Virus record (IMG/VR): IMGVR_UViG_3300029722_000071
Coordinates: 1 to 9,516 of that record
Source of the DNA: a virus
Lineage: Duplodnaviria; Heunggongvirae; Uroviricota; Caudoviricetes
DNA length: 9,516 nt
Strand: one strand, 5' to 3'
In this document: positions 1 to 9,516 of the stretch, in pieces
How positions within the stretch are numbered: position 1 is the stretch's first letter
Layout of the letters: every line of letters begins with the position of its first letter
Translations under genes and position numbers: made by a program
The notes under the pieces: model-generated
Seen by the model: only the letters and a program-made list of their open reading frames with translations
Databases searched by the model: none
Told to the model about the DNA's origin: nothing

Positions 1-19
1 CTAATGGCGGTATGTGATA

Positions 20-95
20 TGGTGGCCCTTGCTGGATTTGAACCAGCGACCTGGCGATTATGAGTCGCTCGCTCTCACCACTGAGCTAAAGGGCC
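20..95 (-). tRNA. tRNA with CAU anticodon, tRNA-Ile2 (lysidine-type, ileX/ileY/ileZ-like); elongator tRNA-Met not excluded
   Basis: Reverse complement of 20..95 is GGCCCTTTAGCTCAGTGGTGAGAGCGAGCGACTCATAATCGCCAGGTCGCTGGTTCAAATCCAGCAAGGGCCACCA (76 nt): 7-bp acceptor stem, D arm GCTC/GAGC, anticodon loop CTCATAA (anticodon CAT), T arm with GGTTCAAATCC, encoded CCA. Overall pattern matches E. coli tRNA-Ile2 as I recall it. Confidence 0.8.
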
Positions 96-135
96 GGGCG
101 CAGGATAATAACGGTACGTAACTAATCCTGCAATA

Positions 136-1194
136 TCATCCATTCTGACTGACTAAATCCTGTACTTCCCTGACCGTCTGCTCAAAACGTTCAGTCTCCA
201 GCTCAACGCCAGTTGCACGACGCCCCAGCGCCATCGCAGCTTTGACTGTCGAACCCGACCCCATGAAGAAATCTGCAACCAGGTCACCCGGACGACTGCT
301 CGCACTGATTATCTGCTGCAGCATTTCTGCCGGTTTTTCGCACGGATGTTTCCCGGGATAGTACTGCACCGGTTTATGCGTCCACACATCCGTGTACGGT
401 ACCTGCGCAGTTACGCCAAAATACCGCCGCAGATGCTTATATTCACTCTGCAGTTCCGCATACTGCCGGTTCAGTGAAGTATACGTCTCCAGCAGCTGGT
501 GGTGGGGCTTTTCCAGTTCACCGCGCTGATGCTTCTCTTCTGCCACCCGGGCAAACAGCGCCTGTAATTTCAGATAATCGCTTTCGTTCGGTAGCTGCCA
601 CTGACCGGCACTGAACCAGTGCGACACCATGTTTTTCTTTCCTGTGGCATCCACTATCTGTTTTGCCGTTATCCCCAGGGCAGCACGCGCATCACGAAAG
701 TAAGCAATCAGCGGAGCCATCACATGCTGTTTCAGTGCCCTGCCCTTCGCCTCATACCCGGCATCTTTCGGGCGATACGGCCCCTGATAATGTTCCGCGA
801 ACAGAATGCGCTCTGTGGCGGGGAAATACGCCCTCAGGCTTTCCTTGTTGCACCCGTTCCAGCGTCCGGACGGCTTCGCCCAGATAATATGGTTCAGCAC
901 ACTGAAGCGTTCACGCATCATGATTTCGATATCAGATGCCAGGCGATGGCCACAGAACAGGTAAAGACTTCCGGCAGGTTTCAGCACCCGCCAGAACTGC
1001 GCAAGACACTGGTCCAGCCATTTCAGGTAATCATCGTCGCCCTTCCACTGGTTATCCCAGCCCTCAGGCTTCACTTTAAAGTACGGCGGGTCCGTGACTA
1101 TCAGGTCAACAGAATTTTCGGGTAACGACCGGATAAATTCCAGGCAGTCGGCGTTGATTAACTCACAACTGGATATTTTTACAGTGTTAAACAT
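136..1194 (-). CDS. DNA methyltransferase, beta-class N6-adenine/N4-cytosine type (orphan; no adjacent restriction gene)
   Basis: 352-aa ORF with catalytic DPPY motif near the N-terminus (IVTDPPYF) and the SAM-binding FxGxG motif near the C-terminus (DFFMGSGST), the motif IV-before-motif I order of beta-class amino-MTases. ATG start at 1194. Target sequence cannot be inferred. Confidence 0.85.
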   Translation of the reverse strand: MFNTVKISSCELINADCLEFIRSLPENSVDLIVTDPPYFKVKPEGWDNQWKGDDDYLKWLDQCLAQFWRVLKPAGSLYLFCGHRLASDIEIMMRERFSVLNHIIWAKPSGRWNGCNKESLRAYFPATERILFAEHYQGPYRPKDAGYEAKGRALKQHVMAPLIAYFRDARAALGITAKQIVDATGKKNMVSHWFSAGQWQLPNESDYLKLQALFARVAEEKHQRGELEKPHHQLLETYTSLNRQYAELQSEYKHLRRYFGVTAQVPYTDVWTHKPVQYYPGKHPCEKPAEMLQQIISASSRPGDLVADFFMGSGSTVKAAMALGRRATGVELETERFEQTVREVQDLVSQNG

Positions 1195-1330
1195 GGATCA
1201 TTAAGCCTGTCTCTGATAGGCTCATTCTGCTTTTGCGCAAAGCAGTGGGCCTGAGGTTTGCTTGTGATCCGGACGCATGAGCAGATGGCTGGTGAGTGCC
1301 CCTAACACCCACCAGCCGCCCATTTACCAC

Positions 1331-1358
1331 AAATAAAAAAGCCTTCAGGACTGAAGGC
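1331..1358 (-). terminator. Rho-independent terminator for minus-strand transcripts
   Basis: Plus strand 1341..1358 gccttca-ggac-tgaaggc (7-bp stem, 4-nt loop) preceded by aaataaaaaa (1331..1340), so the minus-strand RNA has the hairpin followed by a U-run. Overlaps the stop codon of the 1345..1542 gene. Confidence 0.7.
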
Positions 1359-1542
1359 GTCTGTAACAACCGAACTGATAGTCTGCCAGCCCCGCCATAA
1401 CAAGCTGGGTCAGTATTAACTGACAGCGTTCGCGTGAAAGGTACGTATTCTGTGCAATCTCCCCGACTGTCGCCGGTTCGGTGACGCTTAATTCATTAAA
1501 CACCACTCTGGCGGTTTCGGTCATATCCTGCTGTTTCAGCAT
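1345..1542 (-). CDS. small winged-helix DNA-binding protein (65 aa), hypothetical; FaeA/PapI-like pattern possible
   Basis: Track ORF 1345..1665 shortened to the internal ATG at 1542 (MLKQQDMTETARVV...), which has an AGGGA Shine-Dalgarno about 7 nt upstream; the longer N-terminal extension runs through an upstream terminator hairpin. Sequence TVGEIAQNTYLSRERCQLILTQLVMAG looks like a helix-turn-helix/wing. Confidence 0.5.
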   Translation of the reverse strand: MLKQQDMTETARVVFNELSVTEPATVGEIAQNTYLSRERCQLILTQLVMAGLADYQFGCYRRLQS

Positions 1543-1663
1543 GTCTTTTTCCCTTTTCCGGTTAACGTGACACACCAATAACTCTTGTCGAAAAAGCCAG
1601 CAAGCTGAAAGAACGGTATTAATAACCACCAGCGAATTTATTGCGCTGCTGTATATTACGGAC

Positions 1664-1686
1664 ACAAAAAAACCACCTTCCGGTGG
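1664..1686 (-). terminator. Candidate intrinsic terminator (tR-prime-like) downstream of the Q-like gene
   Basis: Plus 1673..1686 ccacc-ttcc-ggtgg (5-bp GC stem, GGAA tetraloop on the minus strand) preceded by a 7-A run (1666..1672), giving a U7 tract after the hairpin on the minus-strand RNA. About 75 nt downstream of the Q-like stop. Confidence 0.5.
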
Positions 1687-1759
1687 CTTCCTTGTGCGAA
1701 AAAAACTTGCATTTCGCCTCGCGATACAGCCTTGCGAAGCTTATACGGATTGAAGCAGT

Positions 1760-2332
1760 TTATTGATCAGTTTGCAACATTTTTTTCTCTGTAACAAAAG
1801 CCATACGCATGGGGGCATGTAACATAAATTCAGATATCCCCAACCACTGATCAATTCGGCGTCTGCACGTAACCAACGTCCACTCAGGATGATCTGCATT
1901 TAACCTTTCGGCCATTTTCAGTTTGCTCATTCCCCGTCCTTCGTACCTTTGCCGGAGAATATTGATTAGTCCGGGATATTCCCCAAGCACCTCACTGATA
2001 ACGCGATCAATAATCAACGCCTCTGTGTCTGTACAATGTGACAACCAGCTCTTCTGCTTCCCTCTGGTCATATCCCGAAAAAATGCCTCAAGTTCCGGTT
2101 TTTCCAGCCCGGATTTCTTCATTCTGCGTAAAACCTCATTAACTGCTGTTTTCGTCAGCTTTTTCGAAACCAGTAACCGGTTAAACATATTTCCGGATTT
2201 ACCCCCACCGATATACGACCACCGCCCCCACATCCGTAATTTCCCCTGGATCCAGACTGCTTCCAGCGTGTTCAGGCGTAAATGTTCGCCGCTTTTGCCT
2301 GTAATTTCCGGATATATCATATTTACGCTCAC
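1760..2332 (-). CDS. putative late-gene antiterminator Q-like protein (190 aa); function assigned mainly by synteny
   Basis: Lies immediately downstream of rusA with a GTGA stop/start overlap, as Q does in phage 82/DLP12-type lambdoids, and is followed by a promoter-sized gap and a terminator. N-terminal WGRW motif resembles the WGAW of QuuD-type Q proteins as I recall them. No motif-level proof. Confidence 0.5.
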   Translation of the reverse strand: MSVNMIYPEITGKSGEHLRLNTLEAVWIQGKLRMWGRWSYIGGGKSGNMFNRLLVSKKLTKTAVNEVLRRMKKSGLEKPELEAFFRDMTRGKQKSWLSHCTDTEALIIDRVISEVLGEYPGLINILRQRYEGRGMSKLKMAERLNADHPEWTLVTCRRRIDQWLGISEFMLHAPMRMAFVTEKKMLQTDQ

Positions 2333-2694
2333 TCACTCTCAATTTTGTAAATCTTCACACCCAGCCGACCACCAAGAACAAGCTGACCACGTACAATATT
2401 GATTTCATCAAACTGCTCATCGTCCATTAACAACCCCGCATGCGTAAGCGCATCCAGCGGTGCTTTCAGAATATTGTCCAGGTCACGGCGGCGCTTATCC
2501 GGTGGTTCTGCAATAATTTTTATTGCCAACCGTCCGGACAGGCTTAATTTCAAGCGCTGCTGGCGAACAATAAGCGCCACTGCCCGGCGATAACGCTCCC
2601 CGGCTTTTGATACAAAATATGTGCTGCCACGGCGTCGCCAGTAAGTGTTCACCGTCGGCGGGTAAGGCAAAACAAATTCTATGCGTTCGGTCAT
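2329..2694 (-). CDS. rusA: RusA-family Holliday junction resolvase (crossover junction endodeoxyribonuclease)
   Basis: 121-aa product MTERIEFVLPYPPTVNTYWRRRG...PDKRRRDLDNILKAPLDALT...GGRL matches the E. coli RusA pattern (LPWPPS.N.Y, PDRRRRDLDN, GGRL). ATG at 2694 directly follows the upstream stop. Confidence 0.9.
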   Translation of the reverse strand: MTERIEFVLPYPPTVNTYWRRRGSTYFVSKAGERYRRAVALIVRQQRLKLSLSGRLAIKIIAEPPDKRRRDLDNILKAPLDALTHAGLLMDDEQFDEINIVRGQLVLGGRLGVKIYKIESE

Positions 2695-3759
2695 TTATGC
2701 TTTCCACTTCAGAACACCCGAATTTCTCGCGTGCATTAAAAAACGAATCAGCAACAACAGCTGACTGCCGTGTTTCTCTTCAAAATCTTTTACTCCGGCG
2801 TGTAGTTCGTTATGGCATTTACGGCACAGCGGAATAACAAACAAATCGTCAGCCTTTGTTCCCATCCCTCCCAGTCCATGACCAATGATGTGATGCGGAT
2901 CATCTGCCTGATTGCCACACGTCATGCATTTCTGCGTTTTTACCCAGCGCGTGTATACAGGCATCTCTTCCCGTTGTGGTTTCTGGCGCTGGAGATACTG
3001 AGCCGGAGATTCCGGATCAACGGCAATGCTGACCACCGTCTTTTCCTGTGGTGGGTTCTGTTGCTGGTGCTGGTGGACGTGAGGCGGTAGCGCAATATTT
3101 TTTGTGCGCTGCTTCAGTATGCTGGTGGCTGTCTGTTCTCCCGGTACGATGTCGCTCTCACTGTATACGGAGCGGATTTTTTTCACCGGTAATCCCAGTG
3201 AACGACGCAATACAGACTCCGGAAGCGCATCAGCCACCTGATTGCAGACCGCCCACCAGGATAATTCGGCCAGCGATAACTCCCTCTCCTGCGTACCGCT
3301 GATTGCGTGACGGATGACGTCAATCATCCATGCTGACAGGTTTTGATGAGCAAGTTGCCCGAGTGATTCGGATGTCTGGTCACGCAGCTGGTTGTCGCAG
3401 TGCCAGCACAACACCATCGCGCCGGTACCGTAACGATGTATGACGATTTCACTGTGATGATAGTCACCATGAGGCCACTGGCAGGATTTGACATGACGCA
3501 ACAGCCAGTCAGACAGTGCCCCAGCACCACCAGCAGCACGAATCACCCGATCATCGCTGAAAAATGGCAGTAATGATTTATCCTCCGCCAGCGGCTGGCG
3601 AACAGCAGGGACGACTCCGGACGGCAGATTACGCATGCTTTTCGGTTCCGGCTCCACCAGTACCCGGGTATTGTGGAATACCGGCATGGATTCACGGCCC
3701 GGCTTAACGATCACCAGCCCGAGTTCCGGTACCAGAACAGGTCGAAGTAATACCCGCAC
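2695..3759 (-). CDS. DUF968-family (YdfU-like) protein with C-terminal HNH-type zinc-finger nuclease motif
   Basis: 354-aa ORF; C-terminus CMTCGNQADDPHHIIGHGLGG...PLCRKCHNELH has the Cys pairs and His residues of an HNH zinc finger. GTG start at 3759 has a GGAGG Shine-Dalgarno 4 nt upstream. Same position relative to hok as ydfU in the K-12 Qin prophage. Confidence 0.75.
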   Translation of the reverse strand: MRVLLRPVLVPELGLVIVKPGRESMPVFHNTRVLVEPEPKSMRNLPSGVVPAVRQPLAEDKSLLPFFSDDRVIRAAGGAGALSDWLLRHVKSCQWPHGDYHHSEIVIHRYGTGAMVLCWHCDNQLRDQTSESLGQLAHQNLSAWMIDVIRHAISGTQERELSLAELSWWAVCNQVADALPESVLRRSLGLPVKKIRSVYSESDIVPGEQTATSILKQRTKNIALPPHVHQHQQQNPPQEKTVVSIAVDPESPAQYLQRQKPQREEMPVYTRWVKTQKCMTCGNQADDPHHIIGHGLGGMGTKADDLFVIPLCRKCHNELHAGVKDFEEKHGSQLLLLIRFLMHARNSGVLKWKA

Positions 3760-3760
3760 G

Positions 3761-4039
3761 TTACCTCCAGATGCGTTGCTGGAATGTGCGGGACGGACGC
3801 GGTGGGCGTTCAGAGTAAGGAAGCCTGACGGAGATTATCCAGTGACGATAATCGAGGCTGAGGGTTTTCCTAAACTCATACCCACGTCTGCGGTAGTTCT
3901 GAATCAGCCATTCGGCCTGTTCTTCAGTGCATGGGGCGTGCTGTAACCAGTCAGATTTGAATGCATGAGAACGCCGCCCGTGCCTGCTGGCAAAGACGGC
4001 TGAATTATCAGAATTGTATAATTTGGTATCGTGCGCCAT
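3761..4039 (-). CDS. hypothetical protein (92 aa); positional equivalent of rem in Qin-type prophages
   Basis: Track ORF 3761..4120 shortened to the ATG at 4039 (MAHDTKLYNSDNSAVF...), because the TTG-initiated extension overlaps the hok terminator U-tract. No recognisable motif. Confidence 0.5.
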   Translation of the reverse strand: MAHDTKLYNSDNSAVFASRHGRRSHAFKSDWLQHAPCTEEQAEWLIQNYRRRGYEFRKTLSLDYRHWIISVRLPYSERPPRPSRTFQQRIWR

Positions 4040-4110
4040 CGGTTGTCTCTGCTGGCGCAGCAGGTGCCAGTTGTTCAGGCTGGCGTGCGAATTGTAAACC
4101 AGAATGCCAG

Positions 4111-4138
4111 GAAAAAACAAAACCCGCCGAAGCGGGTT
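4111..4138 (-). terminator. Rho-independent terminator of the hok transcript
   Basis: Plus 4121..4138 aacccgc-cgaa-gcgggtt (7-bp stem, UUCG tetraloop on the minus strand) preceded by gaaaaaacaa, giving a U-rich tail on the minus-strand RNA. An additional 9-bp hairpin ggcgaggga/tccctcgcc lies at 4179..4200, where an fbi-like hok 3-prime element would be expected. Confidence 0.75.
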
Positions 4139-4206
4139 AAGTGCGGGTGCGTTGAGGATGCCTGACTCATCAGAGGTGGCGAGGGATTTCTCCCTCGCCA
4201 GGTCTC

Positions 4207-4362
4207 TTACTCCTCAGGTTCGTAAGCTGTGAAGACAGCGACCTCCGTCTGGCCGGTTCGGATTCGTACCTCGCAGAGGTCTTTCCTCGTTACCAGTGCC
4301 GTCACAATGACGGTAATACAGATGACGATCAGGGCGACTAACATCGCCTTTTGCTGCTTCAT
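4207..4362 (-). CDS. hokD: Hok/Gef-family type I toxin (51 aa), HokD/RelF-type
   Basis: Product MKQQKAMLVALIVICITVIVTALVTRKDLCEVRIRTGQTEVAVFTAYEPEE is nearly identical to E. coli K-12 HokD/RelF as I recall it. ATG at 4362 with AAGGAG Shine-Dalgarno; the track ORF extends in-frame to an upstream ATG at 4419. Confidence 0.9.
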   Translation of the reverse strand: MKQQKAMLVALIVICITVIVTALVTRKDLCEVRIRTGQTEVAVFTAYEPEE

Positions 4363-4409
4363 AGCCTGCTTCTCCTTGCCTTTCGGCGTGTAAGAGGCTA
4401 ACCTACATG

Positions 4410-4486
4410 TGACTAGCATGAAATTGGCCTCAGATTAATGTTAAGCGTCCTGCAAGACGCATAATGTTAACTGGGGCTTTTCTCTG
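4410..4486 (+). ncRNA. candidate Sok-like antisense RNA (approximate boundaries)
   Basis: Plus-strand region antisense to the hok leader around the upstream mok-like ATG: long-range stem gcctcag (4427..4433) / ctggggc (4471..4477) enclosing hairpin gcgtc-ctgcaa-gacgc (4445..4460), followed by uuuucucu. Position matches where sok lies in plasmid R1 hok/sok. Promoter not confidently located. Confidence 0.35.
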
Positions 4487-4535
4487 TCTGCCTTACGGTG
4501 GCATGCCCGAGGCAGACAGCCTCAAGCACCCGCAG

Positions 4536-4566
4536 CAATTCTACTTAACTCTCGCTTTACCGCAAA
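4536..4566 (-). promoter_or_regulatory. candidate sigma70 promoter of the hok mRNA
   Basis: On the minus strand: -35 TTGCGG (plus 4560..4565), 16-bp spacer, -10 TAGAAT (plus 4538..4543), about 7 nt before a 5-prime sequence GGUGCUUGAGGCUGUCUGCC that resembles the R1 hok mRNA 5-prime end as I recall it. Confidence 0.4.
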
Positions 4567-4577
4567 CCGTTTTTACC

Positions 4578-4599
4578 CGATATGGGAATTCCCATATCG
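4578..4599. promoter_or_regulatory. 22-bp perfect palindrome just upstream of the hok promoter; candidate protein-binding site
   Basis: cgatatgggaattcccatatcg is a perfect inverted repeat (11-bp arms, no spacer), about 12 bp upstream of the candidate -35. Not followed by a U-run on either strand, so not a terminator. Confidence 0.3.
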
Positions 4600-4607
4600 T
4601 AATGAAT

Positions 4608-4712
4608 TCAGTTCCCTAGTCGATCCATCAAAAACACAACCAGGCAGTAAACACCCACAACAGCAATAACAGCCAGCGCACCTTCCATTGCCAGTGAGAT
4701 ATCATCCGACAC
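4608..4712 (-). CDS. candidate small hydrophobic protein (34 aa) missing from the ORF track
   Basis: Minus strand reads AAAGGAGGGAAT-GTG TCG GAT GAT ATC ... TGA, giving MSDDISLAMEGALAVIAVVGVYCLVVFLMDRLGN: a strong Shine-Dalgarno 4 nt before GTG and one predicted transmembrane helix. Start codon uncertain (in-frame ATG at 4688 would give 26 aa). Confidence 0.3.
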   Translation of the reverse strand: MSDDISLAMEGALAVIAVVGVYCLVVFLMDRLGN

Positions 4713-4827
4713 ATTCCCTCCTTTGGTGTTAATCCCGGCGAACGCTTTTACCCACACCGACAAATAACATATACTAAAAAAGCGATAGCCATAGCAACGC
4801 CTGTAATTGCAAATGCTTCAGGCTAGG

Positions 4828-5745
4828 TCATTGGCGTACCTCCTTCGGCGGTTCTGGTAGCGGCATCCAGTGGGTTACTTTCGATGCCGGTTCTTCCCCA
4901 TTGTCAGTAACTGCCCACCATTTGTTTCTCGAACAATCGTAATACCCTTCGAAGGTATCGCACTCAGTCCAGCCGTAAGACTTACCCCAACACCAAACAT
5001 ACTGTTTATCGTTCGGCATTCGCTCACTACAGCTTATCCAACCATCCGGAGTTACCGGAGAGTTGCCCGATAGTGCATTCTGCTCCAGTGATGCTTTTAC
5101 AAACCACGCTGCCTGAACTATAACGCCATGAATCCAGCGCAAATCAGCATCGCGATCTTTCTTTTTCATCTTTTCGCCACTTAAGGCCTTGCTTATGTGG
5201 CTGCGTACCAGGTCTTCATGCAATTCCTTCGCCTCCTCAATGGTGAAACCACCAGGCAGAAGAGCCGGAGTTACCGGAGAGCTGGTTGACGCTTCCGGGA
5301 TTTCCCGAAAATTATTGGTTGACGAATTCTTGCTTTCCCGAAAGTTTCCGGACTGAAGCATGGCGGTGCGGCAGGCGTTCCATATTTCGGCAGCAATATC
5401 GCGCTCGCTATCGGTTAATTTGTACGTGGAAACATAGCCAGAGAGCATTTCTACGTTTTCCGGAGTTGCTTCTTCCGGCACTACCGGCGCTGGCGGGGCG
5501 GCAAATAGATATCCGCCAAAGTCAGGAAGCTCTCCAATGGCCTGTACGAACTTTTGTTTGCCTACGTCAACTCCTAATGGGTAATGAGCTATAATCTTTG
5601 CCACCGGCTCTGCTTCCAGCGATACCAGTGCAATTCGTGCCAGTTCTTCCGCTTCTTCTGCTGGCAGTACAACGTTGCTACCCGGTCCGTATGTTTCGCG
5701 CCACTGCTTGATTGTCAGCAGTCGCCCTTTGGTAATAGTGATCAT
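4828..5745 (-). CDS. DUF551 domain-containing phage protein (305 aa)
   Basis: C-terminus DGWISCSERMPNDKQYVWCWGKSYGWTECDTFEGYY...VTHWMPLPEPPK matches the DUF551 signature as I recall it. ATG at 5745 overlaps the upstream stop (ATGA). Confidence 0.8.
   Translation of the reverse strand: MITITKGRLLTIKQWRETYGPGSNVVLPAEEAEELARIALVSLEAEPVAKIIAHYPLGVDVGKQKFVQAIGELPDFGGYLFAAPPAPVVPEEATPENVEMLSGYVSTYKLTDSERDIAAEIWNACRTAMLQSGNFRESKNSSTNNFREIPEASTSSPVTPALLPGGFTIEEAKELHEDLVRSHISKALSGEKMKKKDRDADLRWIHGVIVQAAWFVKASLEQNALSGNSPVTPDGWISCSERMPNDKQYVWCWGKSYGWTECDTFEGYYDCSRNKWWAVTDNGEEPASKVTHWMPLPEPPKEVRQ
5046..5062. repeat. 17-bp perfect direct repeat, copy 1, inside the DUF551 gene
   Basis: ccggagttaccggagag at 5046..5062 and again at 5265..5281, 219 bp apart (in frame); both copies encode the S-P-V-T-P peptide. 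Confidence 0.7.
5265..5281. repeat. 17-bp perfect direct repeat, copy 2, inside the DUF551 gene
   Basis: Identical to 5046..5062. Confidence 0.7.
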
Positions 5746-6257
5746 GCCGCGTTTCCTTCTTTCTTATTAACAATCACACCGTCATATATTTCATTAAGGT
5801 GCCCTCTCAACTCCATGCGCCTTAATGCAGATAACATGTAATCGCATTCAACCTGCTTATTCCCAGTAAATGGCTTATCGTCAGGATTACCCCAACAGCA
5901 ATTACCCCTGGGCCATCCATGTACTTTCCGTACTCTTCCGTTAACAACGTGAAGTAATCCCCAGCCGGGAGGTAAATCCTCAACTGAAATAATTTCCGGC
6001 TCACTAATAAAGAATCGCCAGTCGCCCATGCCAAGTGAGGGATTTTTACGGAAACGCTTTTTTCTATCTGCCAACAAGTCAGCACGAGAACACTTCGCCT
6101 CTATCAGGCATGATGCTGAATTTCTGAATCCCATAGCATCTGGCTGTTCTCCGGTACTGGTTACAGCAACAAAGCGGTCATGAAAGCAAACCTTGAACCC
6201 GTTGCGCTTAAGGAACTTGTACGCAATCTGACAGAGTTCGTGGTGTGTTAACGCCAT
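5742..6257 (-). CDS. putative PD-(D/E)xK-fold nuclease-like protein (171 aa)
   Basis: Track ORF 5742..6290 shortened to the ATG at 6257, which sits behind the duplicated GGAGAG-TGA-n-ATG junction. Sequence ...VAVTSTGEQPDAMGF-8 aa-CLIEAKCSRADL has the hydrophobic-strand D ... E-x-K spacing of restriction-endonuclease-like nucleases. Confidence 0.55.
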   Translation of the reverse strand: MALTHHELCQIAYKFLKRNGFKVCFHDRFVAVTSTGEQPDAMGFRNSASCLIEAKCSRADLLADRKKRFRKNPSLGMGDWRFFISEPEIISVEDLPPGWGLLHVVNGRVRKVHGWPRGNCCWGNPDDKPFTGNKQVECDYMLSALRRMELRGHLNEIYDGVIVNKKEGNAA

Positions 6258-6282
6258 ATCACTCTCCTTTGATGCGAATGCC
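6255..6282. repeat. 28-bp duplicated gene-junction module, copy 1
   Basis: cat-a-tcactctcctttgatgcgaatgcc at 6255..6282; apart from one base it is identical to 7098..7125. Encodes the ...GIRIKGE-stop tail of the upstream gene, a GGAGAG Shine-Dalgarno and the ATG of the next gene. Confidence 0.75.
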
Positions 6283-6780
6283 TGTTGCAATGCTGTTTAT
6301 GATGCTGTCAGTGCATGGGGTAGAAAGCTGGGCATCTCCAGCAATTTTCATGACCTCAACATCTGCATATCGAATACCGAGGTGTATCAGACCGGCTATG
6401 CCTGACTTAAGTCGAACATTTTCCATAAACAGATCTTTTTCCCGCTGTTTAGCGGCTTCCAACTCCATCGACAATTTTTCCAACTGCTCTTTATGCTTCT
6501 TGTATTCCTGATACGCGTGCCAAGACTGACCTTTGCGCACACTATCAGTGATATCAGCAACCTGCTCCGGTGTTAGCGTGGTCAGTGGCTGTGCTGGAAA
6601 AATCATCACCTTCCCGGCATCCCAATCAAAACCCGCCTGAATTGACTGAACCTCAACTGATGGTGTTGAACCGATGCGACCAGGCGAATGAACAACGATC
6701 GTTACATCCATATCGCGACGATGGCTGTGGTTGTTGGACAAAATACGATTCACCAACTCAGAAAATTTGGAAAATTTCAT
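6259..6780 (-). CDS. hypothetical coiled-coil protein with C-terminal GIRIKGE tail (173 aa)
   Basis: Track ORF 6259..6909 shortened to the ATG at 6780 ([14 protein letters not shown]...), which overlaps the upstream stop (ATGA). C-terminal ...ATGIRIKGE is shared with the 7102..7851 product. Confidence 0.55.
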
Positions 6781-7100
6781 GCTGATCCCTCTTTTTCTCC
6801 CCGGATAATTCTGTTGCACACATCCACACACTCGTCGCAGATGAAAACGGCGTCCCCAGCAATTAACTTTTTGACGGCGTACTGGGATTTGTTGCAGAAG
6901 CTGCAACAAAGTGTTCGCCTGACTGATAAGGATGGAGCGCCAGATGTCAGCCGCTCCATATCGTTCTTGCGACGCAATATCACACGGCTGAACTCAACCA
7001 GTTTCTCCGGGGATATCTCCTCCTCCGTAGCAAGCGCCTCTAATCGTTCGAGTATGTGGAAGGCTTTTTTCTGGGTAATTGCAGAATGCGATGTGGTCAT
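6777..7100 (-). CDS. small protein with C-terminal ClpX-type C4 zinc-finger domain (107 aa)
   Basis: Track ORF 6777..7142 shortened to the ATG at 7100, behind the conserved junction. C-terminal [39 protein letters not shown] closely parallels the ClpX N-terminal zinc-binding domain ([39 protein letters not shown], as I recall it). Confidence 0.75.
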
Positions 7101-7125
7101 CTCACTCTCCTTTGATGCGAATGCC
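7098..7125. repeat. 28-bp duplicated gene-junction module, copy 2
   Basis: cat-c-tcactctcctttgatgcgaatgcc at 7098..7125; see copy 1. Confidence 0.75.
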
Positions 7126-7851
7126 AGCGGCGCGGGAATCATTCCATCGCTTTACTTCTTCACGAATTACGTCAATGCACTCTTTCGAATCCATTAGGTA
7201 ATCTTCATCAAAAAGACGTTCCTGTTCGTTTTCTATCGCAACAATGATTGCTTCAACTAACTTTTGTGCCTGAGAACCACTTTCTAACTCTGCAATGCGC
7301 TTCTCTGCGGCTTCCAGATTCTCGCGCATATCGTCAACGTACTCGACCAGAGATCCGCCAGCAGGAATTTCGCATTCCTCGACCAGTTGGAAGTAGATAT
7401 CAGCTGCGGCCCGTGTGTTGCTATGCCTAGCGTCGCCCATCTCACCTTCACGAAGAGCATCGCGTTCGGCGGTAAGATTGGCTATTTTGCTGTCTTTGCC
7501 TTCCAGCTCAACGCGCAGCCTCCCAACCGTAAGCGCAATATCCTCGTTCTCCTGATCGCGGCTTTTGATGTATTGCAGGTTTCTTTCCCGTTCATCCAGC
7601 AGTGCCAGCACGGTAGCCGGGTTAGCCTCTGCTATGAATTCAGCGTTTGCATAAGCCTGAGCATCTGTTTCAACCAGGCAGTTAACGTGACATTCTGCAA
7701 TTACGCCACCGGGTTCTCCTTTCCATTTTTGACAAACAAAAACTCCTGTTAAATTGCCGTGTTGGTTAACAGATGTATGCCCTACGATGTAGCTTCCTTT
7801 AGTTGCTTTCTCTGCCTTTTCACGCAGTGCCTGATAGTTAATCTCGCTCAC
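7102..7851 (-). CDS. ead/Ea22-like coiled-coil protein (249 aa); family assignment tentative
   Basis: GTG start with GGAGG Shine-Dalgarno, overlapping the upstream stop (GTGA). N-terminus [17 protein letters not shown] and the segment [18 protein letters not shown] resemble prophage ead/Ea22-like proteins as I recall them; C-terminal ...AAGIRIKGE. Confidence 0.55.
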
Positions 7852-8072
7852 TCTTCATCCTCCAAGTCGGCAACGGCGTCCATCACATCAGAACCGCGAA
7901 TAACCTCAAAAGCACGGCAGGCCATTTGAAATACCAGTTGCTCTTGCGGGTGAGGAGACTCCCAATATTTGAAGCCTGGGCGATGCGTGTACCCCATCAT
8001 TGAATAAAAATCACCAGCAAGCTTAATCGCGGCATCGACAAGCTCTCTGTTAGTCATTCTTTTTCCGCTCAC
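7848..8072 (-). CDS. hypothetical protein (74 aa), mildly acidic C-terminus
   Basis: GTG start at 8072 with AAGGAGG Shine-Dalgarno 6 nt upstream, overlapping the upstream stop (GTGA). No recognisable motif. Confidence 0.55.
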   Translation of the reverse strand: MSGKRMTNRELVDAAIKLAGDFYSMMGYTHRPGFKYWESPHPQEQLVFQMACRAFEVIRGSDVMDAVADLEDEE

Positions 8073-8500
8073 TGGTTGCCTCCTTTGCGAAGCTGGGCAG
8101 CAAAGTCAACTAACCACTCAGTCATTTCAACCTTCCCTACCAGGTCTGAACCAGGGTACATACAGCAATCACTCTGCGCCGCTTTGAAATCCTTATACTC
8201 ATATTCTTGGGCCACCAGATTTTTTGCAGCTTCTATAGCAGCATCCACCCCCTGCGCCCGGACTTCAGCCAGGAAAGCATCAGTGGCTGGCATATTTCCT
8301 GTTGCCTTCATTGCCTCCAAAATAACCAGAACGCCATCTCGCCCAATCTCCTCGCAGATAACCTCGGTGCTGTCGCCAACAACATCGCAAAATGCCTGAA
8401 CTGCTTTACGAGCCAGCGCATCTTCCGCCCTGTGAAACGCCTCGCGGTTGAAATTTTCATATCCCGTCATTGGACCGGCAATATAAACTCTCACCCTCAC
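8069..8500 (-). CDS. hypothetical protein with DUF4406 / nucleoside 2-deoxyribosyltransferase-like N-terminal motif (143 aa)
   Basis: GTG start at 8500 with AGGAGG Shine-Dalgarno. N-terminus MRVRVYIAGPMTGYENFNREAFHRAEDAL matches the YIAGPMTG...N..F..A DUF4406 signature as I recall it; the C-terminal MYPGSDLVGKVEMTEW may correspond to its LPGWE.S.G motif. The roughly 80 residues between do not look like that family. Confidence 0.5.
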   Translation of the reverse strand: MRVRVYIAGPMTGYENFNREAFHRAEDALARKAVQAFCDVVGDSTEVICEEIGRDGVLVILEAMKATGNMPATDAFLAEVRAQGVDAAIEAAKNLVAQEYEYKDFKAAQSDCCMYPGSDLVGKVEMTEWLVDFAAQLRKGGNQ

Positions 8501-8889
8501 TCCATCACCTCCTGAAAGTTTCCCCGATAGAACGCCAGCACACGCTGCATAACTTCGCTCCTCCTGCTCTCACGACAAATTATGTTCTGCCGTCTGTTGT
8601 AACGACGTATTTCTCCGTCAGGTAACTTTCGAATCAGTGTCGGGTCAGCAGCCTTCTCCGGTGTCTTACGCCATACGCGATACGCCTGCTCTGATGGAAA
8701 TACCCCGCAACCAGAGAGCCAGACATCACCACTGGCCGCAAGCGCACCAGATAAACGACGAATAGCGGTCTTACTGACACCCGTTTTATCTGCCAGTTGT
8801 CGAAAAGTTTCTCGTCCGCTCAGGCGCACGAATTCCACAATGCGCGCCTTCACTTCTTCCCGCTCTTCTGGTGTAAATACTTTTGCCAT
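8497..8889 (-). CDS. helix-turn-helix DNA-binding protein (130 aa), hypothetical
   Basis: Track ORF 8497..8904 (TTG start) shortened to the ATG at 8889, which has a GGAGG Shine-Dalgarno 5 nt upstream. HTH-like segment ETFRQLADKTGVSKTAIRRLSGAL. Confidence 0.55.
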   Translation of the reverse strand: MAKVFTPEEREEVKARIVEFVRLSGRETFRQLADKTGVSKTAIRRLSGALAASGDVWLSGCGVFPSEQAYRVWRKTPEKAADPTLIRKLPDGEIRRYNRRQNIICRESRRSEVMQRVLAFYRGNFQEVME

Positions 8890-8904
8890 AAGCGCCTCCG
8901 GCAA

Positions 8905-9486
8905 TCACTTTTCCGACACAATACGACCGGATGAATCGACAATCTGTCGAACAATATCCCGGTGCTTGTTCAGCTCCCGCAGCGCGGCGCAGACTCGCTC
9001 CCACTTCTGAACCTGACCTTTTGCCCGGCGCAGCTCGCGGTTAGCCACATGCAGCGATGGTAAAATCAGACCATCCGGATGTTTTCTGGTGAACGACGGC
9101 TGTGACTGCACTGTGACCGCCACACTTTCCGTTTTTATTTCTTCCTGTGTTTCTGCTTCCCGGACAGGTAACGCAACACCTGCTGGCTGAGGAAAGGCTT
9201 TACCATCGGTTTCCGCTACGGATGCAGCTTCCGGCTCTGCCGGTAAATCAGCGCCCGGTATGCAGTAACGAAATTTACCGCCCTGATTCACGCGAATCAG
9301 ACGCCCTTTGCTGATTGCCATGGCCAGCGATGAATTCGCCCGGCGGGAGGTAATCCCGAACATCAGTGCCAGCTCATCCGCCGTTTGTGGGCCATGTTGT
9401 TCAATCGCCTCAGTCAACATTTGCGCTGTCACTTTCGGTACCGGTGACACCGGTTCACTTTCACCAGCCTGAATCAGCCACCACAT
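8905..9486 (-). CDS. hypothetical protein with N-terminal winged-helix-like region (193 aa); may extend beyond the window
   Basis: ATG at 9486 has an AAGGG Shine-Dalgarno-like sequence upstream, but the frame stays open to the window end at 9516, so the true start could lie outside. No recognisable catalytic motif. Confidence 0.5.
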
Positions 9487-9516
9487 CGAACCCTTGTTAT
9501 CCGCTTCACCGCGGCG

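Follow-up and report, generated by a model that had tools for sequence, protein, structure and literature searches.

The closest described counterparts of the locus studied here are Stx2 phages of the 933W/Sp5 type. In Stx2a phages a DNA methylase gene is followed by the tRNA genes ileZ, argN and argO, then by stx2AB, and then by nanS-p and the lysis cassette. The Stx2e phage phiP27 likewise has a methylase gene, ileZ, an Arg tRNA and then cargo, but in this phage ileZ is followed by argO (argN is degenerate and not annotated), stx2e comes next and ileZ carries one substitution in the D-loop. The region downstream of PR' has been described as an insertion site for morons, both sRNAs and stx2 (PMC4104026; Tree et al., 2014); this slot is bounded by the Q-controlled promoter region on one side and the lysis genes on the other, and is occupied by stx2 in Sp5 and by sRNAs in many prophages. 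The three tRNAs around stx2a have been listed as two tRNA-Arg and one 'tRNA-Met' (PMC7946995). An ileZ-type tRNA beside a moron slot is already known and is ordinary.

Stx-phage-like arrangement of the window

The sequence analysed here (the window) is a 9516 nt stretch of viral DNA. The order of a Q gene, a methyltransferase gene and an ileZ-type tRNA had been put forward as the layout of Stx phages, and the comparison bears this out. Positions 1–1640 are 97–98% identical to many Stx2a phages with ileZ–argN–argO–stx2AB, and the tRNA follows the same DNA methylase with the same strand logic. Phages of the 933W/Sp5 type, such as Stx2a_1447 (AP012536.1), share 97.3% DNA identity with the window over positions 1–1400, and in these argN begins 9 nt after the gene named ileZ or tRNA-Ile; the identity to phiP27 over the same positions is 87%. 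The Q-type, methyltransferase and tRNA genes are all on the minus strand (Table 1) and lie in a prophage context in the nearest complete genome, as expected of the ileZ–argN–argO cassette of lambdoid or Stx-type prophages.

Two features set the window or its nearest relatives apart from the Stx2 phages. In the latter, stx2AB follows argO, whereas the nearest relatives of the window have copies of STnc100 or a TerB and DUF3927 gene pair in that place. The Q protein of the Stx2 phages is a Phage_antitermQ protein of 117–127 residues, whereas that of the window is of the DUF1133 type; it is read as a Q-type antiterminator because it also passes the threshold of the Phage_antitermQ model (32.4 bits; cut-off 26). 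The homology to Stx2a phages starts at about position 1640, just downstream of the tR'-like hairpin (1686–1673). On this sequence comparison there is a mosaic junction at about 1640–1690, with Q and all of the DNA upstream derived from a different lambdoid backbone. The small ORF between the Q-type and methyltransferase genes is conserved in Stx2 phages and had no Pfam match. Among the 98 IMG/VR contigs with an identical tRNA and enough upstream sequence, the tRNA is preceded by this methyltransferase in 48.

Table 1. Features of the window, numbered from its first letter.
Feature	Position	Strand	Evidence
First 10 nt of the 5' end (CCGCCATTAG) of argN (tRNA-Arg, TCG) or of an argN remnant, cut by the window edge	1..10	minus	Relatives
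Spacer between ileZ and argN, 9 nt	11..19	minus	Direct reading of the sequence; alignment with relatives
ileZ-type tRNA gene (tRNA-Ile2, CAT; lysidine presumed, reads AUA)	20..95	minus	ARAGORN; Rfam; alignment with ileX; phage and RefSeq annotation
Spacer between the methyltransferase stop and ileZ, 40 nt, with a sigma-70-like motif (candidate promoter)	96..135	minus	IMG/VR variants
N6/N4 DNA methyltransferase, 352 aa	136..1194	minus	Pfam PF01555, E = 6.7e-44; annotated as DNA methylase in Stx2 phages
Intrinsic-terminator-like hairpin and T run, after the 65-aa ORF	1341..1358	minus	Terminator scan
65-aa ORF, function not assigned	1345..1542	minus	Hypothetical protein in L001 and L003
Terminator-like hairpin CCACCggaaGGTGG and T7 (tR'-like)	1673..1686 (coordinates from a scan that lists the complementary strand)	minus	Reading of the sequence; some 75 nt past the Q stop codon
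Candidate Q-type late antiterminator, DUF1133 family, 186 aa	1760..2320	minus	Pfam DUF1133, E = 3.8e-104
RusA gene	2329–2694	minus	Pfam
DUF968 gene	2695–3759	minus	Pfam
Complete hok/sok-type type I toxin–antitoxin locus	4207–4531	minus	hokD-like 51-aa ORF (PF01848) and sok RNA (Rfam, 117.6 bits)

The window differs from its relatives (designated by L numbers) at a few further points. Single-nucleotide differences at 400 (T) and 7180 (C) are synonymous and were absent from the approximately 25 close relatives retrieved; a 140 nt pattern including the one at 400 had no match in the GTDB representative genomes or in IMG/VR. A DUF551 gene that seemed broken in L003 and intact in the window was rejected as a difference, as the gene can be translated without an internal stop in both. 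In strain S1-CAM-02-A (L004:14743–17148) an ISEc10 element of the IS21 family interrupts an ead/Ea22-like gene at window positions 7731–7737; the matches on its two sides share 7 bp of the window, which is consistent with a target-site duplication.

The tRNA gene at the window edge

The original prediction placed a tRNA at positions 1–95. ARAGORN finds a single tRNA in the window, with the anticodon CAT, and the Rfam tRNA model matches it over its full length (1–71 of 71; 72.5 bits, E = 9e-15). The tRNA itself is therefore present, well beyond what chance would give, but its true extent is 20–95. The gene is 76 nt long, forms a canonical cloverleaf and encodes its CCA end (22–20). Minimum-free-energy folding of the lone tRNA gave no cloverleaf, which is usual for tRNAs, and the covariance model was thus relied on for the fold. 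As had been stated, the tRNA has the same orientation as the operon, on the strand of the methyltransferase and Q-type genes, and its 5' end faces the prophage genes, the nearest of which is the methyltransferase gene 40 nt away.

The bases between this gene and the edge also have counterparts in the relatives. The sequence CCGCCATTAG (10–1, minus strand) is identical to the 5' end of argN in all relatives inspected, where argN was annotated or called by ARAGORN in L001, L003, L009, L010, L013 and L016. It also heads the degenerate argN copies of phiP27, Dog168 and L012, so these bases are assigned to argN or to a remnant of it.

Identity and integrity of the tRNA

A CAT anticodon can be read in two ways, and the annotation of related sequences is divided accordingly. 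Taken literally it indicates an elongator tRNA-Met, the label given by ARAGORN because the anticodon alone is read, and 'tRNA-Met' is also the annotation in many Stx2a phage records and in PMC7946995. The body of the tRNA argues against this label. The gene is identical to ileX of E. coli K-12 at 68 of 76 positions (89.5%), compared with 52 of 77 (67.5%) for metT and metU, and it is on this basis placed in the tRNA-Ile2 class. The acceptor stem has C4–G69 and C5–G68, as in ileX, and not the U4, A5 and U68, A69 of tRNA-Met. The alignments to ileX and to the Rfam family show that U12–A23, C29–G41 and A73 are retained as well. Together with C4–G69 and C5–G68, these elements reportedly direct lysidine formation and charging with isoleucine, according to the literature on TilS and IleRS (Ikeuchi 2005; Nureki 1994). 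In RefSeq genomes the identical gene is a tRNA-Ile according to PGAP, a pipeline that works with isotype models, and the curated records of Stx phages name it ileZ. We therefore consider it very unlikely that the gene encodes an elongator tRNA-Met. As judged from its sequence, the gene at 20–95 is of the lysidine-dependent tRNA-Ile2 type and corresponds to the gene called 'ileZ' in Stx phages. The host TilS presumably introduces lysidine into its CAU anticodon, so that the tRNA would read the rare isoleucine codon AUA.

The resemblance to the host gene extends beyond the tRNA body. Both genes encode a CAT anticodon within 76 nt, share C4–G69 and C5–G68 and have a −10-like hexamer 9–10 nt before the mature 5' end. 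The phage gene differs from ileX by eight substitutions, including a compensated U6–A67 pair, and in its surroundings: ileX stands alone on the chromosome and has a terminator of its own, whereas the phage gene is the first in a cassette of several tRNAs within a late operon.

We also considered whether the gene might be a functionless remnant in a decaying prophage. Its Arg partners do decay, as seen in the 90 bp fusion of argN and argO in L020, the degenerate argN and argO of L012 and the missing argN of phiP27 and Dog168. The ileZ gene, by contrast, remains intact and keeps both its canonical cloverleaf and its CCA; apart from the 1 nt in phiP27 it is invariant among the contexts compared, across lineages in which the flanks are 84–87% identical or unrelated, and exact copies are found in more than 119 viral contigs. 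A remnant is accordingly highly improbable, and the reading as an intact tRNA-Ile2 gene is preferred.

The partners of the tRNA were surveyed in 113 IMG/VR contigs with an identical ileZ: 57 have both argN and argO and 27 have argO alone. A set of Lys-UUU, Thr-UGU and Gly-UCC tRNAs follows the identical ileZ in 15 IMG/VR contigs, where it replaces the two Arg tRNAs. Among the close relatives, both tRNA-Arg(UCG) and tRNA-Arg(UCU) are present in L003, L004/L007, L009 and L010, whereas the closest, L020, has the fusion.

Location within the prophage

Many temperate phages integrate into tRNA genes, and some Stx2a prophages insert at argW (PMC4587872). A tRNA at the edge of the window could on these grounds be a chromosomal gene serving as attB, with the window edge as the junction between prophage and chromosome; it would then be expected next to the integrase or to core genes. 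The relatives of the window show otherwise. The nearest complete genome, that of strain DETEC-S792 (L003), has 13 mismatches to the 9516 bp of the window, an identity of 99.86% over its full length. Its tRNA cluster lies in the interior of the prophage, between the methyltransferase gene and the nanS-p and lysis genes. The integrase adjoins the host gene rspB about 18 kb away, and on the other side of the tRNAs there are more than 19 kb of phage genes, among them holin, lysozyme, terminase, capsid and tail genes.

The remaining relatives also have phage DNA on both sides of the tRNAs, so that the DNA past the tRNA (argN, argO, sRNA, nanS-p, holin, lysozyme and terminase genes) is that of a phage in every one of them. 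None of these relatives has a core chromosomal flank with a duplicated att site. It is the 5' end of the tRNA, and not the 3' end, that faces the phage genes of the window. Positions 1–135 are present in 3057 of 5426 complete E. coli genomes, with up to 12 copies per genome; identical copies also occur in isolated phage genomes, and the window-edge segment is found in hundreds of phage records. An attachment site can thus be dismissed almost entirely, and the tRNA is phage-borne, as originally proposed.

The probable cargo slot beyond position 1

The relatives allow the contents of the flank to be predicted. L020, the best match among the draft contigs, ends 635 bp past window position 1. It has two mismatches to the window and continues with a 90 bp deletion that fuses argN and argO, one STnc100 copy and the start of nanS-p before the contig ends. 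In L009 (four mismatches), L004/L007 (five mismatches and the ISEc10 insertion) and L003 (13 mismatches), argN and argO are followed by two tandem STnc100 copies and nanS-p. L010/L017 (five mismatches over 8.5 kb, 99.94%) has argN, argO, TerB and DUF3927 genes, one STnc100 copy and nanS-p. The deletion in L020 (15736–15830) has its junction in a short GGTTCGA microhomology, where the 5' portion of argN now runs into the T-arm and 3' portion of argO, so that neither Arg tRNA survives intact; it may be genuine or may have arisen in the assembly of this draft contig.

The tandem STnc100 sRNAs of L003 (19094–19306 and 19502–19710; 147 and 122 bits) lie where Stx2 phages have stx2AB. The homology between L003 and Stx2a phages continues through argO and about 35 nt further, breaks exactly at the start of the stx cassette and resumes in the sRNA region between stxB and nanS-p. 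The anti-sRNAs AsxR and AgvB were expected in the slot; the Rfam search of it returned STnc100 only, on the operon strand. In this the relatives of the window differ from the moron site of Tree et al. (2014), although the position of the slot is the same.

The contents of the slot vary among close relatives. The TerB (143 aa) and DUF3927 (54 aa) genes are found at L010:11523–12115 and also in L008, L014, L015, L017 and L019. Because relatives equally close to the window differ in whether this pair is present or absent, the exchange of cargo must have been very recent. An identical 352-aa methyltransferase precedes slots that contain sRNAs only, TerB and DUF3927, stx2 (L016) or a pair of genes for Stx2A-like and LT-IIB-like proteins (L012). 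A broader survey covered 92 IMG/VR contigs with an identical tRNA and at least 1.5 kb of downstream sequence, in which stxAB was sought within 4 kb. Seven carry stxA and stxB, 22 carry TerB and DUF3927 and about 27 carry a gene for an IraM anti-adapter; the rest have mostly NanS-p and/or holin only, and seven match none of the queries. Given these varied contents, and in agreement with PMC4104026, the slot after the tRNAs is, on the sequence comparisons, a genuine and actively exchanged cargo site.

The original prediction also pointed to possible toxin genes beyond position 1. A toxin operon in the flank, either stx2 or the Stx2A-like/LT-IIB-like pair, would make this a toxin-converting prophage, and it would fit the 97–98% identity of positions 1–1640 to Stx2a phages and the identical methyltransferase and ileZ that precede toxin genes in L016 and L012. 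However, the toxin-bearing sequences are more distant relatives: the stx carriers are L016 and L001, and the match to the window is 92% over 1–4578 for L016 and extends over 1–1620 only for L012. None of the relatives at least 99.86% identical to the window (L020, L009, L004/L007, L010/L017 and L003) has stx or another toxin gene in the slot, and stxAB is present in only seven of the 92 surveyed contigs. The lineage of the window is a stx-free relative of Stx2 phages, and a toxin in its flank is therefore unlikely; we consider it quite improbable. The flank of the window most likely consists of argN and argO or their remnant, one or two STnc100 copies with or without TerB and DUF3927, and then nanS-p and the lysis genes; stx is most likely absent. 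The cargo site with further tRNAs that had been anticipated is thus present in the relatives, but the toxin is not. With that exception, the earlier interpretation of a phage-borne tRNA in a Stx-phage layout next to a cargo site is supported in all three parts.

A hybrid toxin operon in one relative

The slot of L012 (11380–12698; GCA_050595645.1, ABZCYR010000002.1) contains a chimeric AB5-type operon in the place of stx, after the same methyltransferase and ileZ. The A subunit, encoded by the first gene, is a Stx2A-like ribosome-inactivating protein (RIP) of 306 residues that is 72% identical to Stx2A and diverges at the extreme C-terminus. The B subunit (123 residues) belongs to the LT-II family (PF06453; E = 1e-24 to the LT-IIa B chain in the PDB) and not to the Shiga-toxin B subunits; exact copies of it are found in 108 contigs. 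ATA and AGA codons are very frequent in the operon. A megablast search of 5426 complete E. coli genomes and 50 697 phage records gave no match to the operon, and no description of a Stx2A-like subunit paired with an LT-II-type B subunit was found in the literature searched, so that the hybrid operon is apparently undescribed. As it lies outside the window it leaves the verdict on the tRNA unchanged. The more useful by-products of this analysis concern the slot, with its recent exchange of cargo and the hybrid toxin pair, and not the tRNA.

Proposed expression of the tRNA cassette

Two terminator-like sites lie between the Q-type gene and the tRNAs, and read-through into the tRNAs would for this reason need antitermination by Q. 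The spacer directly upstream of ileZ also contains a sigma-70-like motif, which reads TTGCAG (133→128), 17 nt, TATTAT (110→105) and 9 nt to the 5' end of the tRNA. Each of the 39 distinct upstream variants (from 117 IMG/VR contigs) preserves the pattern TTGnnn, 16 or 17 nt, TAT(T/C)AT and 9 or 10 nt, even though the spacers and the DNA upstream, be it the methylase, Q and a terminator, or other DNA, are unrelated. The homology between otherwise unrelated contexts begins exactly at the motif. In the host, TATAAT stands 10 nt ahead of the 5' end of ileX. A consensus promoter scan of positions 1–2400 returned no sigma-70 site, and the motif matches the consensus at only eight of 12 positions. The motif is probably the tRNA cassette's own promoter, a suggestion based on its conservation and position; part of this conservation could reflect shared ancestry or the needs of 5' processing.

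A bolder proposal, which we regard as possible but somewhat short of probable, is that the ileZ cassette is a self-promoted and independently mobile module that supplies rare-codon tRNAs constitutively in uninduced lysogens, the motif marking the border of a hot-spot for cargo swapping. If so, an uninduced prophage would reshape the translation by its host of genes rich in AUA, AGA and AGG, most of which are horizontally acquired. The motif would then be the upstream border of the hot-spot at which stx, TerB, IraM, sRNAs and the Stx2A-like/LT-IIB-like pair are swapped.

Proposed role of the cassette

That a tRNA cassette supports the translation of phage and cargo genes is a long-standing idea. 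In the prophage genes of L003, AGA and AGG together amount to 10.7–13.7 per 1000 codons, compared with 1.7 in eight flanking host genes, and CGA and CGG are enriched in this prophage as well; stx2AB has 36.8 ATA and 14.7 AGA codons per 1000. The idea fits the cassette, as its anticodons, CAU, UCG and UCU, match exactly the enriched codons, and the tRNAs probably help to translate AUA- and AGA-rich cargo.

Taken together, these results make it very probable that the gene at 20–95 is the first gene of an ileZ–argN–argO cassette in the late operon of lambdoid Stx-phage-type prophages of E. coli, with the role, expression and flank proposed here. Such cassettes follow Q and its terminators, with the DNA methyltransferase gene also intervening in this window, and lie ahead of the variable moron slot, which leads on to nanS-p and the lysis genes. 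The CAU anticodon of ileZ, once modified to lysidine by TilS, would read AUA, while the two Arg tRNAs that follow would read CGA and CGG (UCG) and AGA and AGG (UCU). The three tRNAs would in this way raise the supply for codons that are used far more by phage and cargo genes than by host genes. Transcription would come from Q-antiterminated read-through, probably supplemented by a small promoter directly upstream of ileZ. In lambdoid prophages, an ileZ-type tRNA after Q and a methylase gene is a reliable flag for the moron slot of the late operon, where Shiga toxin or other cargo is carried.

Follow-up and report, generated by a model that had tools for sequence, protein, structure and literature searches.

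How a prophage can safely carry genes that are harmful to a growing cell is a question raised by a 9,516-nucleotide stretch of viral DNA (IMG/VR record IMGVR_UViG_3300029722_000071; the whole stretch is called the window here), in which a small gene and an orphan DNA methyltransferase gene follow a Q-like late antiterminator gene.

Gene order and relatives of the locus

The minus strand carries all four elements listed in a preliminary description of this DNA, where they had been placed, and the order is Q-like gene, T1, 65-aa ORF, T2 and methyltransferase gene (Table 1). A prophage in E. coli DETEC-S792 matches the window with 100% identity, and in it RusA, the Q-like gene, the small ORF and the methyltransferase gene are followed by three tRNAs, esterase, holin and lysozyme. 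RefSeq names the gene at 20-95 tRNA-Ile, and two tRNA-Arg genes come next. A tRNA cluster after the module was found only at Escherichia-type loci and is absent in most other genera.

The gene pair itself is ordinary, being M.EcoGII-type anti-restriction cargo that has been annotated before in many phages. It corresponds to orf47-orf48 of phage SfV and is also present in phiP27, mEp460, the cdtI phage and Stx2a/c/d phages. In SfV the Q gene, terminator, small ORF and methyltransferase gene stand in the same order as in the window, with flanking terminators annotated; identity is 95% for the small ORF and 81% for the enzyme, and the leader described below scores 149 bits. However, SfV has a different Q type and no tRNA genes behind the methyltransferase gene. 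At the DNA level the window is 98.2% identical to phage 1720a-02, which has been named as the carrier of an enzyme very similar to M.EcoGII (PMC5778455). In the best overall explanation (probability about 0.7), the region forms the promoter end of the late operon in a lambdoid E. coli prophage and carries anti-restriction cargo.

Table 1. Positions of the features in the window, listed from the tRNA cluster to the Q-like gene
Feature	Positions	Strand	Evidence or remark
tRNA gene, CAU anticodon, first of phage tRNA cluster	20..95	-	ARAGORN; Rfam tRNA, 72.5 bits
Orphan beta-class N6-adenine DNA methyltransferase, M.EcoGI/GII family, 352 aa	136..1194	-	Pfam; identity to M.EcoGII
Structured leader RNA, 141 nt, ends in methyltransferase AUG	1192..1332	-	Covariance model R1; covariation
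Leader P1	1322-1318 with 1250-1246	-	
Leader P2	1317-1306 with 1298-1287	-	Contains Chi at 1316-1309
Leader P3	1285-1276 with 1266-1257	-	
Leader P4	1245-1239 with 1233-1227	-	
Leader P5	1224-1219 with 1207-1202	-	
Leader start region	1201-1195	-	Without Shine-Dalgarno sequence
Predicted alternative leader fold	1323-1318 with 1282-1277; 1270-1260 with 1206-1195	-	Predicted energies; some covariation
T2, hairpin (1358-1341) and U-tract (1340-1331), possible terminator	1331..1358	-	Hairpin; cross-genus compensatory changes
65-aa protein, most likely a minimal winged helix, PHROG 331 (unknown function)	1345..1542	-	ORF; RefSeq WP_000917768.1
Conserved untranslated stretch before small gene	1543..1661	-	Cross-genus conservation
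T1, predicted intrinsic terminator	1662..1697	-	Hairpin and U-tract; fold energy; conservation
Q-like late antiterminator gene, 190 aa, DUF1133 type	1760..2332	-	Pfam; PHROG

An M.EcoGII-type methyltransferase

Enzymes of the M.EcoGII family are commercial products in wide use for research. Judged by its sequence, the methyltransferase is an M.EcoGII-type enzyme. It shares 327 of 349 residues (about 94%) with the M.EcoGII sequence in the supplement of PMC11551740, a reference text derived by OCR, so the true identity may be slightly higher. Pfam N6_N4_Mtase (PF01555, 6.7e-44) spans residues 29-340, and DPPY at residues 35-38 (TDPPYF, 34-39) precedes FxGxG (FFMGSGS, close to residue 310), the motif order of the beta class. 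There is no adjacent endonuclease gene, the neighbours being the small ORF and the tRNA genes, so the enzyme is the orphan beta-class methyltransferase that had been proposed. M.EcoGII and M.EcoGI of E. coli O104:H4 C227-11 are likewise beta-class, prophage-borne and without a partner endonuclease (Murray et al. 2018, PMC5778455). M.EcoGIX was rejected as the matching phage enzyme, as it is plasmid-borne and single-strand specific in the literature.

M.EcoGII methylates adenine non-specifically in any sequence context, and its constitutive expression gives slow-growing, unstable clones; it is not expressed in the lysogen and its proposed role is to act against host restriction (PMC5778455). 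By these published family properties, non-specific adenine methylation and silence in the lysogen would be expected of the present allele from its sequence identity. Neither PMC5778455 nor PMC7544214 describes the upstream small gene, the terminators, the leader or the natural regulation of M.EcoGII.

Predicted terminators and the search for promoters

The Q-like protein matched Pfam DUF1133 (4e-104), Phage_antitermQ (PF06530; 32.3 bits against a cut-off of 26) and PHROG 753, 'anti-termination protein Q-like' (1.8e-74). In the identical prophage its gene sits between the RusA gene and the lysis genes, at the nin/lysis boundary; it is context and lies outside the mobile module.

The terminator expected right after the Q-like gene was recovered as T1. 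Its core stem, CCACC-GGAA-GGUGG at 1686-1673, is followed by a U7 tract (1672-1666), and the extended fold (1697-1662) has 16 pairs, a dG of -23.9 kcal/mol and a z of -6.2, with none of 200 shuffles as stable. A strong terminator was found at this position in all related loci examined, including the SfV record, where it is annotated, and the sequence to its left varies with the Q type. T1 is probably the tR' of the late promoter. In lambda tR'/6S RNA and the StxS short transcript of Stx phages, a terminator overridden by Q likewise comes right after the late promoter (PMC7547250). The window differs from those systems in having T2, a possible further terminator, and a structured leader behind T1.

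The second hairpin had been predicted to overlap the stop codon of the small gene, and the TGA (1347-1345) does lie inside T2, which consists of a 7-pair stem (1358-1341) plus UUUUUUAUUU. Taken alone T2 is unremarkable (z -1.9, 10 of 200 shuffles). Its pairing is kept across genera by compensatory changes (GCCTTCAG/CTGAAGGC, GCCTCCA/TGGGGGC, CTCCGC/GCGGAG, GCTGCCA/TGGCAG). The U-tract is weak or missing in some relatives; T2 may therefore be a terminator in this locus and a mere hairpin in others. Both T1 and T2 have a G+C-rich hairpin directly before a U-tract, by which an intrinsic terminator is predicted. They are credible because they are conserved; the number of terminator-like sites in 1-2600, five against 2.5 +/- 1.4 in shuffles, is not significant alone.

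A scan of 1-2600 found no consensus promoter at all and thus none between the Q-like gene and T1, a point against the late-operon reading; TATAAG at 1745-1740 was spotted by eye only. Upstream of the small gene and the methyltransferase gene no sigma-70 consensus promoter was found, here or in relatives (three loci), and with these scans negative an own promoter for either gene was judged less likely. A moron in the sense of Hendrix has its own promoter plus a terminator. Judged by gene order only, expression of the cargo would depend on Q. The Q-dependent read-through that had been suggested thus fits the position, given that no sigma-70 consensus was found and that M.EcoGII is silent in the lysogen (PMC5778455). 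The conserved untranslated stretch before the small gene contains a Chi site (1633-1626) and a block, CTTGCTGG..CAAGAGTTATTGGTGTGTCAC, which is conserved across genera and includes TTGCTG.

The small protein

RefSeq calls the identical 65-aa ORF (WP_000917768.1). A 106-aa version started at GTG is unsupported because the extra sequence upstream lacks conservation and has indels. As had been suggested, the small protein is most likely a winged helix, and a minimal one: AF2 predicted three helices (5-17, 26-33 and 37-49) and a beta hairpin (strands 53-56 and 59-62), in the order H-H-H-beta-beta, with a pLDDT of 87 in one of five models, the only confident one, and Pfam DprA_WH and TrmB gave sub-threshold matches in 25 of 25 family members. 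Foldseek matches were generic winged-helix domains, with a TM-score of up to 0.83 to those of IclR and MarR. Winged-helix domains by which SAM-dependent methyltransferases dimerise are among the best PDB fold matches (E about 3e-3), and SelB was matched as well. Some viral matches were Z-DNA or dsRNA-binding proteins. Diagnostic residues of Z-alpha domains are Asn/Tyr in helix 3 and Pro-Pro-x-Trp in the wing; these were absent by eye, so a Z-alpha domain was rejected and the viral matches were taken as generic winged helix. The net charge of the protein is about -1, which is unusual among nucleic-acid binders.

The family is narrow (62 cluster representatives among 1.84 billion). Its gene lies upstream in 223 of 258 M.EcoGII-type loci; the leader is kept without it in the other 35 and in all Mom, C5, ParB and holin loci. 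A second sample gave 7 of 13 M.EcoGII-type loci and none of 45 other leader loci. This distribution suggests a partner confined to the M.EcoGII class, most likely a regulator or accessory of the enzyme. M.EcoGII is active alone in vitro (PMC5778455), so the small protein would be dispensable for catalysis.

A structured leader RNA before the methyltransferase gene

What tells most about the region is a conserved structured leader between the two genes, absent from the preliminary description. Covariance model R1 matched it with 121 bits (E 3e-31). Across 23 genomes, ranging from Escherichia to Providencia and Mixta, its sequence and its length of ~150 nt show stronger conservation than the proteins on either side. 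When 45 non-redundant leaders were aligned by sequence only, pairing was present in 82.8% of cells, against 33-42% with slid partners, and 21 pairs showed double-sided changes (7-13 with slid partners); these values were reached by none of 500 shuffles. Among 47 distinct divergent leaders pairing was 83.7% (against 27-42%), double-sided changes affected 31 of 41 pairs and the covariation score was 0.47 (against at most 0.11). G-U pairs are frequent and confined to the sense strand, indicating an RNA rather than a DNA element. It is clear that the leader is a real structured RNA, with five helices and strong covariation. RNAalifold, run de novo on 24 diverse members aligned by sequence alone, found no more than P1 and pieces of P2 and P3, as the variable helices become misaligned.

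A candidate pseudoknot joins GGUCA in the loop of P3 to UGAUC ahead of the AUG. It is 94% paired, with no covariation, and its bases also belong to the alternative fold. A leader peptide starting at the AUG inside AAAUGGGCG was rejected, as ORF lengths range from 7 to about 45 codons and the codon is AUA in member L247.

The leader appears undescribed. Rfam 15 gave nothing at E ≤ 1 over 1192-1332 and nothing at E ≤ 0.1 for the leaders of four divergent loci, and a published survey of 224 motifs reports nothing like it. A literature search with strings of the leader sequence returned no paper containing them, and the known prophage sRNAs EcOnc/AsxR/AgvB and Pas are located elsewhere.

Genes behind the leader

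The leader is present in 1651 of 5426 complete E. coli genomes (about 30%). Every covariance-model match abuts a start codon or sits 24-56 nt from one. The genes behind the family encode M.EcoGII-like enzymes, C5 cytosine methylase, Mom, ParB-methylase, a Com-like zinc-ribbon ORF and holin, in a census that is a pattern-biased, redundant sample. Of 80 model-searched loci from a pattern scan of metagenomes, 19 were true leaders and the others chance matches; GenBank phage records gave no Mom-class leader and, for the holin class, one partial match.

Relatives of the leader are placed between Q and the lysis genes, usually with a terminator-like hairpin directly upstream; in one Mom locus the order is Q-like gene, leader, Mom, holin, endolysin. 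One orphan copy lies outside any late operon. One sister group has, behind the leader, an ORF of 41-48 aa with a CxxC..CxxC pattern (Pfam Zn_ribbon_Com, 20.3 bits, just below the cut-off of 22.9) and then an M.EcoGII-like gene. What the downstream genes share is a common genomic position rather than a common pathway, and in many lambdoid prophages of enterobacteria a member of the leader family marks the gene that comes first in the late operon.

Alternative folds and a proposed mechanism

Single sequences, when folded for minimum energy, take up the alternative fold. Pairing in its two helices is about 90%, with double-sided changes at three pairs; its 5' partner UGGGC is nearly invariant, so no covariation evidence can be obtained from it. 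The predicted mean unpaired probability is 0.26 at positions -12 to -1. On predicted energies and a few covarying pairs, the sequences are compatible with two mutually exclusive leader folds, one of which would bury the start region of the methyltransferase gene. The leader may thus gate translation where the first late gene is toxic.

In a lysogen, transcripts from the late promoter would stop at T1 and any read-through past it would meet T2. Such layered silencing would be in place because an M.EcoGII-type enzyme is harmful to the growing cell. On induction, Q-modified RNA polymerase would pass both terminators and transcribe the winged-helix gene, leader, methyltransferase gene and tRNAs, followed by the lysis and head genes. 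One leader fold would pair the bases just before the AUG and the competing three-way-junction fold would free them. By the published family properties of M.EcoGII, the enzyme would then modify adenines in any context and hence shield progeny DNA from many restriction systems.

Competing explanations

PapI acts with Lrp and site-specific Dam at paired, differentially methylated GATC sites. That the two genes form an epigenetic phase-variation module of a PapI/FaeA-type regulator and a methyltransferase had been suggested from a FaeA/PapI-like pattern in the small protein, which is indeed a predicted winged helix of similar size encoded next to an adenine methyltransferase. However, the pattern did not hold up: the small protein has no detectable sequence relationship to PapI/FaeA, Pfam FaeA (PF04703) matched none of 25 family members even at E ≤ 10, and no PapI entry appeared in a profile search of PDB sequences (E ≤ 10) or among the top 50 fold matches. 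PapI/Dam-style phase variation was dropped because an enzyme so close to the non-specific M.EcoGII could not write site-specific, GATC-type differential marks; M.EcoGII is, moreover, reported silent in lysogens (PMC5778455), and such a module is scarcely credible. Mu com-mom offers a parallel. There a late, toxic anti-restriction modification gene is guarded by a start-occluding leader and, from the gene beside it, a small nucleic-acid-binding protein; the window has a similar layout, with a leader that may occlude the start and a small protein that may bind nucleic acid, and both Mom-family genes and Com-like ORFs occur behind the same leader family. The winged-helix protein could accordingly be a functional Com analogue that binds the leader RNA and exposes the methyltransferase start once it has accumulated, a role open to winged-helix domains, which can bind RNA (hence the interest of the SelB match), and one that the sister loci, with their Com-like ORF between leader and M.EcoGII-like gene, would match. 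It is, however, a winged helix and not a zinc ribbon, is encoded upstream of the leader, is not basic and has no homology to Com; the window RNA is a ~140-nt multi-helix element and that of Mu a single hairpin. With so many leader loci lacking the winged-helix gene, this role is unlikely. Somewhat better odds, still well short of even, may be given to a partnership with the methyltransferase at the level of protein or DNA, in place of RNA regulation. The small protein could then brake the enzyme as an inhibitor or in the manner of an antitoxin, serve as a subunit for dimerisation or targeting, or read methylated DNA. The gene co-occurs with the M.EcoGII class only and not with the leader in general, fold matches include the methyltransferase dimerisation domains, and some prokaryotic winged-helix domains are reported to sense N6-methyladenine (PMC11037411). 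Against such a partnership, the fold matches are generic and M.EcoGII works alone in vitro (PMC5778455).

The intergenic conservation could instead reflect a DNA-level element, either a Chi hotspot or a protein-binding palindrome, as Chi lies inside P2 and is 20-fold enriched in the window and the P4 apex is palindromic (AGCGCT or TGTGCACA). This is extremely improbable, given the sense-strand G-U pairs and the complete change of P2 sequence in other genera, where pairing is kept and Chi is lost; as P2 covaries freely, Chi was ruled out as a conserved feature of it. Riboswitches typically show a conserved, aptamer-like core joined to expression platforms that vary, in front of genes without homology to each other. 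The leader shows this pattern, with its conserved three-way junction and hairpin, variable 3' expression platforms and non-homologous downstream genes, although these genes have a position and not a pathway in common. Most of those genes encode SAM-dependent methyltransferases, so SAM or a related compound might be the metabolite sensed. However, Mom-family and holin genes also lie behind the leader and their products are not known to be SAM enzymes; the leader resembles no Rfam riboswitch, and a metabolite riboswitch is very unlikely. A safety lock that senses the polymerase is doubtful but less so: slow, unmodified polymerase leaking through the terminator would yield the start-occluded fold and fast, pause-resistant Q-modified polymerase the open one. 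It would suit a leader that usually lies directly behind a terminator-like hairpin, that has two competing folds whose 5' segment can first pair with a nearby partner, and that precedes genes (for DNA-modification enzymes and holins) harmful if expressed in the lysogen, with no cofactor common to their classes. The orphan copy outside any late operon argues against it, the idea is purely inferential and we know of no precedent for a leader that reads polymerase state.

Significance for prophage biology

The preferred reading of the region remains the start of a late operon with anti-restriction cargo. A broader proposal, put forward tentatively, is that the leader is the founding example of a new class of cis-regulatory RNA switch gating the usually toxic first late gene. 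Its trigger would be Q-modified polymerase, a ligand or a small protein of the phage, which at this locus would be the winged-helix protein and at others a Com-like zinc ribbon. It is the leader that matters, since it precedes four unrelated kinds of phage DNA-modification enzyme, plus holins. If the switch reading is true, it would explain the full silence in lysogens of M.EcoGII-type, C5, Mom and ParB-type DNA-modification enzymes. Should the leader act as a gate, it would give a testable answer to how prophages safely carry toxic genes, and the principle of Mu com-mom would extend to lambdoid phages, including Shiga-toxin phages, in which the leader is on the same late transcript as stx.

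The late-operon module and its terminators

All genes of the 9.5-kb window are encoded on the minus strand, and a prophage of E. coli DETEC-S792 is 100% identical to it. Its gene order begins with replication and nin-type genes and DUF968/HNH, followed by RusA and a DUF1133 protein. A hypothetical protein of 65 aa and a DNA methyltransferase come next, then tRNA-Ile and two tRNA-Arg, and finally an esterase, holin, lysozyme and terminase. The DUF1133 protein scores above the cut-off for Pfam Phage_antitermQ and belongs to PHROG 753 ('anti-termination protein Q-like'). It is Q-like, as judged from sequence, and the finding therefore spans the initial 1.6 kb of a lambdoid late operon.

Positions 1-1674 match 289 phage records, including Stx2a/c/d phages, 1720a-02 (98.2%), phiP27 and SfV, and the SfV annotation contains orf47 and orf48, with putative terminators downstream of both Q and orf48. 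What the preliminary description reported is a module of known kind. Similarity to the matching phages ends at about 1634-1674, at the terminator hairpin after the Q-like gene (T1); the Q gene is part of a different exchangeable module.

Both terminators, as well as the small ORF and the methyltransferase, were found as the preliminary description had them. T1 has a CCACC-GGAA-GGUGG stem followed by seven U, and its fold extends to 16 pairs (dG -23.9 kcal/mol, z -6.2). The second hairpin (T2) has a 7-pair stem and the tail UUUUUUAUUU, with the TGA of the 65-aa ORF inside it. The number of terminator-like sites is no more than chance. A T1 counterpart is present in every related locus, and the T2 hairpin is preserved via compensatory changes. 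The T2 U-tract is strong in the window, but several genera have only a weak one or none, so T2 makes a convincing terminator in this phage, not necessarily in all relatives. A block at 45-85 nt before the small gene, CTTGCTGG-N10-CCAGAGTTATCTGTATGTCAC, is kept across genera; a search for a sigma-70 consensus there was negative.

Features of the window and of related loci
Feature	Position	Strand	Basis or remark
First tRNA of cluster	20-95	-	ARAGORN: tRNA Met, CAU anticodon; RefSeq: tRNA-Ile
Methyltransferase	136-1194	-	
GATC sites at leader	1195-1200 and 1265-1270	-	sequence
Leader RNA	1332-1192	-	covariance model, 121 bits
T2	1331-1358	-	
Small winged-helix gene	1345-1542	-	
Conserved block upstream of small gene	about 1555-1600	-	window; same place in L003-L026
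T1	1662-1697	-	
Other early-right cargo	2695-3759, 4207-4419, 6777-7142	-	ORF calls, Pfam, RefSeq
Chi sites	495-502(+), 1309-1316(-), 1626-1633(-), 3069-3076(+), 3121-3128(+), 3527-3534(-)		
Small gene and leader copy, no methyltransferase	L020 3980-4302		91 bits
Orphan leader copy	L278 5273-5408; L385 (E. coli ATCC 11775, NZ_CP033092.2) about 830,965-831,325		72 bits

The early-right region of the window also carries cargo: a DUF968/HNH protein, a region with a small membrane ORF resembling hok (hokD in the RefSeq annotation of the identical prophage) and an ORF with a zinc finger of ClpX-C4 type. Two tRNA-Arg genes just beyond the window complete the three-tRNA cluster, which resembles ileZ-argN-argO of Stx phages; tRNA genes follow the methyltransferase in Escherichia-type loci only. 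Chi (GCTGGTGG) occurs six times in the window (0.29 expected) and 11 times, on both strands, in 26.4 kb of the same prophage (about one expected). One copy is inside leader helix P2 and another is upstream of the small gene.

A conserved leader RNA precedes the methyltransferase

The spacer between the small gene and the methyltransferase was compared across 23 genomes that a search with the small protein had identified. It has a constant length of about 150 nt, and neither protein is conserved as well as the spacer sequence. Covariation revealed five helices. P1 (UGGGC paired to GCCCA) is the closing helix of a three-way junction whose other arms are P2 and P3; P4 is a hairpin whose apex is palindromic, and P5 stands directly before CUGAUCUAUG. 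No Shine-Dalgarno sequence is present before the methyltransferase start. In 45 non-redundant leaders aligned with MAFFT only, 82.8% of cells were paired (33-42% with partners slid), with 21 two-sided pair changes (7-13 slid). Aligning 64 distinct leaders to the model gave 84.7% (33-45% slid) and 27 changes (7-14 slid), and in both alignments 0 of 500 shuffles reached the observed value. The sense strand is rich in G-U pairs, as expected of RNA. Searched with a covariance model built from this structure, each locus yields a single copy, with its 3' end always at the methyltransferase AUG, and Rfam has no match at the window leader or at the leaders of four divergent loci. A GATC (Dam site) lies just upstream of the AUG (3 nt in the window) in nearly all M.EcoGII-class leaders, with a second in the P3 loop of the window and Providencia-type leaders.

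Single-sequence folding favours an arrangement other than the covariation-supported one. In this alternative, UGGGC pairs with GCUCA of the P3 5' arm, extending P2, while the freed P3 3' arm (GGUCAcAAGC) pairs with GCUUAcUGAUC and buries positions -12 to -1 (mean unpaired probability 0.26). In 45 sequences the pairing of the alternative helices is about 90%, with two-sided changes in three pairs, and covariation with both alternative partners is seen in several alignment columns. UGGGC/CCCAU complementarity is retained in divergent leader classes, but since UGGGC is invariant this does not prove the pairing. The leader is a plausible candidate for a switch between two folds.

The leader family precedes several first late genes

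Of 5426 complete E. coli genomes, 1651 have the leader, as do 56 phage records. Scanning viral contigs with a degenerate junction pattern gave 64 loci, 58 of which match the covariance model. Divergent leaders have two-sided changes in 31 of 41 pairs and a covariation score of 0.47, compared with at most 0.11 in slid controls. The gene behind each leader was taken as the ORF starting at or just after the 3' end of the model match. Among the 58, these were Mom family members (18; Pfam PF25680, 2e-70), M.EcoGII-like methylases (13), ParB_N proteins (8, one a 476-aa ParB-methylase fusion), C5 cytosine methylases (7), holins (5) and Com-like CxxC..CxxC ORFs of 41-48 aa followed by an M.EcoGII-like gene (3), four contigs ending before any ORF; the counts are indicative only, because the sample is redundant and biased by the search pattern. 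The association with C5 methylases was seen independently in metagenome and viral contigs. One Mom locus has the order Q-like, leader, Mom, holin, endolysin. In the sister group L506, L515 and L521, the CxxC..CxxC mini-ORF begins at the AUG position of the leader and precedes a 348-aa M.EcoGII-like methyltransferase; the Com-like ORF scores near threshold against Pfam Zn_ribbon_Com, the Mu Com family (20.3 bits, cut-off 22.9).

One orphan copy, followed by no ORF, sits in ExPEC genomic islands with ireA on one side and an 'inovirus Gp2 family' gene on the other; the 361-nt stretch around it has matches in 321 of the 5426 E. coli genomes. In about 18 of 151 distinct regions upstream of M.EcoGII-like genes (L118, L120, L121, L123, L124, L127 and similar) the leader is shorter, at roughly 80 nt; it retains only an AAAUGG..P2-like hairpin, and the winged-helix gene that accompanies it is divergent.

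The methyltransferase and the small protein

The methyltransferase has the motif order of the beta class and a Pfam N6_N4_Mtase match, and its closest solved relatives are other beta-class enzymes, for example M.RsrI and CcrM. It shares 327 of 349 residues with M.EcoGII (sequence from the PMC11551740 supplement). M.EcoGII methylates adenine in any context in DNA and RNA, is unexpressed in the lysogen and, when constitutive, leads to slow-growing cells and unstable clones; it probably serves against host restriction upon induction, and phage 1720a-02 was named as bearer of a very similar enzyme (PMC5778455). The analysis itself shows what the parts are, how the RNA is structured and which genes occur together; methylation without sequence specificity, damage to the cell and lack of expression in the lysogen are carried over from this enzyme family and would be expected by analogy. 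The speculation that the two genes form an epigenetic phase-variation module fails on this point: an enzyme family that is non-specific and not expressed in the lysogen cannot write the marks of such a switch.

The small protein is strongly conserved, with an invariant helix (ERCQLILTQLV), a net charge of about -1 from sequence, and a narrow family, whose 62 cluster representatives, out of 1.84 billion proteins, are all closely related. The suggested winged helix is supported by a canonical fold in one of five AF2 models (pLDDT 87), but the FaeA/PapI-like pattern is not, Pfam FaeA matching 0 of 25 members. DprA_WH and TrmB matched all 25, every winged-helix match being sub-threshold, and fold matches are generic (IclR, MarR, O-methyltransferase dimerisation domains, SelB). 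PHROG 331, to which it belongs, has no function assigned, and NCBIfam has no model. The winged-helix gene is upstream of 223 of 258 M.EcoGII-type loci, the other 35 retaining the leader without it; in a second sample it was found in 7 of 13 M.EcoGII-type loci and 0 of 45 other leader loci. Thus the protein goes with the enzyme class, and the leader goes with the first-late-gene position. The L020 locus, with small gene and leader copy but no methyltransferase behind, looks like a deletion derivative.

Proposed mechanism

The leader appears to be undescribed: in a literature search that leaves out most subscription journals, its sequence was in no paper and it was not mentioned in M.EcoGII papers, prophage sRNA studies or a large motif survey. 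In function, Mu com-mom is the nearest precedent, and relatives of both Mom and Com occur behind the same leader family. T1 would correspond to tR' and T2 to a back-up terminator, both of which Q-modified polymerase would pass through. The leader may then act as a gate on translation of the first late gene, and the small protein may modulate the M.EcoGII-type enzyme or its expression.

What the first reader, a model, noticed from the sequence alone, without database searches (positions are those of the whole stretch)
4111..4566. Complete hok/sok-type locus with a HokD-identical toxin but no relBE
In E. coli K-12 the hokD (relF) gene is the last gene of the relB-relE-hokD operon in the Qin prophage. 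Here the same toxin is preceded by what looks like a canonical hok leader (a 5-prime stem-loop, a mok-like upstream start, a region able to encode an antisense Sok-like RNA, its own promoter and a UUCG-loop terminator) and there is no relBE. This would be a functional stand-alone version of a locus that is considered decayed in K-12.
Basis: partly seen in the sequence, partly recalled or inferred. Interest (0 to 1): 0.45.

Follow-up and report, generated by a model that had tools for sequence, protein, structure and literature searches.

The report
Ordinary prophage hok/sok toxin-antitoxin locus
This is a complete copy of the well-known hok/sok RNA-controlled toxin-antitoxin cassette sitting in an E. 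coli lambda-like prophage; it is real and probably active, but the same cassette is in more than half of complete E. coli genomes and a phage version has already been characterised, so it is ordinary.

Summary
- a hok promoter;
- a 169-nt leader that matches Rfam RF01794 at 117.6 bits (gathering score 59);
- an in-frame mok start 57 nt upstream of hok;
- a 51-aa Hok/Gef toxin (Pfam PF01848);
- a 3' stem-loop, the fbi box and a UUCG-loop terminator;
- on the plus strand, a Sok-like antisense gene at about 4411-4483.

Folding reproduces the R1 mechanism. tac pairs with fbi in the full-length mRNA. When the 3' end is removed, tac pairs with ucb and the mok Shine-Dalgarno (SD) pairs with dcb. The window has no RelB or RelE.

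One correction: the toxin is 49/51 identical to K-12 HokD, not identical.

In K-12, homology starts only 14 nt upstream of the hok ATG, so relBE replaced the leader there.

It is not novel. The leader occurs in 3002 of 5426 complete E. coli genomes, against 1167 with the relE-hokD junction. Phage 933W has carried mokW/hokW annotation in its GenBank record. The 88-91% identical hokW-sokW of Sp5 was shown experimentally in 2021 to be a type I TA that aids phage release. Function here is inferred, not shown.

The parts
4538..4565 (-). Putative hok promoter: -35 TTGCGG (4565-4560), 16-nt spacer, -10 TAGAAT (4543-4538); +1 is G at 4531.
   Evidence: Read from the sequence. It lies directly upstream of position 1 of the Rfam leader model. 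The -10 hexamer and the start align with those of hokW and phage Evi. The -35 is too weak to pass the generic scan. It has not been mapped experimentally here.
4113..4531 (-). Full-length hok mRNA, about 415 nt.
   Evidence: The 5' end coincides with the start of the RF01794 model and the 3' end with the intrinsic terminator. MFE -180.1 kcal/mol, z -7.9. On 33 aligned loci the structure is 86.8% paired, against 35-45% when the partners are slid, and 39 pairs show changes on both sides against 12-21 in the slid controls.
4520..4531 (-). tac element (GGGUGCUUGAGG) at the mRNA 5' end.
   Evidence: It pairs with fbi in both the MFE and centroid structures of the full-length RNA. It pairs with ucb once the 3' end is removed. 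In the first 30 nt it forms a -18.8 kcal/mol hairpin with the sequence immediately downstream.
4357..4531 (-). hok leader: 5' hairpin, ucb, Sok-target hairpin, mok SD and AUG, dcb, hok SD and AUG.
   Evidence: Rfam RF01794 117.6 bits, E 6e-27. The blocks are conserved with the R1-type leader.
4473..4479 (-). ucb / anti-SD box (AAGCCCC).
   Evidence: Invariant AGCCC core in 33/33 loci. It pairs with the mok SD in the full-length fold and with tac in the truncated fold.
4428..4431 (-). mok Shine-Dalgarno (GAGG).
   Evidence: It lies 8 nt upstream of the mok AUG. It is sequestered by ucb in the full-length fold and re-paired with dcb (CCUC, 4394-4397) in the truncated fold. It lies under the predicted Sok RNA.
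4207..4419 (-). mok reading frame: 70 codons, in frame with hok and containing it.
   Evidence: The length and the 57-nt offset match the R1-type locus. PHROG 251 'MokW-like host killing', E 1.9e-32.
4207..4362 (-). hok toxin gene, 51 aa: MKQQKAMLVALIVICITVIVTALVTRKDLCEVRIRTGQTEVAVFTAYEPEE.
   Evidence: Pfam PF01848 82.7 bits. Identity is 96% to K-12 HokD, 88% to HokW of an Stx2 phage and 45% to R1 Hok. PGAP names the identical gene hokD.
4221..4224 (-). UACG motif at the Tyr47 codon, a candidate TadA A-to-I editing site (Tyr to Cys).
   Evidence: TACG is invariant in 33/33 aligned loci. Editing of the equivalent Tyr in K-12 hokC, hokD and hokE is reported in PMC5630033. Editing of this copy has not been tested.
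4178..4199 (-). 3' stem-loop that would cap the processed (truncated) mRNA.
   Evidence: A 10-bp helix in the MFE structure. It is helix 18, with 4 pairs changed on both sides and 85.9% of cells paired.
4145..4157 (-). fbi element (CCUCAACGCACCC), complementary to tac.
   Evidence: 12 bp with tac in the MFE and centroid structures. Helix 1 is 96.4% paired across 33 loci and has two covarying pairs (G-C to A-U). K-12 hokD retains it even though tac is gone.
4111..4138 (-). Intrinsic terminator of hok mRNA (UUCG tetraloop followed by a U run).
4376..4404 (+). Putative sok promoter: -35 TTGCCT (4376-4381), 17-nt spacer, -10 TAACCT (4399-4404).
   Evidence: Read from the sequence. In alignment A2 it is positionally equivalent to TTGCGC-17 nt-TATCCT of the R1-type locus. 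That those R1 hexamers are the mapped Sok promoter is my own knowledge. Not tested here.
4411..4483 (+). Predicted Sok antisense RNA, about 73 nt: a single-stranded 5' tail, then a long terminator hairpin and a U tract.
   Evidence: Fold -29.2 kcal/mol, z -5.6. It is fully complementary to the mok SD and AUG. The hairpin arms covary across loci (helix 4, 5 pairs changed on both sides). The hairpin is about 20 nt longer than in R1. The ends are inferred, not mapped.

Best explanation
This is a complete hok/sok (hok-mok-sok) type I toxin-antitoxin cassette carried as a moron in the nin region of an E. coli lambdoid prophage, of the HokD/HokW subgroup.

Proposed mechanism, by homology with plasmid R1 and with hokW-sokW:
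1. A weak promoter makes a roughly 415-nt hok mRNA.
2. While the transcript is nascent, the 5' tac element is held in a local hairpin.
3. In the full-length RNA, tac pairs with the 3' fbi box and the mok Shine-Dalgarno is held by the ucb box. The RNA is then neither translated nor bound by Sok.
4. Slow 3' trimming removes fbi. tac then captures ucb, and the mok SD moves to the dcb stem. mok translation can now start, and hok translation is coupled to it.
5. As long as the short-lived Sok RNA (about 73 nt, plus strand) is made, it pairs across the mok start region and the duplex is destroyed.
6. If Sok synthesis stops, for example on prophage induction, loss of the element or transcription shut-off by an infecting phage, the stable processed hok mRNA is translated and the 51-aa Hok peptide damages the inner membrane.

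Shown here, in silico: all the sequence elements, their homology, and the alternative pairings. Inferred: transcription of both RNAs, 3' processing, toxicity, and the biological role. The most likely roles are help with lysis and phage release, prophage stabilisation, or exclusion of other phages.
For: - Rfam leader model: 117.6 bits against a gathering score of 59.
- Pfam HOK_GEF 82.7 bits; PHROG 'MokW-like host killing', E 1.9e-32.
- The leader aligns block by block with an R1-type locus and with phage hokW.
- Full-length fold: tac-fbi closure and ucb-mok SD pairing, z -7.9.
- 3'-truncated folds switch to tac-ucb and mok SD-dcb, as the R1 model is described in PMC9841398.
- Nascent 5' hairpin of -18.8 kcal/mol.
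- Covariation over 33 loci from Escherichia, Shigella, Kluyvera, Citrobacter, Erwinia and others: 86.8% paired against 35-45% in slid controls, and 39 against 12-21 pairs changed on both sides.
- Sok hairpin with U tract, z -5.6.
- Context is a lambdoid nin region: replication genes, then DUF551, hok, DUF968, RusA, a Q-like gene, a methylase and tRNAs.
- The relative hokW-sokW (Hok 88% identical; leader about 88%) was shown experimentally to be a toxin/antisense pair. It is activated on mitomycin C induction and doubles phage release (PMC8621323).
- K-12 HokD (96% identical) is toxic when expressed (bioRxiv 10.1101/2025.08.07.668861).
Against: - There are no expression data for this copy.
- Both promoters are weak matches to consensus (3/6 in the hok -35; 3/6 in the sok -10), and the generic promoter scan found neither.
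- Chromosomal hok loci tested earlier (hokA, hokB, hokC) did not mediate post-segregational killing (Pedersen and Gerdes 1999, as cited).
- The folded structure was derived from this same sequence, which inflates the slide-0 figures.
- The tac-fbi helix is so conserved that only 2 of its 12 pairs covary.
- The characterised hokW sits in a different phage region (next to ea genes) and lacks this terminator hairpin, so its role need not transfer.
Confidence: 0.85

Rival explanations
1. The cassette is structurally intact but physiologically silent. hok mRNA is made at a negligible level, is never processed into the translatable form, or the unedited Tyr47 peptide is weakly toxic. The locus would then persist only because it hitch-hikes on prophages.
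For: Earlier work found that chromosomal hokA, hokB and hokC loci neither killed after loss nor responded to rifampicin, and hokA/C/D/E were called inactive (cited). Both promoters are weak. Decayed copies exist among the relatives: L012 has lost tac, and L069 has a frameshifted hok.
Against: Every regulatory box, including those with no coding role (tac, fbi, ucb, the 3' stem-loop), is conserved with compensatory changes across genera, which argues for selection on the RNA switch. The close relative hokW-sokW is active from its native prophage. HokD is toxic on expression.
Confidence: 0.12
2. A decaying remnant, like K-12 hokD: a toxin ORF with leftover flanks but without working control elements.
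For: K-12 hokD shows that such remnants exist, and it keeps fbi and the terminator as vestiges.
Against: The whole Rfam model is matched end to end, with a higher score than an R1-type plasmid locus gives (117.6 against 87.2 bits). The mok ATG and SD, ucb, dcb and tac are all intact. No frameshift or stop is present.
Confidence: 0.02
3. The 3' UTR (4117-4198) doubles as an IsrK-like Hfq-binding sRNA that regulates the downstream anti-termination genes.
For: A full-length but sub-threshold match to Rfam isrK: 27.8 bits against a gathering score of 50, E 6e-4 on 701 nt.
Against: The score is below the curated threshold. IsrK lies downstream of antQ in Gifsy-1, not upstream of Q, and has been traced to an ASH-domain gene. 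The resemblance is two hairpins plus a terminator. No Gifsy match was found by blastn.
Confidence: 0.01

Closest known systems
hokW-sokW (mokW/hokW) of Stx2 phages Sp5 / 933W
   Same: A lambdoid-phage hok/sok cassette. The toxin is 51 aa and 88% identical. The leader is about 88% identical and has the same extended Sok hairpin, a mok frame of the same length, and the same tac, ucb, dcb and fbi boxes. It is annotated mokW/hokW in 933W and was shown experimentally to be a type I TA.
   Different: The toxin C-terminus differs (FVDYESEK against FTAYEPEE). In the Stx2 phage the cassette lies beside ea-type early genes, not in the nin region. The Stx2-phage copy lacks the UUCG terminator hairpin after fbi.
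relB-relE-hokD (relF) operon of the K-12 Qin prophage
   Same: The toxin is 96% identical. The SD, coding region, 3' stem-loop, fbi and terminator are 96.6% identical over 265 nt. The downstream neighbour is also a DUF968 (ydfU-like) gene followed by a Q-like gene.
   Different: K-12 lacks everything upstream of -14: no hok promoter, tac, ucb, mok or sok, and no RF01794 hit. relBE sits there instead. The window has no relBE. E. ruysiae L011 matches the Qin downstream region at 98.8% over 3 kb yet keeps the intact leader. The K-12 form is therefore the derived one.
hok/sok (parB) of plasmid R1 and IncF relatives
   Same: The architecture and regulatory logic are the same. The Rfam model hits both. 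mok is 70 codons, in frame, with its start 57 nt upstream of hok. The tac/fbi, ucb and dcb pairings are reproduced.
   Different: Hok identity is only 45%. The Sok hairpin here is about 20 nt longer. The tac/fbi sequences differ in a compensatory way (GGGUGC/GCACCC against GGCGC/GCGCC). The carrier is a prophage, not a plasmid.
Chromosomal hokA/hokB/hokC/hokE loci of E. coli
   Same: Same family. The Tyr codon within a TACG motif is shared with hokC/D/E.
   Different: They are separate subfamilies at fixed chromosomal sites, several of them disrupted by IS elements in K-12 (my own knowledge of Pedersen and Gerdes 1999). I did not compare them in detail here.

Membership tests
[quoted passage not shown] | Small (about 50 aa) Hok/Gef-family membrane toxin ORF. 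| tested here: met
   Pfam PF01848 82.7 bits against a cutoff of 22; 96% identity to HokD and 45% to R1 Hok.
[quoted passage not shown] | Conserved structured hok mRNA leader, which contains the Sok target. | tested here: met
   RF01794 117.6 bits against a gathering score of 59, with the full model matched, on the hok strand. The orientation of the model was checked on an R1-type locus.
[quoted passage not shown] | mok reading frame that starts upstream of hok and overlaps it, with its own SD. | tested here: met
   ATG at 4419 with GAGG 8 nt upstream; a 70-codon ORF. The start is positionally conserved in 29/33 loci.
[quoted passage not shown] | cis-encoded antisense Sok RNA with its own promoter and terminator, complementary to the mok translation-initiation region. 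| tested here: inconclusive
   The sequence features are present. The promoter hexamers are positionally equivalent to those of the R1-type locus. A hairpin with a U tract folds with z -5.6. The hairpin covaries across loci. Transcription itself cannot be tested with these tools.
[quoted passage not shown] | Long-range tac-fbi pairing that closes the full-length mRNA. | tested here: met
   12 bp in the MFE and centroid structures. The helix is 96.4% paired in 33 loci, with 2 compensatory pairs. In silico only.
[quoted passage not shown] | Refolding after 3' truncation: tac-ucb and mok SD-dcb stems. | tested here: met
   Four of the five 3' truncations tested (ends at 4160-4175) switch to exactly these pairings. 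The truncation to 4156, which keeps four bases of fbi, keeps the closed fold. The model is as described in PMC9841398. In silico only.
[quoted passage not shown] | 3' exonucleolytic processing, RNase III cleavage of the duplex, killing when Sok decays. | not testable with these tools
   This needs Northern blots, a rifampicin chase and viability assays. It has been shown for R1, and partly for hokW-sokW.
relBE-hokD operon (K-12 type) | relB and relE immediately upstream, with hokD as the third gene and no leader of its own. | tested here: not met
   There is no tblastn hit to RelB or RelE in the window. The leader is present instead.

The most novel reading that the evidence does not exclude
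The HokD-type cassette in the nin region could be a timed lysis or abortive-infection accessory of the prophage. In this reading its toxicity is gated twice: by loss of Sok on induction or superinfection, and by TadA A-to-I editing of the invariant UACG at Tyr47. Editing would create the second cysteine needed for a disulfide-bonded, fully toxic Hok. The K-12 relBE-hokD operon would then be a secondary capture of this toxin by a type II system, through one recombination 14 nt upstream of the hok ATG.
Probability: 0.2. Interest if true: 0.3.

Novelty: already known. Interest (0 to 1): 0.1.

Why it matters
It matters little as a discovery. The kind is known: the 933W GenBank record annotates mokW/hokW, and hokW-sokW was characterised functionally in 2021 (PMC8621323). 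A 2025-26 survey catalogued about 44,000 Hok homologues and found them enriched in prophages.

Three practical points are useful:
- PGAP labels such genes 'hokD' and annotates nothing over the leader, mok or sok. Complete and K-12-type truncated loci therefore look the same in annotation.
- The Rfam 'sok' model reports the hok strand.
- In E. coli the complete form outnumbers the relBE-fused K-12 form by about 2.5 to 1, so K-12 is the atypical case.

Tried and rejected
- I looked for a separate Rfam 'hok' family. There is none. Only RF01794 applies, and it is in hok-sense orientation.
- The generic sigma-70 scan found neither promoter. I placed them by alignment to R1-type and hokW loci instead.
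- The sub-threshold isrK hit on the 3' UTR looked like a possible link to the Gifsy-1 IsrK/AntQ circuit. I rejected it as probably generic. IsrK lies downstream of antQ, another origin has been proposed for it, and blastn gave no Gifsy match.
- I considered that an in-frame mok might be unusual. It is not: the R1-type locus is also in frame. Among relatives the frame varies (16/33 in frame) while the position is fixed.
- I first tried to read L002 in the script sandbox before its file had been written. This had no consequence.
- I did not use the protein database searches or structure prediction, because the family assignment was already unambiguous.

Full report
**What is in the sequence**

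On the minus strand between about 4566 and 4111 lies a compact cassette.
- A 51-aa ORF at 4362-4207 encodes MKQQKAMLVALIVICITVIVTALVTRKDLCEVRIRTGQTEVAVFTAYEPEE. It matches Pfam HOK_GEF at 82.7 bits against a cutoff of 22.
- An in-frame ATG at 4419 extends this ORF to 70 codons.
- Rfam's only family for this system, RF01794 'sok', matches 4531..4357 on the minus strand over the whole model at 117.6 bits (gathering score 59, E 6e-27).
- A UUCG-loop hairpin followed by a U run terminates the unit at 4138-4111.
- tblastn with K-12 RelB and RelE finds nothing in the window.

The one factual error is 'HokD-identical'. The toxin is 49/51 identical to K-12 HokD, with I9V and L16I.

**A caveat on the Rfam test**

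The RF01794 consensus ends in the hok Shine-Dalgarno and AUG. On an IncFII plasmid that encodes the exact R1 Hok protein, with hok on the plus strand at 501-656, the model hits the plus strand at 332-503. The model therefore describes the hok leader, which contains the Sok target. It does not describe the Sok strand. The hit proves an R1-type leader. It does not by itself show an antisense transcript. The K-12 Qin region gives no RF01794 hit.

**Anatomy (coordinates read)**

| Element | Window coordinates | Strand |
|---|---|---|
| hok promoter: -35 TTGCGG, 16-nt spacer, -10 TAGAAT | 4565-4560 and 4543-4538 | minus |
| hok mRNA +1 (G) | 4531 | minus |
| tac (GGGUGCUUGAGG) | 4531-4520 | minus |
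| ucb (AAGCCCC) | 4479-4473 | minus |
| mok SD (GAGG) | 4431-4428 | minus |
| mok AUG | 4419-4417 | minus |
| dcb (CCUC) | 4397-4394 | minus |
| hok SD (AGGAG) | 4376-4372 | minus |
| hok AUG | 4362-4360 | minus |
| 3' stem-loop | 4199-4178 | minus |
| fbi (CCUCAACGCACCC) | 4157-4145 | minus |
| sok promoter: -35 TTGCCT, 17-nt spacer, -10 TAACCT | 4376-4381 and 4399-4404 | plus |
| predicted Sok RNA | about 4411 to 4483 | plus |

- The sok hexamers sit at the positions of TTGCGC and TATCCT in the R1-type locus.
- The transcript from about 4411 would have a single-stranded 5' tail, a long hairpin and a U tract ending near 4483. It folds at -29.2 kcal/mol with z -5.6. It is complementary to the mok SD and start codon.
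- The Sok hairpin is about 20 nt longer than in R1.

**Does it behave like the R1 switch?**

The 415-nt mRNA folds at -180.1 kcal/mol (z -7.9). In that fold the first 12 nt pair with the fbi box and the mok SD pairs with ucb. I then removed the 3' end.
- With the 3' end at any of 4160, 4165, 4170 or 4175, the minimum-energy fold switches. tac pairs with ucb and the mok SD pairs with dcb.
- A truncation to 4156, which keeps four bases of fbi, keeps the closed fold.
- The first 30 nt alone form a -18.8 kcal/mol hairpin that sequesters tac.

These are the metastable, closed full-length and open truncated states described for R1 hok mRNA (PMC9841398).

I aligned 33 full-length loci from Escherichia species, Shigella, Kluyvera, Pseudocitrobacter, Citrobacter, Erwinia and an R1-type plasmid. 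On that alignment:
- the structure is 86.8% paired, against 35-45% with slid partners;
- 39 pairs change on both sides, against 12-21 in the slid controls;
- the tac-fbi helix is 96.4% paired, with two G-C to A-U covariations.

The structure was derived from this same sequence, which favours it in that control. All of this is in silico.

**Relation to K-12**

Aligned with relB-relE-hokD, the window matches only from 14 nt upstream of the hok ATG through the coding region, 3' stem-loop, fbi and terminator. That stretch is 96.6% identical over 265 nt. Upstream of it, K-12 has the 3' end of relE. The breakpoint is the same in every comparison.

E. ruysiae locus L011 matches the Qin region downstream of hokD at 98.8% over 3 kb. 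It nevertheless has the full leader and a toxin identical to K-12 HokD. K-12 keeps an fbi box that has no partner. The K-12 arrangement is therefore the derived one.

**How common, and is it known?**

- The 204-nt promoter-plus-leader occurs in 3002 of 5426 complete E. coli genomes, with up to 8 copies per genome. RefSeq annotates no feature over it.
- The K-12 relE-hokD junction occurs in 1167 genomes.
- The window is 99.86% identical over its whole length to a chromosomal prophage of strain DETEC-S792. There PGAP calls the gene hokD.
- The gene order there is replication genes, DUF551, a 34-aa ORF, hok, an ORF of unknown function (PHROG 1212), DUF968, RusA, a Q-like DUF1133 gene, a methylase and tRNAs. 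This is a lambdoid nin region.
- About 100 phage records carry the cassette. They include 933W, annotated mokW/hokW, and Rac-SA53, annotated mok/hok.
- PHROG 251 is named 'MokW-like host killing'.
- hokW-sokW of Sp5 was shown to be a toxin/antisense pair. SokW disappears and HokW appears after mitomycin C in a RecA-dependent way, and deletion halves phage release (PMC8621323). I equate Sp5 hokW with the copies in Stx2 phage I and 933W by their shared annotation and length; this is an inference.
- A 2025-26 survey found Hok enriched in prophages and HokD toxic on expression.

**Verdict**

The locus is a real, complete and very probably functional hok/sok cassette. It is a routine member of a known, already characterised kind. 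The main uncertainty is physiological activity, since earlier work called several chromosomal hok loci inactive. Only expression and genetic tests can settle that.

Noticed in passing
window 4578-4599: A perfect 22-bp palindrome, CGATATGGGAATTCCCATATCG, lies 12 nt upstream of the hok -35 and just after the stop of the upstream small ORF. It lies outside the cassette shared with Stx2-phage hokW, whose homology begins at about 4575. No U run follows it on either strand, so it is not a canonical terminator. It could be a protein-binding site.
   Followed up: no
window 4608-4712 (minus): A 34-aa GTG-start ORF, MSDDISLAMEGALAVIAVVGVYCLVVFLMDRLGN, has one hydrophobic helix and a strong SD. PGAP annotates it as hypothetical, and it has no Pfam or PHROG match. 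It is a small membrane peptide of unknown function directly upstream of hok/sok.
   Followed up: partly
window 4117-4198 (minus): The hok 3' UTR (3' stem-loop, fbi and terminator) gives a full-length but sub-threshold match to Rfam isrK: 27.8 bits against a gathering score of 50, E 6e-4. It is probably a generic resemblance of two hairpins plus a terminator, because the genomic position and the proposed origin of IsrK differ.
   Followed up: partly
window 4357-4531; L003 332-503: Rfam RF01794 is named 'sok antitoxin' but is modelled on the hok-sense strand and ends at the hok AUG. Strand calls from this family are therefore the opposite of the Sok gene.
   Followed up: yes
window 4221-4224 (minus); alignment A3: The TACG at the Tyr47 codon, which is the TadA A-to-I editing motif reported for K-12 hokC/D/E, is invariant in all 33 aligned hok loci, including the R1-type plasmid copy.
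   Followed up: partly
alignment A3 (33 loci): The mok start codon keeps its position, 56-58 nt upstream of the hok ATG, in 29/33 loci. It is in frame with hok in only 16/33. This fits mok acting through translational coupling rather than through its peptide.
   Followed up: yes
L002 5289 (K-12) against window 4376; L011: The relBE-hokD junction is a single sharp breakpoint 14 nt upstream of the hok ATG. The fusion also occurs in Shigella flexneri, a Kluyvera species and an unnamed enterobacterium (L013, L014, L030, L035), and in degraded form in L059 and L067.
   Followed up: partly
window 4828-5745 (minus): An uninterrupted 305-aa ORF has a C-terminal DUF551 domain. In the 99.86%-identical genome, PGAP annotates the same stretch as two 'partial' DUF551 pseudogenes. 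This may be an in-frame fusion of two genes or an annotation artefact.
   Followed up: no
L012 about 2836-3252; L069: Decayed relatives exist. L012 (E. coli ECMA0423) has lost the tac region of the leader, and L069 (S. flexneri) has a frameshifted hok.
   Followed up: no
window 20-95 (minus): A tRNA with a CAU anticodon is called tRNA-Met by ARAGORN and tRNA-Ile by PGAP in the identical genome. It is the first of the tRNA cluster downstream of the Q-like gene that is typical of lambdoid and Stx-type phages.
   Followed up: no

Follow-up and report, generated by a model that had tools for sequence, protein, structure and literature searches.

The small hydrophobic open reading frame referred to here as ORF-B, located on the minus strand of a 9,516-nucleotide stretch of viral DNA (IMGVR_UViG_3300029722_000071:1-9516, hereafter the window), is probably a genuine gene of Escherichia coli and Shigella lambdoid prophages, encoding a one-helix accessory membrane peptide that is neither a type I toxin nor a part of the adjacent hok/sok system. 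It is already known, as a RefSeq hypothetical protein with published translation evidence. Since the window contains 125 ORFs of at least 25 aa, the length of ORF-B proves nothing by itself, and the coding case consists of its conservation, its substitution pattern, and published ribosome profiling.

ORF-B lies between a DUF551 gene and the hok/sok cassette (Table 1) and is translated as MSDDISLAMEGALAVIAVVGVYCLVVFLMDRLGN. The first-pass annotation had described a 34-codon GTG frame behind a strong Shine-Dalgarno (SD) sequence, upstream of the hok locus and between the DUF551 gene and the hok promoter, with a short distance to the start codon. All of these points hold on the minus strand from 4712 to 4608, the spacing being 4 nt from GGAGG, or 5 nt when counted from AGGAG. 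The SD is kept in all relatives, with the variant AAGGGAGGG in one lineage, and the start codon is ATG, at the same position and behind the same SD, in every haplotype except the window's own. The peptide, which is essentially a single transmembrane helix, reaches a peak 19-residue hydropathy of 2.72 at residues 11-29; its N-terminal tail (MSDDISLAMEG) is acidic and its C-terminal tail (MDRLGN) is short.

Table 1. Features at and around ORF-B, in window coordinates
Feature	Position	Strand	Details
ORF-B CDS	4608..4712	minus	34 codons; GTG 4712-4710, TGA 4610-4608
Shine-Dalgarno of ORF-B, AAAGGAGGG	4716..4724	minus	4-5 nt 5' of the start codon
ORF-A remnant	4748..4831	minus	27-aa one-helix ORF, intact in relatives, M(N/I)WPEAFAITGVAMAIAFLVYVICR(W/C)G
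Block of SD, ORF-B and hairpin	4568..4742	minus	175 nt; not in phage 933W (alignment)
11-nt direct repeats, GGGTAAAA(G/A)CG	4743-4753 and 4568-4578	minus	spacing 175 nt; bracket the ORF-B block
Perfect 22-nt palindrome, CGATATGGGAATTCCCATATCG	4578..4599	minus	9-bp stem, AAUU loop
hok/sok cassette	4357..4566	minus	Rfam RF01794 sok model 4357-4531, 117.6 bits
Inferred hok promoter	-35 TTTGCG 4566-4561; -10 TAGAAT 4543-4538	minus	17 nt between hexamers; hexamers read from the sequence
mok/hok frames	4207..4419	minus	hok CDS 4207-4362, HokD WP_000813267.1
DUF551 ORF	4828-5745	minus	305 aa, uninterrupted in the window; split by PGAP into partial pseudogene pieces 4828-5070 and 5269-5745

The evolutionary evidence was drawn from 80 IMG/VR loci collected via the peptide, 120 collected via the hok-leader pattern, and further ones obtained through protein look-ups. 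Across 15 haplotypes of ORF-B, neither a frameshift nor a stop was found, and the observed changes comprise 13 synonymous and 12 non-synonymous substitutions over 26.3 and 72.7 sites, respectively, corresponding to an omega of ~0.33 (binomial p=0.006), with 14 of the 25 changes at third positions. When the same changes were scored in the other two frames, the corresponding values were p=0.23 and 0.70. The comparison of frame conservation and Ka/Ks that had been proposed as a check on the small ORF thus came out in its favour. Selection on ORF-B is moderate, and it is weak in the diverged subfamily typified by phage Tritos (6 synonymous and 9 non-synonymous changes). Identity within E. coli and Shigella prophages ranges from 88 to 100%. 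A second candidate, an overlapping frame of 25-28 aa (4628-4714, minus), was rejected, as it displays no synonymous excess and is missing from several haplotypes.

The first-pass annotation had called the frame untracked, which is accurate with respect to its own list of ORFs and not with respect to RefSeq, where the CDS WP_001278450.1 (hypothetical protein) coincides exactly with 4608-4712 on the minus strand in a genome that aligns collinearly with the whole window and mismatches it at 13 of 9516 bases. Megablast of 4420-4830 against complete E. coli genomes showed that the same accession is annotated in strain S1-CAM-02-A and in O104:H4, and in prophage Sp6 of O157:H7 Sakai the gene is ECs_5710 (YP_009502606.1). 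The identical peptide occurs on approximately 984 contigs, where it is recorded as 'Uncharacterized protein', and 674 of 5426 complete E. coli genomes carry ORF-B in 1-5 copies each, which amounts to roughly 1470 copies. A full-text literature search with the accession, the peptide, XECs145, and ECs_5710 returned nothing from main texts, retrieved the peptide only from a supplementary table of PMC5597208, and found no published discussion of ORF-B function.

The publication in question reported XECs145, which consists of the ORF-B frame plus 20 N-terminal codons, as a novel translated gene of O157:H7 (Hücker et al. 2017, PMC5597208; S2, S3 and S8 Tables). XECs145, ECs_5710, and WP_001278450.1 represent the same gene as ORF-B, sharing identical 34 residues and the same site between the DUF551 gene and mok/hok, whereas the window copy differs from ECs_5710 in starting with GTG instead of ATG and in having a stop codon in the upstream frame ORF-A (see below). 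In LB, XECs145 showed a transcriptome RPKM of 79.1, a translatome RPKM of 346.1, an RCV of 4.35, and a coverage of 0.99; the corresponding values were 121.3, 150.1, 1.14, and 0.84 in BHI, and 73.3, 1.1, 0.01, and 0.37 under BHI stress (PMC5597208). Its RCV ranks among the higher values of the published table, to be read with the caveat that O157:H7 Ribo-seq reads map to several near-identical copies and that the frame called there has 54 codons. The 20-codon extension that distinguishes XECs145 from ORF-B of the window reaches into ORF-A and has no SD. In the same study, the peptide was predicted to be an inner membrane protein with 1 TM, and the promoter was predicted to be weak (LDF 2.13). 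Ribosome profiling, another check proposed at the outset, therefore places ribosomes on the ORF-B frame in O157:H7 Sakai. The doubt that the frame might not be translated is largely answered by this published occupancy and by the ATG behind the same SD in other haplotypes, and the suggestion of a small membrane protein gains support from the single hydrophobic helix, the purifying selection on the frame, and the ribosome occupancy.

Beyond the close relatives, tblastn with ORF-B detected similarity at 39-41% identity in phages Tritos, Evi, and mEp460_ev081, together with a 46% partial match in HannyBb. Overall, these homologues encode 29-30 aa at 39-47% identity, possess their own SD, and lie directly 5' of the hok promoter. 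The Tritos-type homologues (29-30 codons, e.g., MVLVLKCALAIAAVMAIYCLAVVLMDRLSD) start with GTG behind GGAG(G), end approximately 10 nt before the hok -35, and have no gene annotation on that strand in the respective records. An exhaustive profile search of 1.84 billion representatives yielded 14 matches at E<=1e-3, nearly all of which are fragments or close variants of the E. coli ORF-B peptide, and no relatives outside the E. coli family; one match is a further variant, MLAALKGFVAILAVVAIYCLVVVLMDRLSD, which is again located directly 5' of hok and whose C-terminal half differs from Tritos mainly synonymously. No relatives were found in species-representative genomes. The core shared across homologues is A-(V/I)-x-x-V-(V/M)-(G/A)-(V/I)-Y-C-L-x-(V/I)-x-L-M-D-R-L-(G/S)-(N/D). 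Searches of Pfam, NCBIfam, PHROGs, and PADLOC with ORF-B, ORF-A, the Tritos-type peptide, the ORF-A/ORF-B fusion, and a 72-aa neighbour (the latter three described below) revealed no family match, the sub-threshold noise consisting of SecE, PTR2, and Cmr5 fragments; for ORF-B, there was no Pfam match at E<=10. The ORF-B family is thus extremely narrow, and genes of this sort, young ORFans, can be dispensable.

Such narrowness raises the question of whether the region is functionally coding at all. It could instead represent young prophage DNA that has spread, or DNA or RNA elements of the hok promoter, with the ribosome footprints reflecting pervasive translation. The occurrence of the family only in E. 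coli and Shigella prophages at high identity would fit such an explanation, as would the truncated Tritos-type remnants that lie beside an intact hok and the DNA similarity of the two ORF-B types, which runs a few bases beyond the stop as TGA(A/T)TT(C/T)AT. We nevertheless consider it unlikely: the synonymous excess is specific to the ORF-B frame, diverged homologues retain the frame, the SD, and the C-terminal YCLxVxLMDRL motif despite many synonymous differences, the overlapping 25-28-aa frame has been lost in several haplotypes and ORF-B in none, and the published RCV of XECs145 is comparatively high within its table (PMC5597208).

Alignment of 23 haplotypes revealed that ORF-B is the second of two neighbouring small hydrophobic ORFs. 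The gap that had been thought to contain a single small ORF does contain ORF-B, but it also contains a second hydrophobic frame, ORF-A, which the first-pass annotation had missed. The ORF-A peptide, which can also be written M(N/I)WPEAFAITGVAMAIAFLVYVICRWG, is 27 aa long, and its ATG shares bases with the stop codon of the preceding gene (cAATGA or cgATGA), which in the window is the DUF551 gene; through this ATGA overlap, ORF-A is translationally coupled to the upstream gene. Homology between the mosaic variants starts at the ORF-A ATG. With 27 synonymous and 23 non-synonymous changes (omega ~0.28) and an in-frame 6-nt deletion in one lineage, ORF-A resembles ORF-B in being under purifying selection, in encoding one helix, in belonging to the same cassette by the hok promoter, and in having Y-x-x-C/Y-C followed by R near the C-terminus, whereas the two have no detectable homology and ORF-A, without an SD of its own, relies on translational coupling to the gene before it. 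ORF-A is directly upstream at every ORF-B locus inspected and intact in nearly all, and it occurs alone in 28 of 115 hok loci. Annotations nearly always omit it, as they do beside hokW in phage 933W (L086, ~1420-1503). In the window, ORF-A has been inactivated by TAG at codon 3 (4825-4823), which is TGG in the collinear genome.

Relative to ORF-A, which terminates in ...TGG GGG TAA, the frame of ORF-B is -1, and it is open through the 35-nt spacer. Alleles with six instead of five G residues at the end of ORF-A (G6 vs G5) fuse the two frames into a 74-aa ORF (L210 1501-1725, L211, L212); they occur on 3 contigs representing 2 haplotypes, one of which was recovered from two independent sequencing runs, while G5 is present in 97 loci of all lineages. 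Other homopolymer indels also create ORF-A/ORF-B fusions (P0004, P0007). AlphaFold2 modelling of the 74-aa fusion from a single sequence predicted two helices, at 3-34 and 41-72, with modest confidence (pLDDT 71). The G6 alleles may represent homopolymer variation or a phase switch, and at most they provide a 'Rosetta stone' hint that ORF-A and ORF-B work together.

These fusions suggest a different gene model, in which the real gene encodes a 74-residue two-helix protein, slippage at ...UGG GGG UAA, either -1 ribosomal or transcriptional, allows the common G5 allele to be read through, and the 34-codon frame of the window is a C-terminal remnant left after a nonsense mutation. The open -1 frame across the spacer, the helical hairpin modelled by AlphaFold2, and the natural fusions created by G6 alleles and other indels are compatible with this model, and, judging from the sequence, a P-site tRNA-Gly on GGG that slipped by -1 along the G5 run beside the stop would regain perfect pairing. 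We regard it as highly improbable. G5 in 97 loci of all diverged lineages stands against G6 in 3, and assembly errors in homopolymer length could explain part of the G6 calls; furthermore, 933W-type phages, in which ORF-B is missing, use the same stop codon for ORF-A, ORF-B occurs alone in Tritos-type phages, the strong SD and the start codon of ORF-B are present in every haplotype, and the spacer substitutions (roughly 2 synonymous and 3 non-synonymous by manual count) display no clear coding pattern. The prevalence of G5 in all lineages, the retention of the ORF-A stop without ORF-B, and the existence of ORF-B alone in Tritos-type phages indicate that two separate genes are the ancestral and usual state.

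A more far-reaching version is that ORF-A and ORF-B constitute a split two-helix protein, switched between split and fused states by the poly-G tract (G5/G6) and functionally tied to Hok; the pair might, for example, tune Hok-assisted lysis or protect the lysogen membrane. If true, this would explain why more than half of the sampled lambdoid hok loci have small one-helix ORFs directly against the hok promoter, although we judge it to be very unlikely.

Comparison with phage 933W delimits the ORF-B unit. In this phage, there is one copy of the 11-nt repeat and no block, and ORF-A is followed directly by the hokW promoter. The ORF-B block is therefore, as expected of a moron, a discrete presence/absence insertion between conserved neighbours, and ORF-B moves about in a small cassette whose place is immediately 5' of the hok promoter. 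From its repeat borders, the block looks like an insertion or deletion at microhomology, or like a target-site duplication. The palindrome begins 9 nt past the ORF-B stop, contains an EcoRI site, and is conserved. Two C->T variants of the hairpin in relatives produce G.U pairs in the sense RNA and A.C mismatches in the antisense; such tolerance in the sense strand only offers weak evidence for a role at the level of the sense-strand RNA. The absence of a U tract sets the hairpin apart from canonical intrinsic terminators; it may mark or stabilise a 3' end. A scan near ORF-B detected neither a sense-strand sigma-70 consensus nor an intrinsic terminator, with only the hairpin, devoid of a U tract, after the stop.

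With regard to the relationship between ORF-B and hok/sok, the hok leader model starts (4531) 77 nt downstream of the ORF-B stop, and the inferred -35 is likewise downstream of that stop. A role of ORF-B as a leader peptide or uORF of hok, or as part of the hok transcript, was considered and rejected on the strength of this position. Among the 115 usable hok-bearing contigs, the region upstream of hok contains ORF-A only in 28, a Tritos-type ORF only in 20, ORF-A together with ORF-B in 15, and something else in 52; the last group includes approximately 19 contigs with a 72-aa hydrophobic ORF and 7 with only the last ~8 Tritos-type codons. The 72-aa ORF (MFKCNCTLIVGGIMKNALQFLFVAFWLF...) is strongly hydrophobic and is situated 137-356 nt 5' of the hok-leader pattern (L088, L090, L092, L099, L105, and others, ~19 loci); in PhiR42_1, the CDS annotated at this site is on the opposite strand. 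On the 7 contigs with remnants (L093, L097, L102, L108, L162, L157, and L163), the sequence ..LMDHLSD* is fused to unrelated DNA beside an intact hok promoter, and these remnants are recombination joints inside the Tritos-type small ORF. The reduction of the Tritos-type ORF to approximately 8 codons on some contigs implies that neither hok nor the phage requires the gene.

Of the window-type loci whose sequence extends far enough downstream, all 69 have hok after ORF-B. However, one lineage (L210-L218, haplotype ...VVLLMDRLGS) keeps ORF-A, ORF-B, and the hairpin and has no hok: beginning at the -10, the hok cassette has given way to two convergent genes, which encode 214 aa and 408 aa (PAPS_reduct/DUF3440). 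Comparison of ORF-B in this hok-less lineage with the main haplotype gives 8 synonymous and 3 non-synonymous differences (manual codon-by-codon count), so that ORF-B is still under constraint there. Moreover, between the window and phage Tritos, hok is ~98% identical (manual count) whereas ORF-B is only ~41-47% identical, indicating separate histories and a mosaic joint at the hok promoter. We conclude that ORF-B adjoins hok/sok without being one of its components. On the other side of the cassette, just 3' of hok, a sub-threshold match to IsrK, an sRNA of the Salmonella Gifsy prophage (RF01394), was observed at 4117-4198 on the minus strand (27.8 bits, gathering score 50, E=6.6e-4); this segment may be an E. 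coli prophage counterpart of IsrK.

The first-pass annotation had also raised the possibility of a second type I toxin-like peptide. In its broadest form, such a reading would make ORF-B a membrane-damaging type I toxin-like peptide or a Hok helper that acts in concert with hok/sok, being silent in lysogens and released upon induction or prophage loss. With 34 aa and one hydrophobic helix, ORF-B is a small hydrophobic TM peptide, as type I toxins are, and its location is suggestive: besides the consistent presence of hok after window-type loci, of 115 phage contigs with hok, 35 have ORF-B or a Tritos-type homologue right against the hok promoter, and the prophage hokW-sokW is a functional toxin system that aids phage release (PMC8621323). 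The peptide itself has no match to HOK_GEF (PF01848) or another toxin family, while the neighbouring 70-aa mok/hok frame carries PF01848 in a relative. A degenerate copy of the Hok helix was likewise sought by eye, and no convincing register was found in the alignment with ORF-B.

The expression signals likewise run counter to what marks a type I toxin mRNA. No promoter-like site was detected antisense to 4608-4740 in a consensus scan, which a weak promoter could escape, and the sole promoter-like site in 4150-5000 (4747-4775, plus) points away from ORF-B and occurs at chance frequency. This site consists of TTTACC, 17 nt, and TATACT, and a transcript from it would be complementary to ORF-A and the DUF551 3' end. 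Rfam finds sok only, beginning 77 nt 3' of the ORF-B stop; the RNA comprising leader and ORF (4540-4740) folds no better than shuffles (z -1.21); and the strong SD 4-5 nt from the start is unlike the translationally silenced mRNAs of type I toxins. In addition, ORF-B is highly translated in growing cultures (RCV 4.35, LB; PMC5597208), persists in the lineage that has no hok, and has a history separate from that of hok, as judged from their identities to Tritos. A toxin function is thus very unlikely, and the suggestion lacks support, there being no family match, antisense promoter, or RNA family for the frame, which moreover lies upstream of the hok transcript start, is well translated, and is kept without hok.

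The copy in the window fits a decaying prophage lineage, as seen from the ORF-A nonsense codon, the GTG start of ORF-B, the pseudogene flags on DUF551, and an IS21-family insertion in a sister genome. The 305-aa DUF551 ORF is probably a fusion of two DUF551 genes. At the edge of the window, a tRNA with anticodon CAT (20-95, minus) is called tRNA-Met by ARAGORN and tRNA-Ile in RefSeq, the latter probably being lysidine-modified. It belongs to an Ile-Arg-Arg cluster downstream of a Q-like gene and a DNA methyltransferase, an arrangement that is presumably typical of Stx-type lambdoid prophages.

Taken as an accessory membrane peptide, the ORF-B product would insert into the inner membrane, and the acidic N-tail together with the lone Arg near the C-terminus weakly favours an N-out, C-in orientation under the positive-inside rule. 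The gene would be co-transcribed with the phage early operon containing the DUF551 gene, with translation presumably initiated independently at its own SD. The peptide may represent a non-toxic 'moron'-like accessory small membrane protein that binds or modulates a membrane partner, probably with ORF-A as a two-helix unit.

Because ORF-B is already present in RefSeq and in a published translatome, the analysis adds no new element. What it contributes is an independent evolutionary argument that the 34-codon frame, as opposed to the longer XECs145 call, is coding, the recognition that the gene belongs to a pair of one-helix ORFs, one of which is still unannotated, including next to hokW in 933W, and a map of small-ORF shuffling beside the prophage hok/sok cassette. 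There is also a practical implication: in work on prophage hok/sok, which has been shown to aid Sp5 phage release, a construct covering the 'hok locus' may carry these translated membrane peptides along, and a deletion of it may take them out.

Two groups of small membrane proteins offer themselves for comparison. The Hok/Gef toxins (PF01848; HokD/HokW) are, like ORF-B, small and hydrophobic, with one N-terminal helix and a location in lambdoid prophages, and in this case they are directly adjacent. However, ORF-B shares no sequence or profile similarity with them and lacks the periplasmic C-terminal domain; it is also devoid of a mok-like overlapping frame, a folded leader, and a Sok-like antisense RNA, and it is translated in growing cells. 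The second group comprises small membrane proteins encoded on the E. coli chromosome, which Hemm et al. reportedly found in 2008 through ribosome-binding-site models and conservation, and of which AcrZ, MgtS, and YohP are examples. ORF-B differs from this class in being prophage-borne, mosaic, restricted to E. coli and Shigella, and without homology to any member, yet it shares with the class a length of fewer than 50 residues, one TM helix, a strong SD, omission from early annotation, and evidence of translation.

Follow-up and report, generated by a model that had tools for sequence, protein, structure and literature searches.

The question raised by this locus is what kind of protein is encoded at positions 5742–6257 of a 9,516-nucleotide stretch of Caudoviricetes DNA (the window, by which we mean this whole stretch), and what use a phage might have for it. 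A preliminary description, made by eye, had called it a PD-(D/E)xK nuclease-like protein within an accessory cluster. From the analysis below, we consider it very probable that the gene product is a small enzyme that cuts DNA and has the restriction-endonuclease fold. In current annotations its product is 'hypothetical' or, wrongly, a 'minor tail protein' or a frameshifted pseudogene, and we found no study of the nuclease gene in the literature on MmcB-like proteins, DUF1052, DUF551/Ea22 and the exo-xis region.

The nuclease gene is tightly coupled to its neighbours in a lambdoid early operon

The window, read on its minus strand, is a segment of a lambdoid prophage. In transcription order its genes encode DUF1627, DUF977 and DUF4406-like proteins, a 74-aa ORF, Ead/Ea22, a ClpX-type zinc-finger protein, an Ea22-like protein, the nuclease, a DUF551 protein, sok RNA with hok, a 119-aa ORF, a DUF968/HNH protein, RusA, a Q-like antiterminator (DUF1133) and an N6/N4 DNA methylase, followed by a tRNA. 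The nuclease gene (5742..6257, minus strand) thus sits in a long, translationally coupled early operon, in which the stop and start codons of the surrounding genes overlap or abut. The frame is a complete minus-strand ORF of 171 aa, with its ATG at 6257–6255 and its stop at 5744–5742; the preliminary description had given no strand.

Coupling is tight on both sides of the gene. Upstream lies a gene for an Ea22-like C-terminal-type protein (6259..6780, minus; PHROG 6026/368), whose equivalent is named 'ead/Ea22-like' in RefSeq and in phage P7, and whose probable ATG, at 6780, forms an ATGA overlap with the stop of the zinc-finger gene. Its own stop (6261–6259) ends 1 nt ahead of the nuclease ATG. 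The nuclease gene has a strong ribosome-binding site, evident in the sequence itself as a Shine-Dalgarno AAGGAG (6264..6269, minus) that leaves a 6-nt spacer to the ATG at 6257. An in-frame TTG at 6290 is an unlikely start, since it falls within the upstream gene and since this canonical site belongs to the ATG at 6257. Downstream, the nuclease stop and the start of the DUF551 gene (4828..5745, minus; Pfam PF04448, E = 1.6e-17) overlap as ATGA at 5742..5745 (minus), an arrangement for translational coupling. No promoter or terminator belonging to the nuclease gene stood out, promoter-like and terminator-like counts being no higher than in shuffled sequence, and the GC content at the gene, 0.46–0.47, is slightly below that of the surroundings and uninformative.

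The upstream junction is made of a 24-nt sequence, GGCATTCGCATCAAAGGAGAGTGA (6259..6282, minus), that encodes the C-terminal ..GIRIKGE* of the Ea22-like ORF and at the same time carries the Shine-Dalgarno of the nuclease gene. It is repeated exactly at 7102–7125; two exact copies are thus present, with none expected by chance.

The same gene order recurs elsewhere. In Escherichia phage Lys8385Vzw, a gene 100% identical in DNA lies in the early-left region between genes annotated there as Ea22-like and DUF551. The homologue in phage P7, upf89.0 (97% protein identity), belongs to the 'hea' operon behind a C1 operator and is flanked in the same order by upf88.3, annotated ead/Ea22-like, and upf89.5, a putative counterpart of the DUF551 gene. 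Because of this repetition, the Ea22-like, nuclease and DUF551 genes appear to travel as a three-gene cassette between differing positions in different phages, and the words 'accessory cluster' were a fair description of the setting.

The predicted structure contains a nuclease core

Two AlphaFold2 models of the protein, one built from a 27-sequence alignment (pLDDT 84.5, pTM 0.79) and the other from a diverse alignment of 46 members only 34–56% identical to the window protein (pLDDT 94.0, pTM 0.87), have identical topology, that of the alpha-beta-beta-beta-alpha-beta nuclease core, whose absence the preliminary description had named as evidence against its call. The core comprises helix 5–18, strands 22–26, 41–45 and 48–54, helix 58–64 and strand 80–85, and is followed by a hairpin (100–113) and a long C-terminal helix (134–150).

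Both of the segments on which the original call was based are present in the ORF, and both fall where such a fold would need them. GEQPDAMGF (aa 36–44; 6126..6152, minus) contains E37 and a literal 'PD' motif, P39-D40, at the entry of strand 2 (41–45), and CLIEAK (aa 50–55; 6093..6110, minus, a position checked by reverse-complementing the sequence) forms strand 3 (48–54) and ends in E53-x-K55; in both models these are the canonical positions of the motif. Two further elements complete the picture, namely an acidic residue right after strand 1, D27 (codon at 6177..6179, minus), and the helix after ExK, which is formed by SRADLLAD (aa 57–64; 6066..6089, minus) with S57, R58, D60 and D64.

Comparison of the model with known structures by Foldseek gave weak matches in the PDB, the best-ranked being the restriction-fold proteins AF1548, Hjc, the R2 endonuclease domain and Bax1, with a best E of 0.01; there was no PDB match at E <= 1e-3, and the structure 3dnx, to which we return below, was missed. 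Against BFVD there were 18 viral matches at E <= 1e-3, several of which are named MmcB-like or MmcB family DNA repair protein. Judged from these models, the protein is one of restriction-endonuclease-like fold with a conserved D...ExK, the combination of fold and motif that characterises the PD-(D/E)xK superfamily.

Motif residues rank with the best-conserved positions of the family

The D...ExK spacing by itself is within what chance would produce, and it is the conservation, as judged from alignments, that makes the motif real. We counted conservation in the 148 listed representatives of 50%-identity clusters, aligned to the family HMM. An acidic residue at position 27 is kept in 136 of 137 representatives, E37 and D40 each in 143 of 144, P39 in 137 of 144 (95%), and E53 and K55 each in 145 of 146, so that D/E27, E37, D40, E53 and K55 are each at least 99% conserved. 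The positions beyond the motif are kept to a similar degree: D60 in 146/146, D64 in 146/148, K67 and R70 in 147/147 each, and R81 in 147/148. In the 46-member diverse alignment, L8, D40, D60, G78 and R81 are invariant, and at least 90% conservation is found for H5, E37, P39, G43, E53, K55, S57, F61, D64, K67, R70, W99, E137, R146 and R147. Conservation of the motif residues in homologues was another check that had been set beforehand for the nuclease call, and since these residues are among the best-conserved positions of the family, this check leaves the call standing.

The family is a remote sister of the MmcB-like proteins

Curated models do not recognise the 171-aa protein: scans of Pfam and NCBIfam gave no model even at E <= 1, and PADLOC-DB 2.0 gave no family at E <= 0.1. 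Its PHROG matches are 9263 and 631, both of 'unknown function', and, weakly, one labelled 'DNA repair protein' (E = 0.0046). A word-indexed homologue search returned 308 relatives, all unnamed or 'hypothetical' and nearly all devoid of a Pfam domain. An exhaustive HMMER search with the 27-sequence profile brought up 3,330 representatives of 50%-identity clusters at E <= 1e-3, of which 2,437 were at E <= 1e-10.

A link to proteins of known structure emerged with increasing depth of the profile. In searches of PDB sequences, the single sequence found nothing meaningful and the close-homologue profile found 3dnx at an E of only 0.35; it took the diverse family profile to reach 3dnx significantly, at E = 1.5e-4 and with the motifs in register. 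Hjc chains came next at E ~0.2, with PD and ExK aligned. The matched segment of 3dnx is Pfam PF06319, MmcB-like (E = 2.3e-31, the 95-aa piece scoring 109 bits). We therefore gathered MmcB-family proteins, aligned 16 of them and compared profile with profile by hhalign, which gave 98.2% probability and E = 5.3e-14 over 122 columns. In this alignment D40 pairs with MmcB D39, E53-x-K55 with MmcB E53-x-K55 (E53-C-K55 in MmcB), R81 with R76, and the 'ALRR' of the C-terminal helix with 'AARR'; D27 falls opposite E28/E29, which is invariant in MmcB proteins, and S57-R58-x-D60-F61-x-x-D64 runs in register with an identical MmcB signature (SRADFxxD). Reciprocal HMM searches between the family and MmcB-like proteins scored 25–30 bits, and when the 46 members were scanned individually, 14 had sub-threshold MmcB-like matches (best E 2.9e-4) and 27 had sub-threshold Hjc matches.

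Homology to the MmcB-like proteins thus extends over the whole domain in the profile-profile and structure comparisons. At the same time, the window protein falls short of the PF06319 gathering threshold of 22 bits. Because the family stays below Pfam's own threshold, we file it, on the strength of these alignments, as a remote sister of MmcB-like (DUF1052, PF06319) and not as a member. Taken together with the predicted fold and the motif conservation, this relationship supports what had been proposed by eye.

The likeness is considerable. MmcB-like proteins (PF06319, formerly DUF1052, COG5321; 3dnx is SPO1766 of Ruegeria pomeroyi, and the family includes MmcB of Caulobacter crescentus) and the present family are both small (~150–170 aa) and single-domain; they have in common the acidic residue after strand 1, a D before strand 2, E-x-K-x-S-R-x-D-F-x-x-D-x-K, an R-(F/Y)-(F/W) strand 4, LP..GL(L/I), and a C-terminal helix with RR. 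The present family is set apart from MmcB by a 7-residue insertion in which K67-x-x-R70...G76-x-G78 is invariant, by an extra loop at 114–133 and a conserved E137, and by near-invariant H5 and E37 that are absent in MmcB. Their habitats differ too. DUF1052 has been listed as a PD-(D/E)xK family with structure 3dnx, and is chromosomal and mostly alphaproteobacterial (PMC3424549), whereas the present family is found in prophages, virulent phages, phage-plasmids and conjugative elements, and in hosts of many phyla. According to a review, MmcB of Caulobacter is a PD-(D/E)xK endonuclease under SOS control, which confers protection against mitomycin C and cisplatin and for which a role alongside translesion polymerases in interstrand crosslink removal has been hypothesised (PMC9578287); unlike this chromosomal SOS gene, the window gene is part of a prophage early operon.

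Archaeal Hjc/Hje (PF01870) and AHJR-like proteins (PF18743) have the same minimal nuclease core and the same motif order, PD ... ExK followed by S/T, and a published profile analysis (PMC1189080) connected DUF1052 with the archaeal Holliday-junction resolvases. Nevertheless, the protein neither reaches the PF01870 gathering threshold nor gives a close structural match to Hjc, and the family is a more distant relative of these resolvases than of MmcB-like. Set against small type II restriction endonucleases and stand-alone PD-(D/E)xK nucleases (SdaI, NgoMIV, the FokI cleavage domain, VRR-NUC, NucS), the family is distinguished by having no fixed-position methyltransferase and no DNA-recognition domain, and its family-wide sequence conservation is far above that typical of restriction enzymes.

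Related loci contain no partner gene at a fixed position

With the close-homologue alignment we gathered 57 related loci from species-representative genomes of Gammaproteobacteria, Alphaproteobacteria, Bacteroidota, Bacillota, Deferribacterales, Spirochaetales and Acidobacteriota, 51 of which had a recognisable target ORF. After ORFs had been called in these loci and clustered all-vs-all, no neighbour family was found to recur at a fixed position in the 51 loci. Those that do recur are generic: S24 repressor, lambda-type integrase, DnaB, phage O, a DnaC/IstB-like loader, NinG, RdgC, TraC/TraG and several kinds of DNA methyltransferase. The gene is thus usually found in the company of replication, recombination and methylase genes. 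Since nothing recurs at a fixed position, the protein seemingly works alone.

Methylases need a closer look in this context. N6/N4 or C5 methylases occur within +-6 kb in 14 of the 51 loci, with Dam, D12 and MT-A70 types represented too, but one is directly adjacent in only 3 of the 51, and the type varies as does the position, from -15 to +7 genes. The nearest one in the window, the N6_N4 methylase at 136–1194, is separated from the gene by 4.5 kb that include Q, RusA and hok, and in phage Lys8385Vzw there is none within 7 kb of the gene. The adjacent and consistent methyltransferase by which a type II restriction-modification system would be known was therefore found neither in the window nor in Lys8385Vzw nor across the 51 loci. 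A restriction-modification system, a toxin-antitoxin pair and a two-gene or multi-gene defence system were each considered and rejected as unsupported, since no neighbour recurs in the 51 loci beyond generic phage genes.

The gene is common in Escherichia coli and widespread beyond it

Of 5,426 complete E. coli genomes, 928 (17%) have the gene, 248 of the copies being on plasmids. Phage records with the gene number 137 at the DNA level and 643 at the protein level, the latter including Vibrio phages, Tenacibaculum phage PTm1 and virulent Ackermannviridae; of the matching records of Stx1/Stx2-converting phages, most have the gene. Phage-plasmid P7 and conjugative elements are carriers as well, and the 3,330 clusters of the family are spread over many bacterial phyla. 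The Ackermannviridae homologue matches aa 4–113 only, and adjoins a homing endonuclease gene and a primase gene.

Discussion

With regard to catalysis, substrate class and biological role, we infer that the protein is probably a catalytically competent, metal-dependent PD-(D/E)xK phosphodiesterase of a family sister to MmcB, serving as a stand-alone, structure- or lesion-specific DNA endonuclease in phage DNA metabolism. We favour catalysis because of the near-total conservation of D/E27, D40, E53 and K55 in the 148 divergent representatives. In such an enzyme, D/E27, D40 and E53 would hold Mg2+ and K55 would position the attacking water, while the helix after ExK (S57, R58, D60, D64), the K67-x-x-R70 loop and R81, and likewise the C-terminal helix (E137, R146, R147), would complete the active site and the DNA-binding surface. 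Considering that the protein has only 171 aa, with neither a separate recognition domain nor an obligatory partner gene, it most likely acts alone; that it might do so as a homo-oligomer is a guess. We envisage a Mg2+-dependent DNA endonuclease that would recognise DNA structure or damage rather than sequence. Expressed along with the replication, recombination and DNA-modification functions of the early operon, it would act on branched or damaged intermediates while the early DNA metabolism of the phage is under way.

One may ask whether the nuclease is instead an offensive or competitive one, directed against the host chromosome, the DNA of rival phages or plasmids, or host defence, and possibly methylation-sensitive, with the phage's own genome shielded by its orphan methyltransferases. 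Small restriction enzymes of similar size exist, and both the frequent presence of methyltransferases within a few kilobases and the N6_N4 methylase of the window are in keeping with the idea. Still, we find it rather unlikely, given the scarcity of adjacent methylases and their inconstancy in type and position, their absence near the gene in Lys8385Vzw, the lack of a PADLOC match, and the conservation of a fixed, extended signature across phyla, which is unlike fast-evolving restriction enzymes. In addition, the carriers of the cassette are temperate phages in which the early operon is repressor-controlled, the P7 copy lying behind the C1 operator, so that the gene would not be expressed in a lysogen for its defence. 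Even less probable, to our minds, is a phage resolvase for Holliday junctions or other branched DNA, a counterpart of Hjc that would debranch concatemers before packaging. The sub-threshold Hjc matches in 27 of the 46 members, the rank of Hjc right behind 3dnx in the PDB sequence search and among the best Foldseek matches, and the published tie between DUF1052 and archaeal resolvases all point in this direction. In lambdoid phages, however, resolvases are usually found at a fixed position near Q, and the present gene belongs to a shuffling Ea22/DUF551 cassette; moreover, the window already has RusA (2329–2694), 3 kb away and in the same operon direction, and NinG co-occurs in six related loci. 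A dedicated resolvase role is unlikely for these last two reasons, and the co-resident RusA makes such a role of the nuclease unnecessary.

We also considered that the protein might have kept the nuclease fold for a non-catalytic role in DNA binding or regulation, or that RNA might be its target, as for a ribonuclease or toxin. A regulatory function would suit the company of the neighbouring Ea22, which is reported to bias the lysis-lysogeny decision (PMC7093339). This possibility seems very slight in view of the full metal-binding set being conserved almost without exception, the lack of an antitoxin-like partner or any fixed neighbour in the related loci, and the description of the closest characterised relative as a DNA-repair endonuclease.

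The preferred reading, a structure- or lesion-specific endonuclease of phage DNA metabolism, admits a narrower version that we consider unlikely as a specific proposal, in which the protein is a phage-borne form of MmcB as a crosslink/lesion-repair nuclease, and saves the prophage DNA once a genotoxic agent has caused induction. The damage that induces temperate phages, such as by mitomycin C or oxidative stress, would also injure the prophage DNA itself, and an MmcB-type endonuclease made early might act on lesions in the phage genome, or at stalled forks, by unhooking or incising them, and thereby allow replication to proceed. The short version in virulent Ackermannviridae, encoded beside the primase, would perhaps do the same job at replication forks. 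If this scenario is true, the benefit of the gene should be specific to genotoxic induction and should show as a higher phage yield and, in Stx phages, a higher toxin yield.

Irrespective of these details, PD-(D/E)xK nucleases of the MmcB/Hjc-like kind are well known and no new kind of system is revealed here; what is new is the assignment to this kind of a very common phage family that is unannotated or misannotated at present. The placement provides a testable predicted activity with defined residues, D40, E53 and K55, and justifies a new curated family model. It also invites one to ask why a relative of a crosslink-repair nuclease should be carried by so many mobile elements, and we note that the virulent Ackermannviridae among the carriers include phages used in phage therapy.

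Gene order and junctions of the nuclease cassette

The order of an Ea22-like gene, the nuclease gene and a DUF551 gene, which spans 4828-6780 of the window on the minus strand, is found again at differing genomic positions in Escherichia phage Lys8385Vzw (locus L001, 6438-8066) and phage P7 (locus L060, 3313-5811). In the window these genes are placed between the replication genes and Q, in Lys8385Vzw they lie in the early-left region close to int, and in P7 their position is that of the 'hea' operon under C1 control. The P7 gene upstream of the nuclease homologue is annotated ead/Ea22-like, and the gene downstream of that homologue, upf89.5, corresponds to the DUF551 gene in position. The three genes thus ordered appear to travel together as a cassette.

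Two identical copies of an exact 24-nt repeat, GGCATTCGCATCAAAGGAGAGTGA, are present on the minus strand at 6259-6282 and 7102-7125, with a chance expectation of 0. Two Ead/Ea22-like ORFs have in common the C-terminus (..GIRIKGE*) that the repeat encodes. The repeat also includes the stop codon and the Shine-Dalgarno sequence that immediately precede the start ATG of the gene that follows; this is the nuclease gene (6257) after one copy and a ClpX zinc-finger gene (7100) after the other. The repeat looks like a conserved module junction, at which homologous recombination could shuffle cassettes.

We note several errors in the public annotation of the nuclease gene and its neighbours. RefSeq P7 names the nuclease homologue upf89.0 (L060, 4001-4516) 'minor tail protein,' the DUF551 gene of Lys8385Vzw (L001, 6438-7004) is named 'valyl-tRNA synthetase,' and a 100% identical gene in RefSeq E. 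coli RM8385 (locus L002, 7338-7516) is flagged as a frameshifted pseudogene.

Homologues beyond temperate phages

A nuclease homologue of ~200 aa is found in virulent Ackermannviridae, in Klebsiella phage FKP14 (locus L061, 3980-4591) and about 160 other records, with similarity limited to the nuclease core (aa 4-113) and a differing C-terminal part. A homing endonuclease gene comes next there, with the primase gene after that; some of these records label the homologue 'DNA repair protein.' In two gammaproteobacterial loci, from Pantoea (L024, 6480-9083) and Alteromonas (L032, 3076-5625), the homologue adjoins the F-type conjugation genes TraC/TraG, and therefore conjugative elements as well as phages carry this nuclease family.

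Other genes of the window

All remaining features described here are on the minus strand. The ClpX-type C4 zinc finger protein of 107 aa (6777-7100; PF06689, E 1.7e-15; PHROG 6797, unknown function), whose gene is coupled to the next by an ATGA overlap at 6777-6780, might act on the host ClpX protease, either as an adaptor or as an inhibitor. In the ORF at 8069-8500, similarity to DUF4406/nucleoside 2-deoxyribosyltransferase is restricted to the first ~30 residues and the remainder matches Ea22-region PHROGs (368/492); the ORF has the look of a mosaic fusion, or of something left behind by recombination. The prophage early operon also contains a complete hok/sok-type toxin-antitoxin locus (4207-4531), made up of a Hok/Gef family ORF (4207-4419; Pfam E 1.3e-23) and a sok antitoxin RNA (RF01794, 4357-4531, 117.6 bits). 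The DNA methylase gene is followed downstream by a tRNA gene (23-95; Rfam RF00005, 72.5 bits).

Follow-up and report, generated by a model that had tools for sequence, protein, structure and literature searches.

A conserved in-frame repeat in a lambdoid DUF551 gene and its probable role as a shared junction for domain exchange

A 17-bp sequence that occurs twice, in frame, within a DUF551 gene of a tailed phage is probably a shared, nucleotide-conserved junction, present here in two copies, which encodes a proline-rich linker, (G)(N/S)SPVTP(DGW), and supplies the homology for the shuffling of protein domains. In lambdoid prophages of E. coli and its relatives, largely those of the Stx type, N-terminal modules, optional internal cassettes and C-terminal domains, whether DUF551 or others, are likely to meet at this same junction. 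The gene lies in a window of 9,516 nucleotides, by which we mean the whole stretch of DNA analysed here (Caudoviricetes, IMG/VR record IMGVR_UViG_3300029722_000071). Its mosaicism is a clear and unusually clean case of a kind known in phages, and not a new mechanism.

The repeat and the gene that carries it

All genes of the window are on the minus strand. The parts of the gene on which the argument turns are the following.

4828..5745, minus strand: mosaic DUF551 open reading frame, 305 aa from an ATG start, the sole long ORF across the region (ORF list and translation)
5281..5346, minus strand: imperfect 33-nt tandem, NFRESKNSSTN / NFREIPEASTS, between ...AMLQSG and linker copy A; the units are 77% identical
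5265..5281, minus strand: linker copy A, gene-proximal; CTCTCCGGTAACTCCGG, encoding S156-PVTP160 in the context STS-SPVTP-ALLPGG
5062..5265, minus strand: cassette, aa 161-228 (ALLPGGFTIEEAKEL...ASLEQNALSGN), 68 aa, predicted helical, without a match in Pfam, NCBIfam or PADLOC
5046..5062, minus strand: linker copy B, gene-distal; the same 17-mer, encoding S229-PVTP233 in the context SGN-SPVTP-DGWISC, directly before DUF551
4843..5043, minus strand: DUF551 domain (Pfam PF04448), aa 235-301, 64.5 bits against a cut-off of 22, E = 1.6e-17

The window contains exactly two copies of the 17-mer CCGGAGTTACCGGAGAG, at 5046-5062 and 5265-5281, where none is expected, and a search of the whole window that allowed up to two mismatches added no further copy. 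Both copies, read on the coding strand as CTCTCCGGTAACTCCGG, begin at codon position 3; copy B is the second in gene order and the first in plus-strand coordinates. When the repeat is extended, the copies are identical at 20 of 21 bases. The repeat is real and non-random. The sequence-only reading of this DNA had described it as a direct repeat, in frame, with its copies 219 bp (73 codons) apart from start to start and each encoding SPVTP, and this is exactly what is found. That reading had also placed the second copy immediately before the conserved domain, and indeed SPVTP occupies aa 229-233 and the Pfam match begins at aa 235. The prediction that a deletion from copy to copy would remove 73 codons and keep the frame holds in silico as well, as the removal of one copy and of the interval leaves an intact ORF of 232 aa.

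From its N terminus the protein consists of an N module, a junction PAPVVPEE, a short module that ends in WNACRTAMLQSG, two 11-aa NFRE repeats, SPVTP, the cassette, SPVTP and DUF551. The NFRE tandem is missing in most other upstream modules, which read ...CRAAMLQAG-NSPVTP. DUF551 is the only Pfam domain in the ORF, and its match spans positions 1-68 of the 68 in the profile. An AF2 model made with 50 close homologues has a mean pLDDT of 45, with DUF551 alone being confident (pLDDT 64-91). Foldseek of this model against the PDB, to be read with that mean pLDDT in mind, gave no match at E <= 0.001, a PDB search with the protein sequence returned nothing relevant, and the whole protein, like the cassette, was without a match in NCBIfam and PADLOC.

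Several local explanations of the repeat were considered and rejected. It did not arise by an internal duplication, because the cassette resembles its flanks in nothing beyond the linker. A tandem array at the site, and with it a tandem-repeat contingency locus, finds no place in a gene where TRF reports no array at the copies, which lie 219 bp apart, and only a 9-nt x 2.1 match elsewhere. Chi can hardly be the driver at this site, for the gene has no exact Chi and the six Chi sites lie at 495-3534.

The start of the mosaic gene overlaps the stop of the upstream ORF in an ATGA. On one side it is neighboured by DUF1627, DUF977, a DUF4406 fragment and an Ead/Ea22-like gene (7102-7851), the last being separated from the mosaic gene by a ClpX-type zinc-finger gene and two genes annotated without a function; on the other side are hokD, a DUF968/HNH-like gene, RusA, DUF1133 (Q-like) and a DNA methyltransferase. 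The location is that of a nin-type region, and not the exo-xis part of the early left operon. A nearly identical long allele, with a truncated DUF551, lies between exo/bet/gam and xis/int in phage PhiR5_1, which implies that the gene moves between lambdoid early regions. A copy 99.8% identical to the gene is found in a prophage of E. coli S1-CAM-02-A and is followed by tRNA genes, as it is in phages of the Stx type. The name "Ea22" given to the PhiR5_1 allele is that of the depositor only. When we searched for Ead_Ea22 (PF13935), the mosaic ORF had no match at E <= 0.1 and the neighbouring ORF at 7102-7851 scored 114 bits. The mosaic gene is a member of the DUF551 family and, judged by this Pfam test, lies outside the Ead/Ea22 family.

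A conserved island between unrelated flanks

An exact scan of IMG/VR found the 17-mer, base-identical, in at least 119 viral contigs. Among the matches listed, its frame is always that of (N/S)SPVTP, with many unrelated peptides before it and, after it, DUF551 variants beginning DGWISCSERMP..., a Cys-rich domain (DGWVMVPK...) or further domains such as DGHIQFSV... and DDVRRMDWL.... The repeat had been read as a feature of the DUF551 gene; it is present there, yet it is not peculiar to that gene, since dozens of unrelated modules share the junction. The 17-mer is the core of a longer island with the consensus GGCAA-CTCTCCGGTAACTCCGG-ATGGTTGG, which in the window takes this form.

5038..5067, minus strand: island around copy B, GGCAACTCTCCGGTAACTCCGGATGGTTGG, an imperfect palindrome, delimited by the identity profile of 108 contexts

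De-replication of the listed contigs left at least 48 upstream and 47 distal-downstream clusters, joined in 108 flank combinations. Across these 108 contexts the mean pairwise identity is 0.25-0.35 outside the island, rises to 0.9-1.0 between -3 and +20, a conservation that is partly by construction given that the loci were selected by the motif, and stays at 0.55-0.9 beyond, up to +47. Breakpoints were scored in pairs of contexts that share one flank only. Among the matches listed, the upstream breakpoints lie no more than 12 nt from the core in 145 of 157 cases, and the downstream ones form two classes, at +17..+25 (n = 33) and, after the DGWISCSERMP head, at +48..+54 (n = 73). In the same matches, 37 pairs of upstream clusters have at least two downstream clusters in common, so that all four combinations of flanks are present. 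Features of linker-mediated exchange are found at this locus: a short conserved sequence between unrelated flanks, flanks that are reassorted, and breakpoints at the island.

Scans by peptide avoid the bias of selecting on the motif, though they still condition on the peptide. With SPVTPDGW alone as the query (TCNCCNGTNACNCCNGAYGGNTGG), the codons TCT CCG GTA ACT CCG were found at 114 of 119 sampled sites (96%). A degenerate-pattern scan of one-genome-per-species data gave 48 matches, mostly due to chance, as about 35 were expected from the information content of the pattern. We kept only the 10 matches preceded by Asn. These come from Enterobacteriaceae (Kluyvera, Citrobacter and Escherichia sp.) or from contaminant contigs, which belong to a Segatella MAG. 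Nine of these ten true homologues have the same codons; among the roughly 38 chance matches the codons are scattered.

A portable cassette, and selection on the protein as an alternative

Searched as a 236-nt segment, the interval between the two copies was found in 491 of the 5426 complete E. coli genomes and in 108 phage records, the O104:H4 outbreak phage P13374 being one of them; 83 of these records are of Stx-converting phages (70 Stx2a-converting, 11 Stx1a-converting and 2 Stx1). At each of the 16 loci examined, the cassette has a linker copy on either side, although in several lineages only 16 of the 17 bases survive in the second copy (NYPVTP, NSPATP). It is found with at least eight DUF551 bodies and at least three upstream modules. 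A comparison with a variant 92.7% identical gave pN/pS = 0.21, and the cassette is under purifying selection. In this one comparison of linker with cassette, the two linkers had 0 differences where about 1.9 were expected, which is not significant.

A HMMER search of 1.84 billion representative proteins placed the cassette in 84 clusters, down to 45% identity. Some distant relatives are found in coiled-coil Ea22-like proteins, ending in ...IKGE, of which they are the C-terminal domain; others precede a DUF551-like domain, there with no SPVTP linker. At low confidence, AF2 models two helices in the cassette and coil in the linker segments. The 73-codon segment is a self-contained, portable domain, predicted to be helical.

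Might selection on the protein account for all this by itself? The SPVTP peptide would then matter as a hinge, or as a processing or modification site, homology-independent joints would survive where they fall in linkers, and the identity of the DNA would be a by-product of recent descent. We think this unlikely. The joints match predicted unstructured segments between helices or domains (again from AF2, at low confidence), as joints made at random and filtered by selection would also do, because these too would end in linkers. Linkers of altered peptide (NYPVTP, NSPATP, NAPVIP, NSPVIP, QVPVTP) are found in intact genes. The distant homologues of the cassette are portable without SPVTP at their flanks, which means that the linker is not needed for the portability of the domain. 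Moreover, many of the sampled contigs are close E. coli prophages, in which identical codons could reflect recent descent. Yet five four-fold degenerate sites are identical at 96% of the sampled sites, and across genera. In 108 contexts the edges of the island are sharp, to a few bases, and the four flank combinations recur. Random joining is not expected to produce, over and over, the same register and the same codons.

Filled, empty and tandem slots

A megablast search of 5426 complete E. coli genomes with the gene gave a match in 2784, of which only 51 have 80% or more of the gene. The ends of the partial matches coincide with the linker copies (q1-479, q472-698, q673/676/679-908, q679-731). 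Parts of the gene occur in up to 8-9 copies per E. coli genome, so that recombination partners are available. With a synthetic "deleted" junction as the query, 19 complete E. coli genomes were found to have the same end of the N module and the same DUF551 body, and the slot between the two holds the following.

About 219 bp: 10 of 19 genomes (216 bp in H90)
165 bp: 5 of 19 genomes
About 540 bp: 3 of 19 genomes
Nothing: 1 of 19 genomes

Individual alleles illustrate these states. In L211 the slot is empty and the linker reads NAPVIP, and L212 has a different cassette of 55 aa (DGLSTVCAEAYQVV...) between NSPVIP and PVTP. A third cassette (SEVLSAILKVARIRADFDDF...) is found in P0026, together with the N-terminus and the DUF551 body of the window's gene, and P0021 has cassettes in tandem. 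Overall, the slot may be empty, hold one of at least three alternative cassettes, or hold tandem cassettes. Internal duplications of 100 aa (P0005, P0024) were set aside, as they come from single-member clusters and might be assembly errors. By comparison with these alleles, the gene of the window is one in which the slot is filled.

The loss of exactly 219 bp was found in four IMG/VR contigs (L004, L062, L092 and L122). Downstream of the junction they are collinear with the long forms L001, L077 and L087, and upstream they have the NFR..STS-SPVTP module, collinear with long forms of the L002 type. The sequence-only reading had suggested that the protein may have a long and a short form, and that homologues should be searched for length variants with SPVTP at the border. 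Between phage genomes this is borne out: homologues that lack the interval do occur and the repeat is conserved, on both points the contrary of what would have spoken against that reading. The forms number more than two, since other cassettes and tandem cassettes exist too.

One might go further and propose a programmed or high-frequency switch, akin to a contingency locus, that flips between long and short forms within one lysogen or one phage population. The geometry of the repeat allows an in-frame deletion, and both forms are natural. Still, we regard such a switch as highly improbable. A lost cassette does not come back without a donor, which is not how a switch behaves; the second copy has decayed by one base in several lineages, with no sign of selection for exactness; and the same long allele is stable in 10 complete genomes. 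For a 17-bp repeat with copies 219 bp apart, RecA-independent deletion between short repeats leads one to expect rare deletion.

Other junctions in the gene, and the palindrome

The mosaic structure is not confined to the SPVTP linker.

5470..5493, minus strand: second junction, CCAGCGCCGGTAGTGCCGGAAGAA (PAPVVPEE, aa 85-92), 24 nt, of the same kind as the SPVTP junction
5014..5061, minus strand: constant head of the DUF551 module, SPVTPDGWISCSERMP, with the second class of breakpoints at its 3' edge
4828..4875, minus strand: constant tail of the DUF551 module, THWMPLPEPPKEVRQ* (begins THWMPLPEPPQEV), with AAGGAGG (Shine-Dalgarno) and the ATGA stop/start overlap

At least 107 IMG/VR contigs contain the coding sequence of PAPVVPEE, flanked by 16 clusters on its upstream side and 11 on its downstream side, and identity drops to background just outside it. 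The two junctions have in common CCGGTANNNCCGG (P-V-x-P), which has three matches in the window, all in the mosaic gene, against 0.01 expected. Between one head and one tail, the body of DUF551 (40-60 aa) exists in more than 15 very different versions. The constant tail includes the Shine-Dalgarno sequence and also the overlapping start of the gene that follows, and is thus the junction to that gene as well.

The palindrome of the island, CAACTCTCCGG-TAACT-CCGGATGGTTG, would fold as single-stranded DNA into a hairpin of -7.3 kcal/mol (z = -3.4), and its outer stem is missing at copy A. An RNA element was considered and rejected, the sensitive mode of Rfam having returned only snoRNA matches at chance level. 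A bolder proposal, of which we are very doubtful, is that GCAACTCTCCGG-TAACT-CCGGATGGTTG and the related CCGGTANNNCCGGA are a hairpin-forming signal through which a phage function shuffles domains in frame. If it were true, the signal, with the constant head and tail on either side of a hypervariable DUF551 body, would make up a cassette system diversifying early-expressed phage proteins, and the proteins so diversified might target variable factors of the host or of rival phages.

More generally, the island might be a dedicated signal for a site-specific or structure-specific enzyme, i.e. part of a "domain shufflon" or cassette system. The hairpin is in line with this idea, as is the sharing of CCGGTANNNCCGGA by the independent PAPVVPEE junction, and cassettes between conserved imperfect palindromes recall the attC sites of integrons. 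We give the idea very little credence. Among the genes of the window there is none for an integron integrase, an invertase or any other site-specific recombinase, the nearest nucleases being RusA and the DUF968/HNH-like protein; the repeats are direct and inside the reading frame, where the codons of PV(T/V)P explain them; copy A lacks the outer stem; and Rfam gave no match. As for a chance repeat or an assembly artefact, this is practically out of the question, given that 0 of 200 dinucleotide-preserving shuffles contained a match to the 17-mer and that the long allele is found in 10 independent complete genomes and many viral contigs.

How the junction might work

Under the shared-junction reading that we favour, both exchanges and deletions would result from homology-dependent recombination across the island of 17-30 bp. 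Candidate routes are single-strand annealing by phage Red or RecT, RecA and, for deletions within one molecule, slipped misalignment. Each event would give a translatable chimera, because the island is in a fixed frame inside a flexible linker. The same logic would hold for PAPVVPEE and for the junctions at gene ends, where the ribosome-binding site of the next gene lies.

Precedents exist for such events at other loci. Two studies (PMC3945230, PMC2327257) show by experiment that Rad52-like phage recombinases can build mosaics from phages and defective prophages where the homology is short and diverged, and that half of lambdoid mosaics have traces of homology at their flanks. About 30 bp is quoted as the minimum for Red-beta (PMC3945230). 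At the junction studied here, perfect identity covers 17 bp, or about 25-65 bp of near-identity when the DUF551 head is included, which is at or below this minimum.

Relation to known systems

The closest parallel is the model of lambdoid modular evolution by short conserved linker or boundary sequences, which is said to go back to Susskind and Botstein in 1978; linker sequences between lambdoid modules were reportedly described in HK620 by Clark et al. in 2001. Our locus shares with that model the short conserved sequences between interchangeable modules, the reassorted flanks, the traces of homology at the borders, and the presence of several partner prophages per cell. It differs from it in that the junction is intragenic, in a fixed frame and within a proline-rich linker, so that domains are exchanged and not genes, and in that the junction is only some 17-30 bp long (about 65 bp with the DUF551 head), at the lower limit of Red.

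RecA-independent deletion between short direct repeats, by slipped misalignment, is known for instance from the lacI hotspots. The resemblance lies in a direct repeat of about 17 bp with copies a few hundred bp apart and in the precise loss of one copy with the interval. Yet deletion of this type would account only for the step from long to short, and leaves alternative cassettes and the reassortment of flanks unexplained.

Shufflons (Rci/sfx) and integron cassettes (attC) likewise place short conserved sites around interchangeable coding segments and provide alternative C-termini or cassettes. In a shufflon, however, the repeats are inverted, whereas here they are direct, and no ORF of the window has a recombinase domain. 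In contrast with both systems, the sites in the window are translated as codons of the linker. An integron cassette proper was rejected, as the window has no integrase and the cassette is read in frame as part of a gene. So was a diversity-generating retroelement: no RT domain is found in the window, and the bodies of DUF551 differ wholesale and not at adenines.

That ea22 genes of Stx phages are mosaic, and DUF551 a portable domain, has been described before (Sci Rep 2024, PMC10834534; Virus Genes 2020, PMC7093339). Among the features reported are mosaic blocks, an additional segment inside the protein in Stx variants, 16 aa that V1 and V2 have in common, and DUF551 in many contexts (PMC10834534). 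Published work also connects DUF551 with the pro-lysogenic Ea22 variants of Stx phages. The gene families and the neighbourhoods are the same as in our case, and the long allele of PhiR5_1 is annotated as Ea22; unlike those genes, that of the window has no Ead_Ea22 domain and lies in the nin region. The blocks defined in these papers (PMC10834534, PMC7093339) are blocks of protein. In them, and in the rest of the literature that we searched, we found no description of the nucleotide-conserved SPVTP junction, of the cassette slot or of breakpoint statistics.

Implications

In the NCBI pipeline an intact gene of this kind becomes two partial pseudogenes, with the break falling exactly at the linker copies. 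Since this mis-annotation is systematic, the gene content of Stx and other lambdoid prophages is under-reported. The analysis defines an unnamed portable helical domain, as far as predictions of structure allow, and describes the organisation of the DUF551 module into a constant head, a variable body and a constant tail. More broadly, the locus provides a countable case, resolved to the base, in which the formation of phage mosaics at short conserved homologies may be set against random joining, a matter of long-standing and continuing debate. As an in-frame junction of 17-30 bp links dozens of unrelated modules, these alternatives could be tested by crosses between natural alleles.

In-frame junctions and modules of the DUF551 gene

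The SPVTP linker copies are not the only nucleotide-conserved in-frame junction of the mosaic DUF551 gene, which carries a second one, PAPVVPEE, upstream of them. The features of this gene considered here are the following.

5470-5493, minus strand: PAPVVPEE junction, CCAGCGCCGGTAGTGCCGGAAGAA
5281-5346, minus strand: imperfect 33-nt tandem, NFRESKNSSTN / NFREIPEASTS
5062-5265 (aa 161-228): cassette of an unnamed domain family

The PAPVVPEE junction is present in at least 107 IMG/VR contigs, where it joins 16 upstream to 11 downstream clusters of flank sequences. It has CCGGTANNNCCGG in common with the SPVTP copies, and the three matches to this sequence in the window (0.01 expected) all lie inside the mosaic gene. 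Between ...AMLQSG and the SPVTP linker the window carries the 33-nt tandem; the other upstream modules mostly read ...CRAAMLQAG-NSPVTP and lack the NFRE tandem.

The DUF551 modules themselves, in the window (4843-5043) and in the compared loci L004-L162, have a constant head, SPVTPDGWISCSERMP, and a constant tail, THWMPLPEPPQEV..., enclosing a hypervariable body of 40-60 aa that comes in more than 15 unrelated-looking versions. Such an arrangement of conserved ends around a variable body suggests that the body is replaced by double crossover within these ends.

The cassette between the two linkers belongs to a family of 84 representative clusters with the pattern LPGGF(S/T)xEEAxxLHxDLVxSHISKAxSGExM...DLxWI...AAWFV, for which we found no Pfam or NCBIfam model. 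The domain is often C-terminal in coiled-coil Ea22-like proteins. In two proteins, P0005 and P0024, each the only member of its cluster, a stretch of 100 aa with the cassette in it is duplicated internally, and the ends of the duplication are not at the linkers; these may be true rearrangements or assembly errors.

Chi sites

Exact Chi sites (GCTGGTGG) number six in the window, all within 495-3534, against 0.29 predicted by shuffles. The scan of the whole window gave none within the DUF551 gene.

495, 3069 and 3121, plus strand: Chi sites
1309, 1626 and 3527, minus strand: Chi sites

Lambdoid phages rich in Chi have reportedly been described, and provide a comparison for these six sites.

Annotation and binning of mosaic genes

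In locus L003 (NZ_CP145707.1), PGAP turns an intact 305-aa ORF into two 'incomplete' DUF551 pseudogenes (5501-5980 and 6176-6418), and the split falls exactly at the two linker copies. The related mosaic alleles L211 and L212 are treated alike. The splitting of mosaic phage genes by PGAP is a systematic annotation artefact. NSPVTP-DUF551 genes of the typical E. coli type, identical in their codons, also stand on two short contigs of a 'Segatella copri' MAG (L168 and L170), most likely a binning contamination by enterobacterial prophage DNA.

Gene-end junctions

About 7099-7125 and 6256-6282 (and the similarly built 4828-4850), minus strand: gene-end sequence GGCATTCGCATCAAAGGAGAGTGA(N)ATG
About 4822-4831, minus strand: small ORF overlapping the DUF551 stop codon, directly downstream

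In the window, as in L015, the small ORF reads ATGACCTAG (M-T-stop); its counterpart in L001 and the loci related to it codes for a small hydrophobic protein that is intact, MSWPDAIVTLGVVFAAAFVVFSICRWG. The DUF551 tail preceding it, CCGCCGAAGGAGGTACGCCAATGA (4828-4850), contains the translated Shine-Dalgarno of the next gene, and the same build is found where GGCATTCGCATCAAAGGAGAGTGA(N)ATG closes two consecutive genes of the window (...GIRIKGE*). Ea22 proteins carry a '+GE' tripeptide at the C-terminus, the significance of which was given as unknown (PMC7093339). Here, this tripeptide is the translated Shine-Dalgarno (AAGGAG) that serves the following gene, whose translation is coupled.

Follow-up and report, generated by a model that had tools for sequence, protein, structure and literature searches.

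Introduction

The modular theory of lambdoid phage evolution invokes conserved boundary or 'linker' sequences (Susskind & Botstein 1978; Clark et al. 2001 on HK620, as cited in PMC3233612). It has long been debated whether the mosaicism of phages stems from such targeted boundaries or from random illegitimate joints sorted by selection (PMC3233612). De Paepe et al. 2014 (PMC3945230) described a relaxed form of homologous recombination by Rad52-like phage recombinases, with prophages as donors. The minimal segment for efficient pairing is reported to be 23–27 bp for Red-beta and 31–34 bp for RecA (PMC3945230).

The T4-type phages carry the promoter-early stem-loop motifs (PeSLs), described as 'mobile regulatory cassettes' for modular shuffling (PMC2839356, PMC4122927). 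The Ea22 proteins have variable domains and a common coiled coil, and the gene set downstream of ea22 is variable as well (PMC7093339, PMC8614690). They also have a conserved '+GE' end, the significance of which was reported as unknown (PMC7093339).

Here, we analyse a 9,516-nt stretch of a Caudoviricetes virus (IMG/VR record IMGVR_UViG_3300029722_000071, positions 1 to 9,516), called the window below, where two gene junctions share a short sequence that we name linker-1. It consists of a 24-nt core, one variable base N and an ATG. With a probability of roughly 0.72, linker-1 may be read as a conserved boundary or 'linker' of the accessory-gene regions in E. coli, Shigella and Salmonella temperate phages, serving both as a translational junction and as a short homology joint.

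Results

Linker-1 and its genes in the window

The original prediction held that the same DNA ends the upstream gene and starts the next gene at both junctions, and the sequence bears this out. The form GGCATTCGCATCAAAGGAGAGTGA-N-ATG has two minus-strand copies with 27/28 identical bases and unrelated flanks (Table 1). A repeat search of the window returns them as a 28-nt direct repeat of 96% identity, and the pattern GGCATTCGCATCAAAGGAGAGTGANATG matches the window exactly twice, both times on the minus strand. Even with 3 mismatches allowed, the pattern is absent from all of 200 dinucleotide-preserving shuffles of the window (0/200).

Table 1. Positions of the genes, linkers and indel segment in the window
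Feature	Position	Strand	Description
Linker-2	8068..8089	-	CGCAAAGGAGGCAACCAGTGAG; upstream gene tail ...AAQLRKGGNQ, then stop; contains AAGGAGG
Gene A	7102..7851	-	249 aa, Ead/Ea22-like, PF13935 E = 9e-33; ends GIRIKGE, then stop
Linker-1 copy, A/B junction	7098..7125	-	GGCATTCGCATCAAAGGAGAGTGA-G-ATG; core 7102-7125, TGA 7102-7104, N 7101, gene B ATG 7098-7100
Gene B	6777..7100	-	107 aa, ClpX C4-type zinc finger (Pfam E = 1.3e-15)
Gene C	6259..6780	-	173 aa, no Pfam match; ends GIRIKGE, then stop
Linker-1 copy, C/D junction	6255..6282	-	identical 24-mer core 6259-6282, N = T (6258), gene D ATG 6255-6257
Gene D	5742..6257	-	171 aa, predicted PD-(D/E)xK nuclease fold; D40, E53, K55 invariant
Segment absent from contigs L037 and L115	6283..7125	-	843 bp = one linker copy + gene B + gene C

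When both copies are aligned with 100 nt on either side, their identity is confined to the 24 nt, N and the ATG. At the A/B junction, a longer form made of CGCGCCGCT and the core runs up to 7134. The extended form measures 33–37 nt in total, and 9 bases are added upstream of the core in many families.

As judged from its bases, linker-1 forms a self-contained translational junction. The left gene ends within it, with its last seven codons (GIRIKGE) and a TGA. The right gene obtains from it a ribosome-binding site, AAGGAG, placed 6 nt ahead of the ATG, and this start codon follows the stop after 1 nt. A ribosome-binding site inside the upstream ORF and a stop and a start 1 nt apart are features of a translationally coupled junction. 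The gene calls agree that both A and C end with GIRIKGE, and the repeat does supply the ribosome-binding site and the ATG of genes B and D, as had been claimed.

Gene A reaches 114 bits with Pfam Ead_Ea22 against a gathering cut-off of 27, and its GTG start overlaps the stop of a 74-aa gene upstream. The stop of gene B overlaps the start of gene C. Gene D has no family match in Pfam, NCBIfam and PDB sequence searches; fold comparison alone assigned it a restriction-endonuclease-like fold with the conserved D...(D/E)xK residues, and it is a predicted member of the PD-(D/E)xK nuclease superfamily.

The two upstream genes had been taken as different, which holds in part. BLASTP between the A and C proteins finds nothing shared beyond the tail, a 13/28 stretch including GIRIKGE, so that homology of the two proteins outside it is not supported. 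However, A is Ead/Ea22-like and C carries an Ea22-like module; its C-terminal half is that of the 'U0' Ea22-like subfamily, joined to another N-terminus.

A structured RNA or attC-like site at linker-1 is ruled out by the absence of an inverted repeat there in the repeat search of the window, of an Rfam match at E <= 1 and of a significantly stable fold compared with shuffles (z = +0.7 to -1.6). Dyad symmetry is also absent. A promoter or terminator element is excluded likewise; none is predicted at linker-1, and the region shows no excess over shuffles.

Occurrence and partners of linker-1

The exact 28-mer is present in at least 119 IMG/VR contigs. Linker-1 matches are also found in 427 GenBank phage records and in 3073 of the 5426 complete E. 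coli genomes, where the number of places per matching genome has a median of 2 and a maximum of 11 and adds up to ~6700. Among named phages, the identity is full or near-full in lambda, HK620, P7 and VT1-Sakai, partial in phiV10 and SE21 and diverged in ES18 (83%). In HK620 the linker sits between hkaG and hkaF. Its copies occur in nin-type and exo-xis-type contexts alike.

The prediction that the 28-mer recurs at boundaries between other gene pairs is borne out. The 118 usable linker-1 junctions from IMG/VR, among the matches listed, fall into 52 combinations of 12 families of upstream flanks with 18 of downstream flanks. A single upstream allele, identical over 150 nt, has 5 unrelated downstream families as partners (among the matches listed), and at least 89 junction pairs are identical over 150 nt upstream and unrelated downstream. 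Gene D is the commonest right-hand partner, with 23 of the 118 junctions among the matches listed.

Between families, exact identity mostly ends 0–4 nt past the 5′ edge of the core and 0–1 nt past the ATG (among the matches listed). Also among the matches listed, base N follows the downstream family, being T in 23/23 junctions of family D0, G in 11/11 of D4 and G in 18/21 of D1, and is mixed within the upstream families. The 5′ extension CGCGCCGCT follows the upstream families in the same set. Since N tracks the downstream side and the extension tracks the upstream side, the crossovers probably fall inside the core, which points to recombination within it.

Among 80 loci picked irrespective of the tail, at least 15 loci have each of 2747 20-mers in common, and those of linker-1 come first for two-sided flank diversity. 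The points where related loci cease to be homologous to the window cluster at 6270-6282 and 7093-7101. Other hot spots are equal or stronger, at ~7500 in the coiled coil of gene A and at ~7845 at its start. The window and its nearest sister prophage, 99RCEF, are set apart by a crossover that lies in a coiled-coil microhomology of ~10 nt and not at linker-1.

The core diverges by 2.2% across all families, compared with 1.5% and 5.7% for the within-family flanks (among the matches listed). The core diversity across families thus matches that of the within-family flanks, so that no extra constraint is needed, and extra purifying selection on the core is unsupported.

The 843-bp indel and other joints

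Alternative arrangements at these positions had been anticipated in related phages and do exist. Two IMG/VR contigs, L037 and L115, lack exactly the 843 bp between the copies and agree with the window at ~97% to either side. Their homology blocks overlap by exactly the 28-nt linker, and A is joined to D via a single linker-1 copy.

Most IMG/VR contigs, among the matches listed, carry a single copy of linker-1. Therefore, the usual event would be one crossover at the linker, and we infer that excision of a cassette with a copy at either end is the exception. The original prediction of a linker for module swapping is accordingly narrowed: the junction patterns support it, but mostly as a single crossover and not as a two-copy cassette.

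Linker-1 is one of several joints, the others being linker-2, the Ea22 coiled-coil segment and the Ea22 start. Linker-2, the TGA of which overlaps the GTG start of the next gene, behaves combinatorially like linker-1 at other loci. It usually brackets the 5′ side of Ea22-like genes.

The tail of the Ea22-like proteins

Linker-1 is the canonical 3′ end of the Ead/Ea22-like genes. The ea22 gene of phage lambda ends with the identical 24-mer, and the following ATG is lost in lambda. The KGE ending is present in 54 of 75 Ea22-like ORFs sampled without regard to the tail, a tally that pools the IMG/VR loci with two Escherichia sp. and Shimwellia loci. Both A and C proteins end with KGE and the stop, i.e. 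the K/R-G-E or '+GE' end described for Ea22. Alternative Ea22 tails are ...KGEAS with an ATGA overlap and IRIKGGE with a TAA stop.

The repeat had been regarded as otherwise unexplained. In the Ead/Ea22 genes, lambda ea22 included, the tail is family-typical rather than a chance likeness of unrelated genes, although GIRIKGE also ends a non-Ea22 protein of the XF1762/Mom-like family. The AAGGAG of the next gene, read in frame, spells K-G-E. Hence, the in-frame ribosome-binding site of the downstream gene offers a simple explanation for the '+GE' motif.

Discussion

As modules that are otherwise unrelated have these bases between them, linker-1 would act as a homology patch. The single-strand-annealing recombinases of phages (Red-beta, RecT, Erf) or RecA could cross over within it during co-infection or between a phage and a resident prophage. 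A crossover within the core would join any left module to any right module, and the product would automatically be in frame and translatable. Where a genome has two copies, as the window does, the intervening segment could be deleted or inserted. We infer homologous recombination as the mechanism from the junction sequences.

The 24-nt core and the extended form are near the pairing minima of Red-beta and RecA. However, 24 nt is at the low end of efficient recombinase use, which weighs against the reading as a homology joint, as do the equal or stronger breakpoint hot spots elsewhere in these genes, the coiled-coil crossover of 99RCEF and the single copy in most contigs. The first joining of each new partner to linker-1 must need a non-homologous or microhomology event outside the model. 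Translation by itself accounts for part of the conservation, namely that of the ribosome-binding site, stop and start.

Conservation for translation initiation or coupling only, with the joints left to random illegitimate recombination and selection (the Hendrix model) and no recombination target at all, is unlikely, although it survives best among the alternatives. The spacing of AAGGAG, stop and start fits it. So do the other Ea22 tails that solve the junction differently, the Klebsiella counterpart that keeps GGAG, stop and start with the rest changed, and the tail retained by lambda despite the lost ATG. Random illegitimate joints, however, would scatter over the spacer and the gene ends, whereas the start codons of 18 unrelated downstream genes (among the matches listed) all follow the 24-mer at one fixed distance, and this constant position counts against it. 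Moreover, the 12 bases that precede the ribosome-binding site (GGCATTCGCATC) are just as constant, the identity of N goes with the downstream partner, and the repeat, with its 28-nt overlap, delimits the 843-bp indel.

The reading of linker-1 as junction and joint can be extended to an integrase-free cassette system, which we offer tentatively and consider quite unlikely. Linker-1 and linker-2 would be two universal 'adaptors' with stop, ribosome-binding site and start that bracket the Ea22-type genes and their neighbours. They would be homogenised within each host-specific phage pool, E. coli and Klebsiella having their own versions, and may persist because they allow accessory genes to be traded among phages, and even from the leftward to the rightward early operon or back. 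Breaks there might be stimulated by a dedicated factor, e.g. the neighbouring PD-(D/E)xK nuclease.

Selection on the protein is a highly improbable source of the DNA identity. GIRIKGE would then be a functional C-terminal peptide of the Ea22-type proteins, for example an interaction or degradation tag, and the identity its by-product, in agreement with the frequent KGE ending in the tail-independent sample and the published '+GE' end (PMC7093339). Against it, single-base core variants are mostly non-synonymous (DIRIKGE eight times, GIRLKGE and GICIKGE) versus one synonymous type, and the Klebsiella counterpart encodes GIKWEAE or GIKVEAE. The codon usage stays constant across unrelated C-terminal domains, the XF1762/Mom-like protein has the same tail, and K-G-E is the ribosome-binding site in frame.

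It is just as improbable that linker-1 is the target of a dedicated enzyme that mobilises the adjacent genes, whether a site-specific recombinase, a homing-type nuclease such as protein D, or Ea22. The frequency of the predicted nuclease as right neighbour would suit this, as would the 11-nt linker-1 remnant TGGCATTCGCA still present 5′ of the gene D homologue in Serratia. Yet ~80% of the junctions (among the matches listed) are without D, and linker-1 has no dyad symmetry, stable fold or Rfam match. No recombinase gene adjoins it in the window, and the copies in phage types as different as lambda, HK620, P1/P7 and phiV10 come without an obvious common candidate enzyme. That the repeat arose by chance, or as a local duplication peculiar to this prophage, has a probability close to nil. 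The full A-B-C-D arrangement, present in only 2 of 5426 complete E. coli genomes, would suit this reading, but it is refuted by the shuffles, the unrelated flanks of the two copies, the wide occurrence and the 52 flank combinations.

Relation to described systems

Linker-1 is a strong new example of the boundary-sequence model as presented in PMC3233612. Like the boundaries described there, linker-1 is short and conserved and lies at a gene boundary between non-homologous modules, and such boundaries are proposed targets of homologous recombination. Linker-1 joins different non-homologous pairs across phages, and the homology edges fall at the linker. Unlike the boundaries of that account, it is for the most part coding sequence of the upstream gene, so that unrelated proteins have their last 7 aa in common, and it also forms a full unit of stop, ribosome-binding site and start; the diversity of its partners is quantified as well.

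PeSLs and linker-1 are both short repeated expression signals beside variable accessory ORFs, and both bound indels or replacements between close relatives. For linker-1, such changes are those of L037 and L115 compared with the window and the alternative right genes on identical left alleles. In both, recombinants stay expressed since the repeat carries the expression signal. However, PeSLs are transcriptional (promoter and terminator hairpin), intergenic and found in T4-type phages, whereas linker-1 is translational, has no promoter or hairpin, overlaps the coding end and is found in temperate lambdoid and P1-like phages.

The Rad52-like recombination of PMC3945230 is the likely enzymology for linker-1, as short identical segments suffice for it. 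That study treats longer diverged homologies flanking the mosaics, whereas linker-1 is one near-minimal identical patch reused at many junctions. As to the Ead/Ea22 literature, what is conserved here is not a tripeptide but a DNA of 24–37 nt, which is found at the end of non-Ea22 genes as well.

Integron attC cassettes resemble the linker-1 modules in being promoterless genes bounded by a recurring short element, where they are gained and lost. Linker-1 differs from attC in lacking an integrase, an attI and any imperfect inverted repeats or folded single-strand site. No integrase gene is found in the window or within 9 kb on either side in the source genome. Exchange at linker-1 is most likely by general homology, in contrast to the integrons. 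A literature search with the tail peptide and the linker DNA strings returned no phage paper, the DNA strings appearing in unrelated papers only.

For the targeted model of mosaicism, linker-1 provides an unusually clean, abundant and experimentally accessible case, with presence in more than half of the complete E. coli genomes, dozens of partner modules and natural repeat-bounded indels. It marks a spot of early accessory-gene reshuffling in Stx and other prophages. For annotation, unrelated proteins may owe an identical C-terminal tail to the linker, and gene-calling programs often make the downstream gene too long by including the linker in it.

A search for the species range with a tail-trimmed Ea22 was of little use. 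Many identical lambda-like ea22 fragments came from unrelated taxa, some in contigs of ~48 kb, and look like lambda DNA contamination of the assemblies. The apparently genuine extra Ea22 loci were those of the two Escherichia sp. and Shimwellia.

Repeated junction in the window

The genes of the window all lie on the minus strand, and the same sequence, linker-1 (a 24-nt core, a base N and ATG), stands at two of their junctions, between genes A and B and between genes C and D. The repeat search gives 96% identity across the 28 nt, the pattern search finds exactly two sites in the window, and none of 200 dinucleotide-preserving shuffles yields a match with up to 3 mismatches. An alignment of 220 nt around each copy confines the identity to the 24-mer and the ATG, both flanks being unrelated. 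These searches confirm the repeated junction DNA and the shared GIRIKGE tail of the original prediction.

In codons the core reads G-I-R-I-K-G-E and stop (TGA). A single nucleotide separates the stop from the next ATG and AAGGAG lies 6 nt 5′ of that ATG. At the DNA level K-G-E is AAA GGA GAG, the next gene's ribosome-binding site. Another frame of linker-1 reads ...AFASKES(D/E)M (window 6258-6290 and 7101-7142, minus). Genes D and B are stretched upstream through linker-1 by ORF finders and in many database entries, examples being the 182-aa and 121-aa window ORFs and the database entries P0001, P0005 and P0006. This extension is a recurrent start-site annotation artefact.

Junction sequences and genes of the window
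Feature	Coordinates	Strand	Description
Linker-1 copy	7125..7098	minus	GGCATTCGCATCAAAGGAGAGTGA-N-ATG, N = G
Linker-1 copy	6282..6255	minus	GGCATTCGCATCAAAGGAGAGTGA-N-ATG, N = T
Linker-2	8089..8068	minus	CGCAAAGGAGGCAACCAGTGAG, second-ranked k-mer in flank-diversity scan
Gene A	7851..7102	minus	Ead/Ea22-like, PF13935, E = 9e-33
Gene B	7100..6777	minus	ClpX C4 zinc finger
Gene C	6780..6259	minus	No Pfam match
Gene D	6257..5742	minus	No Pfam match
Gene E	5745..4828	minus	DUF551

Linker-1 between many gene pairs

An exact-match scan places the 28-mer in at least 119 IMG/VR contigs. Among the matches listed, 118 junctions have at least 150 nt on each side, and clustering of their flanks gives 52 combinations of 12 upstream with 18 downstream families, so the sequence does recur at boundaries of different gene pairs, as had been supposed. 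The downstream partners include the PD-(D/E)xK-fold gene D, the ClpX-finger gene, small zinc-ribbon-like ORFs, several fusions of DUF551 and dATP/dGTP pyrophosphohydrolase, and unknowns. Within the junctions listed, a single exact 150-nt upstream allele is attached to five unrelated downstream families, and 89 junction pairs share 150 identical nt upstream but are unrelated downstream. Reassortment has therefore been recent.

A 37-nt linker-1 query matched 427 GenBank phage records, many of them Stx phages. Identity is full or nearly so in lambda, HK620 (hkaG/hkaF; reportedly sequenced by Clark et al. 2001), P7 and VT1-Sakai, partial in phiV10 and Salmonella SE21, short and weak in P1 and D6, and diverged (83%) in ES18. 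Of 5426 complete E. coli genomes, 3073 have matches to a 33-nt query, the places per genome numbering 2 in the median and 11 at most; 416 places are on plasmids. Judged by marker genes, the copies occupy both nin-type and exo-xis/xis-type neighbourhoods.

Probable position of the crossovers

In a control scan of 80 loci picked regardless of tail, 2747 20-mers were common to at least 15 loci, and those of linker-1 came top in two-sided flank diversity with 10 x 10-11 clusters. Between families, exact identity usually ends 0-4 nt past the core edge on the 5′ side and 0-1 nt past the ATG on the 3′ side. The 5′ identity is 9-12 nt longer in a subset of comparisons because CGCGCCGCT is common to five to six families, forming with the core a 33-37-nt linker with an extended common tail. 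The base N follows the downstream family (T in 23/23 of D0 and 15/15 of D2, G in 11/11 of D4 and 18/21 of D1) and is mixed inside upstream families; the 5′ extension tracks the upstream family. Hence the crossovers probably lie within the 24-mer. Where the window is compared with related loci, breakpoints of homology cluster at 6270-6282 and at 7093-7101, with further clusters at ~7500 (Ea22 coiled coil) and ~7845 (Ea22 start).

Two related contigs, L037 and L115, match the window by 97.4% at 5600-6282 and by 97.1% at 7098-7305. Their two homology blocks overlap by exactly the 28-nt linker-1, therefore A is directly joined to D and precisely 843 bp is absent, consisting of one linker-1 copy, B and C. 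Alternative cassettes, sought at these positions in related phages, are thus present. Recombination between the two direct repeats would produce such a structure, and so would insertion at a single linker. Only one of the IMG/VR loci (L046) has two linker-1 copies, and the full A-B-C-D arrangement is found in only 2 of the 5426 complete E. coli genomes.

The closest sister prophage, in E. coli strain 99RCEF, has ~99% identity to either side and one Ea22-like gene made of the N-terminal part of A and the C-terminal part of C. The switch point, GAGnTGGAAG, is a microhomology of ~10 nt within the coiled-coil region (window ~6450 and ~7500; positions 2209-2215 of locus L240), and the hybrid is an intragenic module swap without linker involvement. 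Thus, short-homology exchange is general here and linker-1 is one joint among several.

Ea22-type genes and a second linker

The two genes sharing the tail had been called different, which holds for their unrelated N-terminal parts but not throughout, as A is Ea22-like and C is a hybrid of an unrelated N-terminus and the C-terminal module of an Ea22-like subfamily. The ea22 gene of phage lambda ends with the identical 24 nt, followed by GATCGG with the ATG lost. We sampled 75 Ea22-like ORFs from IMG/VR through N-terminal and coiled-coil motifs, with the tail omitted from the query, and from three genome-contig loci. The exact 24-mer is terminal in 42, its one-base variant encoding DIRIKGE in 8 and other close variants in several, and 54 have a KGE end. 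GIRIKGE is the canonical end of ea22-type genes; Dydecka et al. describe for Ea22 proteins a conserved K/R-G-E ('+GE') C-terminus.

Assemblies of unrelated taxa (loci L127-L161; e.g. Streptomyces, Streptococcus, Prevotella, Pseudomonas and Bacillus) also contain identical pieces of lambda-like ea22, some of them on contigs of ~48 kb. Public assemblies seem here to be contaminated with DNA of phage lambda.

The second-ranked k-mer among the 80 control loci is linker-2. It encodes the upstream gene's tail ...AAQLRKGGNQ-stop, contains the ribosome-binding site AAGGAGG, and overlaps by its TGA the next gene's GTG start. In IMG/VR its 146 junctions comprise 66 pairs formed from 17 upstream and 20 downstream flank families. 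The downstream partner is usually an Ea22-like gene start, e.g. VSKIDYQALRE..., therefore Ea22-type genes typically have linker-2 at their 5′ side and linker-1 at their 3′ side.

Constraint and distant versions

Pairwise diversity of the core is 2.2% over all haplotype pairs, including those unrelated on both sides; for the flanks within families it is 1.5% on the upstream side and 5.7% on the downstream side. By these figures the core resembles any other homologous segment in this recombining gene pool, with no need for special purifying selection.

In Klebsiella prophages, an Ea22-like gene is followed by a D homologue 75% identical to the window D protein (BLASTP). Their junction is GCCGCCGCTGGCATCAAG(T/G)(G)GGAGGCTGAGTGATG, also written GCCGCCGCTGGCATCAAGKGGGAGGCTGAGTGATG, with the tail AAAGIK(W/V)EAE-stop, and is common to two different upstream modules. 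The linker lies ~40 nt before position 2501 or 2329 in the Klebsiella loci L325-L328 and the Serratia loci L331-L332. Only TGGCATTCGCA...GGAGGTAGTGATG of linker-1 is retained at the Serratia D homologue and none of it at the Morganella one. Therefore, the peptide is not conserved, and the ribosome-binding site, stop and start are. This suggests that every host-specific pool may have its own homogenised linker version.

Proposed mechanism and alternatives

PMC3233612 cites Susskind & Botstein 1978 and Clark et al. 2001 for the concept to which linker-1 belongs, the modular theory's boundary or linker sequence, and also states the rival illegitimate-recombination view. Linker-1 is an unusually well-supported further case of such a sequence. 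The minimal efficient pairing segment is reported as 23-27 bp for Red-beta and, for RecA, 31-34 bp, and mosaic formation with prophages is driven by phage recombinases of the Rad52-like kind (De Paepe et al. 2014, PMC3945230). With 24 nt in the core and 33-37 nt in the extended form, linker-1 is at these thresholds, and the multiple copies in different prophages of many E. coli genomes would serve as partners. Since linker-1 holds the stop of the left gene and the ribosome-binding site and start of the right one, every crossover product would be in frame and translatable. The first linker acquisition by each new module falls outside this homology model and could plausibly have used microhomology at ribosome-binding-site/ATG regions.

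Functionally, linker-1 comes closest to the PeSL of T4-type phages (PMC2839356, PMC4122927), but it lacks both the promoter and the hairpin of the PeSL definition. We found no phage paper with the tail peptide or the DNA string in the searchable literature; Clark et al. 2001 (HK620) may mention the junction.

A dedicated enzyme might instead act at linker-1, with gene D as one candidate. Gene D is an intact 171-aa ORF and the most frequent linker-1 neighbour, its family is kept across Enterobacterales (308 homologues) with D40, E53 and K55 invariant, and a PD-(D/E)xK fold is confidently predicted, but ~80% of the junctions are without it. A pure translation signal with joints formed at random does not account for why the 12 bases 5′ of the ribosome-binding site never vary, why 18 gene families start at the identical position and why the indel is bounded by the repeat. 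A functional peptide tag is unlikely, as the single-base core variants in the Ea22-like sample are mostly non-synonymous, the same tail is on a non-Ea22 family (annotated XF1762; Mom-like Pfam match weak) and the Klebsiella tail differs. Structured RNA, an attC-like site, a promoter and a terminator found no support as the identity of linker-1.

Source prophage and other features

A prophage of E. coli DETEC-S792 (NZ_CP116067.1) contains the A-D block (window 5742-7851) at 100% identity, within the rightward early operon. The block is preceded by replication genes, a DUF1627 gene and a DUF977 gene, and followed by hokD, DUF968/HNH, RusA, a Q-like DUF1133 protein, a DNA methyltransferase and tRNAs. 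This location is a nin-type accessory region.

RefSeq has gene D of the source genome merely as a short 'frameshifted' pseudogene (L241 9338-9516). The 143-aa ORF at 8069-8500 (minus) appears chimeric, with ~30 N-terminal residues resembling DUF4406 (nucleoside 2-deoxyribosyltransferase-like) and the remainder other PHROG modules; RefSeq has two partial pseudogenes there (DUF4406 and HNH endonuclease). The 305-aa ORF of gene E has short internal direct repeats (5283-5313/5316-5346 and 5046-5065/5265-5284) and may have arisen when two DUF551-type genes fused, because RefSeq has two partial DUF551 pseudogenes in its place.

A Hok/Gef-family toxin gene (4207-4419, minus; hokD of the source genome) with inverted repeats nearby (4172-4205 and 4473-4530) is typical of a hok/sok-type locus within a prophage accessory region. 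The tRNA with a CAT anticodon at 20-95 (minus) is tRNA-Met by ARAGORN and tRNA-Ile by RefSeq, and would be consistent with a lysidine-type Ile2 tRNA. A cluster of three tRNAs downstream of the methyltransferase begins with it in the source genome.
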